In this document: positions 1-64,000 of the stretch, in pieces
Numbering within the stretch: position 1 is the stretch's first letter
How the letters are laid out: each line of letters starts with the position of its first letter
Source of the DNA: Phycisphaerales bacterium
Lineage (GTDB): Bacteria; Planctomycetota; Phycisphaerae; Phycisphaerales; UBA1924
Direction: 5' to 3'
Assembly: GCA_029260315.1 (NCBI GenBank)
Contig: JAJDDM010000072.1
Coordinates: 1,357 to 65,356 of the forward strand
DNA length: 64,000 bases
Program-made: the position numbers and the translations under genes
Notes under the pieces: model-generated
The model's input: the letters and a program-made list of their open reading frames with translations, nothing else
Databases searched by the model: none
What the model was told of the DNA's origin: nothing

Positions 1-2368
1 TCGCCTCGATCCGCGCGATCTCCTCGGCGCTTACCGGCTTGTTGTGCGAGAAATCGAACCGCAGCCGATCCGGCGCGACCAGCGACCCCTTCTGCTCCAC
101 CCCCTCGCCCAGCACGTCGCGCAGCGCGAAGTTCATCACATGCGTCATCGTGTGGTTCGCGCGGATCGGCTCCCGCCGATCGCGATCGACATGCACCTCG
201 GCGCGATCTCCCACGCGGACGTGCCCGTCGGTCACATGCCCCACATGCAGCACATACCCGCCGATCGCGTCCGCGCGCCGGACGCGAAAACTCCCGGCGC
301 CGTCGCCCGGATCGTTGCTCTCGTGGGACACGACGAAGATCCGCCCGGTGTCGCTCTCCTGCCCGCCGCTCTCGGCGTAGAAGCATGTGTGGTCGAGGAT
401 CATCGCGATCGGATGCCCCGCGGCCCCCGTTCCCGTGTGCACCGAGTTATCCCAGTCCCGCCCGGTCCAGATCGCCCGCACCGTCGCGATCTTCGCGGTC
501 CGCTCGTACTTCGAGCTGTCGTCGGTCGGGGGGATGCCGCGCTGCCGCAGGCTCTCCACCGCCTCGGCGGTCATCGTCAGGGCTCGGTCACTCCCGGCCT
601 TGCCCCCGGCGCGGCTTCGCTCGCGCTGCTCGGCCATGCAACGCTCGAAGCCTTCAATGTCGACGGTCAAGCCACGCTCCTCGGCCATGAGTTGGGTGAG
701 GTCTGGAGGAAAGCCATAAGTGTCATAGAGTTTGAATACGTCTTCACCCAGCATCCTTGGCACAGATTCGAAGTAGTGTTCGATTAGGCGTGGCGTTACT
801 TCGGCGTAACTAAACTGCAAGAAGGGCTCATCGTGGCCTCTCTCGAAGATAGTGAAGGTTGAATGTTCATCAATGCCCATTGCGATCGGTCTTCGGTCAT
901 CCTGGTCCAAGACGCGCTCGATTTGAGCAGGCATGGTCTCGCGAGTTAGTGCCAACAAGTACTTGTTCTCGGTATCATCCTTGAGCGTGAACTGACGAAA
1001 AACGGCGTCGCCGGCATATGACGCGAAAACCCGCAGGCCCCGATCCAACGTCCTCCCAAAGCTCTCCTCCTCCTCCAGCACCACCTCGCGCACAAACTTC
1101 TCCCGCTTGCGCAGCTCCGCAAACGCCTCCCCCATCTGCTCGACAATCACCGGCACCAGCCCGGCGAGAAACCCCGTCTCCGCCCCCAGCATCTGACGCC
1201 CGTACCGCACCGCTCGGCGCAGCACTCGCCGCAGCACATACCCCCGCCCCTCATTGCTCGGCACCGCCCCATCGGCGATCGCAAACGTCAGCGTCCGCGC
1301 ATGGTCGGCGATCACCCGATACGCCGTGTCCACCTGCCCCTCGTCCTCTTCCCCAAGCTTCCCCGCGTACGCTCGCGCCCCCGTCGCCTCCTGGATCGCG
1401 TCGAAGATCGGCGTGAATAGATCCGTGTCGTAGTTCGAGAGCTTGTTCTGCAAGATGCTGGTCAGTCGCTCCAGCCCCATCCCCGTATCCACATGCCTCG
1501 CCGGCAGCGGCTTGAGCTGGGTAGATCGGCTCTCCGAGCCGATTCCCGAGGCGTCCTGGGTAGGTCGGCTCTCCGAGCCGACATCGGGGGCGACGATCTG
1601 GGTAGATCGGCTCTCCGAGCCGACATCGGGGTCGTCCGAGGTGCCTTGCGTGGGAGCTTTGCTCGTCGTCGTGTCGGCTCGGAGACCCGACCTACCCATT
1701 TGCCGATCGAACTGGATGAACACCAGATTCCAGACTTCGAGCACGTTGGGGTCGTCCTGGTTGACAAGCCCCGCCGCGTCGCGCCCGCCGATTCTGTCAT
1801 AGTGAATCTCGCTGCAAGGCCCGCACGGCCCGGTCTCGCCCATCTCCCAGAAGTTGTCCTTCATATTCCCCGCCAAGACCCGCGCCGCCGGCAGGTACTT
1901 CAACCAGATCTCCCGCGCCTCCTCATCCGCCCCCAACTCCTGCCCCGCATCGCCCTCGAAATACGTCGCGTACAGCCGATCCTCGGGGATCCCGCACTCC
2001 TCGGTCAGAAACTCCCACGCCCAGCCGATCGCCTCTTCCTTGAAGTAATCGCCGATCGACCAGTTCCCCAGCATCTCGAAGAACGTGTGGTGATAGGTGT
2101 CCTTGCCGACGTCCTCCAGATCGTTGTGCTTGCCCCCGGCACGGATGCACTTCTGGCTGTTCACCGCCCGGGCCAGTCCTTCCAGCGGCGACCCCGCCGA
2201 AACCTGCCCCAGAAACGCCGGCTTGAACTGGTTCATCCCCGCGTTGGTGAACAGCAGCGTCGGATCATCGTGCGGCACCACCGGGCTCGACGGATAGAAC
2301 CGATGCCCGTGCCTGGCGACGAAGAAGTCGATGAACCGCTTGCGGATCTCGCTGCTGGTCGGGGGCAT
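1..2368 (-). CDS. alaS: alanine--tRNA ligase (AlaRS); the 3' end runs off the left edge of the window
   Basis: Absent from the ORF track because there is no stop in the window. Manual minus-strand translation from ATG 2368-2366 gives [89 protein letters not shown] and LYDTYGFP. These are class II AlaRS signature blocks. The frame stays open to position 1. Confidence 0.93.
1519..1697. mobile_element. REP/REPIN-like array, family D: three direct and one inverted 25-nt GTAG-hairpin units, in-frame inside alaS
   Basis: Direct copies of GGGTAG(A/G)TCGGCTCTCCGAGCCGA(C/T) lie at 1519-1543, 1558-1582 and 1600-1624. The reverse complement lies at 1673-1697. Each unit has a 7-bp stem and 3-nt loop (TCGGCTC TCC GAGCCGA) preceded by GTAG. 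Confidence 0.85.
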
Positions 2369-2410
2369 GGGGGCTCCTGGAGTCATCCTCCCGGATGGTA
2401 GCGTTCTCAC

Positions 2411-2440
2411 AAAACAGAGCCGCGAGCGCAAGCTCGCGAC
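2411..2440. repeat. REP family A copy (left flank of the RayT-like gene)
   Basis: The sequence is AAAACAGAGCCGCGAGCGCAAGCTCGCGAC, with palindrome CGCGAGC-GCAA-GCTCGCG at 2421-2438. It is the reverse complement of the copy at 3097-3127. Confidence 0.85.
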
Positions 2441-2485
2441 GAGACATGCAAGTACCCGCGTCGTCCCACCTTGCCGGTAGCCCGG

Positions 2486-3019
2486 TCAGGATCCCCCTCG
2501 ATGAAACGGCAACCTCTGCCGCTCGCCGACGTACCGGACAGCCCCGCGCACCGCCTCCCCATTCCACAGATACCGCGTGCTTCCGTGCCGAGCCCAGAGC
2601 CTGGTCCCCTCCGTCAGCGCTTCTTTCCGAAGCCTGCGCGTCGCCCACGACTTGAGCTGCCGCATGATCTCCTCGGGCGACTCTTCCGGGGCCGTCAGCA
2701 CGACATGGACGTGCGTGCTCATGGCGTCAGGGGCGAGAAGCGTCCAGTTGCGGATCTTCGCGTGGTCGGCGATCGACCGCCTGACGATGCGCTGGGCGGG
2801 CGCTGTCAGGCGGAACGGAGGCGAGGTCATGCGTCGGCGCGCGGCGTTCTCGCGCAGTTCGTCCTTGGGGTAGTACGGGGTTGCGAACTCGTTGTGTGTG
2901 GAATCCACCGACCCGCGAGCATCGCCATGGAGGCGGTGACCATAAGTGGACCAAGTCAGGAAGTAGGCGAGCGGGCGGCGCTTCGATTCTCTGGTTCGAA
3001 TCGCCGGGTCACCTTCCAT
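2486..3019 (-). CDS. REP-associated tyrosine transposase-like protein (RayT / IS200-IS605 Y1 HUH family), 177 aa
   Basis: This is the 3' 534 nt of ORF 2486..4840(-), starting at ATG 3019-3017 (MEGDPAIRTRESKRRPLAYFLTWSTYGHRLHGD). It has an HUH motif in STHVHVVL and a C-terminal GSTRYLW tyrosine region. It is bracketed by inverted REP-A copies. Confidence 0.8.
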   Translation of the reverse strand: MEGDPAIRTRESKRRPLAYFLTWSTYGHRLHGDARGSVDSTHNEFATPYYPKDELRENAARRRMTSPPFRLTAPAQRIVRRSIADHAKIRNWTLLAPDAMSTHVHVVLTAPEESPEEIMRQLKSWATRRLRKEALTEGTRLWARHGSTRYLWNGEAVRGAVRYVGERQRLPFHRGGS

Positions 3020-3096
3020 GGTCGGCAGGATACCGTGCAAGTGGAAGAGTTGGCATTGTTTGCCGAGAACGGTACGGGCTGCCTGCCGGACGACCA

Positions 3097-3127
3097 ATCG
3101 CGAGCTTGCGCTCGCGGCTCCGTTTTG
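3097..3127. repeat. REP family A copy (right flank of the RayT-like gene)
   Basis: The sequence is ATCGCGAGCTTGCGCTCGCGGCTCCGTTTTG, with palindrome CGCGAGC-TTGC-GCTCGCG at 3099-3116. Confidence 0.85.
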
Positions 3128-3165
3128 GGGTGCGCTCCAATCCGACCGCCGCCGATAGCCGATAA

Positions 3166-3200
3166 CCCATCGCGAGCTTGTGCCCGCGCCTCCGCGTTCT
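3166..3200. repeat. Degenerate REP family A copy
   Basis: CCCATCGCGAGCTTGTGCCCGCGCCTCCGCGTTCT has the same head as the rlmN copy (ACCCATCGCGAGC). The stem carries a mismatch. Confidence 0.5.
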
Positions 3201-3220
3201 CGCCCGGTAGGATCCCCCAT

Positions 3221-4636
3221 ATGGCCCACTACGACCTCCTCGTCATCGGCTCCGGACCCGCCGGCTACAAAGCCGCCATCCAGGCCGCCAAGCTCGGCCG
3301 CCGCGTCTGCGTCGTCGAAAAGGAACGCGTCGTCGGCGGGGCCGCCATCAACACCGGCACCATCCCCTCCAAGGCCCTTCGCGAGGCCATCCTGACCCTC
3401 GCCGAGCGACCCGTCGTCATGCCCCGCTTCGACGACTTTACCGCCGCCCGCAACGCCGTGTTCTCCAACCTCCGCGGCTGCTGCTCCAAGATCATCGCCA
3501 GCGAGGTCAACATCGTCCGCGAGCACTTCGCGCGCAACGGCGTCGACCTCCGCGAGGGCTGCGCCCGCTTCGTTGATGACAAGACCATCGACGTCGGCTG
3601 CCAGGACTCCCACGTCAAACTCACCGCCGACAAAGTCGTCATCGCCGTCGGCACCACCCCGGCCCGCCCCGAGGGCGTCGCGTTCGACGACCGCACGATC
3701 ATCACCTCCGACGAGATCGTCGATCTCCAGTTCCTGCCCCACTCGATGATCGTCGTCGGTGGTGGGGTCATCGGCACCGAGTACGCCAGCATGCTCAGCG
3801 CCCTGGGCGTCAAGGTCACGCTCATCGAAGGACGCGACCGCCTGCTCGACTTCGTCGACAGCGAGATCACCGAGGCTCTGCAATACCACCTCCGCCAGAA
3901 CGGCATGACTCTCCGCCTGGGAGAAAAGGTCACTAGGATCGAGGCCATCGACGCCCCGCCCGCCGCGCGCACCGCCGACAACCGCATGGCCCAGGCCACG
4001 CTCGATTCCGGCAAGACCCTGCGCGCCGACTGCCTGCTCTACGCCATCGGCCGCCAGGGCGCGACCGACGCGCTCGACCTCCAGAACGCGGGCCTTTCCG
4101 CCGACAACCGCGGCCGCATCAAGGTCAACGACAACTACCAGACCGAGGCCAGCCACATCTACGCCGTGGGCGATGTCATCGGCTTCCCCGCCCTCGCCAG
4201 CACCTCCATGGAACAGGGCCGCCAGGCGGCGTGCCACATGTTCGGCGAGTCCTGCCACAAGATGGACGAACTCCTGCCCTACGGCATATACGCCGTGCCC
4301 GAGATCTCCATGGTCGGCTGGACCGAGCAGCGCCTCACCGACGAGGGCATCCCCTACGAGTCCGGCATCGCCCAGTACAAAGAGATCGCGAGGGGCCAGC
4401 TCCTCGGCGACGAGATCGGCATGCTCAAGATCCTCGTCCACCAGGAGTCCCGACACATTCTCGGCGTCCACGCCATCGGCACCGGCGCGACCGAGCTCAT
4501 CCACATCGGCCAGACCGCCCTCGCCTTCCACGCCACGATCGACTACTTCGTCGACACCGTCTTCAACTACCCGACCCTGGCCGAGTGCTACAAGGTCGCC
4601 GCCTACAACGCCGTCAACAAACTCCTCGGCGTGTGA
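3221..4636 (+). CDS. sthA: Si-specific NAD(P)+ transhydrogenase (soluble pyridine nucleotide transhydrogenase), 471 aa
   Basis: Internal ATG of ORF 2471..4636 gives MAHYDLLVIGSGPAGYKAAIQAAKLGRRVCVVEK, an FAD Rossmann fold. GGAAINTGTIPSK lacks the CxxxxC redox disulfide of LpdA, as expected for SthA. The C-terminal dimerisation domain is present. Confidence 0.85.
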   Translation: MAHYDLLVIGSGPAGYKAAIQAAKLGRRVCVVEKERVVGGAAINTGTIPSKALREAILTLAERPVVMPRFDDFTAARNAVFSNLRGCCSKIIASEVNIVREHFARNGVDLREGCARFVDDKTIDVGCQDSHVKLTADKVVIAVGTTPARPEGVAFDDRTIITSDEIVDLQFLPHSMIVVGGGVIGTEYASMLSALGVKVTLIEGRDRLLDFVDSEITEALQYHLRQNGMTLRLGEKVTRIEAIDAPPAARTADNRMAQATLDSGKTLRADCLLYAIGRQGATDALDLQNAGLSADNRGRIKVNDNYQTEASHIYAVGDVIGFPALASTSMEQGRQAACHMFGESCHKMDELLPYGIYAVPEISMVGWTEQRLTDEGIPYESGIAQYKEIARGQLLGDEIGMLKILVHQESRHILGVHAIGTGATELIHIGQTALAFHATIDYFVDTVFNYPTLAECYKVAAYNAVNKLLGV

Positions 4637-4978
4637 CGGGTCACCACGAGAAAACACAGAGAGCACAGAGGGCACAGAGGGCACAGAGGGCACAGAGGGC
4701 ACAGAGGGCACAGAGGGCACAGAGGGCACAGAGGGCACAGAGGGCACAGAGGGCACAGAGGGCACAGAGGGCACAGAGGAAGAATATTCACCACGGAGTT
4801 GCGCGGAGTTCAAGGTGCGGAATCGGATCGTCCTCGACACCGTTCCTTCCGACTCCGTGTCACTCCGTGAAACTCCGTGGTGAACTCCTTGCTTTTCTCT
4901 CGTGCCCTCTGCGCCCTCTTGTGGTTCATTCCTGCTCTTCGCTTTTCGCTTTTCACTTTTCGTTTTCTACCCTCCCCC
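4637..4978. repeat. Nested imperfect palindrome filling the sthA-holB spacer (repeat family G)
   Basis: TTCACCACGGAGT at 4787-4799 mirrors ACTCCGTGGTGAA at 4872-4884. The CACAGAGGG units on the left mirror CCCTCTG units at 4905-4920. Four (G/A)CTTTTC heptamers lie at 4941-4967. Confidence 0.8.
4655..4780. repeat. Tandem repeat, 14 x 9 bp (CACAGAGGG)
   Basis: Counted directly: the units start at 4655 and recur every 9 nt to 4772. The first unit is CACAGAGAG and the last is CACAGAGGA. The repeat is open in all frames (the TEGTEG, QRAQRA and PSVPSV artefact ORFs). Confidence 0.97.
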
Positions 4979-6118
4979 GTGGCCAAGCGCACCAAGAAAC
5001 CCAAGCCCCCCCGCGAGATCCCCCTCGAAGCCACCCCCTACAAGCCCTACGAGCACGCGCCCCACCTCGCCGACATCGTCGCCCAGGACCGCGCCATCGC
5101 GATCCTCGACGGCGCAATCAACTCCGCCCGCATCCATCACGCCTGGATCTTCCAGGGCCCCGAGGGCGTCGGCAAGTTCTCCACCGCCCTCGCCCTCGCT
5201 CGCGTCCTGCTCGATCCCGGCTCCACGCCGGACCTCGCCGCCCAGATCCGACCCGACCCCGACAGCCAGATCCAGCGCCTGATCGACGCCGGCGCACACC
5301 CCGACCTGCACGTCATCCGCCGAACGCTGTCGGTCTACAGCCGCAAGCCCCAGGTCCGCATCGCCAAGCAGGCCAATATCCCCCTGGAGGTCGTCCGCGA
5401 GTTCCTGCTCGAACTCGCGGCCCGCACCCGCGTGCTTTCGGGCGACAGCCTCAGCCACAAGGTCCTGATCGTCGACGAGGCCCACCACCTGGCCTCCCAG
5501 GGCCAGAACGCGATGCTCAAGACCCTCGAAGAGCCGCCCGCGGGCACGGTCATCATCCTCATCACCAGCCGCGAGTCACGTCTGGTCACCACCGTCCGCA
5601 GCCGCTGCCAGCGCGTCGCCTTCGCCCCGCTCAATGAGCCCTCCATGCGCCGCGTCCTCGGCGCCCGCGAGATCGAGCCCGACCCCTGGCTCCTGGAGAT
5701 GGCCGACGGCTCCCCGGGCGAGTACCTCCGCATGTCCGCCCTCGGCGTCGCCCAGTGGCAGGACACCCTCGAGCCCATGCTCGCCGATCTCGCCCGCAAT
5801 CGCTATCCCGCCGCCTTCGGCTCGGCCGCCGCCGCCATGGTCGAAGCCGCCGCCAAGGCCATGGTCGAGGGCGACCCCCGCGCAAGCAAGGACGCCGCGA
5901 ATCGTGAGGCCATCGCACTGCTGATCCGCATCATCGCCAGGCGTGCCCGCGCCCACATGCTCGCCGATCCAGAGAGCCCCTGGTCGGAAGTCCCCGAAGC
6001 GTTGTCCACGATCGAGACGCTGATCGCTCAGAACGTCCCGATCCTCTTCGCCGCCGACCGCCTCGCTCTGGCGATCCACGACGCTCTCCAGGGCGAGCCC
6101 GCCGGTGCCGTGGTCTAA
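4979..6118 (+). CDS. holB: DNA polymerase III subunit delta-prime
   Basis: ORF 4877..6118 contains HAWIFQGPEGVGKFSTALALARVLL (a degenerate P-loop), LIVDEAHHL, NAMLKTLEEPP and RSRCQ. The start is set at in-frame GTG 4979, because the upstream part is the T-rich repeat. The start is uncertain. Confidence 0.8.
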   Translation: MAKRTKKPKPPREIPLEATPYKPYEHAPHLADIVAQDRAIAILDGAINSARIHHAWIFQGPEGVGKFSTALALARVLLDPGSTPDLAAQIRPDPDSQIQRLIDAGAHPDLHVIRRTLSVYSRKPQVRIAKQANIPLEVVREFLLELAARTRVLSGDSLSHKVLIVDEAHHLASQGQNAMLKTLEEPPAGTVIILITSRESRLVTTVRSRCQRVAFAPLNEPSMRRVLGAREIEPDPWLLEMADGSPGEYLRMSALGVAQWQDTLEPMLADLARNRYPAAFGSAAAAMVEAAAKAMVEGDPRASKDAANREAIALLIRIIARRARAHMLADPESPWSEVPEALSTIETLIAQNVPILFAADRLALAIHDALQGEPAGAVV

Positions 6119-6216
6119 GCGAGTCTTCGAGCGCAGGCCACGCGATTGCACGCTTGACGTCGCTTCCGCTGTCGAGTCCAAAACGAATAGCCGTTCGGAG
6201 CACCGACCATGGCACC
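6104..6216. mobile_element. MITE-like element, family C, copy 1
   Basis: GGTGCCGTGGTCTAAGCGAGTCTTCGAGCGCAGGCCACGC is nearly identical to 11173-11212 and to the reverse complement of 62194-62233. The right end CCATGGCACC approximates the inverted terminus. It overlaps the last holB codons and stop. Confidence 0.7.
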
Positions 6217-6282
6217 CTTCGAGACTTCGCGCGCACGCCGCGCGTTCAGACGTTTTCGCGATCGCCGAATCACATGGGAATC

Positions 6283-6741
6283 TCAGGCCTCGAAGCTCAG
6301 GCTCGCGCGTGCCGATCCGTCCGTCGCGTCGACGCTCGAACCCGTCCCGCGTTCCTTCGCGAGCTGGTCCATCAGCATCACCCAGGTCTCACGCTCATAC
6401 TCGAGCACCTCGATCACCCGCCCCAGCCGCCCGCCGTCCCGATCGACGCCGAGGGCCATCAGCTCGCGATACAGGAACGCGTACACCGAACGCACGCGCT
6501 CGGCGAGCTCCGGATCCGGCTCATCCCGGATCGTCGTCAGCAGCTCCGAAACAATCGCCCGGCACTGCGAGATCCCCGAGATCGCTCCCTCCACGTCGGA
6601 CCGCTCGATCGCCTCCATCCCCTGGGTCGCGAACCGGATCGCCCCATCCAGGAGCATCAGCCGAAGCTCCTCGGGCGAGGCGGTCATCACCCGCGTCCGC
6701 AGATACTCATCGCTCGCCTTCTGTTGGGTTTGGATACTCAT
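6283..6741 (-). CDS. fliS: flagellar export chaperone FliS
   Basis: 152 aa. The N-terminus YLRTRVMTASPEELRLMLLDGAIRF is typical of FliS. It lies immediately downstream of fliD. Confidence 0.85.
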   Translation of the reverse strand: MSIQTQQKASDEYLRTRVMTASPEELRLMLLDGAIRFATQGMEAIERSDVEGAISGISQCRAIVSELLTTIRDEPDPELAERVRSVYAFLYRELMALGVDRDGGRLGRVIEVLEYERETWVMLMDQLAKERGTGSSVDATDGSARASLSFEA

Positions 6742-6786
6742 GCGGCCGCCTGTATCGGTCGTCCCCTCAACGCACTTGAATGCCGA

Positions 6787-9666
6787 TCAGCCGCCCAACT
6801 GCAGCAACGACTGCGACTGGGTCTGGAGCAGCGCGATCGTCTGCTCCATCGCCAGGAACTGACGCGTCAGGATCTCCCGCCGGCGCTCCAGCCGGATATC
6901 GAACGCGTCGACCCGATCCTCCTGCAGCTCGATCTGGCTGTCCAGCGACTGCTTGCGGACCGTCAGCACGCCGTCGATCGAGTCCACATAGTCCTTGGCC
7001 AGCTCCTCGAGAAGCCCCGCGATCCCGATCGCGCTGAAGCTGTCGTCGGTGTCCGTGTTCTTGACCTTGATCCCCGGGGCGATCTCGATGAACTCCTCGC
7101 GAGCCTCCAGGTCCCGCGTCTCGAACAGCGCCGCCACCGACGTGTAGTCCTCCTCCATCGCCGCCCGCAGGCGGTCCTGGTCGATCTCCAGCTTCCCGCC
7201 CTCGCCCACCGTGATCCCGACATCGACCAGCCGCGTGAACTGGCCGGTGAGCCCCTGGGCCTCGCTCTGCACAAGCGAGGTCAGCGATTGCTTGAGCTGC
7301 AGGGCCGTCGAATCGCCCAGCAGCACGCCGCGTTCTTCGGTCTCGGTCACGAACCGCGTGTGAAAGTCGATCCGCTCGATCAGCGTGTTGTACGCGTCCA
7401 CGAACGCCTGAACCTCGCTCTCGACCTTCTCGCTGTCCCGGCTGATCGTCAGCGTCACCGGGTCCTCGCTCGCGCTGAGCAGATCGATCGACACGCCCTG
7501 GATCACGTTGTCTAAGGAGTTCGTCCCACTACGCAGCAGCACCGCCTTGGCCGGGTCGCTCGAGCCGTAGAACACCCGCGCGTCCTCGCCCTCTTCGAGC
7601 ACGCTCAGGCCCAGATCGAACCCCTGCGTGTCCAGCACGAATCGTCCCTCGCGACCGCTCGTACGCGACACGATGCTCAGGCGGAACGGCGAGCCGTCCG
7701 AGCCGTCATTGATGATCGACGCCGTCGCCTGCCCCCCCGCGTCGTTGATCTTCAGGACCAGGTCGTCCAGCGTGTCCCCCGGCTCGAACACGACCTCTGT
7801 TTCACGACTGCCGTCGATGATGTTGTCGGCGCCAGTCCCCGTCGCCTCACCCTCGATTCTCAGGTTCTTGGCCACCGAGCCCGTCTCGTCGCTCACCCGG
7901 ATCGCCAGCCCGCCATCCGGGAACGCCGGATCCTCGCGGATCACGATCCCGTCGCCCGAGTCGTTGATCGCCGCCTCAATCCGCACCCCCTGGGCCTGAG
8001 CGATCGAGTTGATCTCCGAGATCATCTGGTCCACGGTCTTGGTGTCGGTCCCGATCACGATCTCCGCGGTCACGCCGTTGCCGTCAGAGATCGTGAACGT
8101 CCCGGTGCCGACGCCCTTGCTGTTGTTGAACTCGCTCAGCTGGGTCGAGAGGGTGACGTAGGCGTGTTCGAGATCCCCGCCGCGGACCGAGTCCGCCGCC
8201 ACGCCGCCGACGTCCGTGGCGATGCCCAGCGAGTCGGCCCCGTCGCCGGTGATGGTCAGGTTGCCGCCCCCGCCGGTCGTGTCGCTGATGAGCAGGCCCG
8301 TGCCCGCGTCGTTGAGGCTCGCGACGATCTTGCCGCCGTTGCCCGCGTCGTCGTTGATGGCCCGCAGGATGTCGCTGATCGTCTCATCGCCGGTGAAGTC
8401 CAGGTTGAGCACGGTGCCGTCGCGTGCTGTGAGGGTCGCCAGCCCGTCGCCGATTCCTAGCCCCGAGCGTCCGTTCAGATTCCGCACCAAGGTCCCGTTC
8501 AGGTCCGCGATCAATCGCCCGCCCGAGACCAGTGTCGCCGCGTCGTACGTCCCCGAGGTATCGAACCCCAGATCCTGCGCCGTCGTCCCGTCCTGGTTCT
8601 CGGTGATCGTGATGTCCAGCGCCTCGGAACTGGAGATCTCGATCCGTCCCTCGCTGTTTACGCTGGCGGTCAGCGTCGCGCTGACGCCGGGATCGGCCTC
8701 GATCTCATCCAGCGCCGCGTTGATCCGATCGAGCACCCCGCCGATCGTCGTCGCCGGCCCCTCCAGCAGTTCCAGATCGGTGTCGTAGACCCCGCCGATG
8801 TTCACGTTCGCGCTCACCGCCGGGTTCACCCCGTCGCCCACGCTGATGCTGAAATCGAACCGACTATCCCCCACGGTGTCGCTCACGAACACCCCGTTGC
8901 CGTCGTTGAGCCGGCTCAGCAGGCTCGTCTGGGCGAGCACATACACGTCCAAGCCCTCGAAGACATCGACGCTCGCGTCGTTGTCGGTGCCCAGCCCGAG
9001 ATCCGTCGCCGTCGTCGAGCCCAGCACGTTGGCGATCGTCACCGTCTGCCCCGAGCCCGCGCGCACCACGAAGTGCCCGTCCGACACGCTCGCGGTCACG
9101 TCGATCCCCGCGCCGTTGATCTCATCGAGCACGTCCTGCACCGTCGCGACCTTCGACAGATCGATCTCCGTCGCGTTCCCATCCAGCGAGATCGAGATCT
9201 TCCCCCGCCCGATCCCCTCGCCGCCGTTCAGCGCCGACAGGTCAACGTCCCGGTCCAGCCGCGCCTCGGCGGACTCGAACGTGAACGCGCTCGCCCCGAT
9301 CGGCGAGACGTCCCGATCCGCGAACCCGTCGCTCAAGAGCTGGCGCGTCGTCACCAGCCGATCGACGATGAAGTCGTACGCCCCCGGCACCGCCGAGGCC
9401 CCCGCCGTCGCGCTCAGCACGTCGCCGTCGGAACTCACCGCCCGGTTGCTGCTGAAGATGTTGTTGAGCCGGAAGTTCGACGCGGCGCTGCGCACCGATC
9501 CCAGCCGCGAGTTCAGGTCCAGGTACGCCGACTGCTGGATCTGGAGTTGGGCGATCCGGCGCTGCATCAGCACCCGCGGGCGCGACTCCACCGCGAGCAG
9601 CTGCTCGATCAGCGTCCGCGTGTCGATGCCGCTGAAGATCCCCACGCCAGAAGTGATGCCGCCCAT
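6787..9666 (-). CDS. fliD: flagellar filament capping protein FliD (hook-associated protein 2), 959 aa
   Basis: ORF 6787..9762(-). The start is chosen at ATG 9666-9664, preceded by GGAGG, giving MGGITSGVGIFSGIDTRTLIEQLLAVESRP, a FliD N-terminal block. The C-terminus DRLERRREILTRQFLAMEQTIALLQ is a FliD C-terminal block. Confidence 0.88.
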   Translation of the reverse strand: MGGITSGVGIFSGIDTRTLIEQLLAVESRPRVLMQRRIAQLQIQQSAYLDLNSRLGSVRSAASNFRLNNIFSSNRAVSSDGDVLSATAGASAVPGAYDFIVDRLVTTRQLLSDGFADRDVSPIGASAFTFESAEARLDRDVDLSALNGGEGIGRGKISISLDGNATEIDLSKVATVQDVLDEINGAGIDVTASVSDGHFVVRAGSGQTVTIANVLGSTTATDLGLGTDNDASVDVFEGLDVYVLAQTSLLSRLNDGNGVFVSDTVGDSRFDFSISVGDGVNPAVSANVNIGGVYDTDLELLEGPATTIGGVLDRINAALDEIEADPGVSATLTASVNSEGRIEISSSEALDITITENQDGTTAQDLGFDTSGTYDAATLVSGGRLIADLNGTLVRNLNGRSGLGIGDGLATLTARDGTVLNLDFTGDETISDILRAINDDAGNGGKIVASLNDAGTGLLISDTTGGGGNLTITGDGADSLGIATDVGGVAADSVRGGDLEHAYVTLSTQLSEFNNSKGVGTGTFTISDGNGVTAEIVIGTDTKTVDQMISEINSIAQAQGVRIEAAINDSGDGIVIREDPAFPDGGLAIRVSDETGSVAKNLRIEGEATGTGADNIIDGSRETEVVFEPGDTLDDLVLKINDAGGQATASIINDGSDGSPFRLSIVSRTSGREGRFVLDTQGFDLGLSVLEEGEDARVFYGSSDPAKAVLLRSGTNSLDNVIQGVSIDLLSASEDPVTLTISRDSEKVESEVQAFVDAYNTLIERIDFHTRFVTETEERGVLLGDSTALQLKQSLTSLVQSEAQGLTGQFTRLVDVGITVGEGGKLEIDQDRLRAAMEEDYTSVAALFETRDLEAREEFIEIAPGIKVKNTDTDDSFSAIGIAGLLEELAKDYVDSIDGVLTVRKQSLDSQIELQEDRVDAFDIRLERRREILTRQFLAMEQTIALLQTQSQSLLQLGG

Positions 9667-9804
9667 ATCGCCTCCATGCTGCGGTGCCTGGGCACCGTCT
9701 CCAGACCCGATATCGGCACAATGGCCCCCGCAGTCCCCAGATCCCCGAACGATCCGCCCCACCCCGCGTAACCTGAGCTGTTCCAGAGGCCGATAGGAAC
9801 CCCG

Positions 9805-10404
9805 ATGGAAGCACCCAGCACCCCGATCCGCGCGGCGACAGGCCTCCTCAGCGCCCTCGCTCTCGCCTCATTGATATGGGGGTTATTGCTAGTTTTTGCG
9901 GGCCAACAGCCCAACTGGGGTGCCTTCGTCTTCGAACTCGTCGTCCTCGCCTCGGCGGTCTTCGGCACCCTCTTCGCCCTCGGCAGGTTCCCTCGCGCCC
10001 CGGGCCTCACCCTCGCCAGCATCGCCGGCTGCATCTTTATCAGCACCGGTCTCGCGCTGCTCTCGATCCCGCTCGCCCCCACACAAGTGCTGAGCCACCC
10101 CCTCTTCCTCTCCCGTTTCTTCCTCGTCGCGGCCCTCACCGTCCTGGCCGCCCTCGTGACCCTCGGCGGCGATCGCCTCGCCTGGAAAAGCCTCATCAAG
10201 GGTACCCTGCTCACAACCATCAGCATCGCACTCATCGCCGCCGGCTTTGCCACCAAGTCCGCCTGGCTCGCCGGCACCGGATTTCTCCCCCTTCTCCTGC
10301 TCGTGGTCTCCCTCGTCCTGCTCACGGCCCTTGCCGCAGCGTTCTGCGTCGGCGTCCACCTCATCATCCGCGCCTTCGAGACCGCGACCAAGCCGTCCGT
10401 ATAA
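9805..10404 (+). CDS. hypothetical polytopic membrane protein (about 6 TM segments)
   Basis: 199-aa ORF made almost entirely of hydrophobic helices. GC3-rich codons. No recognisable family. Confidence 0.6.
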   Translation: MEAPSTPIRAATGLLSALALASLIWGLLLVFAGQQPNWGAFVFELVVLASAVFGTLFALGRFPRAPGLTLASIAGCIFISTGLALLSIPLAPTQVLSHPLFLSRFFLVAALTVLAALVTLGGDRLAWKSLIKGTLLTTISIALIAAGFATKSAWLAGTGFLPLLLLVVSLVLLTALAAAFCVGVHLIIRAFETATKPSV

Positions 10405-10493
10405 CCCATCTTCCCCCTACCCAAGAAACGCATCCCAGAAACCGGGCCCACCAGAATCCCAACAACCCTCCGCACAACCGCGGAGAAGCTTCC

Positions 10494-11168
10494 ATGTCCG
10501 GCACCGACTTTCTTATCGTCCTCAGCGCAGGCGTGCTGATCGGCCTCGTCGCCGTGACCGCCGGGCGCTGGCTCCTCCGCCGGCGTGCCCGCGCTTCGGA
10601 GATCCAGGTCACCGACATCCACGTCATCGCCGAGCGTGTCCAGGCTGTCTCGCGCCTCGTCGGCCTGGAGGTCTCGGCCAAGGAGATCGCGACCGCCAAG
10701 AAGGGCCTGAGCTGGCTCCCGCCGCTCATCCTCTCTCAGGCGCGCCTCGCGATGATCTTCCAGTTCGAGAAGCAGTACGCGGTGGATCTCTCGCTCATCG
10801 ACACCTCGGACGTTGACCCGCTCGCCCCCGGCAAGTACCGCCTGCGGATGCCCGAGATCGACGGCACCCTCCGCCTGATCGACGTCTCGCCCTACGACAT
10901 CCAGGACGGGCGCATGCTGGGCCTGCTCGATGTCATCCAGATGAACGCGACGACGCAGAAGCAACTCATGGACCGCGCCCAGGAGCAGGCCGCCAACCTC
11001 TTCGTCTCCAACGACAAGCGATATCTCGCCGAGGCCCGCGCCAGCATCGAGCGCCAGCTCAAGTCCCTGCTCGCGCTGTTCGACGCCGACGTCACGTTCG
11101 AATGGCCGGACCATAATCCGCTGCCCATCGTCGAAGCCGCCGAGCCCGTCCCCGCCCTCTCGGCCTAA
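10494..11168 (+). CDS. hypothetical membrane-anchored protein, possibly DUF4230-like
   Basis: Internal ATG 10494 of ORF 9876..11168 is preceded by GGAGA. It gives MSGTDFLIVLSAGVLIGLVAVTAG (one TM segment) followed by a soluble domain. The DUF4230 assignment is tentative. Confidence 0.6.
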   Translation: MSGTDFLIVLSAGVLIGLVAVTAGRWLLRRRARASEIQVTDIHVIAERVQAVSRLVGLEVSAKEIATAKKGLSWLPPLILSQARLAMIFQFEKQYAVDLSLIDTSDVDPLAPGKYRLRMPEIDGTLRLIDVSPYDIQDGRMLGLLDVIQMNATTQKQLMDRAQEQAANLFVSNDKRYLAEARASIERQLKSLLALFDADVTFEWPDHNPLPIVEAAEPVPALSA

Positions 11169-11172
11169 AATG

Positions 11173-11265
11173 GGTGCCGTGGCCTAAGCGAGTCTTCGAG
11201 CGCAGGCCACGCCCTTGCACACTCGACGTGGCATTCGTCGCAGAGCCTCCTCATACCACGGCACC
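11173..11265. mobile_element. MITE-like element, family C, copy 2 (compact, 93 bp)
   Basis: The termini GGTGCCGTGGCCT and ATACCACGGCACC are inverted. An inner hairpin GCCACG...CGTGGC is present. It starts 4 nt after the stop of the upstream gene. Confidence 0.75.
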
Positions 11266-11287
11266 ATCACGCCGGGATCGACCAGAC

Positions 11288-13198
11288 TCACTCGGGCTTC
11301 ACAATCACAACCCGCGCCTCGAATCCCTCGTCAATCGACGACACCGACGCCGCCAGATCGCCCAGATACCCCGTCAGAACGTCGATTTCCGGCAGCTTAT
11401 CCAGCCACGCCGGGCGATACTCGTCCCACTCGTCCTCGAACCACTCGCGCTGCTGGCGATCGAACCGCTCTGCCATCTGATACATCTGCTCGAAGTACCG
11501 CTCGGTATCCTGATAGCTGATCGCGACCCAATCCGCGTCGCCGATCGCCGCCATGGCGTCGCGATACCCATCGTTCGCCTCCAGCCCGCCCTCGCGCGGC
11601 TCGCCCGCCAGGCGCAGCGTGTCCTCCACCCGCGCCGTCGCGCCCAGCACGACATAACCGTTGCCGAGGCCCACCGCCAGCGGCATCATTTCCCCCTCGA
11701 ACACCTGCCCGCCGCCGAACTCCCGCGGCATCAGCCCGACCATCGCCCCAAACCCCGTCAGCGCGTTGCGCAGCGGCGCGGCGTCGCTCACCGGCACCGC
11801 GATCACCGTTCCCGCCATGGGATTCTCCGCCAACTCTTCCTCATCGACCGCCATCGTCCACGTCAGCATCCGGTCTCCCAACGACTCGACGATCGGCCTG
11901 GCGATGAACATGAACTGCTGCGACTGCGCCCGCGCCAGATCCCCCTGCTCGCCCGGGATCGCCGCGATCGTCTCCTCTGCGAGCCCGATCAGCCGCGAGA
12001 AATCCGCCCGCACGATCGCCACACCCGACGCCTCCGCCGGCACGAACGCCGGCACCTCGATCGCCTCGCCGTCCAGGTCGACCAGTCGCATCCAGCCGCC
12101 CTTCTCCTCGGCGACCAGCCGCACCCGCAACTCGCCCACCTCCGGCGTATCCAGCGTCAGCGCGGCCCCGAGCCCCTGCATCTGGCGCACGCCCAGCAGC
12201 CCGAACCCAATCTCTTGCATCTGGCTGAACGGATCGAACTCGTCGGCCATCATTGCCGCGTTGGCAAGGCTGAGCCCGAAGAACGCCGAGAGGTTCACCG
12301 CGGCCCGCGCTTGCGCGCCCTCAGCGAGCCCGTCCAGCGCGTCGGCGTAGAACGGCGCGTCCGCCGCGGCGTCGTCCAGCCCGTCCTCGATCGCGTCCAG
12401 CAGGTCCAGCATCGATTCGCCGTGGTTCGTCATGACAAACGTGTCGCCCAGCCATGTGTACGCGAACTCCTCCGAGGCGTAGAAGATCGTCGAGATCGTC
12501 GCGTCCACGCCCTGGAGATCATCGAACGGCGTCTGCGGGCTGTTGCTCTCCATCCACTCCCACAGCGCTTGGTAGTCCTCCTCGGTCTCGGCGCCCTCGG
12601 CCATCTCCGCGTACTTCTCGAAGTACGCGCCGAACGCTCTGTCGCTCTCCATCCGCACGATCGACCGCAGCGTCAGCACGCGCGCATCGCCGACGCGTTC
12701 GTCCTCCTCGATCTCGATGAACCCCTTGTCCAGGGCGACATCGACGAGCTCCTCGATCCCCTCGCGGTACATCGCCGCGTGCTCGCCCAGATCCGCGAAG
12801 ACCGCGAACCGATACGCAATCTCGCTCTCCTCGAAGTCCTCGCTCTGCACGACCTCCTCGACGCTCCCCGGCAGCGACAACGCGAGCCCCACGCCGCCCG
12901 TCGGCCACGCCAGCTCCTCACGGTCCATCCCCAGCCGCTCGAGCAGCGCGTCCAGCCCGCCCTCGTCGTCTTCACTGTCCGCAAAGTACGCCTCGAGGAA
13001 CCCGACGACCTGCGGATGCTCGATCAGGTCCTTCAGCCCCGCCCGCTCCGCCGACGCCGCCAACTCCGAAAAGTCGTCCACCTCGACGACCAGCAGCGCC
13101 CGCTCATCCACGAGCTGTGAGATCGGCGGCAGCGCGCCCGCCGCGCCCGACAGCACGCAAACACAAACACCCAGCGCGGCAAACGTCAATCTCATCAC
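11288..13198 (-). CDS. hypothetical secreted protein, acidic, 636 aa
   Basis: Signal-peptide-like N-terminus MMRLTFAALGVCVCVLSGAAG. Long uninterrupted GC3-rich ORF. It lies downstream of the protease gene on the same strand. Confidence 0.7.
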   Translation of the reverse strand: MMRLTFAALGVCVCVLSGAAGALPPISQLVDERALLVVEVDDFSELAASAERAGLKDLIEHPQVVGFLEAYFADSEDDEGGLDALLERLGMDREELAWPTGGVGLALSLPGSVEEVVQSEDFEESEIAYRFAVFADLGEHAAMYREGIEELVDVALDKGFIEIEEDERVGDARVLTLRSIVRMESDRAFGAYFEKYAEMAEGAETEEDYQALWEWMESNSPQTPFDDLQGVDATISTIFYASEEFAYTWLGDTFVMTNHGESMLDLLDAIEDGLDDAAADAPFYADALDGLAEGAQARAAVNLSAFFGLSLANAAMMADEFDPFSQMQEIGFGLLGVRQMQGLGAALTLDTPEVGELRVRLVAEEKGGWMRLVDLDGEAIEVPAFVPAEASGVAIVRADFSRLIGLAEETIAAIPGEQGDLARAQSQQFMFIARPIVESLGDRMLTWTMAVDEEELAENPMAGTVIAVPVSDAAPLRNALTGFGAMVGLMPREFGGGQVFEGEMMPLAVGLGNGYVVLGATARVEDTLRLAGEPREGGLEANDGYRDAMAAIGDADWVAISYQDTERYFEQMYQMAERFDRQQREWFEDEWDEYRPAWLDKLPEIDVLTGYLGDLAASVSSIDEGFEARVVIVKPE

Positions 13199-13273
13199 CG
13201 ACCTCTCTTTCGATGCCCTGTTGTTCGTGTCATATTTACCGAGGAATCAGGCCGCGCTCACAACCCGGAGCGC

Positions 13274-14305
13274 TCAACCGTCCTGATCCACCTTCGTCTC
13301 ATCGTCCAACTGCGGCGGCGAACCCGCCCGCTTCCTGCCCGGCCCGTCCTTGTATTCATACCCCGAGTTCGGGTTCTCCGCGTCGAAGCTGAACGCGTCG
13401 CGATGCTCGATAAAATCCTTCAGATACCGCGCCGGGATCGCGAAGTTCAGCCCCTCGCCCATCGGGATCCCCATGTTCGTCACCCCGATCACCTCGCCCC
13501 GATCGTTGAACAGCGGCCCGCCCGAGTTGCCCGGATTGATCTGCGTGTCCGTCTGGATGTACGCCAGGCCCTCAAAGCTCCGCGAGGTCGTCGAGATCAC
13601 GCCCCGGCTGAGCGTTCGCTCCAGCCCCAGGGGATTGCCGATCGCGAACACGCTCTGGCCTGCCGCCAGTTCCTCGCCGCCCTGGATGTTCACCGTCTTG
13701 AAAGGCTTGCCGTCGGGGTGCTCCATCTTGATCATCGCCAGGTCGATGTGGTTGTTCACCGCGATGATCCGCACGTCCTCGATCAGCATCCGCTTGAACT
13801 CGTGCTCGGTCCGCTCCCAGACCGTGCAGCGGATCTTGCGTTCGCCCTGCACGACATGCGCGTTGGTGATCGCGTACCCGTCCGGGTGGATGATGAACCC
13901 CGACCCCAGCCCGCGCGGCGTCGACACCTTCACCACCGCGTCGCCGAAGGCTTTGGCCAGCTCCTTGGGCGAGCGTTCGGCCAGCCCGCTCTCGACCGTG
14001 TACAGGCGATCCTCACCATCGCCCACGCCGATCGAAGCCTCGCCCGCCTCCTCGCGCTGCCGCTCGACGATCTCGGCCCGCTCCAGCTCCAGCAGCGTCG
14101 AGCCCAGATCCACCCAGATGGATGAATCGGTCTCCTTGACGACCTTCGCGCGGATCGTCGACCCGTCCCGCAGCGTGATGGTGTCCTGTGCCGATGCCCC
14201 CGCCGCCAGGCCCAGCCCGACCACCAACGCCCCGAACCCAGTGCCACTGGAAGCTCGCCCACCTGTGTGAAAGTGCAACAACGCCACGATTCCGCTCAAA
14301 CGCAT
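13274..14305 (-). CDS. trypsin-like serine peptidase (S1C/HtrA-like, no PDZ domain seen)
   Basis: GSGFIIHPDGYAITNAHVV (His), IDLAMIK (Asp) and NPGNSGGPLF (Ser) are present. The start is set at ATG 14305 (MRLSGIVALL). The ORF could extend to 14389. Confidence 0.85.
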   Translation of the reverse strand: MRLSGIVALLHFHTGGRASSGTGFGALVVGLGLAAGASAQDTITLRDGSTIRAKVVKETDSSIWVDLGSTLLELERAEIVERQREEAGEASIGVGDGEDRLYTVESGLAERSPKELAKAFGDAVVKVSTPRGLGSGFIIHPDGYAITNAHVVQGERKIRCTVWERTEHEFKRMLIEDVRIIAVNNHIDLAMIKMEHPDGKPFKTVNIQGGEELAAGQSVFAIGNPLGLERTLSRGVISTTSRSFEGLAYIQTDTQINPGNSGGPLFNDRGEVIGVTNMGIPMGEGLNFAIPARYLKDFIEHRDAFSFDAENPNSGYEYKDGPGRKRAGSPPQLDDETKVDQDG

Positions 14306-14469
14306 ACGTCCGCTCCCGATATCCCCTCGCGGCACGTCCACGACGGGCCGATGAGGAGTTTCAGTACCATACAGTCTAGTGTCGGGCACGGATCGCCTCG
14401 TCCTGAATGGACTTGGCCCGCCGGACGATACTTTGCACCCTTGGACCCCTGATTCTTAGGAGCAAACGG

Positions 14470-16776
14470 ATGAGCCGCTCTTCTTTCTCAGCACTCGCCG
14501 TCCTCGCCGCGATTCCGGTTCTCGCCGCCTCCCAGGCCCACGCCCAGGTCCAGCCGCCCATCGCCGAATACTTCGGCTTCGAAGATGAGCGCATCATCAT
14601 CGTCGACAACGGCGCGGGCCCCGTCGCGATCGCCGATTTCAACGCCGATGATCGCCCCGACATCGCGGTCGCGAACAACCGCAAGAGCCGCATCGAGATC
14701 CACAGCCTCCGCGCGGCCCCCCGCACCACCAGCGAGATCGAGCGCGACTACGAGGTCAACGAGCTGCCCCCCAACGAGTGGTACGACCGCACCGAGATCA
14801 TCGTCCGCGACCGCATCGCCGCCCTGGCCGCCACGGACCTCGACGCCGACGGCTACGCCGACCTCGTCGCCATCTCCGCCTCCCCCCTCGGCCTTGTCAT
14901 CTACCACCAGCACGCCCCCGGCGAGTTCCGCGAGGCCTCCCGCCGCGACATCTCGGGCCTGAGCACCAACCGCGACGCCCTCGTCGTCGCCGACCTCGAC
15001 GCCGACGGACGCGACGAGATCGCCACGATCGTCAACAGCGATCTCAAGCTCTTCGAGCTCTCCGCCGACGCCCGCCTCAGCGAGCCCACGCTCCTCGGCA
15101 CCGCCGACAACTTCCGCCAGCTCAAGGCCGGAGACTTTGACAACGACGGGCAGCTCGACCTGCTCGCCATCGCGCCGGGCTCGGAGACTCCGCTCCAGCT
15201 CTGGCTCCACGACGCCGCCACCGTCGGCACCCTGCCCACCCTCGCCATGCGCTTCGACGTCCCCAACGTCCAGGACGCCGATGTCATCGTCCGTCCCGGC
15301 GAGCCCGACCAGATCGCCGCGATCGAGAACGGCACCCGCCGCCACCTGGTCTACGAGCTCACCGAGTCTCAGGCGGGCGAGTCCCGCGTCGCCCGCCTCA
15401 TCACGCTCCCCGCGACGAGCGCCGACAGCCGCCCGATCGCCATCGCCGACCTCGACGCCGACGCTCACGACGACGTCGTCTCGCTCGACCCCGACGCCAA
15501 CGAGACCACCATCCTCTGGCAGCTCCCGCAGACCGGCCTCTCGCTGCGCACCAACCACCCGACCTTCAAGTCCCCCTCCGCCGTCGCCGTCGGGCGCTGG
15601 GCGGGGCGCGACGATCCCGCCGTCTTCGTCCTCTCCGAGACCGAGAGCGCCGTCGGCGTCTCCTGGTACGACGAGTCCGCCGCCTCGCTCAGCTTCCCCG
15701 AGCCCATCGTCCTCGCCACCGCCGGCGGCACCCCCGTCGCCATGCGCACCGTCACCATCGACGATCAGTCCATCCTCATGGTCATCGTCAAGAAGCGCCG
15801 CGATTATGTTCTCGAAGCCCACCGCTGGACCGACGGGGGCGACGACCCCGCCACGATCGAGCTCGACGGCGTCACCAAGGCGCCCGAGACCATCCTCGCC
15901 TTCGATGCCGACCGCGACGACACAACCGACCTCCTCCTGCTCACCCCCAACGAACCCATGCTCATGGTCTTGGGCGAGAGCGACGGCAACCTCTGGACCC
16001 CCGCCGAACTCCGCGACAAGGACGCCATGAAGCAGTTCGGCCTCGTCCAGGCCGCCGGTCCGGCCAACACCGCCATCAAGGACCTCGATCACGACGGCCA
16101 GCCCGAGCTGCTCATCGCCGACGCCAACTTCATCCGCGCCTGCGTCTACAGCGAGTCGACCGGCTGGCGCGTTACCGAGCAGTTCAACCTCGACGCAGAC
16201 GCGCAGATCGCCTCGATCACGCCCGACGCCGACCGCCTGCTCGTCGCCGATACCGCCCGCGACCGCATCGTCATCCTCGAACGCGCCAACGGTTCATGGC
16301 GTAAAGCCGCGCAGCTCAAGATCCAGGGCGTTGCGGTCGGGCCCATGCACGCCGGGCGCTTCGCCGGCGACGACACCCCCTCGGCCCTCATCATCGACGA
16401 CGCCGACCTCGCCCTCATCACCCTCGACGGGCCCGCTCAAACCCTCGCCCCGATGAGCGTCTACCGCCCCGACGCCGAGAACCGCTTCGAGCACGAGATC
16501 ACCGCCGCCGACATCAACACCGACGGCTACACCGACCTCATCGTCCTCGACGCCCGCGAGCAGATGTGCTCCATCCTCACCATTGCCGCCAGCGGCCGCA
16601 TCGTCCCCGCCACCGAGTTCAAGGTCTACGAGTCCCGCCTCTTCTCCGGCGGCGACTCCATGGAGTTCGAGCCCTCCCTCGCCCTCGCCACCGATCTCAC
16701 CGCCGACGCCAGAGACGACCTCCTCCTGCTCGTCCACGACCGCGTCATCATCTACCCCCAGGCGGCCGGCCGTTGA
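14470..16776 (+). CDS. FG-GAP / VCBS repeat protein, secreted
   Basis: ATG 14470 follows AGGAG. Signal peptide MSRSSFSALAVLAAIPVLAASQAHAQ. There are at least 8 repeats of the type DLDADGYADLV, DFDNDGQLDLL, DINTDGYTDLI. Confidence 0.85.
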   Translation: MSRSSFSALAVLAAIPVLAASQAHAQVQPPIAEYFGFEDERIIIVDNGAGPVAIADFNADDRPDIAVANNRKSRIEIHSLRAAPRTTSEIERDYEVNELPPNEWYDRTEIIVRDRIAALAATDLDADGYADLVAISASPLGLVIYHQHAPGEFREASRRDISGLSTNRDALVVADLDADGRDEIATIVNSDLKLFELSADARLSEPTLLGTADNFRQLKAGDFDNDGQLDLLAIAPGSETPLQLWLHDAATVGTLPTLAMRFDVPNVQDADVIVRPGEPDQIAAIENGTRRHLVYELTESQAGESRVARLITLPATSADSRPIAIADLDADAHDDVVSLDPDANETTILWQLPQTGLSLRTNHPTFKSPSAVAVGRWAGRDDPAVFVLSETESAVGVSWYDESAASLSFPEPIVLATAGGTPVAMRTVTIDDQSILMVIVKKRRDYVLEAHRWTDGGDDPATIELDGVTKAPETILAFDADRDDTTDLLLLTPNEPMLMVLGESDGNLWTPAELRDKDAMKQFGLVQAAGPANTAIKDLDHDGQPELLIADANFIRACVYSESTGWRVTEQFNLDADAQIASITPDADRLLVADTARDRIVILERANGSWRKAAQLKIQGVAVGPMHAGRFAGDDTPSALIIDDADLALITLDGPAQTLAPMSVYRPDAENRFEHEITAADINTDGYTDLIVLDAREQMCSILTIAASGRIVPATEFKVYESRLFSGGDSMEFEPSLALATDLTADARDDLLLLVHDRVIIYPQAAGR

Positions 16777-16995
16777 CTTTCACGCGGCACAACGGGCGGC
16801 TTTCCCGTAGGTGCGAATCTGTAGTATCCCCTCAGAGTGTTCTCCGCCAAAGATAAAGCCATTCCTCATTGCATACGCCGCCAAGAGGTTCCCCTCATAC
16901 GCCCCGCTTCCAGCGCTCTCTCCCAGGCTCGAAAACATCGAGGACCCAAACTCCTACTTACCGATACTAAACTGCGCGGAGGACACGGCCCCGCC

Positions 16996-17001
16996 CTATA
17001 A
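16996..17001 (+). promoter_or_regulatory. possible -10 box (TATAAT) in the AT-richer spacer upstream of fabH
   Basis: A perfect TATAAT sits inside a 280-bp non-coding stretch of visibly lower GC. No convincing -35 box was found. Planctomycete promoter rules are poorly known. Confidence 0.25.
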
Positions 17002-17057
17002 TCCCTAACGACGCATGCGTCTTCGCGCGTCATCCTCTCGAGCAAGGAGGCCCCAAA

Positions 17058-18142
17058 ATCCAAAACCTCTGCGAGGCGCAATCACCCGCCAACACACTCC
17101 TCGGCAACGACCTCGGCGTCGCCATCGCCGCCTTGGATTACTACCTCCCCAAGGAAGTCATCACCAACGAAGACCTCGCTTTGATGGTCGATACCTGCAA
17201 CGACTGGATTGTCTCCCGCACCGGCATCCGCCAGCGCCACCGTGCCGCGACCACCGAAGCGACCAGCGATCTCGCCGTCCACGCCGCGACCGGCGCGCTC
17301 CAGCGTGCCGGCCTGCTCGCTGCCGATCTCGACATGATCCTCGTCGCCACCGCGACTCCGGACTCCCCCGTCCCCGCGGTTTCCTGCATCGTCCAGCAGG
17401 AACTTGGCGCACACCAGGCCGCCGCCATGGACCTCGGCGCGGGCTGCTCGGGCTTTCTGTTCGCCCTGCACACCGCCGCCTGCTTCGTCCGCGCGGGCGC
17501 GGCCAAGCGCATCCTCGTCGTCGGCGCAGAAACCCTCACCCGCGTCACCGATTACACCGACCGGCGCTCCTGCATCCTCTTCGGCGACGGCGCGGGCGCC
17601 GCCATCGTCACCTCCGCGATGCCACCGAACCCAGCCGCGAAGCAAACCTCACCACGCCGCCCGGCGATCGCCTCGAACTGCTCTACTCCTACCTTGGCAC
17701 CGACGGCAGCCAGGCCAACCTCATCGAAATCCCCGGCGGCGGCTCCCGCCAGCCCGCCAGCGACAAGACCGTCAACGACAAACTCCATTACCTTCGCCTC
17801 GACGGCCAGGCCGTCTTCCGCCAGGCTGTCCGCCGCATGTCCGAAGCCGCAAGGGACGCCCTCAGCGCCCTCAACCTCACTCCCGACGACATCGACTGGC
17901 TCCTGCCCCACCAGGCGAACGCGCGCATCATCACCGCCGTCGCGGAGCACACCGGCATCGCCGCCGACCGCGCTCTACTCGACATGGCAGAGACCGGCAA
18001 TACCTCCGCCGCGTCCATCCCCATCACCCTGGGCAGAGCCCGCGAGAACGACCGCCTCAAAGAGGGCCAGCGCATCATGATGCTCGCGTTCGGCGCGGGC
18101 CTCACCTGGGCCTGCCAGGTCTGGCGCGTCCGTCACGCCTGA
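17058..18142 (+). pseudogene. fabH: 3-oxoacyl-ACP synthase III (FabH) with an interrupted reading frame (apparent 1-nt deletion near 17600-17660) and no canonical start
   Basis: The N-terminal half, in the frame of ORF 17133..18080, contains VDTCNDWIVSRTGIRQR, GAGCSGFLFAL (catalytic Cys) and ILFGDGAGAAIV. The C-terminal half, in the frame of ORF 17015..18142, contains LPHQANARI (His), GNTSAASIP (Asn) and AFGAGLTWA. The two halves are in different frames. Confidence 0.75.
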
Positions 18143-18283
18143 GGCATCATCGCGCCGAGGACGGACATTCTCGGTCCCGTTAGGCGCAGGAAAGCATTGA
18201 GCGGTGTTCGAGCGTGATGGTCGCCGACGGTTGGCTATGAGATTCGGGAAAGAGCGAGTCGCCGCGAGTGGCGAGCGGGCGCG

Positions 18284-18320
18284 CATAAAATCGCCGCCCG
18301 GCGTGCTCTACCGGGCGGCG
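18284..18320 (-). terminator. hairpin plus T-tract downstream of tRNA-Val
   Basis: On the minus strand, CGCCGCCCGG-tagagcacg-CCGGGCGGCG is followed by ATTTTAT. Confidence 0.6.
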
Positions 18321-18325
18321 AAAAG

Positions 18326-18399
18326 TGGGCGATACAGGACTCGAACCTGTGACCTCCTCGATGTCAACGAGGCGCGCTAGCCAGCTGCGCCAATCGCCC
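18326..18399 (-). tRNA. tRNA-Val (anticodon GAC)
   Basis: Hand-folded cloverleaf: acceptor GGGCGAT/ATCGCCC, D stem GCGC/GCGC, anticodon stem CCTCG/CGAGG with loop TTGACAT, T stem ACAGG/CCTGT with loop TTCGAGT. 74 nt; CCA is not encoded. Confidence 0.93.
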
Positions 18400-18423
18400 G
18401 TGGGCGGCAAGTATAGCCGCCGA

Positions 18424-19116
18424 TCAGTTATGCCGAGCCAGAAGCCTCGCCCGCTCCTCCAGGGCCGCCATGTCCGCCTCGTGCTGCCACGAATACAGCC
18501 CAAGCACCTGGCGATCCGGGCCGACGAGGATGAGCTTCGACGGGTGGTTGAGGTTGGCCATGGTGCCGCCGTCCTTGAGCTCGATCGGCGTGGACTCGTC
18601 CGGCGAGACGTCGAAGCCGAGGGCGTGGGCGATCGCCCAACTCGCATCCTGCTCGCCGGTCAGGAATGACCAGCGCCCGGGGTCCGCCCCGACCGCCCTG
18701 GCATACTCGCGCAGGCGCTGCGGTGTGTCTCGCTCGGGGTCGATCGTCATGCTCAGGAACCGCACGCCGCTGCCGGTGAGATCGTCCTGGAGCATCCGCA
18801 TCCGCTGGTTCATGCCCGGGCAGATGAACGGGCAGTTGGTGAAGATGAAATCGAGCACGGTGATCTTGCCGTCGAAGATCGAGGCGTCGGCGGGCTCCTC
18901 GTATTGGTTGACCAGCGAGAAATCGGGGACCCGATAGGGCTCAAGATTCGGATCGGGCGTGCGGGCGTCTCTCACCGCCGGGCTCTCGCCGGTGAGAAAC
19001 ACGCCGACGCCCGAGGCGACGACCAGCACGCCCGAGACGACCAGCACCGGCAGCCCCCATCGCGGCGGTCCGGGCCGGGCGGTCTCAACTTGATCGGCGT
19101 TCTCACTCACAATCAC
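18424..19116 (-). CDS. SCO1/SenC family copper chaperone (cytochrome oxidase assembly)
   Basis: Thioredoxin-like fold with FIFTNCPFICP (CxxxC). N-terminal TM anchor. Adjacent to heme O synthase. Confidence 0.85.
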   Translation of the reverse strand: MIVSENADQVETARPGPPRWGLPVLVVSGVLVVASGVGVFLTGESPAVRDARTPDPNLEPYRVPDFSLVNQYEEPADASIFDGKITVLDFIFTNCPFICPGMNQRMRMLQDDLTGSGVRFLSMTIDPERDTPQRLREYARAVGADPGRWSFLTGEQDASWAIAHALGFDVSPDESTPIELKDGGTMANLNHPSKLILVGPDRQVLGLYSWQHEADMAALEERARLLARHN

Positions 19117-19139
19117 ACCATCAGAACAGCCACACAGCG

Positions 19140-20093
19140 TCAGATAAGTGCGTCGGCGACGAGCGCTACCAGCAGCAGCGGCAGGTGCATCACCGACGCG
19201 ATGAAGACCCGCCGAGCGAACGCCACCGTCCGCGTGCGGGCCAGACGAACACAGAGGCCCAGGTACGCAAGCCCGCTGAGCAGGGCAATCGCGACGTAAG
19301 CGACCCCGACGCGCTCGGGCATCGTCCAGGCGGGCAGCAGCGAGACCACGACGAGCATCGCCGCGGTGATGAGCATCGCGATCGAGGTCGCCCGCCCCGT
19401 CGGATCGAGCACCGGCAGGACCTTATAACCGCCCTTGGCGTAGTCCTCGCGGTACATCCAGGCAATCGCCAGGAAGTGGGGGAGCTGCCAGATGGTCATG
19501 ATCGCAACGAGGCTCAGACCCATCGGGTCCAGGACCGTCGCGAAGTTCGCGGGGCCGCTGATAGCCGTCCATCCGATCAGCGGCGGCAGCGCCCCGGGGA
19601 TCGCCCCCACGAGCGTCGACCAGGGTGTCCACACCTTCATCGGGGTGTAGAGCACAACATAACTCAGCGTGCAGACCAACGCGACCGCCGCGGGCACGGG
19701 GCCGTTGACCAGCCACAGGACGCCGGCGCCAAGGACGGACATGACCAGCCCCGCGAGCAGCACGGCCCGGGGCGAGACGATCCCCGCCGGGATCGGGCGC
19801 AGGCGGGTGCGATCCATCCGGGCGTCGCGATGGCGTTCCCACCACTGGTTCAGGCTGTTGGCGCCGCTGGCGCTGAGGGACGTGCCGACGACCACGCCGA
19901 GCAGCGCGACGCCGAGTTCGATCCACGACCGCTGACCTGCCTGCAACGCCGCGAGCACGAGGCCGATGACCGCCGTCACGACCACCATCCGCGTGATCCG
20001 GGGCTTGGTCGTCTCCACGATCGCGGCGAGGCCGGAGCGTGCGCCGGTGCCATCCATCGGCAGGCCAACGGCGATCGGCGTGGTTCGGCTCAT
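19140..20093 (-). CDS. ctaB: protoheme IX farnesyltransferase (heme O synthase)
   Basis: TKPRITRMVVVTAVIGL, NQWWERHRDARMDRTRLRPIP and multiple TM segments. The start is chosen at ATG 20093, preceded by GGAG. The ORF extends to 20189. Confidence 0.88.
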   Translation of the reverse strand: MSRTTPIAVGLPMDGTGARSGLAAIVETTKPRITRMVVVTAVIGLVLAALQAGQRSWIELGVALLGVVVGTSLSASGANSLNQWWERHRDARMDRTRLRPIPAGIVSPRAVLLAGLVMSVLGAGVLWLVNGPVPAAVALVCTLSYVVLYTPMKVWTPWSTLVGAIPGALPPLIGWTAISGPANFATVLDPMGLSLVAIMTIWQLPHFLAIAWMYREDYAKGGYKVLPVLDPTGRATSIAMLITAAMLVVVSLLPAWTMPERVGVAYVAIALLSGLAYLGLCVRLARTRTVAFARRVFIASVMHLPLLLVALVADALI

Positions 20094-20199
20094 GCGAGAC
20101 TCCGTCCCTGGACCGGGCTCGGGATTCCGGTTTACCCGCACAAGATGCGGTCTGGCAAGAATACTAGCGCCCCGCCAGGGGCCGTCCAAGCGGGTTCAG

Positions 20200-21426
20200 T
20201 CATTGTTTGGCAGGAACCTTGATCTCGGCCCAGACGGGAAAGTGGTCGGAAGGAAAGCCGCCATCCCACGATGTCGGGCGATGCCGCCAGACGCCCGCGC
20301 GGGCCACCTCGATGTCCGCCGAGATGATGACGTAGTCGAGCCGTTTTCCGAACGCGGCCGTGTCCGTCGGGTCCAGGTCTTCGCCGTCGGCGGGCTTGGG
20401 ATCGAGCACGGGCGGTGGCGTCTGGCGCACCCGGCGATTGGCAAAGAGCAGGTCGGTGACGGGGTTGCCGACGCCAGTGCCCTCCTTGGCGTCGGCGTTG
20501 AGGTCGCCCAGGATGACAAAGTGCGAGCCGTCGCGCAGGCCCGCGGGCTTGCCCAGATCGTCGACGATGGCGCTGGCGCCGCTGATGTAGTCGCGCCAGA
20601 AGCGGATCTCGTCGTGGTTGCGTTTGTGGTTGCGCTTTTCGGGGCCGTCGAAGGCCGGGGGCGTGGGGTGGCTGCACAGGACGTGGACGACCGAACCGTT
20701 CGGTAGCTTCACGGAAACGTCCCAGTGGCTCTTGGAGCTGAGTCTCGCGAAGCGCAGTTCCTCGCTATCGAACCATGGCTCGCCGTCGGTCGTCGTCGGC
20801 AGCATGGCGCCCGGCATGTACTCCCACGGAAACAGACGGAACGTGCGGATGTCCTTTTCGACGATGGTCAGGCGTTTATCGACCAGCAGCGCCATCCCGT
20901 ACTGGCCCGGGAACGTGCCGAAACCCCAGCAGTCGTTGGCGTACGCCCGCCCGCGTTCTGATTGCTCGCCGGGCGTGCCATCGGGCTTGGTCGGCGCCGG
21001 CAGCGGGAAGCTCGTGACGATCTCGCCGTCGTTGTCGAGATCGAAGCCGCTGGGCATGCCCGTGTTGACCGGGGCCATGAAGACCTGGTACTCGATCGGT
21101 TCCAGCCCCTCGCCCTGGGGCTTGGCGAGGTAGTTCTCGACGAAGCGCCGGGCGTTCTGGCCGGGCGCATCGCCCTCCGCGACGCCGGGCGCTCCGGGCT
21201 GGTCATACGCAATCTCATTGAGCAGGATGATGTTGGGGCGCAGTCGCTGGATCGTCTCTGCCAGCGCCCGCACGCGCGGCTGGTCGCTCCGTTTCAGATC
21301 GCTGGTGCGGACATCCCACACATTGAACGTAGCGACGCGGAGCGATGCTTCCTGCGATACCGCCTGTGGCGTCAGCACAAACCAAGCGGCGAACGCGGTG
21401 AGAATCCGGGTAAGCGAGCGATCCAT
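20200..21426 (-). CDS. endonuclease/exonuclease/phosphatase (EEP) family protein, secreted
   Basis: LRVATFNVWDV, IILLNEI and the C-terminal SDHFPVWAEI are present. A signal peptide is present. Confidence 0.8.
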   Translation of the reverse strand: MDRSLTRILTAFAAWFVLTPQAVSQEASLRVATFNVWDVRTSDLKRSDQPRVRALAETIQRLRPNIILLNEIAYDQPGAPGVAEGDAPGQNARRFVENYLAKPQGEGLEPIEYQVFMAPVNTGMPSGFDLDNDGEIVTSFPLPAPTKPDGTPGEQSERGRAYANDCWGFGTFPGQYGMALLVDKRLTIVEKDIRTFRLFPWEYMPGAMLPTTTDGEPWFDSEELRFARLSSKSHWDVSVKLPNGSVVHVLCSHPTPPAFDGPEKRNHKRNHDEIRFWRDYISGASAIVDDLGKPAGLRDGSHFVILGDLNADAKEGTGVGNPVTDLLFANRRVRQTPPPVLDPKPADGEDLDPTDTAAFGKRLDYVIISADIEVARAGVWRHRPTSWDGGFPSDHFPVWAEIKVPAKQ

Positions 21427-21479
21427 GCGGCACCCCCTCTGGTTGACTCAGCGTGAACCATAGCGACACTTCAGGCGTC

Positions 21480-21553
21480 GCCTCGGTAGCTCAGCTGGAT
21501 AGAGCAGCGGTCTTCTAAACCGCAGGTCGCAGGTTCGAGTCCTGCCCGAGGTG
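21480..21553 (+). tRNA. tRNA-Arg (anticodon TCT)
   Basis: Hand-folded: D stem GCTC/GAGC, anticodon stem GCGGT/ACCGC with loop CTTCTAA, T stem GCAGG/CCTGC with loop TTCGAGT, acceptor GCCTCGG/CCGAGGT (G1-U72 wobble), discriminator G. Confidence 0.88.
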
Positions 21554-21715
21554 CTCTTCGAGCGCGCCCCGAGCGTTTCGCCGAGGCCATATATGGGGTC
21601 CGCATGGGCCAGGGGGCCATCTCGCTCAGAATGGGGGGAAAACGCTGAGGATTCGCCAGCGTACGCCCGGGCGATACCCGATACTCCCTTGGCGCACACC
21701 GAGGAGGATCCGCCC

Positions 21716-22774
21716 ATGACGCCGCCGCCCGAGTTGTCTCCCGACGAGCCCCTGCGGCTGGCGGCACTGCGAAGCCTCAACGTCGTGGCAACGCCATTGG
21801 AGGAGCGTTTCGAGCGGATCACCCGCATGACCCAGAGGATGCTCGGTGTCGATATCGCCGCGATCTCACTGGTGGAGGCCGACCGCCAGTACTTCAAGTC
21901 GATCCAGGGCCTGTCGGTGTGCGAGACGTCTCGGGACATCTCGTTGTGCGGGCACGCGATTCTGGGCGAGAAGATCATGGTCATTCCCGACGCGCGGATC
22001 GACAAGCGATTCGCGAACAACCCGCTGGTGACCGGACCGCCGCACATCGTGTTCTACGCCGGTGCGCCGCTGCGATCGGTGGAAGGCTTGGCGCTGGGCA
22101 CGCTCTGCGTGGTGAGTTCAACGCCGAAGGACTTCGACGCCGAAGATCGTGAGCGGTTGCAGGACATGGCGTACGTCGCCGAATCCGAGTTGCGTGCCGG
22201 GATGGCCAACGCCGTGCAGGAGGCACTGGTCGAACAGATCACAGTGGAGCATCGCCGCGCGCTCATCGACCCGCTCACGCGGATGTGGAATCGCGAGGGG
22301 ATCATCCGTCTGGGCGAGGACACGGTCAGCAAGTTGAACACGATCGAGGGCGGCGCGGCTGTCGTGATGGTCGACCTGGACAACTTCAAGCAGATCAACG
22401 ACACATATGGGCACGCCGCCGGCGATGAGGTGCTCCGCGTCGCCTCGCGCAGGATGCTCACGGCGCTGCGAGAGTCGGATCTGGTGGGGCGTCTCGGCGG
22501 AGATGAGTTCCTGTTCGTGCTCTCGCCGTGCGAGTCGGCGACGATGGCGGGCGAGGTCGCCGAGCGTGTGCGCGGTCGCCTGAACGCGGGACCGATCCAC
22601 ACCGAATCGGGCGAGATCCGGCTCAATGCGACGATGGGGGTGCGCTTCTTCGAGCGAGGCTGGGAGGGCACGCTCGCGGAGCTCATGAAATCCTCCGACG
22701 CCGCGCTCTATGAGCGCAAGCGGATGGGGCGGGGCGCCGTGCGTGTCGTCGATTCGCTGTCGCGTGCTGCCTGA
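21716..22774 (+). CDS. GAF domain-containing diguanylate cyclase (GGDEF)
   Basis: ATG 21716 follows GAGGAGGA. The GAF-like N-terminal half contains RFERITRMTQRMLGVDIAAISLV. The GGDEF half contains DPLTRMWNR, VDLDNFKQINDTYGHAAGD and RLGGDEFLFVL. Confidence 0.88.
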   Translation: MTPPPELSPDEPLRLAALRSLNVVATPLEERFERITRMTQRMLGVDIAAISLVEADRQYFKSIQGLSVCETSRDISLCGHAILGEKIMVIPDARIDKRFANNPLVTGPPHIVFYAGAPLRSVEGLALGTLCVVSSTPKDFDAEDRERLQDMAYVAESELRAGMANAVQEALVEQITVEHRRALIDPLTRMWNREGIIRLGEDTVSKLNTIEGGAAVVMVDLDNFKQINDTYGHAAGDEVLRVASRRMLTALRESDLVGRLGGDEFLFVLSPCESATMAGEVAERVRGRLNAGPIHTESGEIRLNATMGVRFFERGWEGTLAELMKSSDAALYERKRMGRGAVRVVDSLSRAA

Positions 22775-23061
22775 TACCCGCGAGCAGGGCTATCGCGACA
22801 CGAGAACGGCGGGCTGCATCGCGTGATGCACCGGTTTGGATGAGATTCGGTGTGGGCGGTCAGAGTCCGGCTTCTCCCGCTGCACCGATGTCTCGAAACG
22901 AGCACGAATCTTGCATGGCAGGCGGTGAAGGTTGGCAAGACCGCCCGCCGGGGCAGGCGCGGGCCCTTGCCGGTTGCGCTCGGGAGTCCGGCCCAGAATC
23001 AGGTATACTGCGCGCGGGCGAGCGCGACGACGACGCTCGCGCCGGCAATGGGAGGTCAGCC

Positions 23062-23895
23062 ATGTTTCATTTCGCATCGACGGCGGGCGTGGCAATCTGC
23101 ACGATGGCCGCCCAGGGGCAGGTCGTGCTGTACGACACGCTCTGGATCACCGACGACGAAGTCATGGACGCGGGCACCGGCAACGCCATCGGCGGATTCA
23201 ACGGCCCCACGGGCGAGAACATCGATTCCCAACTCGCCGACGACTTCGTCGTGGACGAGCCGGTGCGTCTGACCAAGGTTGTCGTGGACATCATGTCCTT
23301 CAACGGCACGCTGCCCGCCGAGGGTATCTGGGTCCAGCTCTACCAGCATGACGAGATCATCGTCGGACCGGACGAGGCGTGCTTCGCCGACGTGATCGTC
23401 GAGGACTACGTCGCGACCAAGATCGACACGCCGCTGAACTTCGACGCCTGGCGATTCGAGTTGGACGTGTCCCATGCCGACATTCAGCTCAGCCCGCAGC
23501 GCTGGTGGATCAACGCCCAGCCGCTGGATGAGTTCACCACCGGCGACTGGTTCTGGATCATCGGCTCGGTCAGCATCCCGACGGTCGAGCTGTCCTCGCA
23601 CGTCCGCGATAGCTTCGAGGACCACGGCAACAACTACGCCGGGCTCTGGGGCTCGACCGACTGGATCCCGCACGACTTCCGCGGCAACAACACGGTCTCC
23701 ATGCGGATCGAGGGCGAGATCATCACCGGCTGTGCCGCGGATATTGATGGCGACGGCGATGCCGACGCGGACGACTTCTTTGGCTACCTCGACCTCTTCG
23801 CGGGCGGCGATGGTCAAGCCGACATAGATGGCGACGGCGACCTCGACGCCGAGGACTTCTTTGGCTACCTGGATCGCTTCGCCCAGGGGTGCTGA
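23062..23895 (+). CDS. secreted protein with a C-terminal GC-type dockerin-like domain
   Basis: ATG 23062 follows GGGAGG. N-terminal signal-like segment. The tail is GCAADIDGDGDADADDFFGYLDLFAGGDGQADIDGDGDLDAEDFFGYLDRFAQGC. Confidence 0.8.
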   Translation: MFHFASTAGVAICTMAAQGQVVLYDTLWITDDEVMDAGTGNAIGGFNGPTGENIDSQLADDFVVDEPVRLTKVVVDIMSFNGTLPAEGIWVQLYQHDEIIVGPDEACFADVIVEDYVATKIDTPLNFDAWRFELDVSHADIQLSPQRWWINAQPLDEFTTGDWFWIIGSVSIPTVELSSHVRDSFEDHGNNYAGLWGSTDWIPHDFRGNNTVSMRIEGEIITGCAADIDGDGDADADDFFGYLDLFAGGDGQADIDGDGDLDAEDFFGYLDRFAQGC

Positions 23896-23916
23896 GCGAG
23901 CGCCGTCATTCGGCGG

Positions 23917-24975
23917 TCATGGGCGGGGCTCATTGCCATCGCCGGAACGCACGCAGCGAAAGCCTGTGTGCATGAGGCTCGTGTCGGGGCTCGCTTTCAT
24001 CCGTGCCGCAGGGCGATAGCTCGCGCAGTAGCTCGCGTGGCACAGGAACGAGCCGCCTCGCTGGACCCGCTTGGGAACGCGCGGCTCCATCGGGTCGAGG
24101 GGGGTGTCCGGACCGGTCGGATTGAGAGTGACCCCCGCGCCGCCCCGCTTGGCGTAGGTGTCGTGGCGGTACCAGTCCGCCGTCCACTCCCAGACGTTGC
24201 CCGCCATGTCGAGAAGGCCGTAGCCGTTGGCGGGGAACGAGCCGACGGGGGCGGTTGTGACGAACCCGTCCTCCCCGGTGTTTTCACCTGGAAATCTTCC
24301 CTGCCAGGTGTTGGCGCGTCTGGGGTTGATCGGGGCGTCGCCCCAGGTGAAGATCTTGGCTTCGAGCTCGCCTCGGGCCGCGTACTCCCACTCCGCCTCG
24401 CTCGGCAGCCGCTTGCCGGCCCACCGGCAATACGCCTGGGCATCGTCCCACGAGATATGAACGACCGGGTGTTCGTCCATTCCGTCGATCGAACTGTCGG
24501 GGCCGGTCGGGTGTCGCCAATCGGCGCCCGGGGTCCATGCCCACCAGCGACTCGCGTCCCGCAATGAGCCGGGCTTCTGGGGCGTCACGAAGACCAGCGA
24601 ACCGGGCACCAGCAGTTCGTCCGGCGGCTTGGGCGTGCCAGGGGATACCTGGGCCTTGAGCTCCTCCCAATCGGGAGCACGCTCGGCGGTCGTCACATAG
24701 CCCGTCGCCTCGACGAACCGCCGAAACTCGGCGTTGGTGACCTCGGTGCGGTCCATCCAGAAGCCATCGACGCGGACGCGATGGGTAGGCCGCTCATCGG
24801 CGCGGGCTATCGGTCCTTGCTCACCCATCGTGAACTCGCCCGCCGGAATCCACACCATCCCCGCCGGCACGGGTTCGGGCGTGCCGGGTCCATGCGTCGG
24901 TGGATCCCCGGACGCCCATGGGTGTACCGCGATGATGGTCAAAAGGGGGCCCAGTTTCAAGATTGAGCGGGCCAT
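23917..24975 (-). CDS. formylglycine-generating enzyme family protein (SUMF1/EgtB/PvdO fold)
   Basis: FWMDRTEVTNAEFRRFV, GNVWEWTADWY and RVQRGGSFLCHASYCASYR are present. A signal peptide is present. Confidence 0.85.
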   Translation of the reverse strand: MARSILKLGPLLTIIAVHPWASGDPPTHGPGTPEPVPAGMVWIPAGEFTMGEQGPIARADERPTHRVRVDGFWMDRTEVTNAEFRRFVEATGYVTTAERAPDWEELKAQVSPGTPKPPDELLVPGSLVFVTPQKPGSLRDASRWWAWTPGADWRHPTGPDSSIDGMDEHPVVHISWDDAQAYCRWAGKRLPSEAEWEYAARGELEAKIFTWGDAPINPRRANTWQGRFPGENTGEDGFVTTAPVGSFPANGYGLLDMAGNVWEWTADWYRHDTYAKRGGAGVTLNPTGPDTPLDPMEPRVPKRVQRGGSFLCHASYCASYRPAARMKASPDTSLMHTGFRCVRSGDGNEPRP

Positions 24976-25142
24976 CGGTGCTTGACGCTAGGCGTATGAC
25001 CCGCCGACCGTGGAGATCCGGGCGATCACACGCCCAAACATCGCGACGAGATATCGCACGCCACTGGGAGTCGGGTTCGAAATCGGGTATGTTCCAGGCA
25101 CGAAACACACTCTCCATGCACGGAGAATGAGGAGAATACCTG

Positions 25143-28100
25143 ATGAGTAGAAATGGAATCCTCGGTCCTCGTCGCGCGATGCTCGTCTCGGCGATCGCTC
25201 TGGCCGCCGGTCAGGGCGTCGCGCTGGGACAGGTCGCCTTCCGCACCGACGGCGACGCCCATCGCATCGTGATGAGCGCCCAGCAGGTGACCCAGTCGAT
25301 CCAGGAGTTGGCGGCCCGCAAGGACGCCTCGCGCGTCGTGATCCAGTTCAACGCACCCGTGACGCCCGCGCAGCGCGACGCGCTGCGCTCGGCGGGTCTC
25401 CAACTGGGCAGCTATCTCGGCAACAGCGCGTACTTCGCGCAGCTCGATGGCGTCCGTCCGATGCTCGCCGCCCGCGCGGCGTCGGTCGCCAGCGTCCGCC
25501 CGATCCAGACAAGCTGGAAGCTGGACCCGGCGCTGAATCGCGGCGAGATCTATCCCTACACCATCGTCGACAACGCCACCACCGCCGATCCGACTGTGGC
25601 GGTCTACGCCGTGTTCCATAAGGGCGTCAGCGATGAGCGGGGTGCCGAGCTGGTCGCCAAGCACGGCGGCAGCGTGCGGGCGAACCTGCGCAGCGTGAAC
25701 GCCGACGTCGTCGAGCTGCCATCCAGCGCGATCGTGGACCTCGCCCAAGAGGACGACGTCCAGTGGATCGAGCCCGCCCTGCCGCAGTACAGCGAGCTCA
25801 ACGATTCCAACCGCGTCATCACCCAGGTCGACCAGGTCCAGGAGGCCCCGTACAACCTCGACGGCAGTGGTGTGACGGTGCTGGTCTACGACGCCGGATC
25901 CGTGAATCAGAGTCATGCGGACTTTGGCGGTCGCGTGACTGACATCGATGGCACCGGCAACTCCACACACCCATCGCACGTTGCCGGCACCGTCGGCGGC
26001 GACGGGACGGCTTCCGGGGGCACTTTCCGCGGCATGGCGCCCGGCGTTGACATCCTCTCCGCCGGCTTTGAGTGGGACGGTGGTGGTGTGTTCCTCTATG
26101 AGAATCCGGGCGACATCGAGGAGGATTACGGCCTCGCAATCTCGATGGGCGCGGATATCTCGAACAACTCTATCGGCTCCAACACCGAGCCCAATGGCTT
26201 CCCGTGCGAGATCCAGGGCGATTATGGTGTCACCGCGTCGGTCATCGACGAGATCGCTCGCGGCAGCCTGGGCGATCCCATCACCATCTTCTGGTCCGCC
26301 GGCAACGAGCGCCAGGGCAGCCGCTGCGATATCGAGGGCTTCGGCGACTACTACTCCAGCGCACCGCCCAACAACGCCAAGAACCAGCTCTCTATCGGAG
26401 CCCTCAACTCCAACAACGACTCGATGACCAGCTTCTCCAGCTGGGGACCCACCGACGACGGCCGCCTCCGCCCCGACTTCTGCGGGCCGGGTTGTCAGAC
26501 CGGCGGCGATAACGGCGTCACCAGCGCGAGCAACAGCAACAACAGCTATGCGACGCTGTGCGGCACGAGCATGTCCGGGCCGACCGCCGCGGGCATCGGC
26601 GCGCTGATCCTCGAGGACTTCCGGATCCAGTTCCCGGGCCTGCCTGACCCGGCGAGCTCGACGATGAAGGTCATCCTCGCGCACACCGCGGTCGATCTGG
26701 GCAACCCCGGGCCGGATTATCAGTTCGGGTACGGGTCCATCCGGGCCAAGGACGCGATCGACTTCATGCGCACCGCGCAGTTCACCGAGCAGACGATCGG
26801 CCAGGGCGGCAGCCACACCTTCACGATCGATGTCGCGCCCAACACGCCGGAGCTGAAGTACACCCTGAGCTGGAACGACCCCGCGGGCACGCCCAACGTC
26901 GACCCGGCCCTGGTCAACAATCTGGATGTGCGGGCGATCGATCCGGGCGGCAACATCCACCACGCGTGGACGCTCGATCAGTTCGAGCCGAGCGCCGACG
27001 CCGTCCGCACTGGGCCCAACACCAAGGACAACCTCGAGCAGGTCTTCGTCGAGAACCCCCAGGCCGGCGAGTGGGTCATCGAGGTGCTCGGCACCAGCGT
27101 GCCCGAGGGCCCGCAGCTCTATTCCATCGGCGGCACGCCCGATCTCAACGTCGAGATCGTCAGCATCTCGCTCAGCAGCGAGGTGCCCGCGATGCTCGAG
27201 CCCGCCACACCGCTGACCGTCGAGGCCGCCATCACCGCCGTGAACGACGAGATCGTGCCCGGCAGCGAGGATCTGCACTACCGCTTCGACGGCGGGGCGT
27301 TCACCACGGTCGATCTGGTCGATCAGGGCGGCGGCGTCTTCGCGGCTCAGATCCCCGGCGCCGATTGCGGGCAGATGCCCGAGTTCTACCTCAGCGTCGA
27401 GGGTGTCGCGTCGGGCGAGGTCACCAGCCCGTTCAACGGGCCCGACGATCCGTTCTCCTATGCGATCGGCACGGTCCAGGTCGCCGTCTCGGACAACTTC
27501 GAGAACGACACGGGCTGGACCGCCGAGAACCTCGGCGCATCCAGCGGCGATTGGCAGCGGGGCGTGCCGGTCAACGATCCCGCGTGGGACTTCGACCCCG
27601 AGTCCGACGGCGACGGCTCGGGCCAGTGCTACCTGACCCAGAACGAGCTGGGCAACACCGACGTCGACGGCGGCGCGGTCCGCCTGACCAGCCCGGTCTT
27701 CGATATGTCCGGCAGCGGGCCGTTCACGATCGAGTACGACTACTTCCTCAACCTGACCACCCAGGGCAACGAGGACGCGCTTCTGATGGAGATCTCCAAC
27801 AACGGCGGCGGCTCGTGGACGACAATCCGAGACCATCGCGATGACAACAACCTCAACTGGACGCACGAGATCATCACACAGGACGATCTCGACAATGCCG
27901 GGGTGTCGCTGACCGACCAGATGCGTCTGCGCTACACCGCCAACGACGCCGACGGCCAGAGCATCGTCGAGGGTGGTCTCGACGGGCTCATCATCTCCAG
28001 CGTCGGCTGCGACGATGGCGGTTGCGCGGCGGATCTCGACGGCGATGGCGACGCCGACGCCGACGACTTCTTCGCGTATCTCGACGCGTTTGCCGCGAAC

Positions 28101-28190
28101 GACCTCGGGACGTGCGACATCGACGACGACGGCGACTGCGACGCCGACGACTTCTTCGGCTACCTGGACCAGTTCGCTCTGGGCTGCTGA
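25143..28190 (+). CDS. S8 family (subtilisin-like) serine peptidase with a C-terminal GC-type dockerin-like domain, 1015 aa
   Basis: VLVYDAGSV (Asp), HPSHVAGTVGG (His) and GTSMSGPTAAG (Ser) are present. The tail is GCAADLDGDGDADADDFFAYLDAF...DIDDDGDCDADDFFGYLDQFALGC. Confidence 0.9.
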   Translation: MSRNGILGPRRAMLVSAIALAAGQGVALGQVAFRTDGDAHRIVMSAQQVTQSIQELAARKDASRVVIQFNAPVTPAQRDALRSAGLQLGSYLGNSAYFAQLDGVRPMLAARAASVASVRPIQTSWKLDPALNRGEIYPYTIVDNATTADPTVAVYAVFHKGVSDERGAELVAKHGGSVRANLRSVNADVVELPSSAIVDLAQEDDVQWIEPALPQYSELNDSNRVITQVDQVQEAPYNLDGSGVTVLVYDAGSVNQSHADFGGRVTDIDGTGNSTHPSHVAGTVGGDGTASGGTFRGMAPGVDILSAGFEWDGGGVFLYENPGDIEEDYGLAISMGADISNNSIGSNTEPNGFPCEIQGDYGVTASVIDEIARGSLGDPITIFWSAGNERQGSRCDIEGFGDYYSSAPPNNAKNQLSIGALNSNNDSMTSFSSWGPTDDGRLRPDFCGPGCQTGGDNGVTSASNSNNSYATLCGTSMSGPTAAGIGALILEDFRIQFPGLPDPASSTMKVILAHTAVDLGNPGPDYQFGYGSIRAKDAIDFMRTAQFTEQTIGQGGSHTFTIDVAPNTPELKYTLSWNDPAGTPNVDPALVNNLDVRAIDPGGNIHHAWTLDQFEPSADAVRTGPNTKDNLEQVFVENPQAGEWVIEVLGTSVPEGPQLYSIGGTPDLNVEIVSISLSSEVPAMLEPATPLTVEAAITAVNDEIVPGSEDLHYRFDGGAFTTVDLVDQGGGVFAAQIPGADCGQMPEFYLSVEGVASGEVTSPFNGPDDPFSYAIGTVQVAVSDNFENDTGWTAENLGASSGDWQRGVPVNDPAWDFDPESDGDGSGQCYLTQNELGNTDVDGGAVRLTSPVFDMSGSGPFTIEYDYFLNLTTQGNEDALLMEISNNGGGSWTTIRDHRDDNNLNWTHEIITQDDLDNAGVSLTDQMRLRYTANDADGQSIVEGGLDGLIISSVGCDDGGCAADLDGDGDADADDFFAYLDAFAANDLGTCDIDDDGDCDADDFFGYLDQFALGC

Positions 28191-28218
28191 ACCCGGTCGC
28201 TGTCCACCATGAACTAGT

Positions 28219-28250
28219 CCGGGCGGGCCCTCGCGGGCCCGCCTTTTTCT
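28219..28250 (+). terminator. rho-independent terminator after the S8 peptidase gene
   Basis: GGGCGGGCCC-tcgc-GGGCCCGCC is followed by TTTTT. Confidence 0.8.
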
Positions 28251-28351
28251 CGCGCCCGAGCGTGGGCCGCGATCGACGGGTGTTGCGGGTTATACTCTCT
28301 TGAGCCGGGCGCGCGCAAGCCCGGCCTCCCTGATCTGCAAAGGGACCATCG

Positions 28352-28486
28352 ATGACTGACAAGCCAACCAAGCACGAAGAAACGCTGGAAAAGGACGAAT
28401 CCGACCGGGCGCTCGGTTTCGGCATGCTCGGCTACTTCGCCCTGCTCATCGTGGTGATCGGCATCCTGATCCTCTTTCTGATCTAG
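28352..28486 (+). CDS. possible small membrane protein, 44 aa (below the ORF-track cutoff)
   Basis: Hand translation gives MTDKPTKHEETLEKDESDRALGFGMLGYFALLIVVIGILILFLI: a charged N-terminus and one TM helix. It sits in an otherwise empty 350-bp spacer. Confidence 0.4.
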   Translation: MTDKPTKHEETLEKDESDRALGFGMLGYFALLIVVIGILILFLI

Positions 28487-28603
28487 GCGGCGCCGCCCGT
28501 GCGGGCGAGCCTGCGCCGGGAGGTCGATCGCGGATCCGCGAGCTTGGCGCAGGCGTATCGCAATCCGGTCAGGCGCGAGAGGTCTGGCCCGAGGTGATTC
28601 TCC

Positions 28604-29575
28604 ATGGCTGAGCCCAGGTTCGAGCACGAGGTCGCGGTCTGGCACGAGGGCGTCGCCAACGGACGGCGATTGTGGGATTTCGATGGCGGCGCGATCCGGT
28701 CCGAGGTCCTCTATCGCAGCGAGCACGTCATGCTGGGGCGGTACGCCGTGCAGCCGTGGTCCAGCGTCTGGCGGGAGACGGACATCATCCGATCGGGGCC
28801 GCTGCTGGCGTTCACCCGCACCCCGGTCGAGATCGAGCAGCCCGACCGCGACCCGGTCATCGCCGACCACACCTGCGCCGTCCTGCACAACGCCCATCGC
28901 GAGTATCGCAGGCGGCCGATCGATGCACGCGGCGAGCGGACGCTGTGGCTCTCGCTCTCGGCGGAGACAATCTCAGACATCCTGGGCGTCTGCCTCGACG
29001 ACCCGTCGTGTCCGTTCGGGCGATCCGACGTGCCGGTGAGCGCGGGAAGCTACCTGCTCGGCCACGCCGTGGCGCGCCGGCTCTCTTCTGGCGAGGCGGT
29101 GGACGAGATCGAGGCCGAGGAGATTCTGCTGTGGATCGCCGACGAGGTGCTGCACGCCGGCGAGGCTTTGGGCTTCGGTCGGCACGACGCACGCCGCGAA
29201 AGCACCCGCCGGGCCCATCAGGAGGCCTCGGTGCGGATGCGACGGTTCCTGGGCGAGGGGTTCCGGCGGCCGCTCTCGCTCGGGGATGTCGCGCGTTCGG
29301 CATTCCTGTCGCCGTTCCACGCGGCCAGGGTCTTCAAGCAGCAGACGGGGATGACAATCCACGAGAACCTGCGGACCCTGCGGATCCGCGAGGCGATGGA
29401 GCGGCTGGGCGACGGGGAGGAGTCGATCGCGCAGGTCGCCCGGGAGGTCGGGTTCGCGTCGCACGCTCATCTGACCGACGCGTTCGGGATGCACTTCGGC
29501 GTGCCGCCCTCGCTGGTTCGGCGGGATCCGATGGGGGCCGCTCGGCGGTTGCTCGCGGACGGGCAAGCGGACTAA
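28604..29575 (+). CDS. AraC family transcriptional regulator
   Basis: The C-terminal double HTH contains LSLGDVARSAFLSPFHAARVFKQQTGMTIHENLRTLRIREAM and IAQVAREVGFASHAHLTDAF. Confidence 0.85.
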   Translation: MAEPRFEHEVAVWHEGVANGRRLWDFDGGAIRSEVLYRSEHVMLGRYAVQPWSSVWRETDIIRSGPLLAFTRTPVEIEQPDRDPVIADHTCAVLHNAHREYRRRPIDARGERTLWLSLSAETISDILGVCLDDPSCPFGRSDVPVSAGSYLLGHAVARRLSSGEAVDEIEAEEILLWIADEVLHAGEALGFGRHDARRESTRRAHQEASVRMRRFLGEGFRRPLSLGDVARSAFLSPFHAARVFKQQTGMTIHENLRTLRIREAMERLGDGEESIAQVAREVGFASHAHLTDAFGMHFGVPPSLVRRDPMGAARRLLADGQAD

Positions 29576-29631
29576 CTCGCCCTCTAATCGCGTCGTGTGC
29601 ACATCGCTCGCGCTGCCGGTATCATCGAGGC

Positions 29632-31737
29632 ATGATGAATATCAGGGAGCGAGCCATACGCAGATGGAAGGCGTCGGTTGTTCGGTCGGTCGTGGGTCTG
29701 ACGCTGGTGGGGGTGACGCCCGGCGCCCTGGGAGCGGCACCCGATGTCTCCAACGCCCAGCGGAGCCGCGATGTCGGCTCGCCCGTGTTCGACGACATCT
29801 CCTCGATCATCGACGGGGCGATCGCGCGGGCCGACCGGACCATCCGCGGGGTCATCGCGATCCCCGATCGGGATCGCACCTTCGAGAACACGCTGGGCGC
29901 GCTCGACGACATGCACCAGCGCCTCGACACCGAGACGAACATGGCCCAGTTCATGGCCTTCGTCTCGACCGACGCCGACGAGCGGGCCGCGGCCGAGGCC
30001 GCCCAGAGCCGCATGAGCGCGTGGTACATCGACCTGGGCAAGAACGAGTTGCTGTACCGGGCGATCAAGGCGTACGCCGACTCGCTGCCGAATCTTTCCG
30101 GCGAGCGCCGCCGGCTGCTGGAGCACAGCCTGCGGGACTATCGGCGGGCGGGCATGGAGCTGCCGTCCGAGCAGCGCGAGCGGCTCACGGAGATCGAGAA
30201 AGAGCTGAGCGACCTGTCGATCGAGTTCTCGCGCAACATCCGCGAGGACGAGACGGTCGTCACCTTCACTCGCGACGAGCTGTTCGGCGTCTCGCCCGAG
30301 TTTCTCGACGGGCTCGACCGCTCGGGCGAGTTGTTCCTGGTCACGATGGACTCGCCCACGGTCACCGAGATCTGGCGGACCTGCGAGGACGAGGACACAC
30401 GCGAGAAGGTCCGCTTTGTCTACACCCGGCGCGGCGGGATGGCGAATGTGCGCCTTCTGGAGAAGATCATCGATCTGCGGGCCCGGCGGGCGCGGATGCT
30501 CGGCTACGAGACGACCGCCGACTACCAGATCGAGACGCGGATGGCCCAGACCGCCGAGACGGTCGAGGAGTTCTACGAGGAGCTGATCCCGATCGTGCGC
30601 AAGAAGGCCGAGCGAGATCTCGCGGAGTTGCTGGAAGCAAAGCGGGCGTTCACGGGCGATGACGACGCGGTCTTCCAGGTCTGGGACAACCGTTTCTACT
30701 CCGACCGGGTGCTCAAGGCCCGCTACGAGGTCGACCAGGACGAGGTCCGCCAGTACTTCCCCCTCGAGGCCGTCAAGGACGGGCTGTTCGGCATCACCCA
30801 GTCGCTCTACGGCGTGACGTACCGCGACGTGACCGACGAGGCCGGGACCGACGACCGCCCCCTCTGGCACGAAGACGTGCGGCTCTACGAGGTCACCGAC
30901 AACGAGACCGGCGAGCTGCTCGGCGAGTTCTATCTGGACCTCTACCCCCGACCCAACAAGTACAACCACGCGGCGCAGTGGGGGCTTATTCAGCACAAGG
31001 TCTACATGGATGGGCGCGAGGTCACGCCGCTGGCGGCCCTGGTCTGCAACTTCACCAAGCCGACCGCAGATAAACCCAGCCTGATGACCCACGACGAGGT
31101 CGAGACCTTCTTCCACGAGTTCGGCCACTGCCTGCACACGATGTTCAGTAAGACCGAGCTGGGCCTCTTCGGCGGCACCAACGTCGAACGCGACTTCGTC
31201 GAGGCCCCGAGCCAGATGTTCGAGAACTGGGTCTGGGATGAGGGCGTGCTCCAGACCTTCGCCCGCCACTACCAGACGCGCGAACCCATCCCCAGCGACC
31301 TCGTCGAGCGCATGGTTGCCGCACGCTACCAGGGCTCGGGCCTCAACGCCCTCGGCCAGCTCTGGCTCGGCGGGCTCGATCTGGCCTACCACAGCGACCC
31401 CGACGGCAAGGTCGCTACCACCGAGATCCAGATGGACCTCTACGACAAGATCCTGCTCTATCCCACGCAGGACCACACCTACTTCCAGGCCGCGTTCGGG
31501 CACCTGATGGGCTATCACGCGGGGTACTACGGCTACATGTGGTCGCTGGTCTACGCCTCTGACATGTTCCAGCGCTTCAAGGAGCTCGGCATGATGAGCC
31601 CGTCGGCCGGGCGCTATTACCGCGAGAAGATCCTCTCGCGGGGTGGGTCGGTCGATGGCATCGAAATGGTGCGCGAGTACCTGGGCCGCGAGCCGAACAC
31701 GGAGGCGTTTCTCAAGCACCTGGGGCTGGAGGAGTAG
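29632..31737 (+). CDS. M3 family metallopeptidase (oligopeptidase A / thimet-like), secreted
   Basis: Internal ATG 29632 of ORF 28672..31737 gives MMNIRERAIRRWK followed by a signal segment. The HExxH motif lies in FFHEFGHCLHTMF. It has the length and blocks typical of M3. Confidence 0.88.
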   Translation: MMNIRERAIRRWKASVVRSVVGLTLVGVTPGALGAAPDVSNAQRSRDVGSPVFDDISSIIDGAIARADRTIRGVIAIPDRDRTFENTLGALDDMHQRLDTETNMAQFMAFVSTDADERAAAEAAQSRMSAWYIDLGKNELLYRAIKAYADSLPNLSGERRRLLEHSLRDYRRAGMELPSEQRERLTEIEKELSDLSIEFSRNIREDETVVTFTRDELFGVSPEFLDGLDRSGELFLVTMDSPTVTEIWRTCEDEDTREKVRFVYTRRGGMANVRLLEKIIDLRARRARMLGYETTADYQIETRMAQTAETVEEFYEELIPIVRKKAERDLAELLEAKRAFTGDDDAVFQVWDNRFYSDRVLKARYEVDQDEVRQYFPLEAVKDGLFGITQSLYGVTYRDVTDEAGTDDRPLWHEDVRLYEVTDNETGELLGEFYLDLYPRPNKYNHAAQWGLIQHKVYMDGREVTPLAALVCNFTKPTADKPSLMTHDEVETFFHEFGHCLHTMFSKTELGLFGGTNVERDFVEAPSQMFENWVWDEGVLQTFARHYQTREPIPSDLVERMVAARYQGSGLNALGQLWLGGLDLAYHSDPDGKVATTEIQMDLYDKILLYPTQDHTYFQAAFGHLMGYHAGYYGYMWSLVYASDMFQRFKELGMMSPSAGRYYREKILSRGGSVDGIEMVREYLGREPNTEAFLKHLGLEE

Positions 31738-31915
31738 CCACGCACATGCGACGAGCCGCGCCCGTTAGGAAGCGGATTACCCGTCCTCCAAACTCTCAAG
31801 GTCTCGGACCACCCGCGACCGCGCTTGCGAGCGTGCATCATCGGACGCGTGATCCCTCACGATCGCGGTGGGTTTCGCATTTGAGATGGGAGCGTAGCCA
31901 GAGCGTTCGATGCAT

Positions 31916-32114
31916 CTTCGCCCGGAGGGCGCACTCGCGTTGCCAGGGACTTCAGTCCCTGGACGGCGGCATTCGCTCATTCTCGCCCGGAGGGCGGACG
32001 CGCGGCTCGAAACATGGCGACTGTCTCGTCCGCCCTCCGGGCGGCAGAGATCACTGAAGACTCCCTCCAGGGACTGAAGTCCCTGGCAACGAGCGCGCGC
32101 CCTACCGGGCGAAG
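31916..32114. repeat. Nested composite palindrome (repeat family H) between convergent genes
   Basis: Outer arms 31916-31962 and 32067-32114 are reverse complements and include CCAGGGAC-ttca-GTCCCTGG. Inner arms are CGCCCGGAGGGCGGACG at 31984-32000 and its complement at 32027-32043. Confidence 0.85.
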
Positions 32115-32125
32115 GCCGGTATTCA

Positions 32126-33556
32126 CTACATCCTCCTCAACTCATCGATCATCGCCGCGTGGCTCTTGGTGCCCAAACGGAAGCAGTCGAGCTCGAACTT
32201 CTCATTCGGCGAGTGCACCCGATCGTCCTCAAGCCCGAATCCCATGAAGATCGTCTCCAAACCCAGGCGCTGCTTGAGCATGCCGGCGACGGGGATCGAC
32301 CCGCCGGACTTGATCAGCGCGGGCTCGACACCCGCGGCCGACTTGATCGCCCGCCTCGCCGCGTCCAGATAGGGCGACTCGGTCGAGACGGTGGCGGGCA
32401 CCCCGCCGCCGTGATCGGTGAACTCCCATCGGCAGCCCGCCGGCGTGCGATCGCCCAGCCACGCGAAAAACGACTCGCGAATCGCGTCGGGATCCTGATC
32501 CGCGACGAGCCGGAAGCTGACTTTCGCCGTCGCGTGTGTCGGGATAACAGTCTTGGCCCCGGCCCCCGTGTACCCGCCGACGATGCCGTTGATCTCACAC
32601 GTCGGGCGGGCCCACTCACGCTCGACGCTGGTGAAGCCGTCCTCACCGACGTCGGCCTCGGGCGGCAGGCCGATGGCCTTCAGCGCTGCGATCTGGTCCA
32701 CGCCGAGCTTCTTCCAGGCTTCGCGCTCGCCGGGCTCGATCTCGCGCACGGCGTCATAGAAGCCGGGGACTGTCACGCGCCGGTTCTCGTCCCAGAGCCC
32801 GCTGAGCACCTTGACGAGCTCGGTGTTGGGATTCGGGCAGCGCCCGCCCCAGAGGCCCGAGTGAAGGTCCTGGTCGGGGCCGTGGAGGGTAACTTCGGTG
32901 TAGCACAAGCCTCGCACGCCGTAGGTGATCGCGGGCTTGCCACGTCCGAGCATGCCGGTGTCGCTGATGAGGCAGATGTCGCAGTCCTTGAATCTGTCCG
33001 CGTGGCGTTCGAGGAATCGCCCGAGATTGACCGACCCGGATTCCTCCTCGCCCTCGAGCATGACGGTGAACCGCACGCCGCCGGCGGGCTCATCGCCCGT
33101 TTCCTTCCATGCCCGCAAAGCCTCGAGGAACATCATGACCTGTCCCTTGTCGTCGCATGCTCCTCTAGCGACGATCCGCTCGCCCGGGCCGTTCTCGACC
33201 GCCGGCTTGATAACCGGCTCGAACGCCGGCGACTCCCAGAGCTCATCGGGATCGGTCGGCTGGACGTCGTAGTGCCCGTAGAACAAGACGTGGGGCCCGG
33301 CGGAGGCATCCGCGGCGTTGGGCGTCTTCGCGACCACGATCGGGTGCCCGGTGCCCTCGGGCTCGCCGGTCTCCATCAACTCGGCGTCGAGGCCGGAGGC
33401 ACGCAACTGCCCGGTGGCCCACTCGCCGGCCTTACGGACGTCGCTCTGGTACGCGGGGTCGGTGCTGATGCTCGGGATTCGCAGCCACTCGATCGTGCGA
33501 TCGATCGAGTGGCGTTCGTGGTCGGTCAGCCAGCGCAGGGCGTTGTCAAGGGCCAT
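32126..33556 (-). CDS. M20 family dipeptidase / peptidase (ArgE/DapE/CPG2 superfamily)
   Basis: LRIPSISTDP, VLFYGHYDVQP, ACDDKGQV and MLEGEEESGS metal-ligand blocks are present. Confidence 0.88.
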   Translation of the reverse strand: MALDNALRWLTDHERHSIDRTIEWLRIPSISTDPAYQSDVRKAGEWATGQLRASGLDAELMETGEPEGTGHPIVVAKTPNAADASAGPHVLFYGHYDVQPTDPDELWESPAFEPVIKPAVENGPGERIVARGACDDKGQVMMFLEALRAWKETGDEPAGGVRFTVMLEGEEESGSVNLGRFLERHADRFKDCDICLISDTGMLGRGKPAITYGVRGLCYTEVTLHGPDQDLHSGLWGGRCPNPNTELVKVLSGLWDENRRVTVPGFYDAVREIEPGEREAWKKLGVDQIAALKAIGLPPEADVGEDGFTSVEREWARPTCEINGIVGGYTGAGAKTVIPTHATAKVSFRLVADQDPDAIRESFFAWLGDRTPAGCRWEFTDHGGGVPATVSTESPYLDAARRAIKSAAGVEPALIKSGGSIPVAGMLKQRLGLETIFMGFGLEDDRVHSPNEKFELDCFRLGTKSHAAMIDELRRM

Positions 33557-33703
33557 CGCGGTCTCCGTGTGAGGTGGGGGAGAGTAGGGGAGCGGCTCGG
33601 GCCCGGAGGTGGCATTCTCGGCGAGAGAGCGCGGCCAATCGGCGCAAATAAGGAAGGACGCCGCCGGGGGAGGCGACGCCCTTGGGGTTGGAGCGATCTG
33701 GAA

Positions 33704-34486
33704 TCAGCGACGCCGGCGGGAGGTGACCAGCCCGCCCAGGCCGAGCAGCGCGAGGCTGCTGGGCGCGGGGATGCCCTCGAAGGCGACGTTGTCTACGAAG
33801 ATGTTCTCGCTGCTGGAGTTGTTGTCGATCGAGATGGTCAGGACGATACCGTCGGCGTTGATGCGTCCGTTGCCGATGAGATCCTCGAGATCGAAGCTGA
33901 TCAGGCCCCAGTTGTCGGTGCCGTCGTCTGCCGAGGAGTTGGCCTTGAGATCGGCCTCGCCCCAGACGAACAGGGGGACGTCGTTGACGCCGTCGCTGAG
34001 CATCGCGGACATGAAATCATCGGACTCGTACGTCGTGCCCATGATCCAGAAGTTGAAGCTGAGGGTGCGATCGGTGAAGTCGGAGGTGTTGACGGGCTCG
34101 AAGACGAGGTCGAGGCGTCCGTCGCCGTCATTGAACTCGAAGTTCTGCTCGATGCCGGTGGCGACGGGCGCGCCGCCGGGCCCGACATCGGGGCTGTTGG
34201 CGCCGGTGAAGGTATTGACGCCGATGAAGTCGCTGGTGTCGTTGGCGGGGGTGACGGGCCCGAGGCCCTCGCCGCGGGTGTCTGCGCCCCAGAACGTCGC
34301 GAAGTCGAGGCCCGGTCCGCCGTTGTTCGCGCTGCCGGAGTTGGTGAGCTGGCTGCCTTGTGGCAGGGAGTCGAACGTTTGCGCGCCGGTGTCGTCCAGC
34401 ACGTTGAAGTTCTGGCTGGCGATGGTGTCGCCGAAGGCGCCCGAGGCGAGGCCCGAGGCGACGGTGAGCGCGATAATCCGTGTCAT
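33704..34486 (-). CDS. PEP-CTERM sorting domain-containing secreted protein
   Basis: Signal peptide MTRIIALTVASGLASGAFG. The C-terminus is IPAPSSLALLGLGGLVTSRRRR: a PEP-like motif, a TM segment and an Arg cluster. Confidence 0.85.
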   Translation of the reverse strand: MTRIIALTVASGLASGAFGDTIASQNFNVLDDTGAQTFDSLPQGSQLTNSGSANNGGPGLDFATFWGADTRGEGLGPVTPANDTSDFIGVNTFTGANSPDVGPGGAPVATGIEQNFEFNDGDGRLDLVFEPVNTSDFTDRTLSFNFWIMGTTYESDDFMSAMLSDGVNDVPLFVWGEADLKANSSADDGTDNWGLISFDLEDLIGNGRINADGIVLTISIDNNSSSENIFVDNVAFEGIPAPSSLALLGLGGLVTSRRRR

Positions 34487-34784
34487 TCTCTGTTCTCCCC
34501 TGAGCTATGGCCGCGACCCACGCCGCGAACCAAAGGATGCCGAAGCCTCCACGCGTCGGCAGCAACGCCCGGTCTTGCGGACCGGGCCGGAAATGGGGGG
34601 AGAAAGGAGTGTCTTGTCTCTCTCCGCCCGCGGCAAAAGCCTAGCAGGGCGATGGGAATTGGCAAGCGGCGGAATGTTGTGGACGGGTAAAGATTGGGCT
34701 TCGGTCGAAGGAGGCGTGGGCAGCCCAGGTTGCCCAGGATTCCCGGTTCGACATCGGCTGGCGACGCCCGGCGAGCGCCAGGGA

Positions 34785-35876
34785 TCAGGGGAGTTTGTCG
34801 CCGACGTCAAATCGTTCGCGGATCTCCGGCGTCGCCTGAGAGGAGCCCGTGAAGGTGCTCCCGGATGGCCACCACGGTGCCGGATCGGACCAAGCTTCAT
34901 GGTCACGGATGTTGACGACCGAGCCGTCGAATCTCGCGGCGTTGATGGAATGTCCCGGATGACGAAACGTCAGCGAGAGATTTGATTCGTCGCCCTGGTG
35001 TCCTTGACGCGTGTCAAACTCTCTGCCAAAGGATGTGGACTCGTGATAGGAAGGAGCGGAGCTAGAGAACGAGCCATAGTGAGTAGGCACGGGGCTCGGA
35101 TCGAAGTCGAGGATTTTCAGCCTCCCGTCGTAGAATCGTGTTGCGTCAGAAACGATGATCTTGCTCGACGGCTGAATTGCGACAACGTCCATTCTCGGGC
35201 GAAACCGGCGAGGTGCATCGAACTCGGTCGGCCGACCACCGAGAAGTCTCTCCCAACTCACGGGCACGACGTCGCGCGGGATCCCTCGAATGGAGGGCAA
35301 CTTCTTCGAGTACTGTCGGGCGATCTCATCGGTAGCGTAGACATGCATGGAGAGAGGGGTGAGGTAGCTGATCTGGCGAACTCCCTGCTCAAACAGCACC
35401 TCTTCGAACTCGTCGAAGTCCAGAAGGCCACGATTTCCGTTGCCGTCGTGGATGCTGTCATTGTAGATGTTGCTCGCCGGGTCGCCGAGCGTATTGAAGA
35501 TAAACGCGGTACGTCTTGCCCGGTTGTCGGGCATGTTCATCGCATCACCAAGGACCGGGCTGATCCAATCGAAGTAGCTCGTCGGCATGAAACGAGGATC
35601 CAGCTTGCGCTGATTGAAGAGTTCGAGTCGAAAATAGAATGGGTCGTAGAATCCAGTCGTGTTTCGCCCGGCGTACCACTCCTGATTATCCAGAGCGTAC
35701 TGCTGCTGAGCGTTAGCCAACGCGCGAAGCCGCGAGCCCTGGCAAACGACACTGCGCGCGGTATCCCGAGCCCCGCTGAGCGAGGGCAAGAGGATGCCCA
35801 CAAGGAGGGCGATGATGGCGATCACAACCAGCAGCTCGATAAGTGTGAACCCGTGGCCCTGCGTACGCTGCTTCAT
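34785..35876 (-). CDS. type II secretion pseudopilin-like protein with a prepilin N-terminal cleavage/methylation motif (DUF1559-like)
   Basis: [23 protein letters not shown] is at the N-terminus. The C-terminal region contains [17 protein letters not shown]. Confidence 0.85.
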
Positions 35877-35887
35877 GGCTTTGCCCT

Positions 35888-36256
35888 CTACTTTGGTCGG
35901 CCATCACGCACCGGCTTGTCTGAAATGGATACGGCATATGTCTCAAGATCAACCGCCGCGGCGGGAAACTCATCGTTGCCAAGGCCCGCTCGGTATCGCT
36001 CGGCGATGACCCATTGCCCATCCATCTCGTAGATCGGCAAAAGTGTGCGTTCACCGGTTTCCGGGTGCTTCGCGGGAATGATCACTCCACGCTTCCCACT
36101 TGTGTCGAAGCGAAAGCGATCTCCGGAGTTGACATCCACCATCAGGATGCTGTCCGCCAGATCCACCCCGCCCCGACACGACAGGAAGAGCCCCCCCGCA
36201 AGGGCGAGCACCGCCAGCACAAACAGGATGATTTGCCAGGGCCTGGCAGAGCCCAT
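35888..36256 (-). CDS. hypothetical membrane-anchored protein, 122 aa
   Basis: One N-terminal TM segment ([19 protein letters not shown]). It lies 11 nt upstream of the pseudopilin gene on the same strand and shares its lower GC. Confidence 0.6.
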
Positions 36257-36352
36257 GGAGACCTCCTCGAGTGGAAGGGATCTTAGCGTTGCGTTGGGCC
36301 GCGATGCTCGCGACCGCCCGCTGTCGGGCGCCCGCGGCGAATCCGGGCGGAT

Positions 36353-37453
36353 TCAGCGATCCGAGGGGTGCAGATCGACCACCACGGGGTAGTGATCCGC
36401 CGCGTAGCCGGGCGGGGCGGGGTCTTGCCAGGACATATCGGCGGGCCGCTGGATGGTGCCGAGGACGAATCGGCTCGCGTCGATCACCTCCGGTCTGAGC
36501 GCATCATTCACCAGGATCAGGTCGATTCGGCGGCTCGAGGCGTGCGTGATGACCGCCGCCCCGCTCAGGCCCGCGAAGGCGTCGTGGAACCCGAAATCGA
36601 GGTACGTCCGCACGCTGGGCTGATCGACGGTCGCGTTGAAGTCGCCCAGGATGGCGATGTTGGTGGTGTCTGTCAGGTCGTCGGCCGCGTACAGGATCTC
36701 GATCAGGCCGTTGGCCTCGGCCTCGCGCCAGTAGCCGCCGTAGCGGTTGGACTTCTGGTGGATGACGTAGAGCGTGAGGCGGTAGGGCTCGCCGTCCTCC
36801 GACGCGGTGACTTCAACATCGACCCGCAGAGGCGAGCGATGGAACAGGATCGGCTCGCCGGCGTGCCAGTTCTCCTGATCGCCCCAGTTGTCAGGATGCA
36901 CCCCGGCAAGCGGGCGGCGGGGCCAGTTCTCGACGTGGGCGATGGGGAATCTGCTCAGGACCGCCTGCTCGATGCCGCGCTCGTCGCCGGCGTCGATCGA
37001 GACAACGTGGTCGTAGCCCATGCCCGTCAGGTACTCATCCATGTACCAGCGCAGGGCCGACTCTGATTCGATTTCCTGAAGGCAGAGGATGTCGGCGTCG
37101 GCCGCGCGGATGGCGTCGGCCAGCGGCTGGCGACGCTCGATCGGAATCGTCTCGTCGATGTCGTCGTTGCGCCCGCCGAGCGCGGGATCGTCGATGTCGT
37201 CGAAGAGGTTCTCGACGTTGTAGGTGGCAAGGCGGATGGTGCCGGGGGCTTTGGAAAGGGGGGAGCGGACGCCGTGGCGGATGAGGAAGGAGAGGTCGTT
37301 GTCGGTTGGTGTCGGTTTGGAGTCGGTGCTTGTCGGGGTGTCGGTTGCGAGGGATGTTGCTTCCGGCGGGGGTGTGGGCAAATCGGTAGGGGGTGTCTCG
37401 CCGCAGGCGGTGAGGACGAGAATCGCGGCGAGCATGGCGAGGCGTGCGGTCAT
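36353..37453 (-). CDS. endonuclease/exonuclease/phosphatase (EEP) family lipoprotein
   Basis: IRLATYNVENLFDD, ILCLQEIES and DHYPVVVDL are present. The start is set at ATG 37453, giving MTARLAMLAAILVLTACG (a lipobox). The ORF extends to 37543. Confidence 0.8.
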   Translation of the reverse strand: MTARLAMLAAILVLTACGETPPTDLPTPPPEATSLATDTPTSTDSKPTPTDNDLSFLIRHGVRSPLSKAPGTIRLATYNVENLFDDIDDPALGGRNDDIDETIPIERRQPLADAIRAADADILCLQEIESESALRWYMDEYLTGMGYDHVVSIDAGDERGIEQAVLSRFPIAHVENWPRRPLAGVHPDNWGDQENWHAGEPILFHRSPLRVDVEVTASEDGEPYRLTLYVIHQKSNRYGGYWREAEANGLIEILYAADDLTDTTNIAILGDFNATVDQPSVRTYLDFGFHDAFAGLSGAAVITHASSRRIDLILVNDALRPEVIDASRFVLGTIQRPADMSWQDPAPPGYAADHYPVVVDLHPSDR

Positions 37454-37559
37454 GAGCGGAGGGTAGGGACACGGCGATTGGCTGAGAACCATGTTCGCAA
37501 CGCTGCTCCGCAGCGGAGGACAGGCTCTTCTTCGGATCACCACTCTACGATTGGCTGGA

Positions 37560-38699
37560 ATGCGGATTCTGCTTGCTAATCCCCGGGGCTTCTGTGCGGG
37601 CGTGCAGATGGCGATCGACGTCGTCTCGCAGGTCGTCGACTTGTTCGAGGGCGAGACGATCTACGTCTACCACGAGATCGTGCATAATCGCCATGTGGTC
37701 AGACGATTTCGGGATTCGGGGGTCGTCTTCGTCGAGGACATTGGGGAGATTCCCGAGGGCTCGGTCGTCGTCTTCAGCGCCCACGGCGTGAGCCCGGCGG
37801 TGCGTGCCAAAGCCTCGGCGAGGGAGCTGCGGGCGATCGACGCGACCTGCCCTTTGGTCACGAAGGTCCACGCCGAGGCGATTCGCTACGCCAAGCGAGG
37901 CGATCAGATTCTGCTCGTCGGGCACGCCGAGCATCAGGAAGTGGTCGGCACCCGCGGCGAGGCGCCGGACGCGATCCAGATCGTCGAGTCGCCCGAGGGC
38001 ATCCCCAATCTCACGATCCGCGACCCCGAGAAGCTCGTGTATCTCACCCAGACGACCCTCAGCACCGACGACGCGGCGGTCATCATCGACGCGTTGCGCG
38101 AAGCATTCCCGAATATTAAGAGTCCTCCGAGCGAGGATATCTGCTATGCGACGACGAACCGCCAGCACGCGGTGCGGCGGCTCGCGCCCGAGGCAGACCT
38201 GACGCTGGTGGTAGGGTCGAAGAACTCGTCGAACTCGGTGCGGCTGACGGAGATCAGTGAGAATGTCGGGACGCCCGCGCGACTCATCGACGACGCCTCA
38301 GACTTGGATTGGAACTGGTTTGAGGATGTGTCCCGTGCCACCGACCGTGGCTCTGCACGGTTAGTGTCGGATGTCAAGAAACATGCAGATAAAGCACCAA
38401 CCGCTCAAAGCAGCGGTCGGTGGCACGGGATGACGGTGCTCGTGACCGCCGGCGCCAGCGCGCCCGAAGACCTGGTCGCGGGCGTCTGTCGGGCGCTGCT
38501 GGAACGCCTCGGCGGCACCATCGAGCAACGAGAGGTCTTCAGCGAGGACGTCGAGTTCAATCTGCCCGCGGCGTTGCGCAAGGAGATGGGCCGGCGGGGG
38601 TTGACGCCCGAGCCGGCCCGGATCGGCACGCCGAGGATCACGCGCGAGCTGTACGGCGGCGTGCCGCTGACGGTGAGCTGTCGAGCGGGACCGGAATAG
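37560..38699 (+). CDS. ispH: 4-hydroxy-3-methylbut-2-enyl diphosphate reductase
   Basis: MRILLANPRGFCAGV, SAHGVSP, DATCPLVTKVH, LLVGHAEHQEV, VGSKNSSNS and VTAGASAPE are present. It contains a 34-codon insertion (see the mobile element at 38329-38432). Confidence 0.92.
   Translation: MRILLANPRGFCAGVQMAIDVVSQVVDLFEGETIYVYHEIVHNRHVVRRFRDSGVVFVEDIGEIPEGSVVVFSAHGVSPAVRAKASARELRAIDATCPLVTKVHAEAIRYAKRGDQILLVGHAEHQEVVGTRGEAPDAIQIVESPEGIPNLTIRDPEKLVYLTQTTLSTDDAAVIIDALREAFPNIKSPPSEDICYATTNRQHAVRRLAPEADLTLVVGSKNSSNSVRLTEISENVGTPARLIDDASDLDWNWFEDVSRATDRGSARLVSDVKKHADKAPTAQSSGRWHGMTVLVTAGASAPEDLVAGVCRALLERLGGTIEQREVFSEDVEFNLPAALRKEMGRRGLTPEPARIGTPRITRELYGGVPLTVSCRAGPE
38329..38432. mobile_element. MITE-like element (family E) inserted in-frame in ispH: 100 bp with perfect 17-bp terminal inverted repeats, flanked by a TG/TG direct duplication
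   Basis: TCCCGTGCCACCGACCG at 38331-38347 is the exact reverse complement of 38414-38430. TG lies at 38329-38330 and at 38431-38432. The centre is AT-richer. Confidence 0.85.
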
Positions 38700-38817
38700 A
38701 ACCGAACGGGCTCGTTGTTCGTTCTGGGCCACACGTCGACGATGCGAGTCTTGAACTGAGCGACGGGTGTGCGCGGTTCAACCTCATTGGGACAAGCTCC
38801 CAGGAGAGGAGCTTGTC

Positions 38818-39603
38818 ATGATGCCTATGCGGCGAAACTGGCGGGGCCCGCGAGCCGGAGCGTTGGCGTTCACGACGATCGTTGGACTCTGTCTGGCCGT
38901 GGGCGGCTGTTCGTCCCCGTCGAGGTCGGGCGGGGGGCCCGCGCAGTCGGTCAATGAGATGCACCTGCTCGGCTCGGGGGTCCACCGGGTCGACAGCGCC
39001 CCCGACGACTGTCCCGTGTGCGCTGTGTACGAGCGCAACCACGGGAGCGTCGTGCGGGTGCGTGTGCCCGGCGGCGTCGGGGCGGGTGTCGTGGTCTCCG
39101 CTTCGGGGGACATCATCACCAACGCGCATGTGGTCGGTGAGAATAAGCTCATCGTCATCGAGACCTATCACGGGACGATTGTCCGCGGGCATGTCGAGCG
39201 GGTCTGGAAAGAGGCCGATCTCGCGATCGTGACCTCCGACTCAGGCGACGTGCATTGGTTGCCCATGGCGTTTGGGCCCGCGGCGTTCCCGCGGGTGGGG
39301 ACCACGACCTACGCCATCGGGCATCCCGTGGGGCTGGGGTGGACCGTGACCCAGGGGATTATTTCGGGCCGGCGAAGAGCCGGCGAGGTCGGCCCTCTCG
39401 GGATGATCCAGACAGACGCCGCGGTCTCGCCCGGGAACTCAGGCGGACCGCTCCTTGACGAGCAGAGCCGTTGGGTCGGCGTCGTCTCGTCGAAGCTCGT
39501 TGGGCCGGGCCTGGAGAACGTCTCGTTCGCCGTGCCGATCGTGGAGGTTCGCCGGTTCTACGAGGAATCGACGGCGAGCCCGGTTACTGGCGGGGTCAAC
39601 TAG
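38818..39603 (+). CDS. trypsin-like serine peptidase, lipoprotein
   Basis: ATG 38818 follows GGAGAGGA. Lipobox LAVGGCSS. ITNAHVV (His), DLAIV (Asp) and SPGNSGGPLL (Ser) are present. Confidence 0.85.
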   Translation: MMPMRRNWRGPRAGALAFTTIVGLCLAVGGCSSPSRSGGGPAQSVNEMHLLGSGVHRVDSAPDDCPVCAVYERNHGSVVRVRVPGGVGAGVVVSASGDIITNAHVVGENKLIVIETYHGTIVRGHVERVWKEADLAIVTSDSGDVHWLPMAFGPAAFPRVGTTTYAIGHPVGLGWTVTQGIISGRRRAGEVGPLGMIQTDAAVSPGNSGGPLLDEQSRWVGVVSSKLVGPGLENVSFAVPIVEVRRFYEESTASPVTGGVN

Positions 39604-39698
39604 CCGCGCGCAAGCAACTGCCGGCGGCTGGTGCGGGGCGCCATGATCGACCCTCGCTCGCACTACGATGGTCCGCCAACCCGTCGCAGTGCCATCGA

Positions 39699-41045
39699 AT
39701 GAACCACCCCGCCAGCCACATCTTCGCTTTCACGCCGGATTCGCTCGTTGAATGGTGCGGGGATCGCGGCATGGCGGCGTACCGCGCCCGCCAAATCCTC
39801 GGGTGGGTCTATCAGCGCGGCGTGATCGATCCGGACGCGATGTCCAACCTCGCCAAGCGGGACCGTGAAGTGCTCGCCAACGAGATGACGTTCATTTCCG
39901 GCGACATCCTGAGCCATCAGGCGGCGACCGACGGGACGCGCAAGATGCTCGTGGAATGGAGAGACGAGTCAGACCCACGGAGCCGCGAGCGCAAGCTCGC
40001 GATGGGTCATCCAATCGCCGGCTCGCTTCCGATTCTGCAAGGCTCCTCCGACGGAGGCGATCCAACGCGCCAGACCGAGTGCGTGATGATCCCCGCCGAG
40101 CCGCACGGGCGGGACGCCCGTGCCACCGGGGCGAAAGAAACTCGCGCGGACGAATCGCGCATCCGTCGCACCGCCTGCATCTCCAGCCAGGTCGGCTGCC
40201 CCGTCGGCTGCAAGTTCTGTGCATCCGGCCTCGGCGGGCTCGATGGGAACCTCTCCGCAGGTCGCATCGTCGAGCAGGTCTGGCTGCTGGACCAACTCGT
40301 GAAGGGAAATCTGGTTGAGGGTAGATCGACTCTCCGAGCCGATGCGAGGATTGAGGGTAGATCGGCTCTCCGAGCCGATGCGATGGATGAGCCAGATCAG
40401 AGAGATTCGACAGCAACCCAAGACCAATCGGCTCGGAGAGCCGATCTACCCAGGATCACCAACATCGTCTTCATGGGCATGGGCGAGCCCCTGGCCAACT
40501 TCCAGAGCGTCGTCCACGCGGTCCGCACGATCGCGGCGGATTGGGGCATGGGCATCGGTGCCCGCCGCATCACCATCTCGACGGTGGGTTTGCCCAAGGC
40601 GATCGAAAAACTCGCCGAGCAACTCGAGCTGCCGGTGACGCTGGCGCTGAGCCTTCACGCGCCCAACGACGAGCTTCGTCGGGAGCTGATTCCGTGGGCG
40701 GAGTACACGACGATCGATGAGCTGTTGCGGGCCTGCCGGGCGTGGTTCGACAAGGCCGGGCGGGAGATCACGCTGGAGTACATTCTTCTTGGCGGCGTGA
40801 ACGACCAGGCCGAGCACGCGGGGCAGTTGGCGGGCGTCGCGAAAAGCCTGCGGGCGAACGTCAACCTGATCCGGTACAACGAGGTGAGTGGGTTGCCGTA
40901 TGCGCGGCCGACCCACGCGGATGTGCGCCGGTTCCAGGAGATCCTGCGCGAGCGGGGGGTGAACGCGCACATCCGGACGAGCCGGGGACGGGATATCGCC
41001 GCGGCGTGCGGGCAGTTGCGGCATGAGACCGCAGGGGCGAGATAG
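39699..41045 (+). CDS. rlmN: 23S rRNA (adenine2503-C2)-methyltransferase, radical SAM, 448 aa (about 100 aa longer than usual)
   Basis: Internal ATG 39699 of ORF 39471..41045. YRARQILGWVY, SSQVGCPVGCKFCASG (CxxxCxxC), NIVFMGMGEPL, ISTVG, LALSLHAP, EYILLGGVND, NLIRYN and CGQL are present. Confidence 0.92.
   Translation: MNHPASHIFAFTPDSLVEWCGDRGMAAYRARQILGWVYQRGVIDPDAMSNLAKRDREVLANEMTFISGDILSHQAATDGTRKMLVEWRDESDPRSRERKLAMGHPIAGSLPILQGSSDGGDPTRQTECVMIPAEPHGRDARATGAKETRADESRIRRTACISSQVGCPVGCKFCASGLGGLDGNLSAGRIVEQVWLLDQLVKGNLVEGRSTLRADARIEGRSALRADAMDEPDQRDSTATQDQSARRADLPRITNIVFMGMGEPLANFQSVVHAVRTIAADWGMGIGARRITISTVGLPKAIEKLAEQLELPVTLALSLHAPNDELRRELIPWAEYTTIDELLRACRAWFDKAGREITLEYILLGGVNDQAEHAGQLAGVAKSLRANVNLIRYNEVSGLPYARPTHADVRRFQEILRERGVNAHIRTSRGRDIAAACGQLRHETAGAR
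39969..40073. repeat. In-frame insertion 1 in rlmN, containing a REP family A copy
   Basis: ACGGAGCCGCGAGCGCAAGCTCGCGATGGGT, with the palindrome at 39984-40001, matches the RayT-flanking repeats. It encodes SDPRSRERKLAMGHPIAGSLPILQGSSDGGDPTRQ. Confidence 0.8.
40101..40163. repeat. In-frame insertion 2 in rlmN, containing a family B hairpin
   Basis: CACGGGCG-gga-CGCCCGTG at 40104-40122 is followed by CCACC, as in 54338-54361. It encodes PHGRDARATGAKETRADESRI. Confidence 0.75.
40319..40451. mobile_element. In-frame insertion 3 in rlmN: REP/REPIN-like family D (two direct and one inverted unit)
   Basis: GGGTAGATCG(A/G)CTCTCCGAGCCGAT lies at 40319-40343 and 40355-40379. The reverse complement lies at 40427-40451. 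Confidence 0.88.
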
Positions 41046-41057
41046 CGGGCAAGGGCC

Positions 41058-41222
41058 AAAACGGAGCCGCGTGCGCAAGCACGCGAGAGATCGCCCGGGG
41101 TCCATGGGGCGTCGGTTCTTGCGAGCGATTGCAAGTCTGAACGACTTGAGACCCTTGACGCTCCCTCGCGAGCTGGCGCTCGCGGCTCCGTTTGTGCGGA
41201 ACGCGCTCGCGGCTCCGGAGGC
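41058..41222. repeat. Cluster of REP family A copies between rlmN and hrpA
   Basis: 41058-41088 (stem CGCGTGC/GCACGCG), 41165-41194 (CGCGAGC-tggc-GCTCGCG followed by GCTCCGTTTG) and a half copy at 41203-41222. Confidence 0.8.
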
Positions 41223-41237
41223 GCGTAGAAATCTCCC

Positions 41238-44200
41238 GTGCATCGTGGGCTTGACCAACTCGCCTCGGCCATCGACCGCTGCATGACTGCCGACCAGATT
41301 CGGCTGCGTGGCCGGCTGCGGTCCCTGCGCGCCCGGGCCCGCCAGAAGCTGCCCATCGACAAGGGCCTCGCCGAGATCGGCGAGGTCATGGACGCCTCGA
41401 TCGCCCGCCGGGAGCGCCGCGAGCGGATGCTCCCGACCGTTCGCTATCCGCAGGACCTGCCGATCAGCGAGCGGCGCGAGGAGATCGCCGAAGCGATCCG
41501 TGACCACCAGGTCGTCGTGGTCGCCGGCGAGACCGGCTCGGGCAAATCGACCCAGCTTCCCAAAATCTGCATGGAACTCGGGCGCGGCGTCGCAGGGCTC
41601 ATCGCTCACACCCAGCCCCGCCGGATCGCCGCACGAAGCATCGCGGCGAGGCTGGGCGAGGAGCTGCGCCTGGGCATCGGGCGCGGCGTGGGCTACAAGG
41701 TCCGCTTCAGCGACAAGACCAGCGACCACGATTTCATCCGCGTGCTGACCGACGGCATGCTGCTCGCCGAGACCCAGGGCGATCGCGACCTGACGCGCTA
41801 CGACACGATCATCATCGACGAGGCCCACGAGCGGAGCCTCAACATCGACTTCCTGCTCGGCTACCTCAAGCACCTGCTCGAACGGCGTCCCGAGCTCAAG
41901 GTCATCGTCACCAGCGCGACCATCGACACCAAGCGGTTCAGCGAGCATTTCTCGAACGCCCCGATCATCGAGGTCTCGGGCCGGATGTATCCGGTGGAAA
42001 CCCGCTATCGCCCGCCGAGCGAGGACTTCGACGAGCGCGAGCGGATGACCAAGGCGATCCTGCACGCGGTCGACGAGTTCGCGGAGCTCGGCGAGGGCGA
42101 CGTGCTGGTGTTCCTGCCGGGCGAGCGGGAGATCCGCGAGGCGGCGAACGCGCTCTCCAGGCACCATCCGCCCAACACCGAGATCCTGCCGCTGTACGCG
42201 CGCCTGAGCGTCGAGGAGCAGCAGCGGGTCTTCGCGCCGCATCGGGGGCGACGGATCGTGATCGCGACCAACGTCGCCGAGACGAGCCTGACGGTGCCGG
42301 GGATCCGGTTCGTTGTTGATTCGGGGACGGCGCGGATCAGCCGCTACAGCCATCGGACGAAAGTCCAGCGTCTGGAGATCGAGCCGATCAGCCGGGCGAG
42401 CGCGAACCAGCGCAGCGGGCGGTGCGGGCGCATCGCCCCCGGCACCTGCATCCGCCTGTATGACAAAGACGAGTTCGAGAGTCGCCAGGAGTACACTCAG
42501 CCGGAAATCCTGCGATCAAACCTCGCGGGCGTGATCCTGCAGATGAAGTCGCTCAAGCTCGGCAGAGTCGAGAAGTTCCCGTTCGTGGAGCCTCCGGACC
42601 CGAAGATGATCCGCGAGGGCTATCGCACGCTGCACGAGCTGGGGGCGGTGGATATCGAGGGCGAGCTGACCGAGATCGGCAGGCAGCTCTCGCGTCTGCC
42701 GATCGACCCGCGCATCGGGCGGATGATCCTTGGCTCGGGCGATGAGGACTGCGTGATGGAGGTGCTGGTCATCGCCAGTGCGCTCTCGATCCAGGACCCG
42801 CGCGATCGCCCGGCGGACAAGCGAGACCAGGCCGATGCTGCCCACGAACCATTCGTCGACGACGACTCGGACTTTCTCACCTACATGCATCTGTGGGAGG
42901 TCTTCCACGAGCGCAAGAAGCACCTGTCGCACCGCAAGCTCGCGGGCTGGGCCCGGACGCACTTTCTCTCGCACGCGCGCCTGCGCGAGTGGGAGGACGT
43001 CCATCGCCAGTTGCGGGAGATCGCCGGGGAGCTGGGCTTGCACGCCGAGCGCAACGCGGCCGAGCCCGAGGCGATCCACCGCGCGTTGCTGGCGGGGCTC
43101 ATCTCCAACGTCGGCAGAGTCGACGAGGGATACGAGTACCAGGGCACGCACGGGTCGCGGTTCCACCTGTTCCCGGGTTCGACGCTCTTTGAGGAAAAGC
43201 CCCAGTGGGTCATGGCCGCGGAGCTGGTGCGGACGACGAGGCTGTACGCGCGAACGTGCGCGAAGATCCGTCCCAAGTGGATCGAGCGGTATGCGGGCGA
43301 TCTGGTGACCAAGACCCACGGCCCACCGCGATGGGACAGCCGGCGGGCGCGGGTCGTCGCCGACGAGCGCGTGAGCCTCTACGGGCTGGAGGTCGTGCCC
43401 AAACGCGAGGTCCACTTCGGGCCGATCAACCCGGAGATCGCCCGCGAGGTCTTCATTCACAACGCGCTGGTCGAGAGCGATCTGCGGACGCGGGCCCCGT
43501 TCATGCGCCACAACAAGCGACTGATCGAGCAGATCTCGCGTCTGGAGGATCGCCTGCGCCGGCGGGACCTGCTCGCCGAGCGCACGCAGCGGTTCAAGTT
43601 CTTTGATCGGATCATCCCCGAGGACGTCTTCACGGGTGGCGAGTTCGAGCGCTGGCGGCGGATCGCCGAGAAGAAGGATCCCGAGCTGCTGTTTCTCAGC
43701 GAGGACGACGTGCTCGCGGCGACGCCCAGCGGTGACGAGCTCCGCCGGTTCCCCGAAAAAATAAGCATCAACGGATCGACGCTGCCCGTGCGGTACCGCT
43801 TCGAGCCCAACGCGGGCGACGACGGCGTGACGGTGACCGTGCCCGCCGACGCGTTCACGTCGCTGGAGCCGAAAATCTCCGACTGGTCGATCCCAGGCCT
43901 CGTCCGGGAGAAAGTGATCGACCTGATCCGCACACTGCCCAAGGAGTACCGCAAGCAGATCGGCCCGGCGCCTGAGTTCGTCGACGCGTTCCTCGCCGGC
44001 GAACCTCGCCGGGATCTGCCCATCATCGAATCGCTGACCTCGTTCATCCTCAAGCAGACCGGCACGCGTGTGCCGGAGGGCGTGTGGATGCCGGTGGGGG
44101 TCGCCGAGCATCTGCGGATCAACTATCGCGTGGTCGATGACGCGGGGAGCGTGCTGGCGATCAGCCGCGACCCCGGCGAGATCCGGCGGGCCATCCGCAA

Positions 44201-45119
44201 GCACCGCGGCACGCGCCCCGGCGATCTCTACGACGAGCGGTTCGACCGCGAGGACCTCCAGGCATGGGATTTCGGCGAGCTACCCGTCTCGATTGAGGTA
44301 GATCGCGGCGGCATGGCGACGATCGCGCATCCCGCCCTGCTCGCTCGGGGCGGACACGTCGGTCTCGGGCTCGTCGAAGACGCGATCGACGCGCAGCGCC
44401 GTCATCGGGAAGGCCTGGTCGGGTTGCTTCGGATCGTGGCGGGCCAGGATCTGGAGAAGCTCACCCGCAAGCTCCCCGATCTCGATGAGCTGGGGGTGCT
44501 GTATGCGCCCTTGGGCGAGGCGAGCGAGATGCGTGACGATGCGCTCCGCCTGCTCATTGAGCACGCGGCGCTGGAGTCCGGCAAGACGCCGCGCGATGGC
44601 GAGGCCTTCGCGGCCTGCGTCGAGTCGCTTTGGGCGAACTTCAGCGAGGCCCGTTCGCGGGTGCTGCCGGTGCTCCGCACGATCCTGGTGCGCCGCCAGG
44701 AGGTCGCGCTGGAGTTGGAGCGCGATCGCCCGGGCGCCTGGGAGACGCCCATGCGCGATCTGCGGGCCCAGTTCGCGGCGTTCGCCGGACCTCGCTTCGT
44801 TCGGGGGCGATCGTTGGACACCCTGCGACAGTTCCCGCGTTACCTCGCGGGCATGTCGGCGCGGCTCACCAGGCTCGCCCGCGGCGGGTTCGAGCGCGAC
44901 CGCCAGGCCATGGAGGAGCTGTCCGAAGTCTTGCGCGAGTACGCGGCACTGCGTAAGTGCGACGACGCGACGCCGGCGTTTGCCCGGTCGTTGGGCGAGC
45001 TGCGGTGGCGCGTCGAGGAACTGCGTGTCGCTCTCTTTGCACAAGAGCTGGGCACCCGCGAGCCGGTGTCCGCCAAGCGCGTGCTCCGCGCGATCGAGCG
45101 GGCGCGTTCGAAGGAATGA
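41238..45119 (+). CDS. hrpA: ATP-dependent RNA helicase HrpA (DEAH box), 1293 aa
   Basis: GETGSGKSTQLPK, TQPRRIAARS, DEAHERSL, SATID, TNVAETSLTVPG and QRSGRCGR are present. It has the HrpA-typical length and C-terminal region. GTG start. Confidence 0.93.
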   Translation: MHRGLDQLASAIDRCMTADQIRLRGRLRSLRARARQKLPIDKGLAEIGEVMDASIARRERRERMLPTVRYPQDLPISERREEIAEAIRDHQVVVVAGETGSGKSTQLPKICMELGRGVAGLIAHTQPRRIAARSIAARLGEELRLGIGRGVGYKVRFSDKTSDHDFIRVLTDGMLLAETQGDRDLTRYDTIIIDEAHERSLNIDFLLGYLKHLLERRPELKVIVTSATIDTKRFSEHFSNAPIIEVSGRMYPVETRYRPPSEDFDERERMTKAILHAVDEFAELGEGDVLVFLPGEREIREAANALSRHHPPNTEILPLYARLSVEEQQRVFAPHRGRRIVIATNVAETSLTVPGIRFVVDSGTARISRYSHRTKVQRLEIEPISRASANQRSGRCGRIAPGTCIRLYDKDEFESRQEYTQPEILRSNLAGVILQMKSLKLGRVEKFPFVEPPDPKMIREGYRTLHELGAVDIEGELTEIGRQLSRLPIDPRIGRMILGSGDEDCVMEVLVIASALSIQDPRDRPADKRDQADAAHEPFVDDDSDFLTYMHLWEVFHERKKHLSHRKLAGWARTHFLSHARLREWEDVHRQLREIAGELGLHAERNAAEPEAIHRALLAGLISNVGRVDEGYEYQGTHGSRFHLFPGSTLFEEKPQWVMAAELVRTTRLYARTCAKIRPKWIERYAGDLVTKTHGPPRWDSRRARVVADERVSLYGLEVVPKREVHFGPINPEIAREVFIHNALVESDLRTRAPFMRHNKRLIEQISRLEDRLRRRDLLAERTQRFKFFDRIIPEDVFTGGEFERWRRIAEKKDPELLFLSEDDVLAATPSGDELRRFPEKISINGSTLPVRYRFEPNAGDDGVTVTVPADAFTSLEPKISDWSIPGLVREKVIDLIRTLPKEYRKQIGPAPEFVDAFLAGEPRRDLPIIESLTSFILKQTGTRVPEGVWMPVGVAEHLRINYRVVDDAGSVLAISRDPGEIRRAIRKHRGTRPGDLYDERFDREDLQAWDFGELPVSIEVDRGGMATIAHPALLARGGHVGLGLVEDAIDAQRRHREGLVGLLRIVAGQDLEKLTRKLPDLDELGVLYAPLGEASEMRDDALRLLIEHAALESGKTPRDGEAFAACVESLWANFSEARSRVLPVLRTILVRRQEVALELERDRPGAWETPMRDLRAQFAAFAGPRFVRGRSLDTLRQFPRYLAGMSARLTRLARGGFERDRQAMEELSEVLREYAALRKCDDATPAFARSLGELRWRVEELRVALFAQELGTREPVSAKRVLRAIERARSKE

Positions 45120-45140
45120 GCGCGTCGAGCCGAGAAAAAC

Positions 45141-45172
45141 GGCCCGCCGACCTTTCTGGATCGGCGGGCCGC
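45141..45172 (+). terminator. possible terminator hairpin after hrpA (no T-tract)
   Basis: CGGCCCGCCGA-cctttctgga-TCGGCGGGCCG forms an 11-bp stem. It is preceded by an A-run and not followed by a T-run. Confidence 0.35.
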
Positions 45173-45356
45173 TCACGAGGAGAGAGGAGGCCGCCCGCTT
45201 GCGTGCGGCTGCCCGCACACGAAGCGAAGAATACCGGAATCGGCGGATATCGGGCTCATCGGGCGACCCTGTCGGCTGACGTGTACCACGAGGATTCCGG
45301 GTTCACCATCGCAGATCGAGGACGATCGGATACGCTCGGAGGCAGAGAATCCAACG

Positions 45357-46442
45357 ATGAACGTGCTCCTCTTGATTGATGCCGACTTCGCCGCCCGCGA
45401 GCGGTCGATGCTTCGAAGGGTCGAGGTGGGCCTCGCCGACGAGGGCGTCTCAGTCCTGCACGCCCTGCCCCAGACCCCTCGCAGCGAGGAGACGATCCTG
45501 GCGGCCCGGGTCGTCACCTTCGCGCCGGATCGACTGGGGTGGACCGCGCGCAGCCGCACCCGCGCCTTTCTGAGTGAGATCGAGGCCAGGTATCCGGGTG
45601 AGCTGTTCGGCAAGATCGACGCGGTCCACGTCCTGGGGCGTCGCTGGTGGACGTTTGGGGCCAGCATCGCCCGCGAGCTGGACGCGGGGCTCGTGATCGA
45701 GATCTGGCGTCACGCCTCGATCGATCGCGCGGGCGCGTTGCACGCCAAGACGCCCACCGTGCTGCTCGCCTCGGACCCGGCGATCCATCGCGATATGGCC
45801 AAAGCCGGGCTCAGCGAGTCCGCGAGGCCCGGCTCGTGGGGCGTCTACGCCGCGCCCCGGCCCAACGCGATCCTGCCGACCGATCGGGCCTCGAGCGTCA
45901 TGATCCTCGGCGGACGGGGCGATCTGGGCGCGATCGAACGCACGCTCCAGGGGATCGCCCACGGCACGCCCAATGACGACCTGATGATCTTCATCGACGC
46001 CCGCCTTGCGCCCAAGACCCACCTGTGGCGCTGCGCCCGCGAACTCAAGTTGCTCAACCGGCTCTCGATCATCGAGGACATGGAGGGCGAGCGTGATCTG
46101 GTGCTCGCCGGCGACATCCTACTCATCCCCTCGCCCGACGGTGAGAACCGTTCGATCGTGCTGGACGCGATGGGGCACGGCATGCTGGTGATCGCCCCGC
46201 GCGACCCGGCGATCGAGGTCCTGGACGACCCCTCGATCGCGCGATTGCTGCCCGACCCGACGCCCGATGCCTGGTCGGGCGCGACCGCCAACGCCCTCTC
46301 CGACCGCGAGCAAGCGGCACAGACCGGCACCCGCGCCTGGGAGTTCGTGCGCGAGCGCCGCAAGGGCGCGGCCCACGTCGCCTCGATCATCGACGCCTAC
46401 GAATGGCTGACCTCCTCGAACCCACTGCCGTTCGAGACCTGA
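45357..46442 (+). CDS. glycosyltransferase-like protein (GT-B fold, family 4-like)
   Basis: The N-terminus MNVLLLIDADF and the C-terminal half (DILLIPSPDGENRSIVLDAMGHGMLVIAPRD) resemble the GT1/GT4 sugar-donor domain. The assignment is tentative. Confidence 0.6.
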   Translation: MNVLLLIDADFAARERSMLRRVEVGLADEGVSVLHALPQTPRSEETILAARVVTFAPDRLGWTARSRTRAFLSEIEARYPGELFGKIDAVHVLGRRWWTFGASIARELDAGLVIEIWRHASIDRAGALHAKTPTVLLASDPAIHRDMAKAGLSESARPGSWGVYAAPRPNAILPTDRASSVMILGGRGDLGAIERTLQGIAHGTPNDDLMIFIDARLAPKTHLWRCARELKLLNRLSIIEDMEGERDLVLAGDILLIPSPDGENRSIVLDAMGHGMLVIAPRDPAIEVLDDPSIARLLPDPTPDAWSGATANALSDREQAAQTGTRAWEFVRERRKGAAHVASIIDAYEWLTSSNPLPFET

Positions 46443-46502
46443 GCCCATCGCCGTCCGATAGCGCCGCGCACGACGGCTCATAACTCTCGCAATCGCCACG
46501 AT

Positions 46503-46528
46503 CCGCCTGTAGACAGGCGGTTTTGCTT
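46503..46528 (+). terminator. rho-independent terminator
   Basis: CCGCCTGT-ag-ACAGGCGG is followed by TTTTGCTT. Confidence 0.75.
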
Positions 46529-46623
46529 GAGTTCGCTCAAGGTCGCTGGCAAACTGGAGTGTGAAGCCCGCCCCGCGTGGCGGAAAGAGCAAGAACGCGC
46601 AGAGCAGAAAGAAGAGGACCGAC

Positions 46624-47250
46624 ATGTTGACCGCAGCCGTAGCGATCTCGATCAGCGCAACCGCCCAGTTTCAATACCTGGGATATGGCGCCGAAGACAG
46701 CCGCACGCTGGCGACCCAGGCCCCGTATGTGACCGACGTCGCGATCAACGGCGCGTGGCATCCCCAGATCGGGCGCGAGTACCACACGCTCGTGTGGCGC
46801 AAAGGCCAGCCGGTCGGCCTGCACGGCTGGAACCGTCCCGGCCCCGACGCCTACGGCGCGCACCAGGACGACTACTCGCTGTACTACGCCCGCGTCGGCA
46901 ACGTCGTCGTGAGCGCCAGCCCCTGGGTCCACGTCAACGACGACTCGGGCCTCCAGCGCGTCGAGCGGGCACGCCAGACGTGGCTCCGCGAGCAGGGCTA
47001 CACCGGCGGCACGCGGACCTTCCGCAACCACCGCTACACCTCCCACGCCAGCATGGGCTCGCTCGAGAATCAGGGCGACTGGAACAAGATCACGATCCAG
47101 CTGCCCAAGCGTCCGCGCTTTGAGGTGAACGCGGGCGAGGACGCACAGCCGCAGCAGGCCCCCAGGGTAGTTGTTGCCCGGGCCGATGACGCCCGCATCG
47201 TCGTGCGTCGCGAAACCAACGAAACCACCGCGATCACGCGGGCGGACTGA
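46624..47250 (+). CDS. hypothetical protein (probably secreted)
   Basis: ORF 46561..47250. ATG 46624 gives MLTAAVAISISATAQ. No family recognised. Confidence 0.55.
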   Translation: MLTAAVAISISATAQFQYLGYGAEDSRTLATQAPYVTDVAINGAWHPQIGREYHTLVWRKGQPVGLHGWNRPGPDAYGAHQDDYSLYYARVGNVVVSASPWVHVNDDSGLQRVERARQTWLREQGYTGGTRTFRNHRYTSHASMGSLENQGDWNKITIQLPKRPRFEVNAGEDAQPQQAPRVVVARADDARIVVRRETNETTAITRAD

Positions 47251-47300
47251 ACCGACATCTCTTCCCGAGCCTGGCGGCCCGCCTCGCGTATCCTGCGAGC

Positions 47301-48794
47301 GTGGGCCGCCTTCCGTTTGATCCCGAAAAGATGGCCGCGAAGAAGTCGCGGGCCGAGCGCCCGCTGACCGTCAGCGAGCTCGCCGCCCGCGTCGACGGCA
47401 CACTCAAACGCGCGATGGGCGATCCCGTGCGGGTCGTCGGCGAGGTCTCTGGCTTCCGTGACCGGACACACTGGTACTTCGATCTCAAGGACGCCGCGGC
47501 TGTGATCTCCTGCGTCGTCTTCGCCTCATCCGCCCGCAAGCTCAAGATCCGACCCGAGGACGGGCTGGAGGTGATCGCCCGCGGTCGCGTCGAGTTCTGG
47601 GCCAAGGGCGGCAAGCTCTCCCTGCTCTGCGACACGCTCGAACCCGTCGGCGAAGGAGCGATCGACCTGGCCTTTCGCAAGCTCTGCGACGAGCTGCGAG
47701 CCCTGCGGTGGTTTGACCAATCCCGCAAGCGACCTCTGCCGCTGTTCCCCCGGCGCGTCGCGATCGTCACCAGCGAGACCGGGGCCGCGCTCCAGGATGT
47801 CCTCGACACCGCCCGCAAGCGATGTCCCGCCGTCGATCTGGACATCGTCGATGTCCGCGTCCAGGGCGAGTCCGCCGCGCCCGAGATCACCCGGGCCATC
47901 GATCGGCTCAGCGCAATCGGACCAGGCCTCGGCATCGACGCGATCATCCTCACCCGCGGCGGCGGCTCCAAAGAAGACCTCTGGGCGTTCAACGAGCGCG
48001 ACGCCGCACGGGCGATCCATGAGTGTTCCCTGCCCATCGTCGCGGCGATCGGGCACGAATCGGACACGACCATCGCCGAACTGGTTGCGGATCTGCGCTG
48101 CGCGACGCCGACCCAGGCCGCCGTCGCGGTGATTCCCGATCGCGAAGCTCTGGCTCGCCAGCTCGACAGCCAGCGACGCACGCTCCAGGCGGATATGAAC
48201 CGCCGGCTCGATCTGGTCCGCCGAAGGATCGACGCGGCACGGGCTCGCCCGTGGATGCGCGACCCCCGCCGCCTGCTCGATCACATCGGCGAGCGCGTTC
48301 ACGAGCGGGCCAAGACCCTGCAAAGGGTGCTCAATCTGAGACTGAGATCTTCCCGCTCACGCCTCGACCGCCTCGCGGTGCGTCTCGATGCGCACCGACC
48401 GGCGATCATCCACGCCCGCTTGCAGGCACGCGTCGAGGCGGGCCGACACGATCTGGAACGGGCGATGGCAAGGCGGCTGACCGACGCGCGCTGGCGGATC
48501 CGCTCCGGCGAGCGCGAGATCGAGGCGATCGCACCCCATCGTGTGCTCGATCGTGGCTTCTCATGGACCACCACGGGCGAGGGACGCCTGATCCGCGCCG
48601 CGGCCAGCGTCGCGCCGGGCGAGATCATCCGCACGCGCGTCGCCTCGGGCGAGATCATCTCGACCGTAAACAAGGGCGATGGCGGCGCCCACGGATCCGA
48701 CGCACCCGCGGCCGATTCTCCCCGTTCTTCGAAGCCATCGAATCCCCGCCCTCGAAGCACGCCCCCGCGACCCGACCAGATGGACCTGTTCTGA
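47301..48794 (+). CDS. xseA: exodeoxyribonuclease VII large subunit
   Basis: An OB-fold N-terminus (VRVVGEVSGFRDRTHWYFDLKD), RVAIVTSETGAALQD, LTRGGGSKEDLWAFN and IGHESDTTIAELVAD are present. Confidence 0.9.
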   Translation: MGRLPFDPEKMAAKKSRAERPLTVSELAARVDGTLKRAMGDPVRVVGEVSGFRDRTHWYFDLKDAAAVISCVVFASSARKLKIRPEDGLEVIARGRVEFWAKGGKLSLLCDTLEPVGEGAIDLAFRKLCDELRALRWFDQSRKRPLPLFPRRVAIVTSETGAALQDVLDTARKRCPAVDLDIVDVRVQGESAAPEITRAIDRLSAIGPGLGIDAIILTRGGGSKEDLWAFNERDAARAIHECSLPIVAAIGHESDTTIAELVADLRCATPTQAAVAVIPDREALARQLDSQRRTLQADMNRRLDLVRRRIDAARARPWMRDPRRLLDHIGERVHERAKTLQRVLNLRLRSSRSRLDRLAVRLDAHRPAIIHARLQARVEAGRHDLERAMARRLTDARWRIRSGEREIEAIAPHRVLDRGFSWTTTGEGRLIRAAASVAPGEIIRTRVASGEIISTVNKGDGGAHGSDAPAADSPRSSKPSNPRPRSTPPRPDQMDLF

Positions 48795-48816
48795 TCGCGC
48801 GGCTACCTTCCGCATC

Positions 48817-49095
48817 ATGGCAGAGCCTCCCGCCAACCCGATAGATCCCGCCAGCGAGCTTGGCTTCGAGGAGGCGATGGATCGGCTGGAGCGGATCATC
48901 GAGCGGATCGAGTCGGGCGAGGCGGGCCTGGAGGAGTCGATTCGCGAGTACGAGGCCGGGGCGAAGCTGTTGAAACGCTGCCGGGCGATCCTGGAGCGTG
49001 CCGAGCAGCGGGTCGCGAAGCTCGATCTCGAGTCGCTCGATCCGGGCGAGGGCTCAACCGGGACGCCTCGGGGGCCCGATGATGGCGATTCCTGA
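48817..49095 (+). CDS. xseB: exodeoxyribonuclease VII small subunit
   Basis: Internal ATG of ORF 48679..49095. FEEAMDRLERIIERIESGEAGLEESIREYEAGAKLLKRC is typical XseB. Confidence 0.88.
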   Translation: MAEPPANPIDPASELGFEEAMDRLERIIERIESGEAGLEESIREYEAGAKLLKRCRAILERAEQRVAKLDLESLDPGEGSTGTPRGPDDGDS

Positions 49096-49110
49096 GCGTC
49101 GAGGGCCCTT

Positions 49111-50793
49111 GTGCAGCAACACCAGCTTCTGATCCTCTGGCTGGAGCTCATCAAGCTCCTGTTCGTCTTCAGCCTCGGCGCCTGCATCGGCTCGCTCACC
49201 AACGTCCTCGTCTACCGCATGCCCCTGGGCCTCAACGTCGTCACACCCAGCTCGCGCTGTCCAAAGTGTCAGACCAAGCTCCGCTGGAACGACAACATCC
49301 CCATTCTCGGCTGGCTCGCCCTGCGCGGGCGCTGCCGATACTGCAAGGTCCGCATCTCGCCCGAATATCCGATCGTCGAGCTCATCGGCGGATTGCTCTT
49401 CGCCCTGCCGTTCTTTCTTTTCTACACGATCCTCCAGTTCCCGGTCATGGGGCTGGGCACCGAGTGGCTCGGCATCGACTGGGCGATGCTCGCCCCGGAA
49501 TGGACGGCGCGCGGCATCGGCCTCCAGTACTCCTGGCCCATCTTCCTCGTCGTGCTCGTGCTACTCGGCTGCCTGCTGCCAGCGACGATCATCGACGCGC
49601 GGACGTTCATGATCCCGCTGATCCTGACCTGGATCCCCGCCGTCGCCGCGGTCGCGATTTTGCCCGCGACCGCGGCGTGGCACGAGGCCGTGCAATCGAC
49701 AACCAGCAGGAGATTCCTCTGGGCCGATGGCTGGTCGTGGGCCATCGCCTCGCCCGGTCCGACGGGCTGGAAATGGGTCGGCGGCGCGATCGGGGCGACC
49801 GTCGGCCTTGGTGTCAGCCTGATTCTGCTCAAGGTGGGGCTGCTCAAGCGGAGCTTCGCCGACTACGACGAGTGGGAGAAAAAGGCTCTCGCCGAACTGG
49901 AAGGAGAAGATACCGCGTCGGGATCCTCCTCATCGGACGGCGCATCCGAGAGCGCGGATGTGAAGAACGAGGGCGCTGAAGACGAACACCCTTCGCCCCA
50001 GGCGTCCGGCGAGCCCTCCCCCGACGAAACTGAACCCGCACGCTCGCCCCACGCGATCGTCTCCACCGCGATCGTTCTGCTCTGCGCCGTCGGCGGGACG
50101 CAAGTCGCGAGAGCCCTCGGCTTGATCCCATTCGTCGGCCTGCTCGCCGGCGTCCTCATCGGCCCCATCCTGGCCGGCGTCGTCCATCGCCTGCGCACCA
50201 GCTCGAATGCCAACGAACAGGAGTCCGATGAGTCGCCCGCGTCCATGTGGCTGGCCTATCCCCACGCCCGGCGCGAGACGATCCGTGAACTCTCGTTCCT
50301 CGGCGTGCCCGCCCTGCTCGCCCTCGCTGGCTGGATCATCGTCCCCAAGCTCGCCGGCCCCTGGCAGACCGATCCGACAACATTTCAACAAATCCCCGCC
50401 CACCTCGTCCCGCTCTGGCTGGACGTCCTCGCCGGCGTCCTGCTCGGCTATCTCGTCGCCGGGGGTGTCGTCTGGGCGGTCCGCATCCTCGGCAGCCTCA
50501 GCTTCGGCAAGGAGGCCATGGGCCTGGGCGATGTCCACCTCATGGCCGGCGTCGGGGCCTGCCTCGGCTGGATCGATCCCACCCTCGCCTTCTTCCTCGC
50601 CGCCTTCGTAGCGCTCTATCTGACGCTCGTGGGTGTCATCTGGGCCGGAGAGGGACGCCGGGCGATGCCGTTCGGGCCGGCCCTGGTCGTCGCCACCCTG
50701 CTCATCTTCCTGGGCAAGGCGGGCGTCGAGGTGGGGATCAACAAGTGGCTGGGACGCACGCCGCAGGACCAGAACATGATCGATCTGCCCTGA
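49111..50793 (+). CDS. A24 family prepilin peptidase, unusually long (560 aa)
   Basis: An N-terminal CPKC...CRYC zinc-finger region. The first catalytic Asp context is TIIDARTFMIPL and the second is AMGLGDVHLMAGVGACLG. They are separated by about 310 residues. Confidence 0.85.
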   Translation: MQQHQLLILWLELIKLLFVFSLGACIGSLTNVLVYRMPLGLNVVTPSSRCPKCQTKLRWNDNIPILGWLALRGRCRYCKVRISPEYPIVELIGGLLFALPFFLFYTILQFPVMGLGTEWLGIDWAMLAPEWTARGIGLQYSWPIFLVVLVLLGCLLPATIIDARTFMIPLILTWIPAVAAVAILPATAAWHEAVQSTTSRRFLWADGWSWAIASPGPTGWKWVGGAIGATVGLGVSLILLKVGLLKRSFADYDEWEKKALAELEGEDTASGSSSSDGASESADVKNEGAEDEHPSPQASGEPSPDETEPARSPHAIVSTAIVLLCAVGGTQVARALGLIPFVGLLAGVLIGPILAGVVHRLRTSSNANEQESDESPASMWLAYPHARRETIRELSFLGVPALLALAGWIIVPKLAGPWQTDPTTFQQIPAHLVPLWLDVLAGVLLGYLVAGGVVWAVRILGSLSFGKEAMGLGDVHLMAGVGACLGWIDPTLAFFLAAFVALYLTLVGVIWAGEGRRAMPFGPALVVATLLIFLGKAGVEVGINKWLGRTPQDQNMIDLP

Positions 50794-50883
50794 CGGTTCG
50801 CCCCGAACCGCCCGACTCTGCTACATTACTGCACGGATCGGCGGAGCCGAGCCCGCACACGCAGATGACCTGCGCGTGCTTGC

Positions 50884-51564
50884 ATGGAGGCACGAAAGAT
50901 GGACCGGAAACAGACTGCGCGTTGGGCAATGGCGATGGCGGCGGTGGGGGCTCTCCTCGGCGGCTGCAATAGCGCCAACAGAACCAAGTACAACCTCGCC
51001 CTCCAGGAGAACCAGGAACTCCGCCAGCGCGTCGTCGCGCTGCAATCAGCCAAGGAGGCCAGCGACGAGCGAGCGGTCGCCGCCCAGCGCGAGGCCGACG
51101 AGCTGGCCCAGGCGCTCCGCGACGCGCAGAACGAGCTGGAGACCCAGCCGACCGGCAACGTGAGCGGTCTCGGCAATCTGCCGCCCGGCGTGACCGTGTC
51201 CTCGCGAGGCAGCGACGTGGTCGTCACCGTCGCGGGCGACGTTCTGTTCGACTCGGGCAAGGCGACGCTCAAGGACAGCGCCAAGCGCGACCTGGATCGC
51301 CTCACCCGCACGCTCAACCAGCGCTTCCCCACCAACCTCATCCGCGTCGAGGGCTACACGGACACCGACCCCATCAAGAAGAGCGGCTGGAAATCCAACG
51401 AGCACCTGAGCGCCGAACGCGCCCTTGCCGTCGAACGCGCCCTCGTCTCCGGCGGCATCGGCAACGACCGCGTCTACTCCGCCGCGTTCGGCCCCTCGCG
51501 CGCCAAGGGCAGCAAGCAGGAGAGCCGGCGCGTCGAGATCGTCGTGCTCGCTCCGGAGTATTGA
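50884..51564 (+). CDS. OmpA family lipoprotein (peptidoglycan-associated)
   Basis: Lipobox LLGGCNS, a coiled-coil region, then an OmpA-like block IRVEGYTDTDPI...NEHLSAERALAV...RRVEIVVL. Confidence 0.85.
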   Translation: MEARKMDRKQTARWAMAMAAVGALLGGCNSANRTKYNLALQENQELRQRVVALQSAKEASDERAVAAQREADELAQALRDAQNELETQPTGNVSGLGNLPPGVTVSSRGSDVVVTVAGDVLFDSGKATLKDSAKRDLDRLTRTLNQRFPTNLIRVEGYTDTDPIKKSGWKSNEHLSAERALAVERALVSGGIGNDRVYSAAFGPSRAKGSKQESRRVEIVVLAPEY

Positions 51565-51589
51565 GCCCTTCGCGAACCCGTTCGCTCTC

Positions 51590-51616
51590 GACCCCGCGAT
51601 TCGCGGGGTCTTTGCT
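51590..51616 (+). terminator. rho-independent terminator
   Basis: GACCCCGCG-att-CGCGGGGTC is followed by TTTGCTG. Confidence 0.7.
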
Positions 51617-51750
51617 GCGCATCGATTCTTCGATCCGGTGAATCCACCTTCTCGCATCGCCGAAAGCGATTCTCAACGGTGGGCGTGAGGCTCGCTCACC
51701 TCCGAGAACGCGGATGAACAAAGAGCCCGAAGACGGGCGAGGAGCTATCG

Positions 51751-52710
51751 ATGCGCAAGGGCTTTGCAATGATACTGGCTTCGGGCGGCGTGCTGGCCGC
51801 GGGTGCGCTGGCGGCGATGACGGCCGAGCGGGGGTCCGCTTCCCAGACATGCTCAAGCAGCACCCTCACGATGAATGTCGCCGAGGGCAAGGCAGATATC
51901 GTCGACACCGCCGTCGCCGCGGGCGACTTCAAGACGCTGGTCAAGGCCGTCAAGGCCGCCGATCTTGTCGGGGCGCTCAAGAGCAAGGGGCCGTTCACGG
52001 TCTTTGCGCCCAACGACGCGGCATTCGCCAAGGTGCCGTCCAGCGCCCTCAACAGCCTGCTCCAGCCGCAGAACAAGGAGGCTCTCCGGGGCGTGCTGAC
52101 CTACCACGTCGTTGCCGGCTCGCTCGAGGCATCGGACGTCGCCAGCCGCACCAGCGTCACCACGCTCAACGGCCAGCGTCTGGACGTCAACACCCGCGAC
52201 GGCAACGTCTTTGTCGATGGCGCCCGCGTGATCGCGACGAACATCCAGTGCGACAACGGCGTCATCCACGTCATCGACTCGGTCGTGATGCCCAAATCCG
52301 ACAACATCGTCTCGACCGCCCAGAGCGCCGGGAGCTTTGGCACGCTCCTCGCCGCCGCCGAGGCCGCCGGCCTCGCGGGCCCGCTCGCGGGCGACGGGCC
52401 GTTCACCGTCTTCGCGCCGACCGACGACGCCTTCGCGGCCCTGCCCAAGGGCACCGTCGAGTCGCTGCTCAAGCCCGAGAACAAGGCCAAGCTGGCCGCG
52501 ATCCTGAAGTACCATGTGGTGCCCGGTCGCGTGTACTCCAGCGACGCTCTCAGCGCGCAGTCCGCCGAGACCCTCCAGGGCCAGCGCGTGCGCGTCGTGC
52601 TGAAGGACGGACAACTCCGCGTCAACAACGCGAACATCATCGCCAACGACATCGAGGCGAGCAACGGCGTGATCCATGTGATCGATCGCGTCATCCTGCC
52701 CGCCATGTAG
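51751..52710 (+). CDS. fasciclin (FAS1) domain protein, two domains
   Basis: [50 protein letters not shown] and a second copy ([16 protein letters not shown]...[13 protein letters not shown]...LKYHVV) are present. Signal peptide present. Confidence 0.88.
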
Positions 52711-52725
52711 GAACCCCATTCGCAC

Positions 52726-52762
52726 GGCGCTGCCGCCTTCGCTGGCGGTGGCGCCCTTTTTC
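52726..52762 (+). terminator. rho-independent terminator
   Basis: GGCGCTGCCGCC-ttcgct-GGCGGTGGCGCC is followed by CTTTTT. Confidence 0.75.
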
Positions 52763-52865
52763 CATGGACTGCTCTGTCCCGACATCCCGCCATGTGCGAT
52801 CGGACGGGACGGAAGCGCTGCGGATCAGCATGCACGTTGGATCGTCCGGCTACCATCCCGACGCA

Positions 52866-53444
52866 ATGAGCCGAGCGGTGCCAGCCAGCCAAGCCATGTC
52901 CTCGAAGGATCGTGGCGAGCCGGTGTTGCCGCGCGTCGCCGCCGGCGAGCGGGCCGCCATGCGCGAGTGCATGGAGCGATACAGCGGGCTCGTCTGGTCT
53001 CTCGCCCGCCGCCAACTGGCCTCGCCATCCGAAGCCGAGGACGCGGTGCAGGACATCTTTCTCGACGTCTGGAAGAGCGCCGCCCGCTTCGACGGCGCGA
53101 TCGCCTCCGAGGTCACCTTCATCGCCATGATCGCGCGGCGAAGACTCATCGACCGCCGCAGAAGAGTCGCCGGATCCAAGGAGAAGACGGTCCTCGAAGA
53201 CACCGCGCCACCCGCGGCGAGCCAGTCCAATGCCGACAACGCCGACGATGTCTCCTCGGCCGTCAGCGCGTTCGCCAAGCTCAGCGACGATCAGCAGCGG
53301 GTGCTGCGCCTGTCCATCCAGCAGGGCCTCAGCCACGAGAGGATCGCCGGCGTCACGGGCATGCCCTTGGGCACCGTCAAGACCCACGCCCGCCGCGGCC
53401 TGATCAAGCTGCGCGAGCTGGTCGCTTCCGGAGGTGACTCGTGA
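52866..53444 (+). CDS. ECF-type RNA polymerase sigma-70 factor
   Basis: This is the 3' third of ORF 51714..53444. Region 2 contains DAVQDIFLDVWKSAARF. Region 4 contains LSDDQQRVLRLSIQQGLSHERIAGVTGMPLGTVKTHARRGL. The start is ATG 52866 or 52896. Confidence 0.85.
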   Translation: MSRAVPASQAMSSKDRGEPVLPRVAAGERAAMRECMERYSGLVWSLARRQLASPSEAEDAVQDIFLDVWKSAARFDGAIASEVTFIAMIARRRLIDRRRRVAGSKEKTVLEDTAPPAASQSNADNADDVSSAVSAFAKLSDDQQRVLRLSIQQGLSHERIAGVTGMPLGTVKTHARRGLIKLRELVASGGDS

Positions 53445-54271
53445 GCCCCCTGAACGATCAGAACCGAGACGGGTCGAACCCCGACTGGCTCGATCTCGCC
53501 TGCGACGCCGCGACGGGCGACCTCGCCACCGCGGATCTGGCGCTCTGCGAGGCTTCGCGCCACGACCACGCGGCGGAGTTCGACGAGTTCGATCGCATCG
53601 CGGCGGCCCTCGCAGTCGGGCTCACGCCCATCGAGCAGGCGCCCGGCGACGTCCGGGATCGACTGATGCGCACGCTCCCGGCCATCGAGGCGGAGCCGAT
53701 CGAGTCGCGCCCACTGAGAGTGTCCCCACCGGCGAGTTCGGCGCCGAAAGCCGCGAGTCTCTGGCGGAGCCGCGCGATCGCCGGCTGGTCGATCGCTGCT
53801 CTGCTGGCCCTAGTCGCCGGCGTGATCCTGATCGTCCGGGCGACACCCCCGCAAGCACCCTCGCCCGCCGACGCCCGCCGCCAGCTCATCGCCCGCGGCG
53901 CAACACCGATCGCCTGGGGAGAGTGGTCCGATCCATCCGTCCAGGCCGTCGTGCAGGGCGTGCGCGGCGACGTGGTCTGGGACGACCAGCGCCAGGAGGG
54001 CTACATGCGCTTCGTCGGCCTGCCCACCAACGATCCGAGCGAGGCCCAATACCAGCTTTGGATTCTCGACGGTCGATACGAAGATCCGCTCTCCCAACGC
54101 GTCAGCGGCGGGGTCTTCGACATCCCGCCCGGCGCCGAGGAATGGGTCGTCCCGATCCGCCAAGGGATGCCCATCGAAGACGCCGTGGGCTTCGCGATCA
54201 CCGTCGAACGCCCCGGCGGGGTCTGGGTCTCAGACATGTCCCAGCGTGTGGCCATCGCGCTTAAGGGCTAG
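53441..54271 (+). CDS. anti-sigma factor (RskA-like)
   Basis: The GTG start overlaps the sigma stop (GTGA). A single central TM segment (WSIAALLALVAGVILIV). The C-terminal domain contains YQLWILDG...GFAITVERPGG, typical of the anti-sigma-K RskA family. Confidence 0.8.
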   Translation: MSPLNDQNRDGSNPDWLDLACDAATGDLATADLALCEASRHDHAAEFDEFDRIAAALAVGLTPIEQAPGDVRDRLMRTLPAIEAEPIESRPLRVSPPASSAPKAASLWRSRAIAGWSIAALLALVAGVILIVRATPPQAPSPADARRQLIARGATPIAWGEWSDPSVQAVVQGVRGDVVWDDQRQEGYMRFVGLPTNDPSEAQYQLWILDGRYEDPLSQRVSGGVFDIPPGAEEWVVPIRQGMPIEDAVGFAITVERPGGVWVSDMSQRVAIALKG

Positions 54272-54392
54272 GTCCTGTTTGACGGATCGGTGGAACGGGC
54301 GTCTCGCCCGTTCGTATCGTGGATTATCTCCAACACGCACGGGCGAGACGCCCGTGCCACCGCTGTCTTGTGATCCGTCAAACAGAACCTAG
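54268..54392. mobile_element. 125-bp palindromic element (family B core) between convergent genes
   Basis: The arms are CTAGGTCCTGTTTGACGGATC...GGTGGAACGGGCGTCTCGCCCGT and the reverse complement. CTAG lies at both ends. The element overlaps both stop codons. Confidence 0.8.
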
Positions 54393-54992
54393 AGCCGCAT
54401 CGCGATTCGCGCCCGCCTCGCTATCGTCCATCGGCCGCAGATAGGGCGTCAGGATCTCGGGCACGCGTCGCAGCCCCCGCCGCCTCGCCTTGTCCACGGC
54501 ATACCGCATCGAGTCGTGCATGCGCTTCCGCACGCGGTCGGTGACGTTGAACTCCAGCCGCTCCATCGTGTCGATCGCGAACCGCCAGGCGTGGTACTCC
54601 TCGACGCACCGCAGGCGATGGGTGTCGAAGCCGATCGCATGGTGCCCGATCTCGTGCAGGAAGATCGCGCACGACATCGGTCCCTTCGGGCGCGGCGCCT
54701 CGATCAGCCGGCTGACGCTGCCGTCCCGATAGAGCACCTGCCACGCGACGCCGGACATGCTGGATCGCCACTTGCGGACTCGCACGCCGTGCGTTCGCAG
54801 CATGTCCCGCGTGAGCTGGTCATACCGCTCGCTCATCGCCGGCTTCGCTGCGGGCGCAGGAACACTTGGGCAGGCGGGCGGCGCCGGAAGCACCTCGCCG
54901 ACGCCGACCGATGCATCGTCGCGTCCGGAACGCGGTCGTCGAGGAACGATCCGAGGCTTTGTCGGCTTGAGAATGTCCCACAGCGTCAGCAC
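54378..54992 (-). CDS. hypothetical protein with a HExxH zinc-metallopeptidase-like motif
   Basis: 204 aa. FLHEIGHHAIGF is the only recognisable motif. It lies 16 nt downstream of fmt on the same strand. Confidence 0.6.
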   Translation of the reverse strand: MLTLWDILKPTKPRIVPRRPRSGRDDASVGVGEVLPAPPACPSVPAPAAKPAMSERYDQLTRDMLRTHGVRVRKWRSSMSGVAWQVLYRDGSVSRLIEAPRPKGPMSCAIFLHEIGHHAIGFDTHRLRCVEEYHAWRFAIDTMERLEFNVTDRVRKRMHDSMRYAVDKARRRGLRRVPEILTPYLRPMDDSEAGANRDAALGSV

Positions 54993-55008
54993 GTCCCGTC
55001 CCTGTCGT

Positions 55009-55947
55009 TCACGCTCCGATCAACCGCTCGCCCGCGCCGATGCGCTGCCCGCGGGCAAAGTCTCCCCACGCCATGGCCTTCTTCCCCGCCGGCTGCGCCT
55101 CCAGCACGCGCAGCAGCGTACCCCCGCCGCACGCGACGAGCCCCGCGCCCGGGTCCACGATCGCGCCCGGTTCCTGATTGGGAATCGTGCTCATTTCCGT
55201 TTCCGCTCGCGCCCGCAGCAGCTTGATCTCCGCCTCACGAAACTCCACCCGCACGCCGGGCTTCGGGCTCAGGGCGTTGATCCGACATCGGCAACGCTCG
55301 CTCGATTCGTCGAATCGGACCCACGCGTCGGCGCCGCTGATCTTGCGGGCCAGCGTCACCCTTTGTTCGTCCTGCACCTCGCCCCGGACGGTCCCCGCAT
55401 CCTGCTCCCCCAGCACACGCTCGATCAGGTCCGAGCCCTCGATCGCCAGCCGATCGTGCAGATCCTCGCTCGTCTCGCTGCCCCCGATCGGCGCCGACGC
55501 CCGCGCCAGCACCAGCCCCGCATCCATCTTCTCCGCCAGGGTGATCACCGAGTTGCCCGTCTCAGAGTCCCCCGCCAGGATCGCCGCCTGAATCGGCGCG
55601 GCCCCACGCCACCTCGGTAACAGCGACGCGTGCAGATTGATCGCGAACACTCCCTCCAGCAACCCCGCCGAGAGCTTCTGCCCGAACGCGATCACGACCC
55701 ACGCATCAGCCGCCAGATCCCGCAGCTTCCCGGCGATCTCCGCCTGGTTGACATTCTCCGGCTTGTGCAGTTCGATCTGCGGCGCGTGCGCCTCGACCCA
55801 CTCGCCCACGGGCGTCGCCCGCAACTTGCCCCCGCGCCCCGCCGGGCGATCCGGCTGGGTCACGATCCCCACCACCTCGTGCGATCGCGTCAGCGACGCC
55901 AGCGTCGGCAGGGCAAACGGGCTGGACCCGAAGAAGATCAGCCGCAC
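55009..55947 (-). CDS. fmt: methionyl-tRNA formyltransferase
   Basis: MRLIFFGSSPFALPTL, VTQPDRPAGRG, INLHASLLPRWRGAAPI and the C-terminal domain are present. It lies directly after def. Confidence 0.92.
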   Translation of the reverse strand: MRLIFFGSSPFALPTLASLTRSHEVVGIVTQPDRPAGRGGKLRATPVGEWVEAHAPQIELHKPENVNQAEIAGKLRDLAADAWVVIAFGQKLSAGLLEGVFAINLHASLLPRWRGAAPIQAAILAGDSETGNSVITLAEKMDAGLVLARASAPIGGSETSEDLHDRLAIEGSDLIERVLGEQDAGTVRGEVQDEQRVTLARKISGADAWVRFDESSERCRCRINALSPKPGVRVEFREAEIKLLRARAETEMSTIPNQEPGAIVDPGAGLVACGGGTLLRVLEAQPAGKKAMAWGDFARGQRIGAGERLIGA

Positions 55948-56496
55948 CTAGCGCCCCCGCTCCATCGCCCGGATCGTCGCCCGATTCCGCAGACGCGACA
56001 TCTGCGTGAACCGATCCAGGATCAGCACACCCTCCAGATGGTCGAACTCGTGCTGCCAGCAGCGCGCGACCAACCCGCTGGCGGTCCCGGTGATCGCCTT
56101 ACCATCCAGATCCAGCGCCTCGATCGTCACCGTCCGCGGCCGCAGCACGTCGCCCCGCACCCCCGGGATGCTCAGACACCCCTCGTTGAACGGCTCGATC
56201 GGCCCCTCCGGCGAGCGGATCACGGGATTGACATAGACCAGCGCCGGGATCGTCGAGCGATCCAGAGGCCCCTCGTCGCCCTCCTCCAACTCCGGCACGC
56301 GGGTCACGAATATCCGCCACGAGAGCCCGACCTGCGGCGCAGCCAGCCCGATCCCCTCGGCCTGATCCATCAGCTCGATCATCCGCGCCGCGACCGCCCG
56401 CATCTCCTCATTGACCGCGTCGATCGGCTCGGCGCGAACGCGGAGGATCGGGTCCGGAAACTCCATGATTCGCAGCTCGCCCGGATCCACGCCCAT
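55948..56496 (-). CDS. def: peptide deformylase
   Basis: This is the 3' 549 nt of ORF 55948..56994(-). GIGLAAPQVG, EGCLSIPG and QHEFDHLEG are present. The start is ATG 56496, or alternatively 56466. Confidence 0.9.
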   Translation of the reverse strand: MGVDPGELRIMEFPDPILRVRAEPIDAVNEEMRAVAARMIELMDQAEGIGLAAPQVGLSWRIFVTRVPELEEGDEGPLDRSTIPALVYVNPVIRSPEGPIEPFNEGCLSIPGVRGDVLRPRTVTIEALDLDGKAITGTASGLVARCWQHEFDHLEGVLILDRFTQMSRLRNRATIRAMERGR

Positions 56497-56701
56497 GGGT
56501 CCATCGTAGATCCCGCTGTCCTCGCGCGCCCCGGATTCGCCTCCCGTTCGGGAACAAACGGGACACGACCACCCGCCGTCGCACGCCCTCCGGGGGTGTA
56601 GAATCGCCCCGCGATCCGCGCGGGGAACTCCCCCCGGCATCCCGCGTCGGATCCGGCTCACCCCCTCGCGAACACGGGCCGCGAACAAAGGAAGGCTGAC
56701 C

Positions 56702-58216
56702 TTGGCGATCTTCGGCAAGAAGAAATCGGATGAAGAGCAGCAGGACGAGACGCCGCAGCCCGGAGCGGATCTCGCGGTCGAGCACTCTCCCGAGAAGGCC
56801 AAGCGTTTCTTCGACCGAGCCAAGACCGTCCACGAATCCGGCCAGTACGAGTACGCCATGTCGCTCTGGCTCGACGGGCTCAAGTGGGACCCGACGGACC
56901 TGGGAGCAATCGAGAAGTTCGCGCTCAGCGCGTCGGCGTTCAACAACAGCAAGACCAAGCCCAGCAAGGAGACCGTCCGAAACATCGAGGGCAAACGCCT
57001 GGTCGATCGCTACGCCCTGGCCCTGCTCCAGTGGGGGGTCAAGCCCCGCGACGCGTCGTCAGTTGTGAAGGCCGCCGAGGCCGCCGCCAAGATCGACGCC
57101 GAGAGCGCCCTCAACATGAGCGAGGTCGTCTACTGGATCGGCGAGCGGGCCCTGGCGATCATCCGCTCGGACAAGCCGAAGAAGGACCACTACGTCAAGC
57201 TCATGAACGCCTGCCGGACCGCCCGCGTGTACGACCTCGCGGTCGCCGCCGGCGACGAGGGCGTCAGGCTCGATCCCACCGACTCCAACCTCGCCGCCGA
57301 CACCCGCAACCTCGCGGCCCAGGCGACGATGTCCACCGGCGGCTACGCCGGCACCGGAGAGGCCGGCGGCTTCCGCGCGAACATCAAGGACGCCAACCAG
57401 CAGCGCCTCGTCGAGGAGCGCGAGCGCATCGTCAAGACCGAGGACGTCAAGGACCGGCTCGTGAGTGTCGCCGAGCAGGAGTACGCCCGCAGGCCCGACG
57501 ACCTGCCGACCGTCCGCCAATATGTCAAAGCGCTGAAAGAACGCGGCCGCGAGGACGACGAAAAACTCGCCTACCGCCTGCTTATGAAGGCCTACGAGGA
57601 GACCAAGCAGTTCCAGCTCAAGGTCGACGCCGACGATATCCGGTTGCGCCAGGCACGCCGGGCGCTGATGAAGTACCGCGACGCCGCCGAGGAGAATCCC
57701 GACCACACCCAGGCCCGGGAGAACTTCAAGAAGGCCGAACGCAAGTTCATCGAGATGGAAGTCGAGACGCTGCGTGCCCAGGTCGAAGCCTACCCCACCG
57801 ACCTGCGCCTCAAGTTCGAACTCGGCAAGCGCGAACTCAAGCTCGACAACCACGACGAGGCCATCGCCCTCTTCCAGGAGAGCCAGGACGATCCCAAGTA
57901 TCGCGCCAGCTCCCTCGCCCTCCTCGGCGAGTCGTTCTTCAGGCAGGACTGGGTCGACGAGGCGATCGACACCTACCGCCGCGCCCTCGACGGGCACGAG
58001 GACACCAAGGATTCCTCCGGCCTCGACCTGCGCTACGGCCTCATGCTCGCCCTCCAGCGCAAGGCCCGCGAGGAAAACGATCTCGAGGCCGCCAGCGAGG
58101 CCGAGAAGCTCGCCAGCGGCATCGCCATCCAGCAGATCAACTACCGCGACATCAAGGATCGGCGCAACGAGTTGAAACAACTCGTCGGCGAGCTCAAGCA
58201 GCGCCAGGCGGGCTGA
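56702..58216 (+). CDS. TPR-like repeat protein, hypothetical
   Basis: 504-aa helical-repeat protein. The TTG start at 56702 is preceded by AAGGAAGG. No family-specific motif. Confidence 0.65.
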   Translation: MAIFGKKKSDEEQQDETPQPGADLAVEHSPEKAKRFFDRAKTVHESGQYEYAMSLWLDGLKWDPTDLGAIEKFALSASAFNNSKTKPSKETVRNIEGKRLVDRYALALLQWGVKPRDASSVVKAAEAAAKIDAESALNMSEVVYWIGERALAIIRSDKPKKDHYVKLMNACRTARVYDLAVAAGDEGVRLDPTDSNLAADTRNLAAQATMSTGGYAGTGEAGGFRANIKDANQQRLVEERERIVKTEDVKDRLVSVAEQEYARRPDDLPTVRQYVKALKERGREDDEKLAYRLLMKAYEETKQFQLKVDADDIRLRQARRALMKYRDAAEENPDHTQARENFKKAERKFIEMEVETLRAQVEAYPTDLRLKFELGKRELKLDNHDEAIALFQESQDDPKYRASSLALLGESFFRQDWVDEAIDTYRRALDGHEDTKDSSGLDLRYGLMLALQRKAREENDLEAASEAEKLASGIAIQQINYRDIKDRRNELKQLVGELKQRQAG

Positions 58217-58951
58217 GTGGACGCTCTCGCCATCATTCCCGCCCGCTACGCCTCCGAGCGATTCCCCGCCAAGGCCCTCGCCCGCGACACCGGCAAGCCC
58301 CTCATCCAGCACGTCGTCGAGGCCGCCCAGGCCTGCGACGCCATCGACCGCGTCGTCGTCGCCACCGACGACGAGCGCATCGCGTCGGCCGTCAGTTCCT
58401 TCGGCACAGAGTCCGTCATGACCCGCGCCGACCACGACAACGGCACCAGCCGATTAGCAGAAGCCGCCTGGACCCTCGATCTGCGCCCCGACACCATCGT
58501 CGTCAACATCCAGGGCGACGAGCCCGAGATCGAGCCCGCCGCCGTCGACGGCGCGATCGCACTCCTCGAATCCAGCGCCTGCGACATGGCCACCGCCGCG
58601 GCACCCATCCTCTCCCGCGCCGATCACCTCGACCCCAACGTCGTCAAGGTCGTCCTCGACCGCAACAGCCGCGCCCTCTACTTCTCCCGCGCCCCGATCC
58701 CCTACCCGCGCACCCTCGGCGTCACCCCCCTACGCCACATCGGCCTCTACGTCTACCGCTGCGACTTCCTCGAACGTTACGCCGACCTGCCCTCGACCCC
58801 GCTCGAAAAGGCCGAGCGCCTCGAGCAGCTCCGGGCATTGGAGCACGGGCACACGATTGGCGTTCATCTGACCGATGCGGCGTGGTCGGGCATCGACACC
58901 CCCGAGCAATACGCCGCATTCGTCGAGCGCTGGACAGCCCGTGAGCGCTGA
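58217..58951 (+). CDS. kdsB: 3-deoxy-manno-octulosonate cytidylyltransferase (CMP-KDO synthetase)
   Basis: IIPARYASERFPAKAL, GKPLIQHV, NIQGDEP, LEQLRALEHG. GTG start. Confidence 0.9.
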   Translation: MDALAIIPARYASERFPAKALARDTGKPLIQHVVEAAQACDAIDRVVVATDDERIASAVSSFGTESVMTRADHDNGTSRLAEAAWTLDLRPDTIVVNIQGDEPEIEPAAVDGAIALLESSACDMATAAAPILSRADHLDPNVVKVVLDRNSRALYFSRAPIPYPRTLGVTPLRHIGLYVYRCDFLERYADLPSTPLEKAERLEQLRALEHGHTIGVHLTDAAWSGIDTPEQYAAFVERWTARER

Positions 58952-58957
58952 CCCGCC

Positions 58958-59097
58958 GGTGCCACTGGTGGCTCGCCCACCAGTGCGATCCACCAGGTGC
59001 ATTCATCCACGCCAAGACCGTGCCACCGAGATGGCCGGTCCTCCGGCCATCTCGGTGCTTCTTCACACCGTGCCGCTGGTGGCTCGCCACCAGTGCC
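58958..59097. repeat. Three tandem hairpin repeats (family F) in the kdsB-mqn spacer
   Basis: GGTGCCACTGGTGG-ctcgc-CCACCAGTGC at 58958-58986. A perfect 15-bp stem CACCGAGATGGCCGG-tcct-CCGGCCATCTCGGTG at 59024-59057. CGTGCCGCTGGTGGCTCGCCACCAGTGCC at 59069-59097. Confidence 0.85.
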
Positions 59098-59135
59098 GAA
59101 CGTAGAGACCTCCTCCCAACCCATACCCTCACCTC

Positions 59136-60056
59136 ATGCCCACTCTCACCCTCGCCCACTCCCCCGACGCCGACGACATGGCCATGTGGTGGCCCATCAC
59201 TGGCATGCGAGATCCCCAAGGCGATCCCATCGCCGGCGAGCTTGGAAGTCCCGTCCTCGACACCGCCCGCTGGCGCTTCGATCCCATCCCCGACGACGTC
59301 CAGCGCCTCAACCGGCGTGCGATCGACACCGCCGACCTCGACATCACCGCCATCTCCGCTCACGCCTACCCGCACGTTCGCGACCGCTACGCCATCACCG
59401 CCTGCGGCGGCTCCTTCGGCGAGGGCTACGGCCCCAAACTCGTCGTCGCCGCCAGCAGCCCGCACGCCTCATTAGACCATCTATTCGAAGGCCGGAGCCC
59501 GACCCTCGCGGTTCCCGGCCTGCACACCACGGCGTACCTCGCCCTCTGCGTGCTGCTCGGACGCCGACTCGACACCCACGAACGCCTGTTCAGCGAGATC
59601 CCCGGCGCCGTTGCCTCCGGCGAGTTCGACGCCGGCCTGCTCATCCACGAGGCCCAGCTCTCCTTCGCCGACCTCGGCCTGCGCCCCCTCGCCGATCTCG
59701 GCTCGCTCTGGAAAGACCGATTCGATTCGATCCTCCCTCTCGGCCTCAACGTCATCGGGCGCGATCTCGATGCGCGATTCGGCGAGGGCTCGCTCGCCGA
59801 GGTCTCAAGGATCCTCCGCGACTCGGTCGCTTGCGCCATGCAACGCCGCGCCGACACCAAGACCTTCCTGCGCCTCCACGCCGAGCGCCGACCAGAATGG
59901 CTCGACGATGCACTCGTCGACCGCTACCTCGACATGTACGTCAGCGAGATGACATTGGACATGGGCGCCGTCGGCATCGACGCTCTCACAACGCTGCTCA
60001 CCCACGGCGCACGCCTCGACCTCTGCCCCGACCCCGCCGAGATCCACACCTACTGA
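59136..60056 (+). CDS. MqnA/MqnD family protein (futalosine-pathway menaquinone biosynthesis)
   Basis: LTLAHSPDADDMAMWW at the N-terminus and a periplasmic-binding-protein-like fold length of about 300 aa. I cannot separate MqnA from MqnD by eye. Confidence 0.7.
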   Translation: MPTLTLAHSPDADDMAMWWPITGMRDPQGDPIAGELGSPVLDTARWRFDPIPDDVQRLNRRAIDTADLDITAISAHAYPHVRDRYAITACGGSFGEGYGPKLVVAASSPHASLDHLFEGRSPTLAVPGLHTTAYLALCVLLGRRLDTHERLFSEIPGAVASGEFDAGLLIHEAQLSFADLGLRPLADLGSLWKDRFDSILPLGLNVIGRDLDARFGEGSLAEVSRILRDSVACAMQRRADTKTFLRLHAERRPEWLDDALVDRYLDMYVSEMTLDMGAVGIDALTTLLTHGARLDLCPDPAEIHTY

Positions 60057-60087
60057 TCGAACAGCGATCCCGGATCACCGACGCTTC

Positions 60088-60192
60088 ATTCTCACCGCGG
60101 AGACACGGAGACACGGAGAGGAACAATGCATTGACTCCGTGACTCCGTGGTGAATCCCTGCCCGATTCCTCTCTGTGCCCTCTGTGGTGAAT
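60088..60192. repeat. Repeat family G, second (unexpanded) copy
   Basis: CACCGCGGAGACACGGAGACACGGAG ... GACTCCGTGACTCCGTGGTGAA ... CTCTGTGCCCTCTGTGGTGAAT has the same core as 4787-4925. Confidence 0.8.
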
Positions 60193-60231
60193 AAGCCTTT
60201 GCGGTCTTGGCTGGGACCATACACTCGCCCC

Positions 60232-60957
60232 ATGCGCATCTTGAAGACCGACCTCGGCGTCACGATCGAACCCGACAACGCCGCGCCCCTCGAAGTCCGC
60301 CACATCATCGGCATCGGCCGCAACTACGCCGAGCACGCCGGCGAGATGGGCGCCGACCTCCCCGAGCGCCCCATGGTCTTCTTCAAGAGCCCGGCCAGCG
60401 CCACCATCCATGGCGAGCCCATCGTCATCCCGCCGATCTGCGTCGATCCGGACACCGGCGGCGAGCAGGTCGACTTCGAGGCAGAACTCGCCGTCGTGAT
60501 CGGCAGGCCGGCGCGCGACGTCCCTCTGGACGGGGCCCTCGATCACGTCCTCGGCTACTGCTGCGCCAACGACGTCTCGGCCCGATGGTGGCAGCGCCAC
60601 GGCTCCGCGGGGCAGTTCTGCCGGGGCAAGAGCTTCGACACGTTCTGCCCGCTCGGCCCGAAGATCACCCCCGCCGAGCGCGTGCCCGATCCCCAGAATC
60701 TGCGGATCCGCTGCCGGGTCAACGGCGAGACGATGCAGGACGCGAGCACCGCCGACATGATCTTCCCCGTCGCCCAGCTCATCAGCGAGCTCAGCCGCGG
60801 CACGACGCTCCTGCCCGGCACGGTGCTCGTCACGGGCTCACCGAGCGGCGTCGGCTTCGCCCGCTCGCCGCAGGTCTTCCTGCGCGACGGCGACACGGTC
60901 GAGGTCGAGATCGAGGGCCTCGGCATCCTTCGCAATCCGGTTCAACTCGAACGCTGA
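60232..60957 (+). CDS. fumarylacetoacetate hydrolase (FAH) family protein
   Basis: IGIGRNYAEHA, FFKSPAS, DFEAELAVVIG, GYCCANDVSAR, GKSFDTFCPLGP and TGSPSGVG are present. The start is ATG 60232. Confidence 0.88.
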   Translation: MRILKTDLGVTIEPDNAAPLEVRHIIGIGRNYAEHAGEMGADLPERPMVFFKSPASATIHGEPIVIPPICVDPDTGGEQVDFEAELAVVIGRPARDVPLDGALDHVLGYCCANDVSARWWQRHGSAGQFCRGKSFDTFCPLGPKITPAERVPDPQNLRIRCRVNGETMQDASTADMIFPVAQLISELSRGTTLLPGTVLVTGSPSGVGFARSPQVFLRDGDTVEVEIEGLGILRNPVQLER

Positions 60958-60991
60958 CGTCCGGGCTCTTCCACGTCGGGTCCCTGCCTGC

Positions 60992-61507
60992 CTATCGCCC
61001 CAAGGCTTCGAGCTCTCGCTCGATCACCCCGACCAGCTTCGCTGCCTCCTCCTCGCTCGGCACGCCCACGGTCCGGTACAGCACCTCGCCATCAGCGCCG
61101 ACCAGCACGATCGTCGGGATCCCCTCGACACTCATCTCCTCGGCCAACGGGTCGGCGTTGAGCAGGATCTGGTAGGTGTACCCCGCGTCCTGCATGAACC
61201 GCAGCGGGTCGGATCGCTCCCAGACGTTGGCGCCGAAGACGTTCAGGCCCCGCCCGCCATAGGTCTCGTGCAGGTGCTGCACCTCCGGCATCGCGATCCG
61301 GCAGGGGCCGCACCAGGTCGCCCAGAAATCCAGCAGCACGAGCTCGCCTCGATAGTCCTCGCTCGTGTGCGTCCGCCCGACGCCATCCACCAGCCGCCAA
61401 TCCGGCGCATCGCCCAGATCCTGCGGCATCATCCGGAACAGCAGCACGCCTCCCAGAGCCACCACGATCAGCACCGGGAACAGCGGGAAGGACCTGCGAT
61501 CGCTCAT
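60992..61507 (-). CDS. TlpA/ResA-like thiol:disulfide oxidoreductase (thioredoxin fold), membrane-anchored
   Basis: N-terminal TM segment. LLDFWATWCGPCRIAMPEV contains the WCxxC motif. Confidence 0.88.
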   Translation of the reverse strand: MSDRRSFPLFPVLIVVALGGVLLFRMMPQDLGDAPDWRLVDGVGRTHTSEDYRGELVLLDFWATWCGPCRIAMPEVQHLHETYGGRGLNVFGANVWERSDPLRFMQDAGYTYQILLNADPLAEEMSVEGIPTIVLVGADGEVLYRTVGVPSEEEAAKLVGVIERELEALGR

Positions 61508-61524
61508 GCCTGGCTCCGTGACAG

Positions 61525-62058
61525 ATGGACGAGAACCTGGGGAACCCCTCGCCCCTGCGTATTGTTCGACCGCCCGTGGCCAAGAAGAAGAAACAATCCG
61601 GCACGCCGAACGTCGAGAACCGCAAGGCGCGGTTCCAGTACCACATCCACGAGACGCTGGAGGTCGGCATCCAGCTCCAGGGCTCGGAGGTCAAGAGCGT
61701 CCGCGCCGGCAACGTGTCGATCGCCGAGGGCTTTGTGCGGGTCGAATCCAGCCCGCCCGCGCTCTTCCTCCACGGCGTGACCATCGGCGAGTACGGCCCG
61801 GCCGGGGGCATGGGGCACGCCCCGACCCGGACTCGCAAGCTGCTGGCGCACCGCCAGGAGATCGCCAAGCTCCAGCGGACGGTGGACCGCAAGGGCGTGA
61901 CGATCGTGCCGCTGAAGCTGTATTTCAAGAACGGGTTCGCGAAGCTGCTGGTGGGCGTGGGCGAGGGCAAGAGCCGCTCGGACAAGCGCCAGACGATCGC
62001 CGAGCGAGATACGCAGCGGGACATGCAGCGGGCGATGACGCGCAAGAGGATCGGGTGA
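61525..62058 (+). CDS. smpB: SsrA-binding protein
   Basis: NRKARFQYHI, GIQLQGSEVKSVR, TRKLLAHRQEI, LKLYFKNGFAK and GKSRSDKRQ are present. Confidence 0.92.
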   Translation: MDENLGNPSPLRIVRPPVAKKKKQSGTPNVENRKARFQYHIHETLEVGIQLQGSEVKSVRAGNVSIAEGFVRVESSPPALFLHGVTIGEYGPAGGMGHAPTRTRKLLAHRQEIAKLQRTVDRKGVTIVPLKLYFKNGFAKLLVGVGEGKSRSDKRQTIAERDTQRDMQRAMTRKRIG

Positions 62059-62090
62059 GGCAAGAGCCCGGAGTCGCGTGCCGATCCGGT

Positions 62091-62233
62091 GGTGCCGTGG
62101 TCTGAGGAGGCTTTGCGACAAATGGCCACGCGCACGCCCCCGAAGACGACAATCCGTCGCTCGCGCCAAGACTTGACAGCGGTTGGCAACTCGGCGTGGC
62201 CTTCGCTCGAAGACTCGCTCAGACCACGGCACC
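62091..62233. mobile_element. MITE-like element, family C, copy 3 (143 bp, inverted relative to copies 1 and 2)
   Basis: The ends are GGTGCCGTGGTCTGAGGAGGCTTTGCGAC and GGCGTGGCCTTCGCTCGAAGACTCGCTCAGACCACGGCACC. The ends match the reverse complements of the copy 2 ends. Confidence 0.8.
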
Positions 62234-62267
62234 CCTCGGCGAACGCTACGCGCCCGCTGAATTTGCG

Positions 62268-62720
62268 CTAGATCCCCTTGCCGACGCGGCTCTCGGCGAG
62301 GCGGACCTTGGCGCGGGCTGCGTGGATGGCGTGGGTGCGGCGTTCCTGGGCGACGCGCCGGGTCTCGAGGTCGCCGTCGGTCGAGAGCGGCGTCGCCTCG
62401 GCCTGCTTGAGCTCGTTCTGGGCGTCGGTGAGGACGAGGGACTCGGCGGGCACGGCGGTCTCGGCGATCAGGGTCAGCGAGCCCTCGGACATCTTGCAGA
62501 CGCCGCCGTCGACGAAGTAGGAACGGCTGCCGCCGGCGGCGGATCCGTCGTTCGGGAAATCGACCCGCAGTTCGCCGGTGCCGAGGCTGGCGACGATCGG
62601 GGCGCGGCCGGGGAGGATGCCCATCAGGCCGTCCCAGAGGGGGATGGAGGCGTAGGTGATCTCCTCTTCGAGGAGCTTGTCGGCGGGGGAGACGATGGTG
62701 CAGCGGAAGGTGTTGGCCAT
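62268..62720 (-). CDS. atpC: F0F1 ATP synthase subunit epsilon
   Basis: FRCTIVSPADKLL, DGLMGILPGRAP, YFVDGGV and LTLIAETA are followed by a helical C-terminus. No atpD lies upstream. Confidence 0.8.
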   Translation of the reverse strand: MANTFRCTIVSPADKLLEEEITYASIPLWDGLMGILPGRAPIVASLGTGELRVDFPNDGSAAGGSRSYFVDGGVCKMSEGSLTLIAETAVPAESLVLTDAQNELKQAEATPLSTDGDLETRRVAQERRTHAIHAARAKVRLAESRVGKGI

Positions 62721-62773
62721 GGGGTCTCTCTTGACTTCCTTGGGGACTTCCTTGGGGCTCGCTTGAGCGTTCC

Positions 62774-63817
62774 GTGGGGGAGGCTGAAACGGGGACGATG
62801 ATAGGGCGGGCGGGCTCGGCGGACGATACCGTGCCTCTCGTGAGCCGCAGGGCCGTCATCACGTTGGTCGTTCTGGTGAGCGTGCTGGGCGCCTCGGCGA
62901 TGCTGCGCCTGCTGGTCGGGGGCGAGGGGCTGGCGCTGCCGGAGATGCGGGCGATCTGGGAGCTGCGGCTGGAGCGGTTGGCCAGCGGCGTGATCGTCGG
63001 CGCGAGCCTGGGGATCGCGGGGGTGCTGCTCCAGGCGCTGCTGCGGAATCCCCTGGCGAGCCCGGATCTGCTGGGGCTGGCCTCGGGGGCGGGGCTGGGG
63101 GTGATGGTCAGCTTCGGGCTGGGGGCGATCGCGGGGACGGTCGGGTCGGCGCTGCTCGGGACGACGGGGCCGGCGATCGCGGGGTCGCTGGGGGCGCTGG
63201 CGATTGTGTATGCCCTGAGCCAGCATCGGGGGTTCGTCGATCCGGTGCCGCTGATTCTGGTGGGGGTGATCGTCTCGATCATCGCCTCGGCGGCGACGCT
63301 GTTGATCCAGAACCTGCTGCCGGATCGGGGGTTGAGTGCGGGGCGGTGGATGCTTGGGTCGCTGCGCGACGGGACGCCGGGGTGGCAGCTCTGGGGCGTC
63401 GGGGCGCTGACGCTGGTGAGCGCGGCGTGGAGCGTGCGGCTGGGGCCTGCGATGGACGCGTCGGCGCTGAGCGACGACGAGGCGATCGGGGTGGGGGTGC
63501 GGCTGGGGCTGCTGCGGGCGATCCTGTTCGTGCTGGCGGGGTTGTTGACGGCGGGGAGCGTCGTGCTCGCGGGGCCGATCGGGTTTGTCGGGTTGGTCTG
63601 TCCGCATCTGGTACGTCTGATGGCGGGGCCGGCGCATCGTCCGCTGGTGATCGGGTCGGCGATCGCGGGTGCGGCGCTGGTGGTGCTGGCCGATGCGTTG
63701 GTGAAGGCGATCGAGGTGCCGACGGGGAGGTTGCCGATCGGCGTGCTGACGACGGTGGTGGGCGGGCCGGTGTTCATCGTGCTGCTGCGGCGGGAGATGG
63801 TGGGGGGGCGGTCGTGA
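62774..63817 (+). CDS. iron-chelate (FecCD/BtuC family) ABC transporter permease
   Basis: LLRNPLASPDLLGLASGAG, GPIGFVGLVCPHLVRL and LPIGVLTTVVGGPVFIVLL are present. The start is GTG 62774 or ATG 62798. Confidence 0.88.
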   Translation: MGEAETGTMIGRAGSADDTVPLVSRRAVITLVVLVSVLGASAMLRLLVGGEGLALPEMRAIWELRLERLASGVIVGASLGIAGVLLQALLRNPLASPDLLGLASGAGLGVMVSFGLGAIAGTVGSALLGTTGPAIAGSLGALAIVYALSQHRGFVDPVPLILVGVIVSIIASAATLLIQNLLPDRGLSAGRWMLGSLRDGTPGWQLWGVGALTLVSAAWSVRLGPAMDASALSDDEAIGVGVRLGLLRAILFVLAGLLTAGSVVLAGPIGFVGLVCPHLVRLMAGPAHRPLVIGSAIAGAALVVLADALVKAIEVPTGRLPIGVLTTVVGGPVFIVLLRREMVGGRS

Positions 63818-64000
63818 CGCGCGTGCTGTTTCTCGCGCCGAGCTTTCTCTCGCGCCGGGCTCATAAGCCGATCCGGGGCGTGGAGATCTTTGATCTGCAT
63901 CTGGTGCGACAGATGGCGGAGCTTGGAGTTCGGGTCTGTGTGCCGGCGGAGCGGTATTGGCGGGGGATCTTTGAGGAGCGGTTTGCGGGGGTGGATGTGG
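63814..64000 (+). CDS. hypothetical protein, N-terminal fragment (runs off the right edge); possibly a glycosyltransferase
   Basis: GTG 63814 overlaps the permease stop. The translation is VTRVLFLAPSFLSRRAHKPIRGVEIFDLHLVRQMAELGVRVCV. Only 62 codons are visible. Confidence 0.35.
   Translation, partial: MTRVLFLAPSFLSRRAHKPIRGVEIFDLHLVRQMAELGVRVCVPAERYWRGIFEERFAGVDV

Follow-up and report, generated by a model that had tools for sequence, protein, structure and literature searches.

A probable GTAG-type REP cluster read in frame within the alaS gene of a Phycisphaerales bacterium

Introduction

The REP arrays of enterobacteria, known as BIMEs, lie outside genes and are joined by defined linker motifs. 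The array described here, which lies inside the alanine–tRNA ligase gene (alaS) of a Phycisphaerales bacterium, resembles them in being a run of REPs in alternating or direct orientation with short linkers, but it is read as coding sequence and its periods are multiples of three.

Intragenic repeats of a comparable kind are known from the GTAG superfamily and were catalogued by Di Nocera, De Gregorio & Rocco (2013, BMC Genomics 14:522; PMC3733652), who found the largest number in Opitutus terrae (PVC group) and few in Planctomycetes. In-frame GTAG REPs occur in uvrA and in tRNA synthetase genes, and some reported clusters encode 43–82 residues (PMC3733652). Our repeats, here called family A, share with this superfamily a 5′ GTAG tag, a stem in the range of 6–9 bp, an organisation into singlets, dimers, and clusters, and a RAYT transposase (“REPtron”). 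The family-A stem and peptides are absent from the supplementary tables of that study. Two peptides given there for Opitutus terrae, GTGVPPV and HGRHARAT, correspond to another palindrome family, which we see in rlmN of the Phycisphaerales bacterium and in CarB and MnmA of its relatives. The preliminary description of this DNA was not aware of such elements in Planctomycetota. This is true only in part, because GTAG REPs have been reported in Rhodopirellula and Planctomyces (PMC3733652); for Phycisphaerae, none of which were analysed in that study, we found no report of GTAG REPs in the literature searched.

Two other systems are close enough to compare. The Rickettsia palindromic elements (RPEs), to which the block had been likened, are also palindromes lying in frame in seemingly functional genes, typically at surface positions. 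This likeness holds for the in-frame insertion in intact genes but not for membership of the RPE sequence families: RPE-4 and RPE-6 belong to a CGTC-tagged superfamily and RPE-1 is 100–150 bp long (Ogata et al. 2000/2002, as summarised in PMC3733652), whereas family A has a GTAG tag, a 25-nt unit, and a different stem. The host of RPEs is a reduced intracellular alphaproteobacterium, and the mobilising enzyme probably differs as well. REPIN/RAYT systems (Bertels & Rainey 2011, PMC3116915; PMC3337134) share with family A the inverted REP doublet, a REP-flanked RAYT, occurrence of the family throughout related genomes, and signs of vertical persistence. Family A departs from them in that its alaS and rlmN spacers are atypical, one arm is tandem-amplified, the location is intragenic, and the RAYT sits in leuS in two relatives.

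Against this background, we consider it very probable that the alaS block is a GTAG-type REP cluster which landed in, or grew within, the codons of a turn, was amplified in tandem, is read through, and is tolerated as selfish or neutral DNA.

The repeat unit

The window, i.e., the whole 64-kb stretch of DNA that was analysed, holds seven family-A copies in two clusters, one in alaS and one in rlmN (Table 1). The 25-mer GGGTAGRTCGGCTCTCCGAGCCGAY accounts for all seven, against 0.00 matches expected from 100 dinucleotide-preserving shuffles. The four alaS copies, three direct and one inverted, are where the preliminary description had placed them, and the inverted one carries a single mismatch that weakens its stem.

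Folded as DNA, the unit forms a hairpin of 8 bp closed by a 3-nt loop (−8.2 to −8.9 kcal/mol, z approximately −3.5). The GTAG head and 3-nt loop had been recognised correctly from the start, but the stem had been given as 7 bp, which is one short because the R/Y positions pair too. These positions co-vary: over all copies fetched, 129 have G..C, 29 have A..T, and 19 have another combination. Every window copy (7/7) and nearly every copy in other loci has (G)GTAG at the 5′ end of the stem. The family-A unit is therefore a short imperfect palindrome that forms a stem-loop and has the GTAG tetranucleotide at one end, both of which define GTAG-type REPs. Such REPs are also expected to be extragenic, and here both window clusters lie in coding sequence, but intragenic exceptions are documented in the superfamily (PMC3733652), so the location does not exclude membership. 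A frame check agreed with the earlier statement that the unit is open in five of six frames, the sole closed frame being GG-TAG. Rfam, run at gathering thresholds over the whole window, returned two tRNAs only and no match at the repeats.

Table 1. Positions of the repeats, their host genes, and the neighbouring transposase gene in the window
Feature	Position	Strand	Remarks
alaS (alanine--tRNA ligase, eukaryote-like type)	1..2386	-	start 2386; runs off window start
inserted block in alaS	1517..1699	-	codons 230-290; net +57 codons vs 14-residue consensus segment
family-A REP copy 1, GGGTAGATCGGCTCTCCGAGCCGAT	1519..1543	+	0 mismatches; antisense to alaS; peptide IGSESRST
family-A REP copy 2, G..C variant	1558..1582	+	0 mismatches; peptide VGSESRPT
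family-A REP copy 3	1600..1624	+	0 mismatches; inner arm of inverted pair; peptide VGSESRST
family-A REP copy 4	1673..1697	-	inverted vs copies 1-3; sense to alaS; peptide GRSGLRAD
family-B hairpin, GAGCCGCGAGC-GCAA-GCTCGCGA	2417..2439	.	between transposase stop and alaS start
Y1 (IS200-like) transposase gene	2489..3019	-	directly upstream of alaS; HVH and Y-x4-Q motifs
two family-B hairpins	3098..3197	.	other side of Y1 transposase gene
rlmN coding sequence	39699..41045	+	also carries family-B copy and third palindrome
family-B copy in rlmN	39977..40014
third palindrome in rlmN	40104..40126		read as PHGRDARATG
second family-A cluster, in frame in rlmN	40319..40451	+	direct 40319 (+), 40355 (+), period 36 nt; inverted 40427 (-)

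The insertion in alaS

The block begins MGRSGLRAD, is preceded by FIQFDRQ, and lies in frame and without a stop codon in a minus-strand alaS, as first described. The original figure of 60 added codons needs correction: between the FxR and DTGMG motifs, 106 of 113 AlaRS homologues have 14 residues and the window gene 71, so that the net addition is 57. The window AlaRS is of the eukaryote-like type, not of the E. coli type with which it had been compared. Its closest relatives, at 58–65% identity (the best database match is only 65% identical), have the standard 14-residue segment and no insert, and human AlaRS (4XEM) aligns on both flanks with three residues opposite 60 of the window AlaRS. 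Alignment with orthologues thus supports reading the block as an insertion, as had been supposed.

The AF2 model of the window AlaRS has a mean pLDDT of 82.8, with residues 234–285 below 50. This low-pLDDT stretch has no predicted secondary structure and sits between the confident strands 215–230 and 289–304, so the model agrees with the earlier idea of a loop: the insert is predicted to be a disordered turn between two confident beta strands, in a low-confidence loop or surface turn of the class II catalytic core. Its base composition also sets it apart. GC at the three codon positions is 59/66/75 in the insert vs 61/42/86 and 67/44/81 in the alaS flanks, and the second-position value (66% vs 42–44%) is non-coding-like. 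At the same AlaRS turn, two other Phycisphaerales (P0039 and P0047) have a different, conserved insert of 34 residues that is not a repeat.

Alternatively, the gene could be a decaying pseudogene, an inactive alaS whose work is done by a second, intact copy. The gene itself argues otherwise: it is open for at least 795 codons, keeps every invariant column of a 40-sequence alignment, and has normal GC3 on both sides of the insert (86% and 81%). Many other single-copy essential genes of relatives carry like inserts, and we regard decay as extremely unlikely.

Tandem repeats of 25–42 nt are hard to count from short reads, so the array or its copy number might instead stem from short-read mis-assembly over a high-copy repeat. 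This is very unlikely, since both flanks of the block are colinear alaS sequence in one frame and in-frame clusters recur in many independent assemblies from different studies. Array periods in genes are also multiples of three, so the alaS frame holds at any copy number.

The cluster in rlmN

As the preliminary description had reported, the same repeat family lies in frame in rlmN, with two direct copies and one inverted copy. The closest RlmN relatives (72% identity for the best database match) are without this cluster, and another genome has an independent family-A doublet in the same RlmN loop. The spacer of the rlmN pair was considered as a possible remnant of the ancestral loop, but its MDEPDQ has only weak similarity to MEQDPN of P0121. 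This one gene hosts three different palindrome families.

Each window cluster includes an inverted pair (copies 3 and 4 in alaS; 40355 with 40427 in rlmN), and each pair consists of two inverted REPs as one unit, which is the form of a REPIN. The last alaS pair had been called a REPIN, which is supported only in part: it is an inverted doublet, but its 48-nt spacer is far above the modal 13–17 nt. Among the loci listed, the modal spacer was found in all 17 Neisseria pairs and in 11 Planctomycetota pairs; other Planctomycetota pairs have spacers of 25–96 nt, those of the two window pairs being 47–48 nt. By eye, the alaS and rlmN spacers have no obvious likeness to each other.

Dispersal across genomes

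Family A comprises at least 196 copies in at least 111 loci of approximately 28 species genomes, mostly Phycisphaerales, where both counts are lower bounds from a family-wide scan with the 23-mer. For example, at least 10 8-kb blocks with family A were found in isolate SJ456, and likewise in MAG_AAO_H10.069. By megablast, the window had no match among the 111 loci that were fetched. Copies occur as singlets, head-outward inverted doublets, and tandem arrays; among the loci listed, 46 inverted doublets are head-outward vs 2 with the opposite arrangement. These numbers, together with the RAYT genes flanked by family A in relatives, bear out the original proposal of a dispersed, GTAG-headed palindromic family.

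This dispersal also bears on whether the block arose within alaS as a protein-level low-complexity repeat, by slippage and unrelated to mobile DNA. Slippage or unequal exchange did contribute to the growth of the block, as the three direct copies repeat a unit of REP plus spacer in tandem, with a period of 39/42 nt. However, the identical nucleotide unit also occurs between genes, within genes other than alaS, in different frames, inverted, and in phyla other than Planctomycetota. Slippage is therefore refuted as the origin and, as a complete account, barely credible; it holds only for the amplification of the array.

Of the 96 Planctomycetota clusters listed, 24 are enclosed by a long ORF whose GC3 is of the coding type to either side of the cluster. 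This share (~25%) is approximate, since the GC3 test probably misjudged at least two loci as positive (L016 and L090, with the arginine-rich ORFs that a wrong reading frame would give) and overlooked true cases, such as the left one of the L015 REPs and that of L077. Pfam confirmed 20 host ORFs, including RimO, LeuRS, UvrA, GluRS, HisRS, MetH, and TopA. The genes concerned mostly encode core housekeeping enzymes, and the share appears to exceed that in the families of PMC3733652, for which most REPs are intergenic. In-frame REP insertion is a kind of event known in other bacteria, and in Phycisphaerae it seems to be an unusually frequent pattern.

In-gene copies use all five open frames (e.g., one gives the peptide RLGEPTYP) and never the TAG frame. 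Tandem periods inside genes are 39, 42, 36, and 36 nt, all four multiples of three, whereas arrays outside confirmed genes have periods that mostly are not (25, 29, 31, 35, and 58 nt).

The same observations help to judge whether the insert is adaptive, i.e., whether a REP-derived loop or the RNA/DNA hairpins were recruited, for example as a protein-binding or regulatory loop of AlaRS or to control alaS translation or mRNA stability. Additions at the AlaRS turn can be retained, as the conserved 34-residue insert of P0039 and P0047 indicates, and REP-derived inserts persist at one site across species in an MqnC-like gene (L033, L063). However, the closest AlaRS relatives lack the insert, and the same DNA turns up in enzymes that are unrelated, in each of the five open frames and in both orientations, which argues against a function at the peptide level. 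The near identity of the copies suggests that they are young, and the low pLDDT, lack of predicted secondary structure, and non-coding codon-position composition likewise speak for tolerated DNA. We therefore consider recruitment unlikely.

The RAYT transposase and leuS

No family-A RAYT lies within the 64-kb window; a cognate RAYT flanked by the same REPs was found in relatives only. In L015, a REP at 5437 (+) and a REP at 6126 (−) enclose a RAYT gene at 5630–6031, and the arrangement in L077 is similar. The L015 protein matches positions 4–145 of the 146 in the NCBIfam REP_Tyr_transpos profile with 75.4 bits (E 4e-21), which is just below the curated cut-off of 80. Its motifs (NHVH, WQ, and YIARNP) fit those of class 2 TnpA-REP proteins (PMC6006769), and a 57%-identical homologue adjoins a family-A REP in Tepidisphaera. 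Judged by its sequence, this full-length, REP-flanked RAYT of a related genome supports the REP/RAYT reading of family A.

In two related genomes, the family-A RAYT is itself in frame inside leuS. The order there is REP-RAYT-REP, between the catalytic core and the CP1 editing domain, and is colinear in the two genomes. Their RAYT parts have diverged to a similar extent as their LeuRS parts (57–59% vs 60–66% identity). When the leuS-embedded RAYT was searched against proteins, all matches were stand-alone RAYTs of no more than 45% identity, which confirm the family to which it belongs, and a metagenome scan gave 0 matches to a REP followed by the LeuRS motif FTTRPDT. The corresponding scan for the AlaRS junction FIQ(F/Y)(D/N)R followed by a REP also gave 0 matches.

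A tentative suggestion, which we hold to be quite possible while leaning slightly against it, is that family A in Phycisphaerae is driven by a vertically inherited RAYT anchored in leuS that seeds translated hairpins into the loops of core enzymes, with the alaS array as one young example. If so, REPs would rank among the main sources of lineage-specific loops in the proteins of Phycisphaerales. A RAYT within leuS, if real and expressed, would also offer a domesticated transposase a new means of ensuring that it is both inherited and expressed.

Proposed origin and implications

REPs of the GTAG type are small hairpins of DNA that a REP-associated tyrosine (HUH/Y1) transposase, or RAYT, mobilises in single-stranded form, and such an enzyme presumably moved the alaS copy. 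On our favoured reading as a GTAG-type REP cluster, the cluster would have landed in, or grown within, the codons of the short turn that joins two AlaRS beta strands. One arm would then have been amplified locally, by tandem duplication of the 39/42-nt REP-plus-spacer unit. In an essential gene, only insertions and duplications with a length that is a multiple of three would survive, and the unit has a stop in just one of six frames, so the block can be read through and the alaS mRNA is probably translated straight across it. The result would be approximately 57 hydrophilic, disordered residues added to a surface turn of an unbroken enzyme. The insert is likely close to neutral, and the block may best be understood as selfish or neutral DNA that the gene tolerates, rather than as a designed domain.

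The locus would then document well, for a phylum that has received little study, how mobile non-coding DNA can become part of an essential enzyme's catalytic core (four copies, 57 residues). It is not a one-off, as in Phycisphaerales about a quarter of family-A clusters are in housekeeping genes and the same loops have been struck repeatedly. Such inserts inflate and fragment alignments, and in metagenome-assembled genomes they may pass for new domains or for frameshifts. They also flag insertion-tolerant loops, which is useful to protein engineering.

The neighbouring Y1 transposase gene

The Y1 gene next to alaS was considered as the mobiliser of family A and rejected, because it is flanked by family-B hairpins and its product is unrelated to the family-A RAYT (19% identity). 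It contains a Y1_Tnp domain (Pfam PF01797, 30.2 bits, cut-off 23), and its score against NCBIfam REP_Tyr_transpos, 31.3 bits, is below the cut-off of 80. Its THVHVV and YVGERQ fit the NHVH and Y-x4-Q motifs of class 3, a class mainly found in Planctomycetes (PMC6006769). The family-B copy at 3098–3127 is 97% complementary to 2410–2439, and this Y1 gene with its inverted family-B hairpins is REPtron-like, of another class.

A repeat-derived insertion in alaS

The alaS gene (alanine–tRNA ligase) contains a block of short DNA hairpins (REPs), and the same repeat, which we call family A, recurs in rlmN. Its sequence GGGTAGRTCGGCTCTCCGAGCCGAY has seven copies in the window, against none expected from dinucleotide-preserving shuffles, and the three direct copies and one inverted copy that a preliminary description had placed in alaS are all present. 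Folding of the unit as single-stranded DNA yields -8.2 to -8.9 kcal/mol and leaves a GGGTAG head free. The GTAG head and 3-nt loop described earlier hold, but the stem has 8 bp rather than seven, because the R and Y positions also pair; they co-vary in the fetched copies (G..C 129, A..T 29, other combinations 19). Five of the six frames are open, as had been noted, GG-TAG being the sole closed one. The direct alaS copies form a tandem array (REP plus spacer, period 39/42 nt), a kind of repeat that can be miscounted in MAG assemblies, and the two direct rlmN copies have a period of 36 nt.

The block had been read as an insertion, and comparison with orthologues agrees. The distance from FxR to DTGMG is exactly 14 residues in 106 of the 113 homologues with locatable flanking motifs, compared with 71 in the window AlaRS, and 14 is also the length in its closest relatives, which come from Planctomycetota and Phycisphaerales MAGs and are 58-65% identical. 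The in-frame block therefore stands, but its net gain is 57 codons, not 60. In the alignment with human cytoplasmic AlaRS (4XEM), query residues 10-230 and 291-454 are matched, and 3 human residues face the 60 in between. An AlphaFold2 model (40-sequence alignment; mean pLDDT 82.8) predicts the expected loop position: residues 234-285 have pLDDT <50, lack secondary structure and make a low-confidence turn between confident strands 215-230 and 289-304. The gene retains all columns invariant among the 40 aligned sequences. With a codon-position GC of 59/66/75, compared with 61/42/86 and 67/44/81 for its two flanks, the insert does not resemble long-evolved coding sequence. A metagenome scan for the AlaRS junction FIQ(F/Y)(D/N)R followed by the REP gave 0 matches.

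At precisely this turn, two other Phycisphaerales AlaRS proteins (P0039 and P0047) share a different, conserved stretch of ~34 extra residues (EYPAEGAAALLQWDGTAEAERGRLAFPSRTAIENKFRKL) that is not repetitive; the turn takes insertions repeatedly. The window AlaRS is also eukaryote-like (E 3e-165 to 4XEM vs 7e-102 to E. coli AlaRS 3HXU), and its top matches include AlaRS of plants, fungi and fish (50-58% identity) interleaved with Phycisphaerales sequences.

Table. Positions of repeats and genes (window coordinates unless a locus, L, is named; L loci are genomic stretches with the 23-nt family-A core)
Feature	Position	Strand	Remarks
alaS	2386 to past window start	-	at least 795 codons
REP-derived block	1517-1699		alaS codons 230-290
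Family A, alaS	1519, 1558, 1600	+	
Family A, alaS	1673	-	one mismatch
Family A, rlmN	40319	+	one mismatch
Family A, rlmN	40355	+	
Family A, rlmN	40427	-	
Y1 transposase gene	2489-3019	-	directly upstream of alaS; Pfam Y1_Tnp 30.2 bits, cut-off 23
Family B, GAGCCGCGAGC-GCAA-GCTCGCGA	2417-2439, 3098-3123		inverted copies flanking Y1 gene
Family B, further hairpin	3161-3197		same region (2410-3197)
Family B, rlmN	39977-40014		read as SRERKLAMG
Family B, shortly downstream of rlmN	41059-41217		more copies
Third palindrome CACGGGCGGGACGCCCGTGCCAC, rlmN	40104-40126		read as PHGRDARATG
Third palindrome, intergenic	54290-54360		inverted doublet
9-nt perfect tandem repeat CACAGAGGG	4655-4780		~14 times; downstream of gene ending near 4636
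13-mer TTCACCACGGAGT	4787, 4872, 60142		4872 inverted
Short CTCTGTGCCCTCTGTG	60171		related motifs near 60142-60186
40-65 nt repeat GGTGCCGTGGTCTAAGCGAGTCTTCGAGCGCAGGCCACGC	6104-6168, 11172-11266, 62090-62234		three copies
Long inverted repeat	31921/32063 (31919-32108)		
Long inverted repeat	38331/38395 (38331-38430)		
leuS with embedded RAYT	L015:4373-7999	+	Planctomycetaceae-labelled MAG
leuS with embedded RAYT	L077:1-2700	frame 3	Tepidisphaera sp. RI_211
Radical SAM orthologues	L033:1134-2774, L063:2235-3863		MqnC/CofH-like; shared doublet
Neisseria / cross-phylum loci	L006, L017, L020, L023, L030, L031, L034, L037, L039, L059, L084, L093, L095, L097, L098, L110		

Insertions in rlmN

Family A does lie in frame in rlmN, as reported at the outset, and its cluster is absent from the closest RlmN relatives (72% identity); the smallest version of this loop has only about six residues (RLEGVGRISN). 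An independent family-A doublet occupies this loop in the RlmN orthologue P0133, where other frames are used; the DNA sequence of L112 confirms it. With a family-B copy and the third palindrome also present, three palindrome families occur in this one gene.

In six further Phycisphaerales RlmN orthologues (P0123, P0135, P0150, P0156, P0162 and P0163), the same two loops hold inserts in which ATERRSDEG is paired with PSVAPSLRRS, as though both strands of a further palindromic family were being read. The third palindrome is translated in relatives as GTGVPPVS / HGRDARAT (CarB in L087, MnmA in L052). Di Nocera et al. 2013 (PMC3733652) list the Opitutus terrae peptides GTGVPPV and HGRHARAT under GTAG-19, and this match suggests a REP family common to the PVC group.

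Recurrence in other genomes and genes

A scan for the 23-nt core, with each species represented by a single genome, gave at least 111 stretches from about 28 genomes. Most hosts among the matches listed are Phycisphaerales/Phycisphaerae; the others are some Sumerlaeia, a Neisseria isolate and a Solirubrobacterales MAG. There are at least 196 copies when three mismatches are allowed. These matches comprise singlets, inverted doublets (GTAG heads outward 46 vs 2) and direct tandem arrays. Doublet spacers among them are 13-17 nt in 17/17 Neisseria pairs; in Planctomycetota, 11 pairs have 10-17 nt and the rest 25 to 96 nt. Such an organisation is that of a GTAG-type REP family.

The exact core has many copies in the betaproteobacterium Neisseria sp. 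HSC-16F19, as classical, tightly spaced doublets, and is also present in two Sumerlaeia MAGs. Its presence in different phyla suggests either that the RAYT/REP system (RAYT, REP-associated tyrosine transposase) was transferred horizontally or that convergence was strong.

A cluster was scored as inside a gene if a stop-free frame crossed it and GC3 > GC1 > GC2 held on both sides over at least 150 nt. Among the loci listed, 24/96 Planctomycetota clusters passed this crude classifier, at least two being likely false positives, and 0/19 Neisseria clusters did. Pfam was run on 20 host ORFs among these loci and confirmed every one, domain matches lying to either side of the insert: RimO (two inserts), an aminotransferase class I/II enzyme, LeuRS, kynureninase, MqnC/CofH-like radical SAM (two orthologues), Hsp70, UvrA, sigma-54, topoisomerase VI-B, MnmA, MnmG, GluRS, MeaB, CarB, HisRS, aldehyde dehydrogenase (two inserts), MetH, TopA and UbiD. 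In-frame insertion of family A is therefore general in the Planctomycetota clade sampled, beyond alaS.

All five open frames are used in the loci listed (GRSALRAD 18, VGSESRPT 16, SARRADLP 11, VGRLSEPT 6, RLGEPTYP 4), and the TAG frame has zero uses among their in-gene clusters. Tandem periods inside genes (39, 42, 36 and 36 nt) are all multiples of three; for arrays outside confirmed genes, most periods are not (25, 29, 31, 35 and 58 nt). The two radical SAM orthologues, which come from two species, share the site of a family-A doublet, and in L033 one of its arms has decayed (GRPSEPT vs DRLSEPT). This is evidence that intragenic REPs can be inherited and may then erode into ordinary loop sequence.

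The family-A transposase

Between two inverted family-A REPs, L015 has a segment that matches NCBIfam REP_Tyr_transpos along positions 4-145 of the 146-position profile (75.4 bits, E 4e-21, below the cut-off of 80). Its motifs (NHVH, WQ, YIARNP) agree with those that PMC6006769 gives for class 2 TnpA-REP, and its database relatives bear the name 'REP element-mobilizing transposase RayT'. A 57%-identical homologue adjoins a family-A REP in Tepidisphaera sp. RI_211. In these relatives, the RAYT is the cognate enzyme of family A.

In both L015 and L077, the RAYT lies in frame and stop-free within leuS, at the junction of the catalytic core and CP1 editing domain just upstream of RVFTTRPDT, with its HUH and Y-x3-NP motifs intact. 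The L015 ORF is unbroken over 1209 codons, and tRNA-synt_1, LeuRS editing-domain and anticodon-binding matches surround the RAYT segment; a LeuRS-RAYT fusion protein may be its product. Between the two loci, identity is 57-59% over the RAYT and 60-66% over LeuRS, about equal divergence that is compatible with long co-inheritance. A literature search for a RAYT in frame inside leuS found no report, and a metagenome scan for the REP followed by the LeuRS FTTRPDT motif gave 0 matches; PMC6006769 discarded unexpectedly long Y1 proteins as fusions or annotation errors.

The Y1 transposase gene beside alaS was considered as a clue to the array's movement and rejected: it is flanked by family B and, at 19% identity, is unrelated to the family-A RAYT, so it provides no evidence for that movement. 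It scores only 31 bits against REP_Tyr_transpos. The motifs THVH and YVGERQ in its product agree with 'class 3' of PMC6006769, which that paper reports chiefly from Planctomycetes. With its flanking hairpins it is a REPtron-like (REP plus RAYT) unit of this second family.

Proposed mechanism and relation to known repeats

The best-supported source of the alaS block is a GTAG hairpin mobilised as single-stranded DNA by a RAYT-type enzyme. In-gene copies would be retained only in any of the five open frames, with a length that is a multiple of three and in a tolerant surface turn, and would then grow by local tandem duplication. The outcome would be an AlaRS with an additional loop, disordered and with much Ser, Thr, Gly and Asp. 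The alaS copy presumably arrived through a RAYT, would be translated by read-through and may be nearly neutral.

Di Nocera et al. 2013 (PMC3733652) defined GTAG and CGTC REP superfamilies in >80 species, Rhodopirellula and Planctomyces among them, so the impression that such elements were undescribed in Planctomycetota holds only for Phycisphaerae, for which the literature searched yielded no paper on REPs. They listed in-gene REPs, including in uvrA and tRNA synthetase genes, with clusters coding for 43-82 residues, and Opitutus terrae as richest in intragenic GTAG REPs. Family A and its peptides are absent from their tables, making it a new family within an already known phenomenon. The resemblance to Rickettsia palindromic elements (RPE) lies in the mode of working; family A is outside the RPE sequence families, of which RPE-4 and RPE-6 were equated with CGTC REPs (PMC3733652). 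The window is unusually rich in palindromic and dispersed repeat families, including tandem, dispersed and long inverted repeats (see the table).

Follow-up and report, generated by a model that had tools for sequence, protein, structure and literature searches.

The extra segment within the ispH (lytB) gene of a Phycisphaerales bacterium is, in our assessment, probably one copy of a Phycisphaerales family of REP doublets (REPIN-like elements), tolerated in a loop of the IspH protein. The gene lies in the window, i.e. the whole 64,000-nt stretch of DNA that was analysed, and its product matched the E. coli IspH structures at E 6e-93; a protein identical to it is present in NCBI (P0001). In 112 sequences, residues C12, C97, C195, H42, H75, E127, T165/166, S223-N225, and S300 do not vary, and from the E. 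coli IspH structures we take these to be the three cluster-binding Cys and the substrate-binding His, Glu, Thr, Ser, and Asn residues.

An earlier, sequence-only reading of this DNA had described the segment as a 100-bp MITE with perfect 17-bp terminal inverted repeats and a TG duplication, inserted in-frame in ispH, and several parts of that description were borne out. The sequence TCCCGTGCCACCGACCG and its exact reverse complement form the two arms, which are the only matches to TCCCGTGCCACCGACCG in the window at up to three mismatches. The enclosed 66-nt core is AT-richer as claimed (50% G+C, and 39% in the 28-nt spacer, compared with 65% in ispH and 67% in the window), and the 102 nt amount to 34 in-frame codons with no counterpart in E. 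coli IspH (residues 259-292; the alignment stops at chain residue 268 and restarts at 270). GC3 drops from 0.85 in the remainder of ispH to 0.53 in the insert, in line with a foreign origin of the segment. Arm pairing extends imperfectly to 36-nt arms with 83% complementarity, and this copy folds as one long hairpin, the RNA fold of positions 38325-38436 having -61.1 kcal/mol compared with -35.7 +/- 3.6 kcal/mol for shuffled sequences (z = -7.0; 0 of 200 shuffles as stable). In-silico removal of the 102 nt yields ...WNWFEDVTVLVTAGASAPE and, again as claimed, restores the usual loop length, judging from the E. coli alignment and from 75 of 120 relatives, in which the loop at this site is 5-6 aa long; others carry inserts of up to ~70 aa. 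In the AlphaFold model, the use of structure modelling having been proposed with the earlier reading, pLDDT is 88 overall and 49-59 over residues 261-290 (the insert), and the model superimposes on E. coli IspH (3KE8/3SZU) with a TM score of 0.91-0.93 and an rmsd of 2.0 A. The IspH fold is therefore predicted to be kept despite the insert, whose low model confidence was taken as the mark of a flexible loop. The positions of these features are listed in Table 1.

Table 1. Features of the ispH insert, its host gene, and related repeats in the window
Feature	Position	Strand	Basis or remark
ispH (lytB) CDS, 379 aa from MRILLANPRGFCAG	37560..38699	+	Pfam LYTB 287 bits; ATG at 37491 upstream also open
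34 extra codons, 102 nt (SRATDRGSARLVSDVKKHADKAPTAQSSGRWHGM)	38331..38432	+	between model helix 252-264 and strand 292-297; exact insertion boundaries not resolvable
Left arm of perfect 17-nt inverted repeat	38331..38347	+	sequence
Right arm of perfect 17-nt inverted repeat	38414..38430	+	sequence; last bases GGGA may be host sequence
REP doublet (REPIN-like), family-defined core CGTGCC...GGCACG, 94 nt	38334..38427	+	nhmmer family profile E 4e-19; aligned with 52 other copies
REP unit 1	38334..38366	+	single-unit profile E 4e-8; HP1 pairs covary across family
REP unit 1, head CGTGC	38334-38338	+	sequence
HP1 5' arm CACCGACCGTG	38339-38349	+	sequence
HP1 loop GCTCTG	38350-38355	+	sequence
HP1 3' arm CACGGTTAGTG	38356-38366	+	two positions off family consensus CACGGTCGGTG
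Variable spacer TCGGATGTCAAGAAACATGCAGATAAAG	38367..38394	+	39% G+C; unalignable among copies
REP unit 2, inverted	38394..38427	-	single-unit profile E 1e-9, minus strand; HP2 pairs covary
REP unit 2 read on + strand: G, then HP2 arm CACCAACCGCT	38395-38405	+	
Same, loop CAAAGC	38406-38411	+	
Same, HP2 arm AGCGGTCGGTG	38412-38422	+	
Same, end GCACG	38423-38427	+	
Three related REP-like units (head C[C/G]GTGC + CAC...GTG hairpin, different stems)	58959..59100	+	apparently intergenic by flanking ORFs

Other readings of the insert were also rejected. An intein or intron was rejected, the 34 aa being without motifs and Rfam giving no intron match, and a terminator was rejected because the sense strand lacks a T-run and the sole terminator-like match is antisense and within chance expectation. 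In the Rfam search, two tRNAs only exceeded the gathering threshold, and the element had no family match; only plant and animal miRNA hairpin models were reported for it, far below threshold and thus meaningless.

Alignment of 53 copies revealed the architecture of the family. The unit is 34 nt long and consists of an 11-bp covarying stem (CACCGACnnnn / nnnnGTCGGTG) behind a 5' head CGTGC; the conserved tag of the family is thus CGTGC (GTGC), and neither GTAG nor CGTC. The second hairpin (HP2) is an inverted copy of the first (HP1), with loops CARAGC and GCTYTG, respectively, and the spacers between the units are 20-45 nt long and cannot be aligned among copies. Since the doublet consists of a unit, a spacer, and an inverted unit, its outer arms look like a terminal inverted repeat. 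The ends CGTGCCACC and GGTGGCACG are conserved in the alignment, and the family-defined core of 94 nt is shorter than the 100 bp originally assigned to the element. When the copies were scored as two local hairpins, 94.8% of the cells were paired, 109 were changed on both sides, and the covariation score was 0.243; the corresponding values for end-to-end pairing were 86.2%, 55, and 0.162. The covariation thus favours an architecture of two inverted REP hairpin units over one in which simple terminal inverted repeats enclose a core. Two subfamilies are distinguished by their HP2 stems (CCGCT/AGCGG and CTTCG/CGAAG), and each was also found at unrelated loci. The right-junction sequence GGGATGACGGTGCTCGT is identical to the empty-site sequence of the relative L133 (GGG ATG ACG GTG CTC there), and part of the 17-nt right arm may therefore be host DNA.

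The family is dispersed. The pattern scan of the genome contigs used CCCGTGCCACCG N{40,70} CGGTGGCACGGG, a range outside which the gap of the window copy (74 nt) falls; it led to the MAG L007 (see below), and four of its matches (L008-L011) look like chance palindromes. A pattern with 22 specified bases matched at least 120 metagenome stretches, and the family profile collected 162 copies, including 61 of full length (83-133 nt). One Phycisphaerales MAG (L007) carries eight copies within 8 kb, and the right 35 nt of these are nearly identical to the window copy. Members with the CGTGCCACC / GGTGGCACG ends occur at many loci in related genomes and metagenomes, so that the inverted repeat does occur elsewhere, as the sequence-only reading had expected. 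In the 64-kb window, the profile search detected no second significant copy; the three REP-like units in Table 1 are related in design, and their match to the family profile is not significant. Element lengths are uniform modulo 3, and five of the six reading frames are usually open, which speaks against coding adaptation. Among 47 evaluable copies, a supported coding sequence surrounds the element only in the ispH copies. Locus L053, put forward by GC3 as a fourth in-frame coding copy, was rejected, its ORFs having no Pfam match and an antisense-like composition. A search of the flanks for a target motif found nothing conserved past the inverted repeat and its C/G extension; an enrichment of the head 6-mer next to the copies is partly explained by arrays of units.

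Two metagenome contigs connect the family to a transposase. Loci L064/L115 and L066/L099, which had been retrieved solely as element-bearing loci, gave tblastn matches to E. coli RayT at E 4e-10 and 9e-10, respectively. The L064 and L066 proteins scored 95.8 and 92.3 bits with the NCBIfam REP_Tyr_transpos equivalog (cutoff, 80), exceeded the cutoff of Pfam Y1_Tnp, and contain the HUH motif and the YIHxNP tyrosine motif. Each of these RAYT genes has a forward unit of the family on one side and an inverted one on the other. Named homologues of the RAYT are from Phycisphaerales or Phycisphaeraceae, with one exception labelled merely Planctomycetes/Planctomycetota. Because single units flank the RAYT genes in inverted orientation, the doublet appears as a small-scale version of a RAYT gene between its REPs, and because the transposase found with the family is of the HUH/Y1 type (RAYT), the element was assigned to the REP/REPIN class and not to the MITEs that form target-site duplications. 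The adjacency, together with the analogy to other systems, suggests that the RAYT mobilises the element. In the 64-kb window, tblastn detected no RAYT gene.

Filled, remnant, and empty sites were found among relatives; the IspH clade of the window copy is called clade A here. Element-free sites, the search for which had been proposed in the sequence-only reading, are present in close relatives (proteins P0003 and P0065; loci L002 and L132), and a homologous 34-aa segment is thus not carried by all relatives. The empty P0065 is 95.7% identical to an insert-bearing protein. A right-end remnant of the element is retained in another relative (protein P0002; locus L001, an independent MAG). By these comparisons, the insertion appears to be old enough for its remnant to be shared with a relative at ~86% IspH identity and for a clean loss to have occurred in another. 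In a second IspH clade (clade B), which is not sister to clade A, this loop is occupied by another subfamily of the element, on at least 24 contigs from JGI, ENA, and other samples that represent several species. In clade-B loci L003 and L004, a perfect 14-bp HP1 stem is kept via two compensatory pair swaps, and HP2 is decaying in L003 and L134.

Whether clades A and B acquired the element independently bears on this history. A single ancient insertion preceding both clades, with vertical descent and many losses, is a possible but less probable account than two independent insertions. The element occupies the same loop in identical orientation and reading frame in both clades, as a single event would leave it, and REPIN-RAYT systems are reported to persist vertically for a very long time. 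In the NJ tree, however, the two clades are separated by many short-loop lineages, their HP2 stems belong to the two different subfamilies that also occur at unrelated loci, and the element ends lie at different distances from the WF and TVLV codons in the two clades.

For the window copy, we propose that ispH received the element through copying by a RAYT-like transposase that works on hairpins of single-stranded DNA and leaves no target-site duplication, by analogy with the REP/REPIN-RAYT systems of E. coli and Pseudomonas. The landing place would be the one internal IspH loop that is tolerant of insertions, situated between the last helix of the third domain and the beta-strand before the TAGASAP diphosphate-binding motif. 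Other IspH clades hold unrelated repeats at this place, which marks the loop as a permissive site: of three other inserts in it that were read as DNA, two are repeat- or hairpin-built, and the third contains some tandem-like repeats and folds no better than shuffles. Two further such inserts were observed in rlmN, the gene adjoining ispH. By chance, the ispH copy is in-frame and contains no stop codon, so that its transcription and its translation into a flexible surface loop of ~31-34 residues (predicted) are most likely, with the enzyme still working. A second ispH copy may exist elsewhere in the genome. The insert would accordingly represent a tolerated selfish insertion and no adaptation.

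The outer arms of the window copy are still perfect despite the apparently old insertion, and clade-B orthologues keep HP1 paired by compensatory swaps; a purely neutral relic does not obviously foretell either. These features would be accounted for by exaptation, in which either the added loop of the protein or the hairpin (as an RNA or DNA structure in the ispH message) is functional and kept by selection, a reading that we consider unlikely. The clade-A insert was in place before the window and L001 lineages diverged, the clade-B insert persists in several species and many samples, and the orientation and frame common to both clades, as well as the perfect HP1 stem of L003 and L004, also agree with it. 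The insert has, however, been lost without replacement in the nested close relatives P0003 and P0065, it shows low pLDDT and no codon adaptation, HP2 decays in L003 and L134, and the same loop holds quite different sequences in other clades. Compensatory-looking changes could also come from template switching, which can produce them in quasi-palindromes during replication. More specifically, the IspH loop might be more than permissive, namely a preferred REPIN landing site with two independent gains in the same orientation and frame, where the hairpins would be actively maintained, as the perfect arms and pair swaps may hint; we regard this combination as quite unlikely. If true, a REP doublet would have become functional within an essential gene; it might, for instance, tune ispH-rlmN expression as an mRNA structure or serve as a permanent substrate of the RAYT.

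The original interpretation as a classical MITE, i.e. a deletion derivative of a DDE-type IS with 17-bp terminal inverted repeats and a duplicated TG target, is very improbable. The perfect 17-nt inverted repeat has a length typical of MITEs (~15-30 bp) and is bordered by TG on each side (38329-38330 and 38431-38432), the element is small with an AT-richer core, and the family is multi-copy; what stands of the claim is a short, non-autonomous inverted-repeat family present at many loci. The TG pair, however, has a chance probability of ~1/16, and no target-site duplication was found in 63 copies, in which direct repeats of 2-4 nt occurred at the permutation expectation at all 25 boundary offsets. 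Furthermore, the right-hand GGGATG matches host sequence at an empty site, and covariation backs two internal hairpins over terminal pairing. No DDE-transposase IS with the family ends was found in 861 kb of loci, where the only transposase genes bounded by family units were Y1-type (HUH) RAYTs. A repeat chimerically joined into ispH by assembly or binning can practically be dismissed: the window copy comes from a single assembly (P0001 has one member on one contig), but the insert is exactly in-frame in an otherwise intact ispH, the independent MAG L001 keeps a diverged remnant at the same site, and the clade-B counterpart recurs on at least 24 contigs from separate sources.

The tolerated REP doublet has several implications. 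REP biology has been worked out mostly in Proteobacteria, and work on REP and RAYT is reportedly also found in Nunvar 2010 and Ton-Hoang 2012, cited within the Bertels & Rainey papers. The present data document that Phycisphaerales (Planctomycetota) have a REPIN-RAYT system whose head, CGTGC, is non-canonical, and they provide a natural example of protein lengthening by selfish palindromes, with filled, remnant, and empty alleles displayed by close relatives. At least two element subfamilies and several unrelated inserts, at least two of the latter repeat- or hairpin-built, have been accommodated by a single surface loop of this essential Fe-S enzyme. As a warning for annotation, REPs may be the source of additional segments seen in conserved enzymes of high-GC MAGs, and for IspH engineering, the comparisons point to a site that tolerates at least 34 residues, and up to ~70 in relatives. 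The sequence-only reading had called the insertion remarkable, which is overstated: in-frame insertion of REPs or RPEs is already known as a phenomenon, in-frame REPs, REP dimers, and RPEs having been documented (PMC3733652, PMC10969869).

Among known systems, bacterial MITEs (Correia/NEMIS, RUP, and ERIC) are taken to be IS-derived and typically make target-site duplications (PMC10969869). The ispH element resembles them in its small size, terminal inverted repeats, lack of coding capacity, and occasional in-frame fusion with a host ORF, whereas its family forms a double hairpin, leaves no target-site duplication, and has a Y1/HUH transposase partner. RPEs are palindromic repeats situated in-frame in genes for working proteins, at positions thought to be compatible with the fold (Ogata et al. 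2000, as described in PMC10969869 and PMC3733652). Their resemblance to the ispH insert, a palindromic element in-frame in a gene, is functional only. RPE-1 is ~150 bp, the host is an alphaproteobacterial intracellular parasite, no RAYT link is reported, and in-frame insertion is frequent, whereas in the Phycisphaerales family it concerns the ispH copies alone. RPEs are set apart from this family by host phylum and element size.

REP-decorated ORFs, in which REP singlets or dimers with GTAG or CGTC tags lie inside ORFs for known proteins, were described by Di Nocera et al. 2013 (PMC3733652); intragenic dimers typically add 20-30 aa, and intragenic REPs were reported from several phyla, the PVC group among them (Opitutus terrae and Rhodopirellula baltica). 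The genes in the supplement of that paper do not include ispH/lytB. The family of the ispH element differs in its CGTGC tag and in its RAYT-flanking units, the CGTC repeats having no dedicated transposase (PMC3733652).

REPINs, i.e. hairpin-forming REP doublets, and their RAYT transposases were described by Bertels & Rainey 2011 (PMC3116915, PMC3337134), and the canonical REP is a short imperfect palindrome of 20-40 nt with an unpaired conserved end tag, GTAG (PMC3733652). The Phycisphaerales family departs from this system in its head (CGTGC instead of GTAG) and in its host (Planctomycetota instead of Proteobacteria); moreover, the window copy is intragenic and in-frame, the 64-kb window holds neither a RAYT nor a second copy, and mobility is suggested here by sequence comparison, whereas ongoing excision has reportedly been seen for Pseudomonas REPINs. 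The likenesses are that two inverted palindromic REP units enclose a less conserved spacer, that the family as a whole has many dispersed copies, with a coding context supported for the ispH ones only, that no target-site duplication is found, that RAYT genes are flanked by the family's own REP units, and that, by comparison of filled, remnant, and empty sites, insertion and loss are polymorphic among relatives.

The sequence-only reading had described a 100-bp miniature element with 17-bp inverted repeats lying in-frame in ispH at 38329-38432, and the sequence reads as it stated: TCCCGTGCCACCGACCG (38331-38347) is the exact reverse complement of 38414-38430, the two arms are the only matches within the window when up to three mismatches are allowed, and the pairing continues imperfectly to give 36-nt arms. 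The segment folds at -61 kcal/mol, 7 standard deviations below shuffled sequences. The host ORF encodes IspH (Pfam LYTB, 287 bits; E = 6e-93 against E. coli IspH structures), in which the 102-nt insert adds 34 codons with the reading frame kept, and residues 259-292 are left unmatched when the protein is aligned to E. coli IspH. The G+C content is 50% in the insert core vs 65% in the ispH gene, and GC3 is 0.53 in the insert vs 0.85 in the remainder of the gene. The in-frame miniature repeat of mobile type is thus real, and both its position and its nature had been correctly sensed.

A scan of reference genomes yielded two 85-nt copies in L007, a locus of a Phycisphaerales MAG (L numbers denote fetched loci and P numbers IspH homologues), which match the window copy nearly perfectly over the right 35 nt. 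A profile search found eight copies in this 8-kb locus, situated between or beside thiolase, dnaJ, and groEL genes and an ORF for an HTH protein. A pattern built from the conserved right end matched at least 120 metagenome stretches, and ispH accounts for two of the matches listed, both from the species of locus L004. In total, 162 copies, including 61 full-length copies of 83-133 nt, were identified in 861 kb of fetched loci. All copies share a layout consisting of the head CGTGC, a first hairpin (HP1; CACCGACnnnn, loop GCTYTG, nnnnGTCGGTG), a variable spacer, a second hairpin (HP2; CACCGACnnnn, loop CARAGC, nnnnGTCGGTG), and GCACG. HP2 is HP1 in inverted copy; the element therefore comprises two inverted REP-like units, and the terminal inverted repeats of the earlier reading are the outer arms of both units plus their heads. 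The loop-proximal stem positions vary compensatorily among subfamilies (CGTG/CACG, CATG/CATG, TTCA/GAAG, and others). In 53 copies, the two-hairpin model gave 94.8% paired cells, 109 double-sided changes, and a covariation score of 0.243, vs 86.2%, 55, and 0.162 for a model pairing the element end to end; conservation of the right-end positions fixed in the search pattern reflects ascertainment, and the covarying positions were N in that pattern. Partial tandem reiterations of the head motif (GTGCCA/TGGCAC) adjoin element ends in L007 (829-4620), L004 (7760-7790), L094, and L064 (9320-9355). Enrichment of the head 6-mer in the 25-nt flanks of family copies is ~15-fold, in part an effect of units forming arrays.

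The class proposed earlier, a MITE forming target-site duplications, proved wrong. Flanking direct repeats of family copies are no commoner than expected by chance at any boundary offset tested, indicating a family without target-site duplication, a criterion of classical MITEs. At the right junction in the window, GGGATGACGGTGCTCGT is also what L133 has at its empty site, which renders the true element boundary uncertain, and the reported TG duplication is best read as a coincidence.

A tblastn search of the fetched loci with the annotated E. coli rayT gene gave matches in L064/L115 and L066/L099 (E ~1e-9) and a truncated rayT-like gene in L051/L027/L082. Both intact proteins score above the cutoff of 80 for the NCBIfam equivalog of REP-associated tyrosine transposases (95.8 and 92.3 bits), also pass Pfam Y1_Tnp, and bear an HUH motif along with the tyrosine motif YIHxNP. 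On either side of each gene lies a unit of the ispH-element family, forward on one side and inverted on the other, e.g. CGTGCCACCGACCTCTGCCTTGAGAGGTCGGTGCC, the RAYT gene, and GCACCGACCTCTCAAAGCAGAGGTCGGTGGCACG in L064. Since these loci were fetched solely for containing the element, this adjacency is far beyond chance. REP/REPIN-RAYT systems are defined by a RAYT gene with flanking REP units (PMC3337134, PMC5581495). By the criteria tested, the element belongs with these systems, with the variant head CGTGC, and by analogy the RAYT would move the doublets. All named homologues of the RAYT are from Phycisphaerales or Phycisphaeraceae MAGs, except one labelled only Planctomycetes/Planctomycetota. 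Neither a RAYT gene nor a second significant family copy was found within the 64-kb window.

Element length is evenly distributed modulo 3, and usually five of the six frames are open. Among 47 evaluable non-redundant copies, those in ispH alone lie in a supported coding frame, which suggests that the family normally lies outside genes and that the ispH copies survived selection at a tolerant site. L053, considered as a fourth coding copy, failed the Pfam check.

The window IspH has an exact match in an NCBI MAG protein, and its homologues are from Phycisphaerales. Among the best 120, 75 have 5-6 residues at the insert site and the remainder carry inserts of up to ~70 residues (measured loop segment, up to 76 aa); this is the sole internal site with large insertions. 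In an AlphaFold model built with 112 homologues (pLDDT 88; TM 0.91-0.93 and rmsd 2.0 A vs E. coli IspH), the insert (residues ~259-291; pLDDT 49-59) sits between helix 252-264 and the strand (292-297) that runs into TAGASAP. It attaches at the N-terminal end of this strand, the C-terminal end of which reaches the active site, and this attachment suggests a peripheral position. The three cluster cysteines and known substrate-binding residues, whose roles we take to be those in the E. coli IspH structures, are invariant. Unlike inserts, three of them read as DNA, occupy this site in other clades, which fits a permissive loop; two of the three are visibly made of repeats or hairpins. The 43-aa insert of L139 (P0113), made up of two hairpins in direct orientation whose loops are of GCTCGG type (CGTGGCCGC-GGCTCGGA-GCGGCCACG and CATGGCTGTG-GCTCGG-CACAGCCATG), is another REP-like family; in that of L137 (P0014), a hairpin is flanked by 9-mer and 7-mer tandems; and the long insert of L138 has some tandem-like repeats and folds no better than shuffles. 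The L137 insert (9-mer tandem, hairpin, 7-mer tandem) resembles the window block at 4628-4884.

In clade A (the window and its close relatives), the window copy is complete, L002 (P0003, 89% core identity) has an empty site (WFDSAEIVLVT), and only the diverged right end, CAAAGCAGCGATCAATGGCACGGA, remains in L001 (P0002, 86%), a pattern that implies at least one clean loss or two gains. Carriers in a second clade, B (P0007, P0010, P0013, P0017, and P0059), are ~75% identical to the window protein and carry a homologous element at the same loop, with matching orientation and frame; it is absent from P0065, which is nested in clade B (95.7% to P0010), and from the neighbouring P0069. The clade-B version is present on at least 24 contigs from several sources, and the insertions at the ispH site are therefore not assembly artefacts. 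Because the two clades are not sisters in the NJ tree and their HP2 stems represent different subfamilies, both also found at unrelated loci, independent insertions are probable, and one ancient insertion is the less favoured history.

The outer arms of the window copy are still perfect, and its inner arms have changed. In the orthologous copies L003 10766-10853 and L004 7787-7874, the right hairpin is decaying and a perfect 14-bp HP1 is found in both via two compensatory swaps (C-G to G-C). The perfect outer arms and the swaps are left unexplained by simple neutral decay. Selection on the hairpin may account for the kept pairing, as may template-switch correction; template switching can correct quasi-palindromes.

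In-frame repeat insertion is also seen outside ispH in the window genome: two inserts that keep the frame lie in the neighbouring rlmN and are absent from RlmN of the closest relatives. In the second, CACCG comes after a hairpin, GCACGGGCG-gga-CGCCCGTGC, and 11 nt, CCGTGCCACCG, are thereby shared with the ispH-element head. The intergenic-type units at 58959-59100 have the design of the ispH element, yet gave no significant match to the family profile. In the relatives examined, rlmN comes directly after ispH, or a ParDE pair separates the two genes. The two tRNA genes were the sole Rfam matches above the gathering score over the window.

Repeats and neighbouring genes in the window
Feature	Position	Strand	Description
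GTAG-tagged units	1515-1698		four copies of the rlmN REP unit, three direct and one inverted
9-mer tandem	4628-4806		~14 copies of CACAGAGGG
Inverted repeat	4787-4884		23 nt, follows the tandem
tRNA gene	18326-18399	-	Rfam
tRNA gene	21480-21553	+	Rfam
Inverted repeat	31921-32108		long, imperfect; 46-nt arms, 87%
ispH	37560-38699	+	
ispH element	38334-38427	+	family-defined core
Peptidase ORF	38767-39603		trypsin-like (Pfam Trypsin_2), between ispH and rlmN
rlmN	about 39696-41045	+	
rlmN insert 2	40100-40150		EPHGRDARATGAKETRA; window-specific, in-frame
rlmN insert 1	40315-40451		three GTAG-tagged REP units GGGTAGATCGGCTCTCCGAGCCGAT, two direct and one inverted; ~35 aa
Inverted repeat	41059-41193		long, imperfect; 44-nt arms, 82%; directly 3' of the rlmN stop codon
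Anti-sigma ORF	53441-54271		RskA-like
Nested palindrome	54254-54406		35-nt outer and 37-nt inner arms, two ACGGGCG-nnn-CGCCCGT hairpins; just downstream of the anti-sigma ORF
Three hairpin units	58959-59100		head C(C/G)GTGC; CAC...GTG stems of 9, 15, and 9 bp, sequences differ; apparently intergenic, after an ORF ending at 58944
Menaquinone-biosynthesis ORF	59136-60056		flanks the hairpin units

The rarity attributed to the insertion was overstated, as in-frame REP and RPE insertions have already been described, and the ispH element is a further case of a known kind of event. Modest interest lies in the Phycisphaerales REPIN-RAYT family itself and in the repeated use of one IspH loop. Known proteins, including those of the PVC superphylum, gain 20-30 aa from intragenic GTAG/CGTC REPs and dimers, and ispH is absent from the gene list of that study (PMC3733652); Rickettsia palindromic elements likewise insert in-frame, as summarized in PMC10969869. 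The ispH case works like these two systems and like REPINs and RAYTs (PMC3116915, PMC3337134).

Follow-up and report, generated by a model that had tools for sequence, protein, structure and literature searches.

An in-frame copy of a REP palindrome in a variable loop of rlmN from a Phycisphaerales bacterium

The rlmN gene in the 64-kb stretch of Phycisphaerales DNA analysed in this work (the window) carries, inside its coding sequence, a copy of a REP family (family A), members of which also flank a RayT-like transposase gene of the same window. The copy is in frame, the gene is intact, the loop that holds the copy occurs throughout the lineage, and the loop of the two nearest relatives contains a family-A REP as well. 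Taken together, the sequence comparisons make it probable that a RayT-associated REP unit was captured in frame in a pre-existing RlmN loop, that it is read through as a tolerated passenger, and that such capture or replacement has been recurrent.

The copy (subfamily A1) was detected with the family A profile at 39976-40008 on the plus strand, probably extending to 39974-40013 (nhmmer E = 4e-10). The 31-mer ACGGAGCCGCGAGCGCAAGCTCGCGATGGGT at 39977-40007 (+) equals, in 30 of its 31 bases, the segment 3093-3123 (-) beside the Y1-transposase gene. This segment, with its one mismatch, was the only other match to ACGGAGCCGCGAGCGCAAGCTCGCGATGGGT in the window at up to 3 mismatches, and none of 100 dinucleotide shuffles contained a match to the 31-mer. 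Thus, the claim of the first-pass annotation that the palindrome flanking the RayT-like gene also lies inside rlmN was borne out. CGCGAGC (39984-39990) and GCTCGCG (39995-40001), both on the plus strand, form the 7-bp stem of the core palindrome around the loop GCAA (39991-39994), and GACCCA (39972-39977) pairs with TGGGTC (40003-40008) in an outer stem. The predicted RNA fold of 39969-40015 has an energy of -21.8 kcal/mol (z = -3.86), and none of 200 shuffles was as stable. The copy is therefore, like REPs in general, an imperfect stem-loop palindrome of 20-40 nt. It is a singlet: no REP partner was found inside the loop, and the element is not a dimer of the REPIN type. A small second hairpin, CTCC-gac-GGAG, had also been pointed out downstream; it is present (CCTCC-gac-GGAGG, 40045-40057, +), but its stability is at chance level (z = -0.54; 56 of 200 shuffles fold equally well or better).

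The genome has a G+C content of 65%, and CGCG-rich palindromes were encountered by chance in unrelated phyla (Acidobacteria, Sorangium and others), so that a fortuitous GC-rich palindrome without kinship to the REP family had to be considered. However, the 30/31 match includes non-palindromic flanks, and these flanks, CCCACGG and ATGGGTCATCCAA, were found again at the REP copies of another MAG (L033, L018). A chance origin is contradicted by the shuffles and by the nhmmer score, and is scarcely conceivable.

Family A is well represented in the window. Its core motif GGAGCCGCGNGCGNNNGCNCGCG occurs 6 times against 0.23 expected, and the nhmmer profile found six copies with E < 1e-7, distributed over three loci of the 64-kb window; five of them are intergenic. 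The family consensus is AAAACGG-AGC-CGCGAGC-GCAA-GCTCGCG-ATGGGT. The first locus is that of the RayT-like Y1 (HUH) transposase gene (2486-3022, minus strand), flanked by inverted copies at 2411-2443 (+, E = 1.5e-8) and 3092-3126 (-, E = 4.4e-11), the latter being the nearest to the rlmN copy; a diverged copy follows at 3165-3198 (-, E = 2.5e-8). This arrangement of a Y1/HUH gene between inverted REPs, 2411 (+) and 3126 (-), is that of a REPtron. The transposase matched Pfam Y1_Tnp with 30.2 bits (cutoff 23), and the HUH motif is readable as HVHVV. Its best NCBIfam match, REP_Tyr_transpos, had 31 bits, which is below the cutoff of 80, and a PDB sequence search with the protein gave no meaningful match. 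A RayT-like homologue with 42% identity (E = 1e-42) in the MAG locus L011 has family-A copies on both sides, too. The remaining two intergenic copies lie shortly 3' of the rlmN stop (41058-41092, +, E = 6e-9, with the stem variant CGCGTGC...GCACGCG) and upstream of hrpA (41162-41194, -, E = 2.8e-8). The 41058 copy and the segment 41150-41193 form a REPIN-like inverted pair with 44-nt arms that are 82% complementary, and a half copy was seen at 41203-41217. A sister copy shortly 3' of rlmN occurs in two genomes. A scan of genome contigs with the REP pattern yielded 47 stretches with one match each, and the family is widespread among Phycisphaerales MAGs. Sorting of the REP matches in other MAGs into intragenic and intergenic ones by means of open frames was attempted, and the ten best candidates resembled non-coding frames or upstream regions; the approach was abandoned because high G+C content gives spurious open frames everywhere.

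The host gene, rlmN (39699-41045, +), is an intact coding sequence of 448 codons, the RlmN part of which begins at the ATG at 39699. The whole protein scored 333.7 bits with the equivalog model TIGR00048 (cutoff 290) and contains the Pfam domains RlmN_N (PF21016) and Radical_SAM (PF04055). Sequence matches in the PDB were to RlmN entries, with E-values down to 7e-67, and an AF2 model compared with 5hr7, 6fz6 and 3rfa gave target TM-scores of 0.82-0.87 (5hr7/3rfa, 0.82). The CX3CX2C cluster motif corresponds to C167, C171 and C174, and the mechanistic cysteines C160 and C437 align with C118 and C355 of the E. coli enzyme; all five residues are invariant in 121 sequences. By score, domains, fold and cysteines the product is identified as the dual-specificity RNA methyltransferase RlmN, with m2A2503/m2A37 activity as the predicted function. 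Compared with the nearest orthologues, which are approximately 86% identical over conserved columns outside the loops, codon-position identity is 0.93 at second, 0.89 at first and 0.55 at third positions, an order indicative of purifying selection on rlmN.

These data bear on the notion that rlmN is a decaying pseudogene, or that it is expressed solely from a start codon 3' to the REP, which would leave the REP untranslated. Three repeat-bearing loops in one gene do resemble damage, but the reading frame is unbroken with both domains in one frame, every catalytic and cluster cysteine is kept, and the score exceeds the equivalog cutoff. The identity outside the loops and the codon-position pattern of purifying selection point in the same direction. 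The pseudogene reading was ruled out on the cysteines, the TIGR00048 score and the codon-position conservation, and the alternative as a whole is very unlikely. Because the RlmN_N domain lies upstream and the radical-SAM core downstream of the REP in a single frame, the enzyme cannot be made without translating the REP. The copy codes for P93-RSRERKLAM-G103 without a stop, confirming the reading PRSRERKLAMG within the continuous ORF; the 31-nt REP core has stop codons in none of the six frames. From this organization the REP is expected to be translated as part of RlmN, and LAMGHPIAGSLPILQGSSDGGDPTR and DESDPR are the predicted tryptic peptides across the REP-coded part.

In the HMMER alignment with E. 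coli RlmN the match breaks off at query residue 88 (chain residue 100) and restarts at query residue 156 (chain residue 114), hence the window protein has 67 residues where the E. coli enzyme has 13. Loop 1 contributes approximately 30 of the extra residues, in accord with the earlier placement of additional residues between LVEWRDE and TECVMIP, and loop 2 approximately 20. Loop 1 (codons R88-T123, 39960-40067, +) is variable and lies on the β-sheet extension between strand β'2 (residues 81-87) and strand β'3 (residues 125-133); strand positions were taken from DSSP on the AF2 model and strand names from PMC13001441. In the model the REP-coded stretch and the remainder of the loop are of low to moderate confidence, with a mean pLDDT of 73 for residues 91-100 and values below 50 for residues 102-116; the strands on either side are confident. 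The other two variable loops of the gene hold two further repeat families, a different one in each loop.

The first-pass annotation had regarded all of the approximately 35 extra codons between LVEWRDE and TECVMIP as the insertion. This stood for a part of the block only: the REP-derived span is 33-38 nt (39976-40008, perhaps 39974-40013), corresponding to 11-13 codons (P93 to G103 or P105) out of approximately 36. The rest is a lineage-wide loop, found in 120 of 120 Phycisphaerales orthologues with a length of 19-85 aa (median 35; 36 in the window). Its C-terminal part, S109-T123 (SLPILQGSSDGGDPT, 40023-40067, +), is conserved and not REP-derived; the consensus SLPxL...GDPxRQ (SLPIL...GDPTRQ in the window) is common to orthologues with and without the REP, and L110, R124 and Q125 show little or no variation. 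It had been stipulated that the occurrence of the same extra segment in repeat-free relatives would speak against an insertion. In the REP-free orthologues P0004 and P0006 (DNA L050 and L134) the loop is present, with 23-25 aa and the conserved end, and amounts to the window loop less approximately 11 codons. The objection thus applies to the loop, and not to the REP-coded part, which these relatives lack. That the whole block is an inserted element could be suggested by the absence of the segment from E. coli and Sphaerobacter RlmN and by the palindrome within the block. Against it, the loop occurs in all the Phycisphaerales orthologues and, in a shorter version with SLPxL still there, in distant Planctomycetota, REP-free genes share the conserved C-terminal 15 codons, and the likeness to family A is limited to the 33-38 nt. 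Insertion of the entire block is highly improbable.

The two closest orthologues (P0001 and P0002; DNA L001 and L002) contain a family-A REP in loop 1 in the same frame and orientation, but of a different subfamily. The window copy is therefore not private to its lineage. Window, P0001 and P0002 form a clade with 100% bootstrap, and the REP is present in 3/3 members; these two are the only close relatives of the window gene, and the contig of L002 has low coverage and split genes. The REP-free P0004/P0006 clade appeared as sister with a bootstrap of 38%. The REP follows WRDESD in the window and WSD in L001 and L002, which places the insertion points approximately three codons apart. The window copy is marked by 5' ACGG, the loop GCAA and 3' ATGGGTCATCCAA, whereas L001 and L002 have 5' ATCAG, the loop GTGA and 3' GACCT, like other such copies in L002, L011, L045 and L046. 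The encoded peptides differ (RERKLA, RVREHA and RGRENA in the window, L001 and L002, respectively) while the DNA is conserved: third positions of the REP codons are kept and second positions vary (E/V/G, L/H/N, K/E). Judged from the codons, this pattern indicates that the REP codons are under no protein-level constraint. Identity at four-fold third positions is 0.46-0.48, i.e. synonymous sites are saturated, and a neutral copy of great age would be expected to have lost its match to the family at 30 of 31 positions.

A single REP insertion in the ancestor of the window gene, P0001 and P0002, maintained by selection for its nucleic-acid hairpin (or perhaps as a DNA site to which RayT binds), would explain the common orientation and frame in all members of the clade. 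It would also explain why the 7-bp palindrome is perfect in both the window and L001 despite the saturated synonymous sites, their stem difference being a compensatory A:T to T:A change. Between L001 and L002, 12/12 third positions are identical over the 12 codons around the REP (gene mean 0.54), the highest value of any such segment in the gene, and stable hairpins are predicted for the window (-21.8 kcal/mol, z = -3.9) and for a second REP of the clade (-19.2 kcal/mol, z = -3.2). The compensatory change and the third-position identity would fit selection on the hairpin, but the stem change would fit two subfamilies equally well, and both stem variants coexist in the window as regular copies of the family (41058 versus 3092). 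Moreover, the flanks beyond the stem track each genome's own subfamily, which would not be expected from selection on the hairpin. Two changes in the L002 copy break the stem, and its predicted fold is no more stable than chance (z = -1.0); more than 110 orthologues function without a family-A REP in loop 1. Because of the subfamily-specific flanks and the shifted insertion points a single ancestral copy was rated less likely, and we consider it unlikely.

A third, more distant clade (P0003, P0005, P0007, P0036, P0044 and P0109) has RAR[SRI]A[SG] at this position of the loop. The DNA of three members (L051, L132 and L133) contains a REP-A-like repeat there in another frame, and L051 has a 92%-identical copy of the repeat in the spacer downstream of rlmN. 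The likeness of this element to family A is modest (approximately 20 of 27 bases) and its palindrome is not clean. Among the rlmN relatives retrieved by a metagenome scan, most were distant (<=57% identity) and none had a family-A REP; they served only to document the shorter SLPxL loop in other Planctomycetota.

The different subfamilies, the shifted site, the repeat in another frame in the distant clade and the saturated synonymous sites speak for repeated capture or replacement rather than for one conserved copy. According to this preferred explanation, a REP unit of approximately 33-38 nt in total, with a 7-bp GC stem, a GNRA-type loop and conserved flanks, would have entered the hypervariable N-terminal half of loop 1, between β'2 and β'3 on the β-sheet extension that joins the N-terminal HhH2 domain to the radical-SAM core. 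Read-through would add 11-13 residues to an otherwise intact enzyme, made possible by the stop-free core and by a loop that tolerates 19-85 residues. Selection would purge REP insertions elsewhere in rlmN and spare loop 1, a disordered segment in which the REP would be tolerated as a passenger and would not be an adaptation. The window copy, being near-identical to a copy beside its own RayT-like gene, is probably young, or was lately overwritten, in this lineage. Since the REPs of the relatives, located a few codons away, belong to a subfamily of their own, the loop appears to act as a recurrent REP sink. We infer that the copy is neutral, that RayT mobilised it and that the insertions arose independently and do not go back to a common ancestor.

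REPs inside genes are known from other bacteria. Di Nocera et al. 2013 (BMC Genomics 14:522, PMC3733652) describe 'codogenic' REPs, members of RayT-type, mostly intergenic families that occasionally form an in-frame part of a conserved gene. Some 10-30 residues are gained in this way, and the genes include those of RNA-binding enzymes and examples from the PVC superphylum (Opitutus terrae). The rlmN copy resembles these in being an in-frame copy of a short palindrome from a mostly intergenic family in a conserved gene. In that catalogue the REPs are sorted by a GTAG or CGTC tag at the stem, whereas family A has ACGG or ACAG followed by AGC, and neither tag was found on either strand of its consensus. 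RlmN is not among the gene classes named in the passages on codogenic REPs, nor do these demonstrate recurrence at one loop across genera. Rickettsia palindromic elements (RPEs) are described, in the portion of PMC10969869 that cites Ogata et al. 2000, as selfish elements in frame in housekeeping genes, read through at fold-compatible positions. They are given there as about 100-150 bp long with a conserved 30-50 aa peptide; the rlmN unit is of 33-38 nt, with conserved DNA and an unconserved peptide, and so differs from RPEs in both respects. A further contrast is the RayT-like transposase present with family A. The likeness to REP/REPIN-RAYT systems (Nunvar 2010; Bertels and Rainey 2011, PMC3116915) extends to palindromic repeats of 20-40 nt, a single Y1/HUH gene between inverted REPs, inverted REP pairs in spacers (here 41058/41194) and long persistence within a bacterial order. 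REPINs, however, are described as almost exclusively extragenic (PMC3116915), and the rlmN copy is a coding singlet. RlmN and Cfr differ in their connecting loops, namely the β'1-3 sheet extension and the α1/β2 loop (Boal 2011; PMC13001441). The variable sites of the window RlmN are the same connecting loops, which are far longer in Phycisphaerales and here each hold a different repeat family.

At least two, perhaps three, REP subfamilies occur within approximately 10 codons of loop 1, in different genera and in two frames. It is unlikely that, beyond being permissive, the β'2/β'3 loop serves RayT-mobilised REPs as a genuine insertion hot spot throughout Phycisphaerales, or that the hairpin or the peptide has been co-opted. 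Such a case would imply site-directed integration of REPs into a conserved RNA-modification gene, or their functional retention there.

In-frame REPs and Rickettsia palindromic elements have been described already, and the rlmN case adds to a known kind. The usual view of REPs and REPINs is that they are almost strictly extragenic; clear read-through in a conserved enzyme would mean that selfish palindromes lengthen protein loops and supply them with raw sequence. The RayT-like gene in the same window, the relatives' own REP subfamily in the loop and the two further repeat families in the other loops make Phycisphaerales RlmN a convenient natural system for the study of neutrality, of targeted versus tolerated sites and of turnover rate. 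For annotation, the finding explains why RlmN spans about 370 to 467 aa in Phycisphaerales with the catalytic core kept.

A family-A REP copy lies within the rlmN gene, in the first of the three variable loops of RlmN (loop 1, R88-T123). The only near-match to its 31-mer ACGGAGCCGCGAGCGCAAGCTCGCGATGGGT (39977-40007, + strand) elsewhere in the window was found at 3093-3123 on the minus strand, beside the Y1-transposase gene, with one mismatch; 0 of 100 dinucleotide-preserving shuffles yielded any match. The degenerate family-A core occurred six times in the window versus 0.23 expected, and a profile made from the family-A copies recovered exactly six at E < 1e-7, the rlmN copy being matched at 39976-40008 (+ strand) with E = 4e-10. 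The single mismatch and the profile score bore out the proposal of the first-pass annotation that the palindrome present beside the RayT-like gene also lies in frame in rlmN. In the RlmN frame it reads P93-R-S-R-E-R-K-L-A-M-G103, and the ORF is continuous across the copy. The 31-nt core is stop-free in all six frames, and the extended 41-nt unit meets a stop in just one of them. Unlike a REPIN, the rlmN copy is a singlet. It has an extra 6-bp outer stem (GACCCA/TGGGTC, 39972-39977/40003-40008) because its 5' flank is CCCA where most window copies have AAAA; the flank CCCACGG was also detected at L033:2293, in another MAG. The second hairpin of the first-pass annotation (40045-40057) showed no folding advantage over shuffled sequence (z = -0.54).

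A RayT-like gene accompanies family A, which is a REP family. Its ORF (2486-3022, minus strand) scored above the cutoff of Pfam Y1_Tnp; its best NCBIfam match was REP-associated tyrosine transposase, with a score below cutoff. Family-A copies lie on both sides of the ORF in inverted orientation, and such copies also flank its homologue in L011, a Phycisphaerales MAG locus (42% identity, E = 1e-42). Of the six window copies, only the one in rlmN is not intergenic; downstream of that gene, the 41058/41194 pair is REPIN-like. When 185,579 species genomes were scanned for the exact pattern, 47 stretches matched, mostly from MAGs of Phycisphaerales or Planctomycetota.

The rlmN gene is real and intact. 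Its RlmN part is a continuous ORF from the ATG at 39699 to 41045 (+ strand). The protein passed the RlmN equivalog model (333.7 bits versus a cutoff of 290), contains the RlmN_N and Radical_SAM domains and can be aligned to solved RlmN structures; its AlphaFold model (pLDDT 79.8) gave target TM-scores of 0.82-0.87 to 5hr7, 6fz6 and 3rfa. By alignment, C160 and C437 correspond to E. coli C118 and C355, and C167, C171 and C174 form the CX3CX2C motif; all five cysteines are invariant in the 121-sequence alignment. Identity to the nearest orthologues was 0.89, 0.93 and 0.55 at codon positions 1, 2 and 3, which is the signature of purifying selection. The N-terminal domain is encoded before the REP and the catalytic core after it, in one frame, so any production of the enzyme would entail translation of the REP.

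The first-pass annotation had taken about 35 extra codons as the insertion. Alignment of RlmN orthologues upheld the extra length relative to E. coli (67 residues in the corresponding stretch versus 13), but not the assignment of the whole segment to a REP insertion: a loop is present at this position in all of the best 120 orthologues, all from Phycisphaerales or Planctomycetota MAGs (19 to 85 aa, median 35; window 36), and its C-terminal part (SLPxL...GDPxRQTECVMIP) shows conservation, hypervariability being confined to the N-terminal 10-25 residues. With the strands named as for RlmN and Cfr in PMC13001441, loop 1 joins β'2 (residues 81-87) to β'3 (residues 125-133) in the β-sheet extension that connects the HhH2 domain with the radical-SAM core. 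Model residues 102-116 had pLDDT below 50, and the REP-coded residues were modelled, with low confidence, as a short helix.

Two close relatives were compared with the window rlmN. The orthologues P0001 and P0002 grouped with the window RlmN at 100% bootstrap and paired with each other at 99%, and in their DNA (loci L002 and L001) loop 1 likewise holds a family-A REP, whose orientation and frame are those of the window copy. The L001 copy, AGCCGCGTGCGTGAGCACGCG, is a perfect 7-bp palindrome (nhmmer E = 0.0026 within 12 kb of rlmN genes); the L002 version has two stem-breaking changes, its details being uncertain because the contig is of low coverage with split genes. P0004 and P0006 (L050 and L134), whose sister position had 38% bootstrap only, are REP-free, and their loop 1 of 23-25 aa is about 11 codons shorter. 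The ispH-rlmN arrangement and a loop-3 motif are shared by them, and in L050 hrpA is downstream of rlmN as in the window.

Four-fold third-position identity among the three REP-bearing rlmN genes was 0.46-0.48, i.e. synonymous sites are saturated, and a neutral copy inherited from the common ancestor should therefore be unrecognisable by now. This leaves two explanations: either the hairpin is under constraint or the copy has been renewed. Each rlmN copy matches the REP subfamily of its own genome, non-palindromic flanks included, which speaks for renewal. The window copy is of the subfamily ACGG...GCAA...ATGGGTCATCCAA, and its 5' flank (CCCACGG, L033) and 3' flank (ATAGGTCATCCAA, L018) recur at REP copies of one other MAG; the L001 and L002 copies have ATCAG...GTGA...GACCT, as at L002:222, L011, L045 and L046. 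The insertion point, after WRDESD in the window versus after WSD in L001 and L002, also counts for renewal. That the hairpin is kept by constraint would fit a compensatory A:T to T:A difference in the stem and the identity of third positions at 12/12 REP codons between L001 and the low-coverage L002 (gene mean 0.54), but given the subfamily and insertion-point differences we consider a functional hairpin improbable. True targeting of the site is likewise rated improbable. In the REP codons third positions are conserved and second positions vary (E/V/G, L/H/N, K/E), which argues against selection on the REP-coded peptide.

The peptide RAR[SRI]A[SG] occupies the same loop position in six more orthologues (P0003, P0005, P0007, P0036, P0044 and P0109). 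In three of them (L051, L132, L133) the DNA there is AGAGCCCGAAGCGCAAGCGAGG, located three codons after W87 in L132 and L133. The element is REP-A-like and its frame differs from that of the window copy; the likeness to family A is modest (~20/27 bases) and only suggestive of kinship. The L051 36-mer has a 92%-identical second copy in the spacer ~90 nt downstream of rlmN. Two other repeats share loop 1 of L051, one of the ATERRSDEG type and the other a (TCAGGAC)n array, and both have further copies elsewhere in the locus. In the P0003 genome (L051 10262-10423 and 10634-10756), loop 3 carries both arms of an inverted repeat, SDEATERRSDEG ... PSVASSLRPSVA, which come from GAGCGACGAAGCGACGAAGGG and the reverse complement of that sequence; loop 1 carries one arm and the array, which recurs at L051:14106 and 14942. 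Many other orthologues again have ATERRSDEG and SLRRS peptides in these two loops.

Loop 3 of the window rlmN (α1/β2 loop, 40315-40451) contains a second repeat family, GGGTAGATCG[G/A]CTCTCCGAGCCGAT, with direct copies at 40319-40343 and 40355-40379 and an inverted copy at 40427-40451 (25 nt; its complementarity to the second direct copy is 100%). In frame, the repeat stretch reads as a peptide ending ...SARRADLP. Since this loop is 54 aa long versus 19-22 aa in the nearest orthologues, the repeat appears to be a recent feature specific to the window; at 1517-1631 the family forms an array of 2.8 copies, and P0115 and P0013 have related peptides (...SRLGEPTYP) in loop 3. Loop 2 (between β'3 and β1) contains at 40104-40122 a perfect palindrome, CACGGGCG-GGA-CGCCCGTG, followed by CCACC. 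It reads HGRDARATG and has relatives at 54338-54356 and 54295-54311; similar peptides (HGRDARA, SRATG) were seen in loop 2 of other orthologues. Thus all three variable loops bear different palindromic repeat families.

Synteny is broken at REP clusters (window 3092-3198 and 41058-41217; loci L001, L002, L050). The gene next after rlmN is a pyridine-nucleotide-disulfide oxidoreductase gene in L001 and L002, and hrpA in the window and L050, with a REP pair in that spacer in the window. The window orthologue of the oxidoreductase gene (~3222-4636) adjoins the RayT-like gene and its REPs, an arrangement that suggests REP-associated rearrangement. Immediately downstream of this oxidoreductase gene, at 4655-4779, the 9-mer CACAGAGGG is repeated in tandem 13.9 times (99% matches), which reads as (PSV)n on the opposite strand. 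The genes ispH and rlmN overlap, stop to start, in L001, L050 and L134; in the window they are separated by an extra ORF (38767-39603) that has a trypsin-like serine-protease motif (GNSGGP).

In-frame REPs in conserved genes have been catalogued, including a PVC bacterium and RNA-binding-protein genes (Di Nocera et al. 2013, PMC3733652), and Rickettsia RPEs are the classic case of in-frame palindromic elements (PMC10969869). Unlike the superfamilies as described in that catalogue, family A has no GTAG or CGTC tag, and its unit is much shorter than the RPEs as described for Rickettsia. In-frame REPs being already known, the only unusual feature here is the recurrence at one loop. In the account that we favour, renewal, a REP unit from the genome's own family would be mobilised into loop 1, or would overwrite an earlier REP there, landing in the hypervariable part of the disordered loop. 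Being stop-free and in frame, it would be read through and tolerated. REP insertions elsewhere in rlmN would be removed by selection, and the loop would thus gather such elements repeatedly in different lineages.
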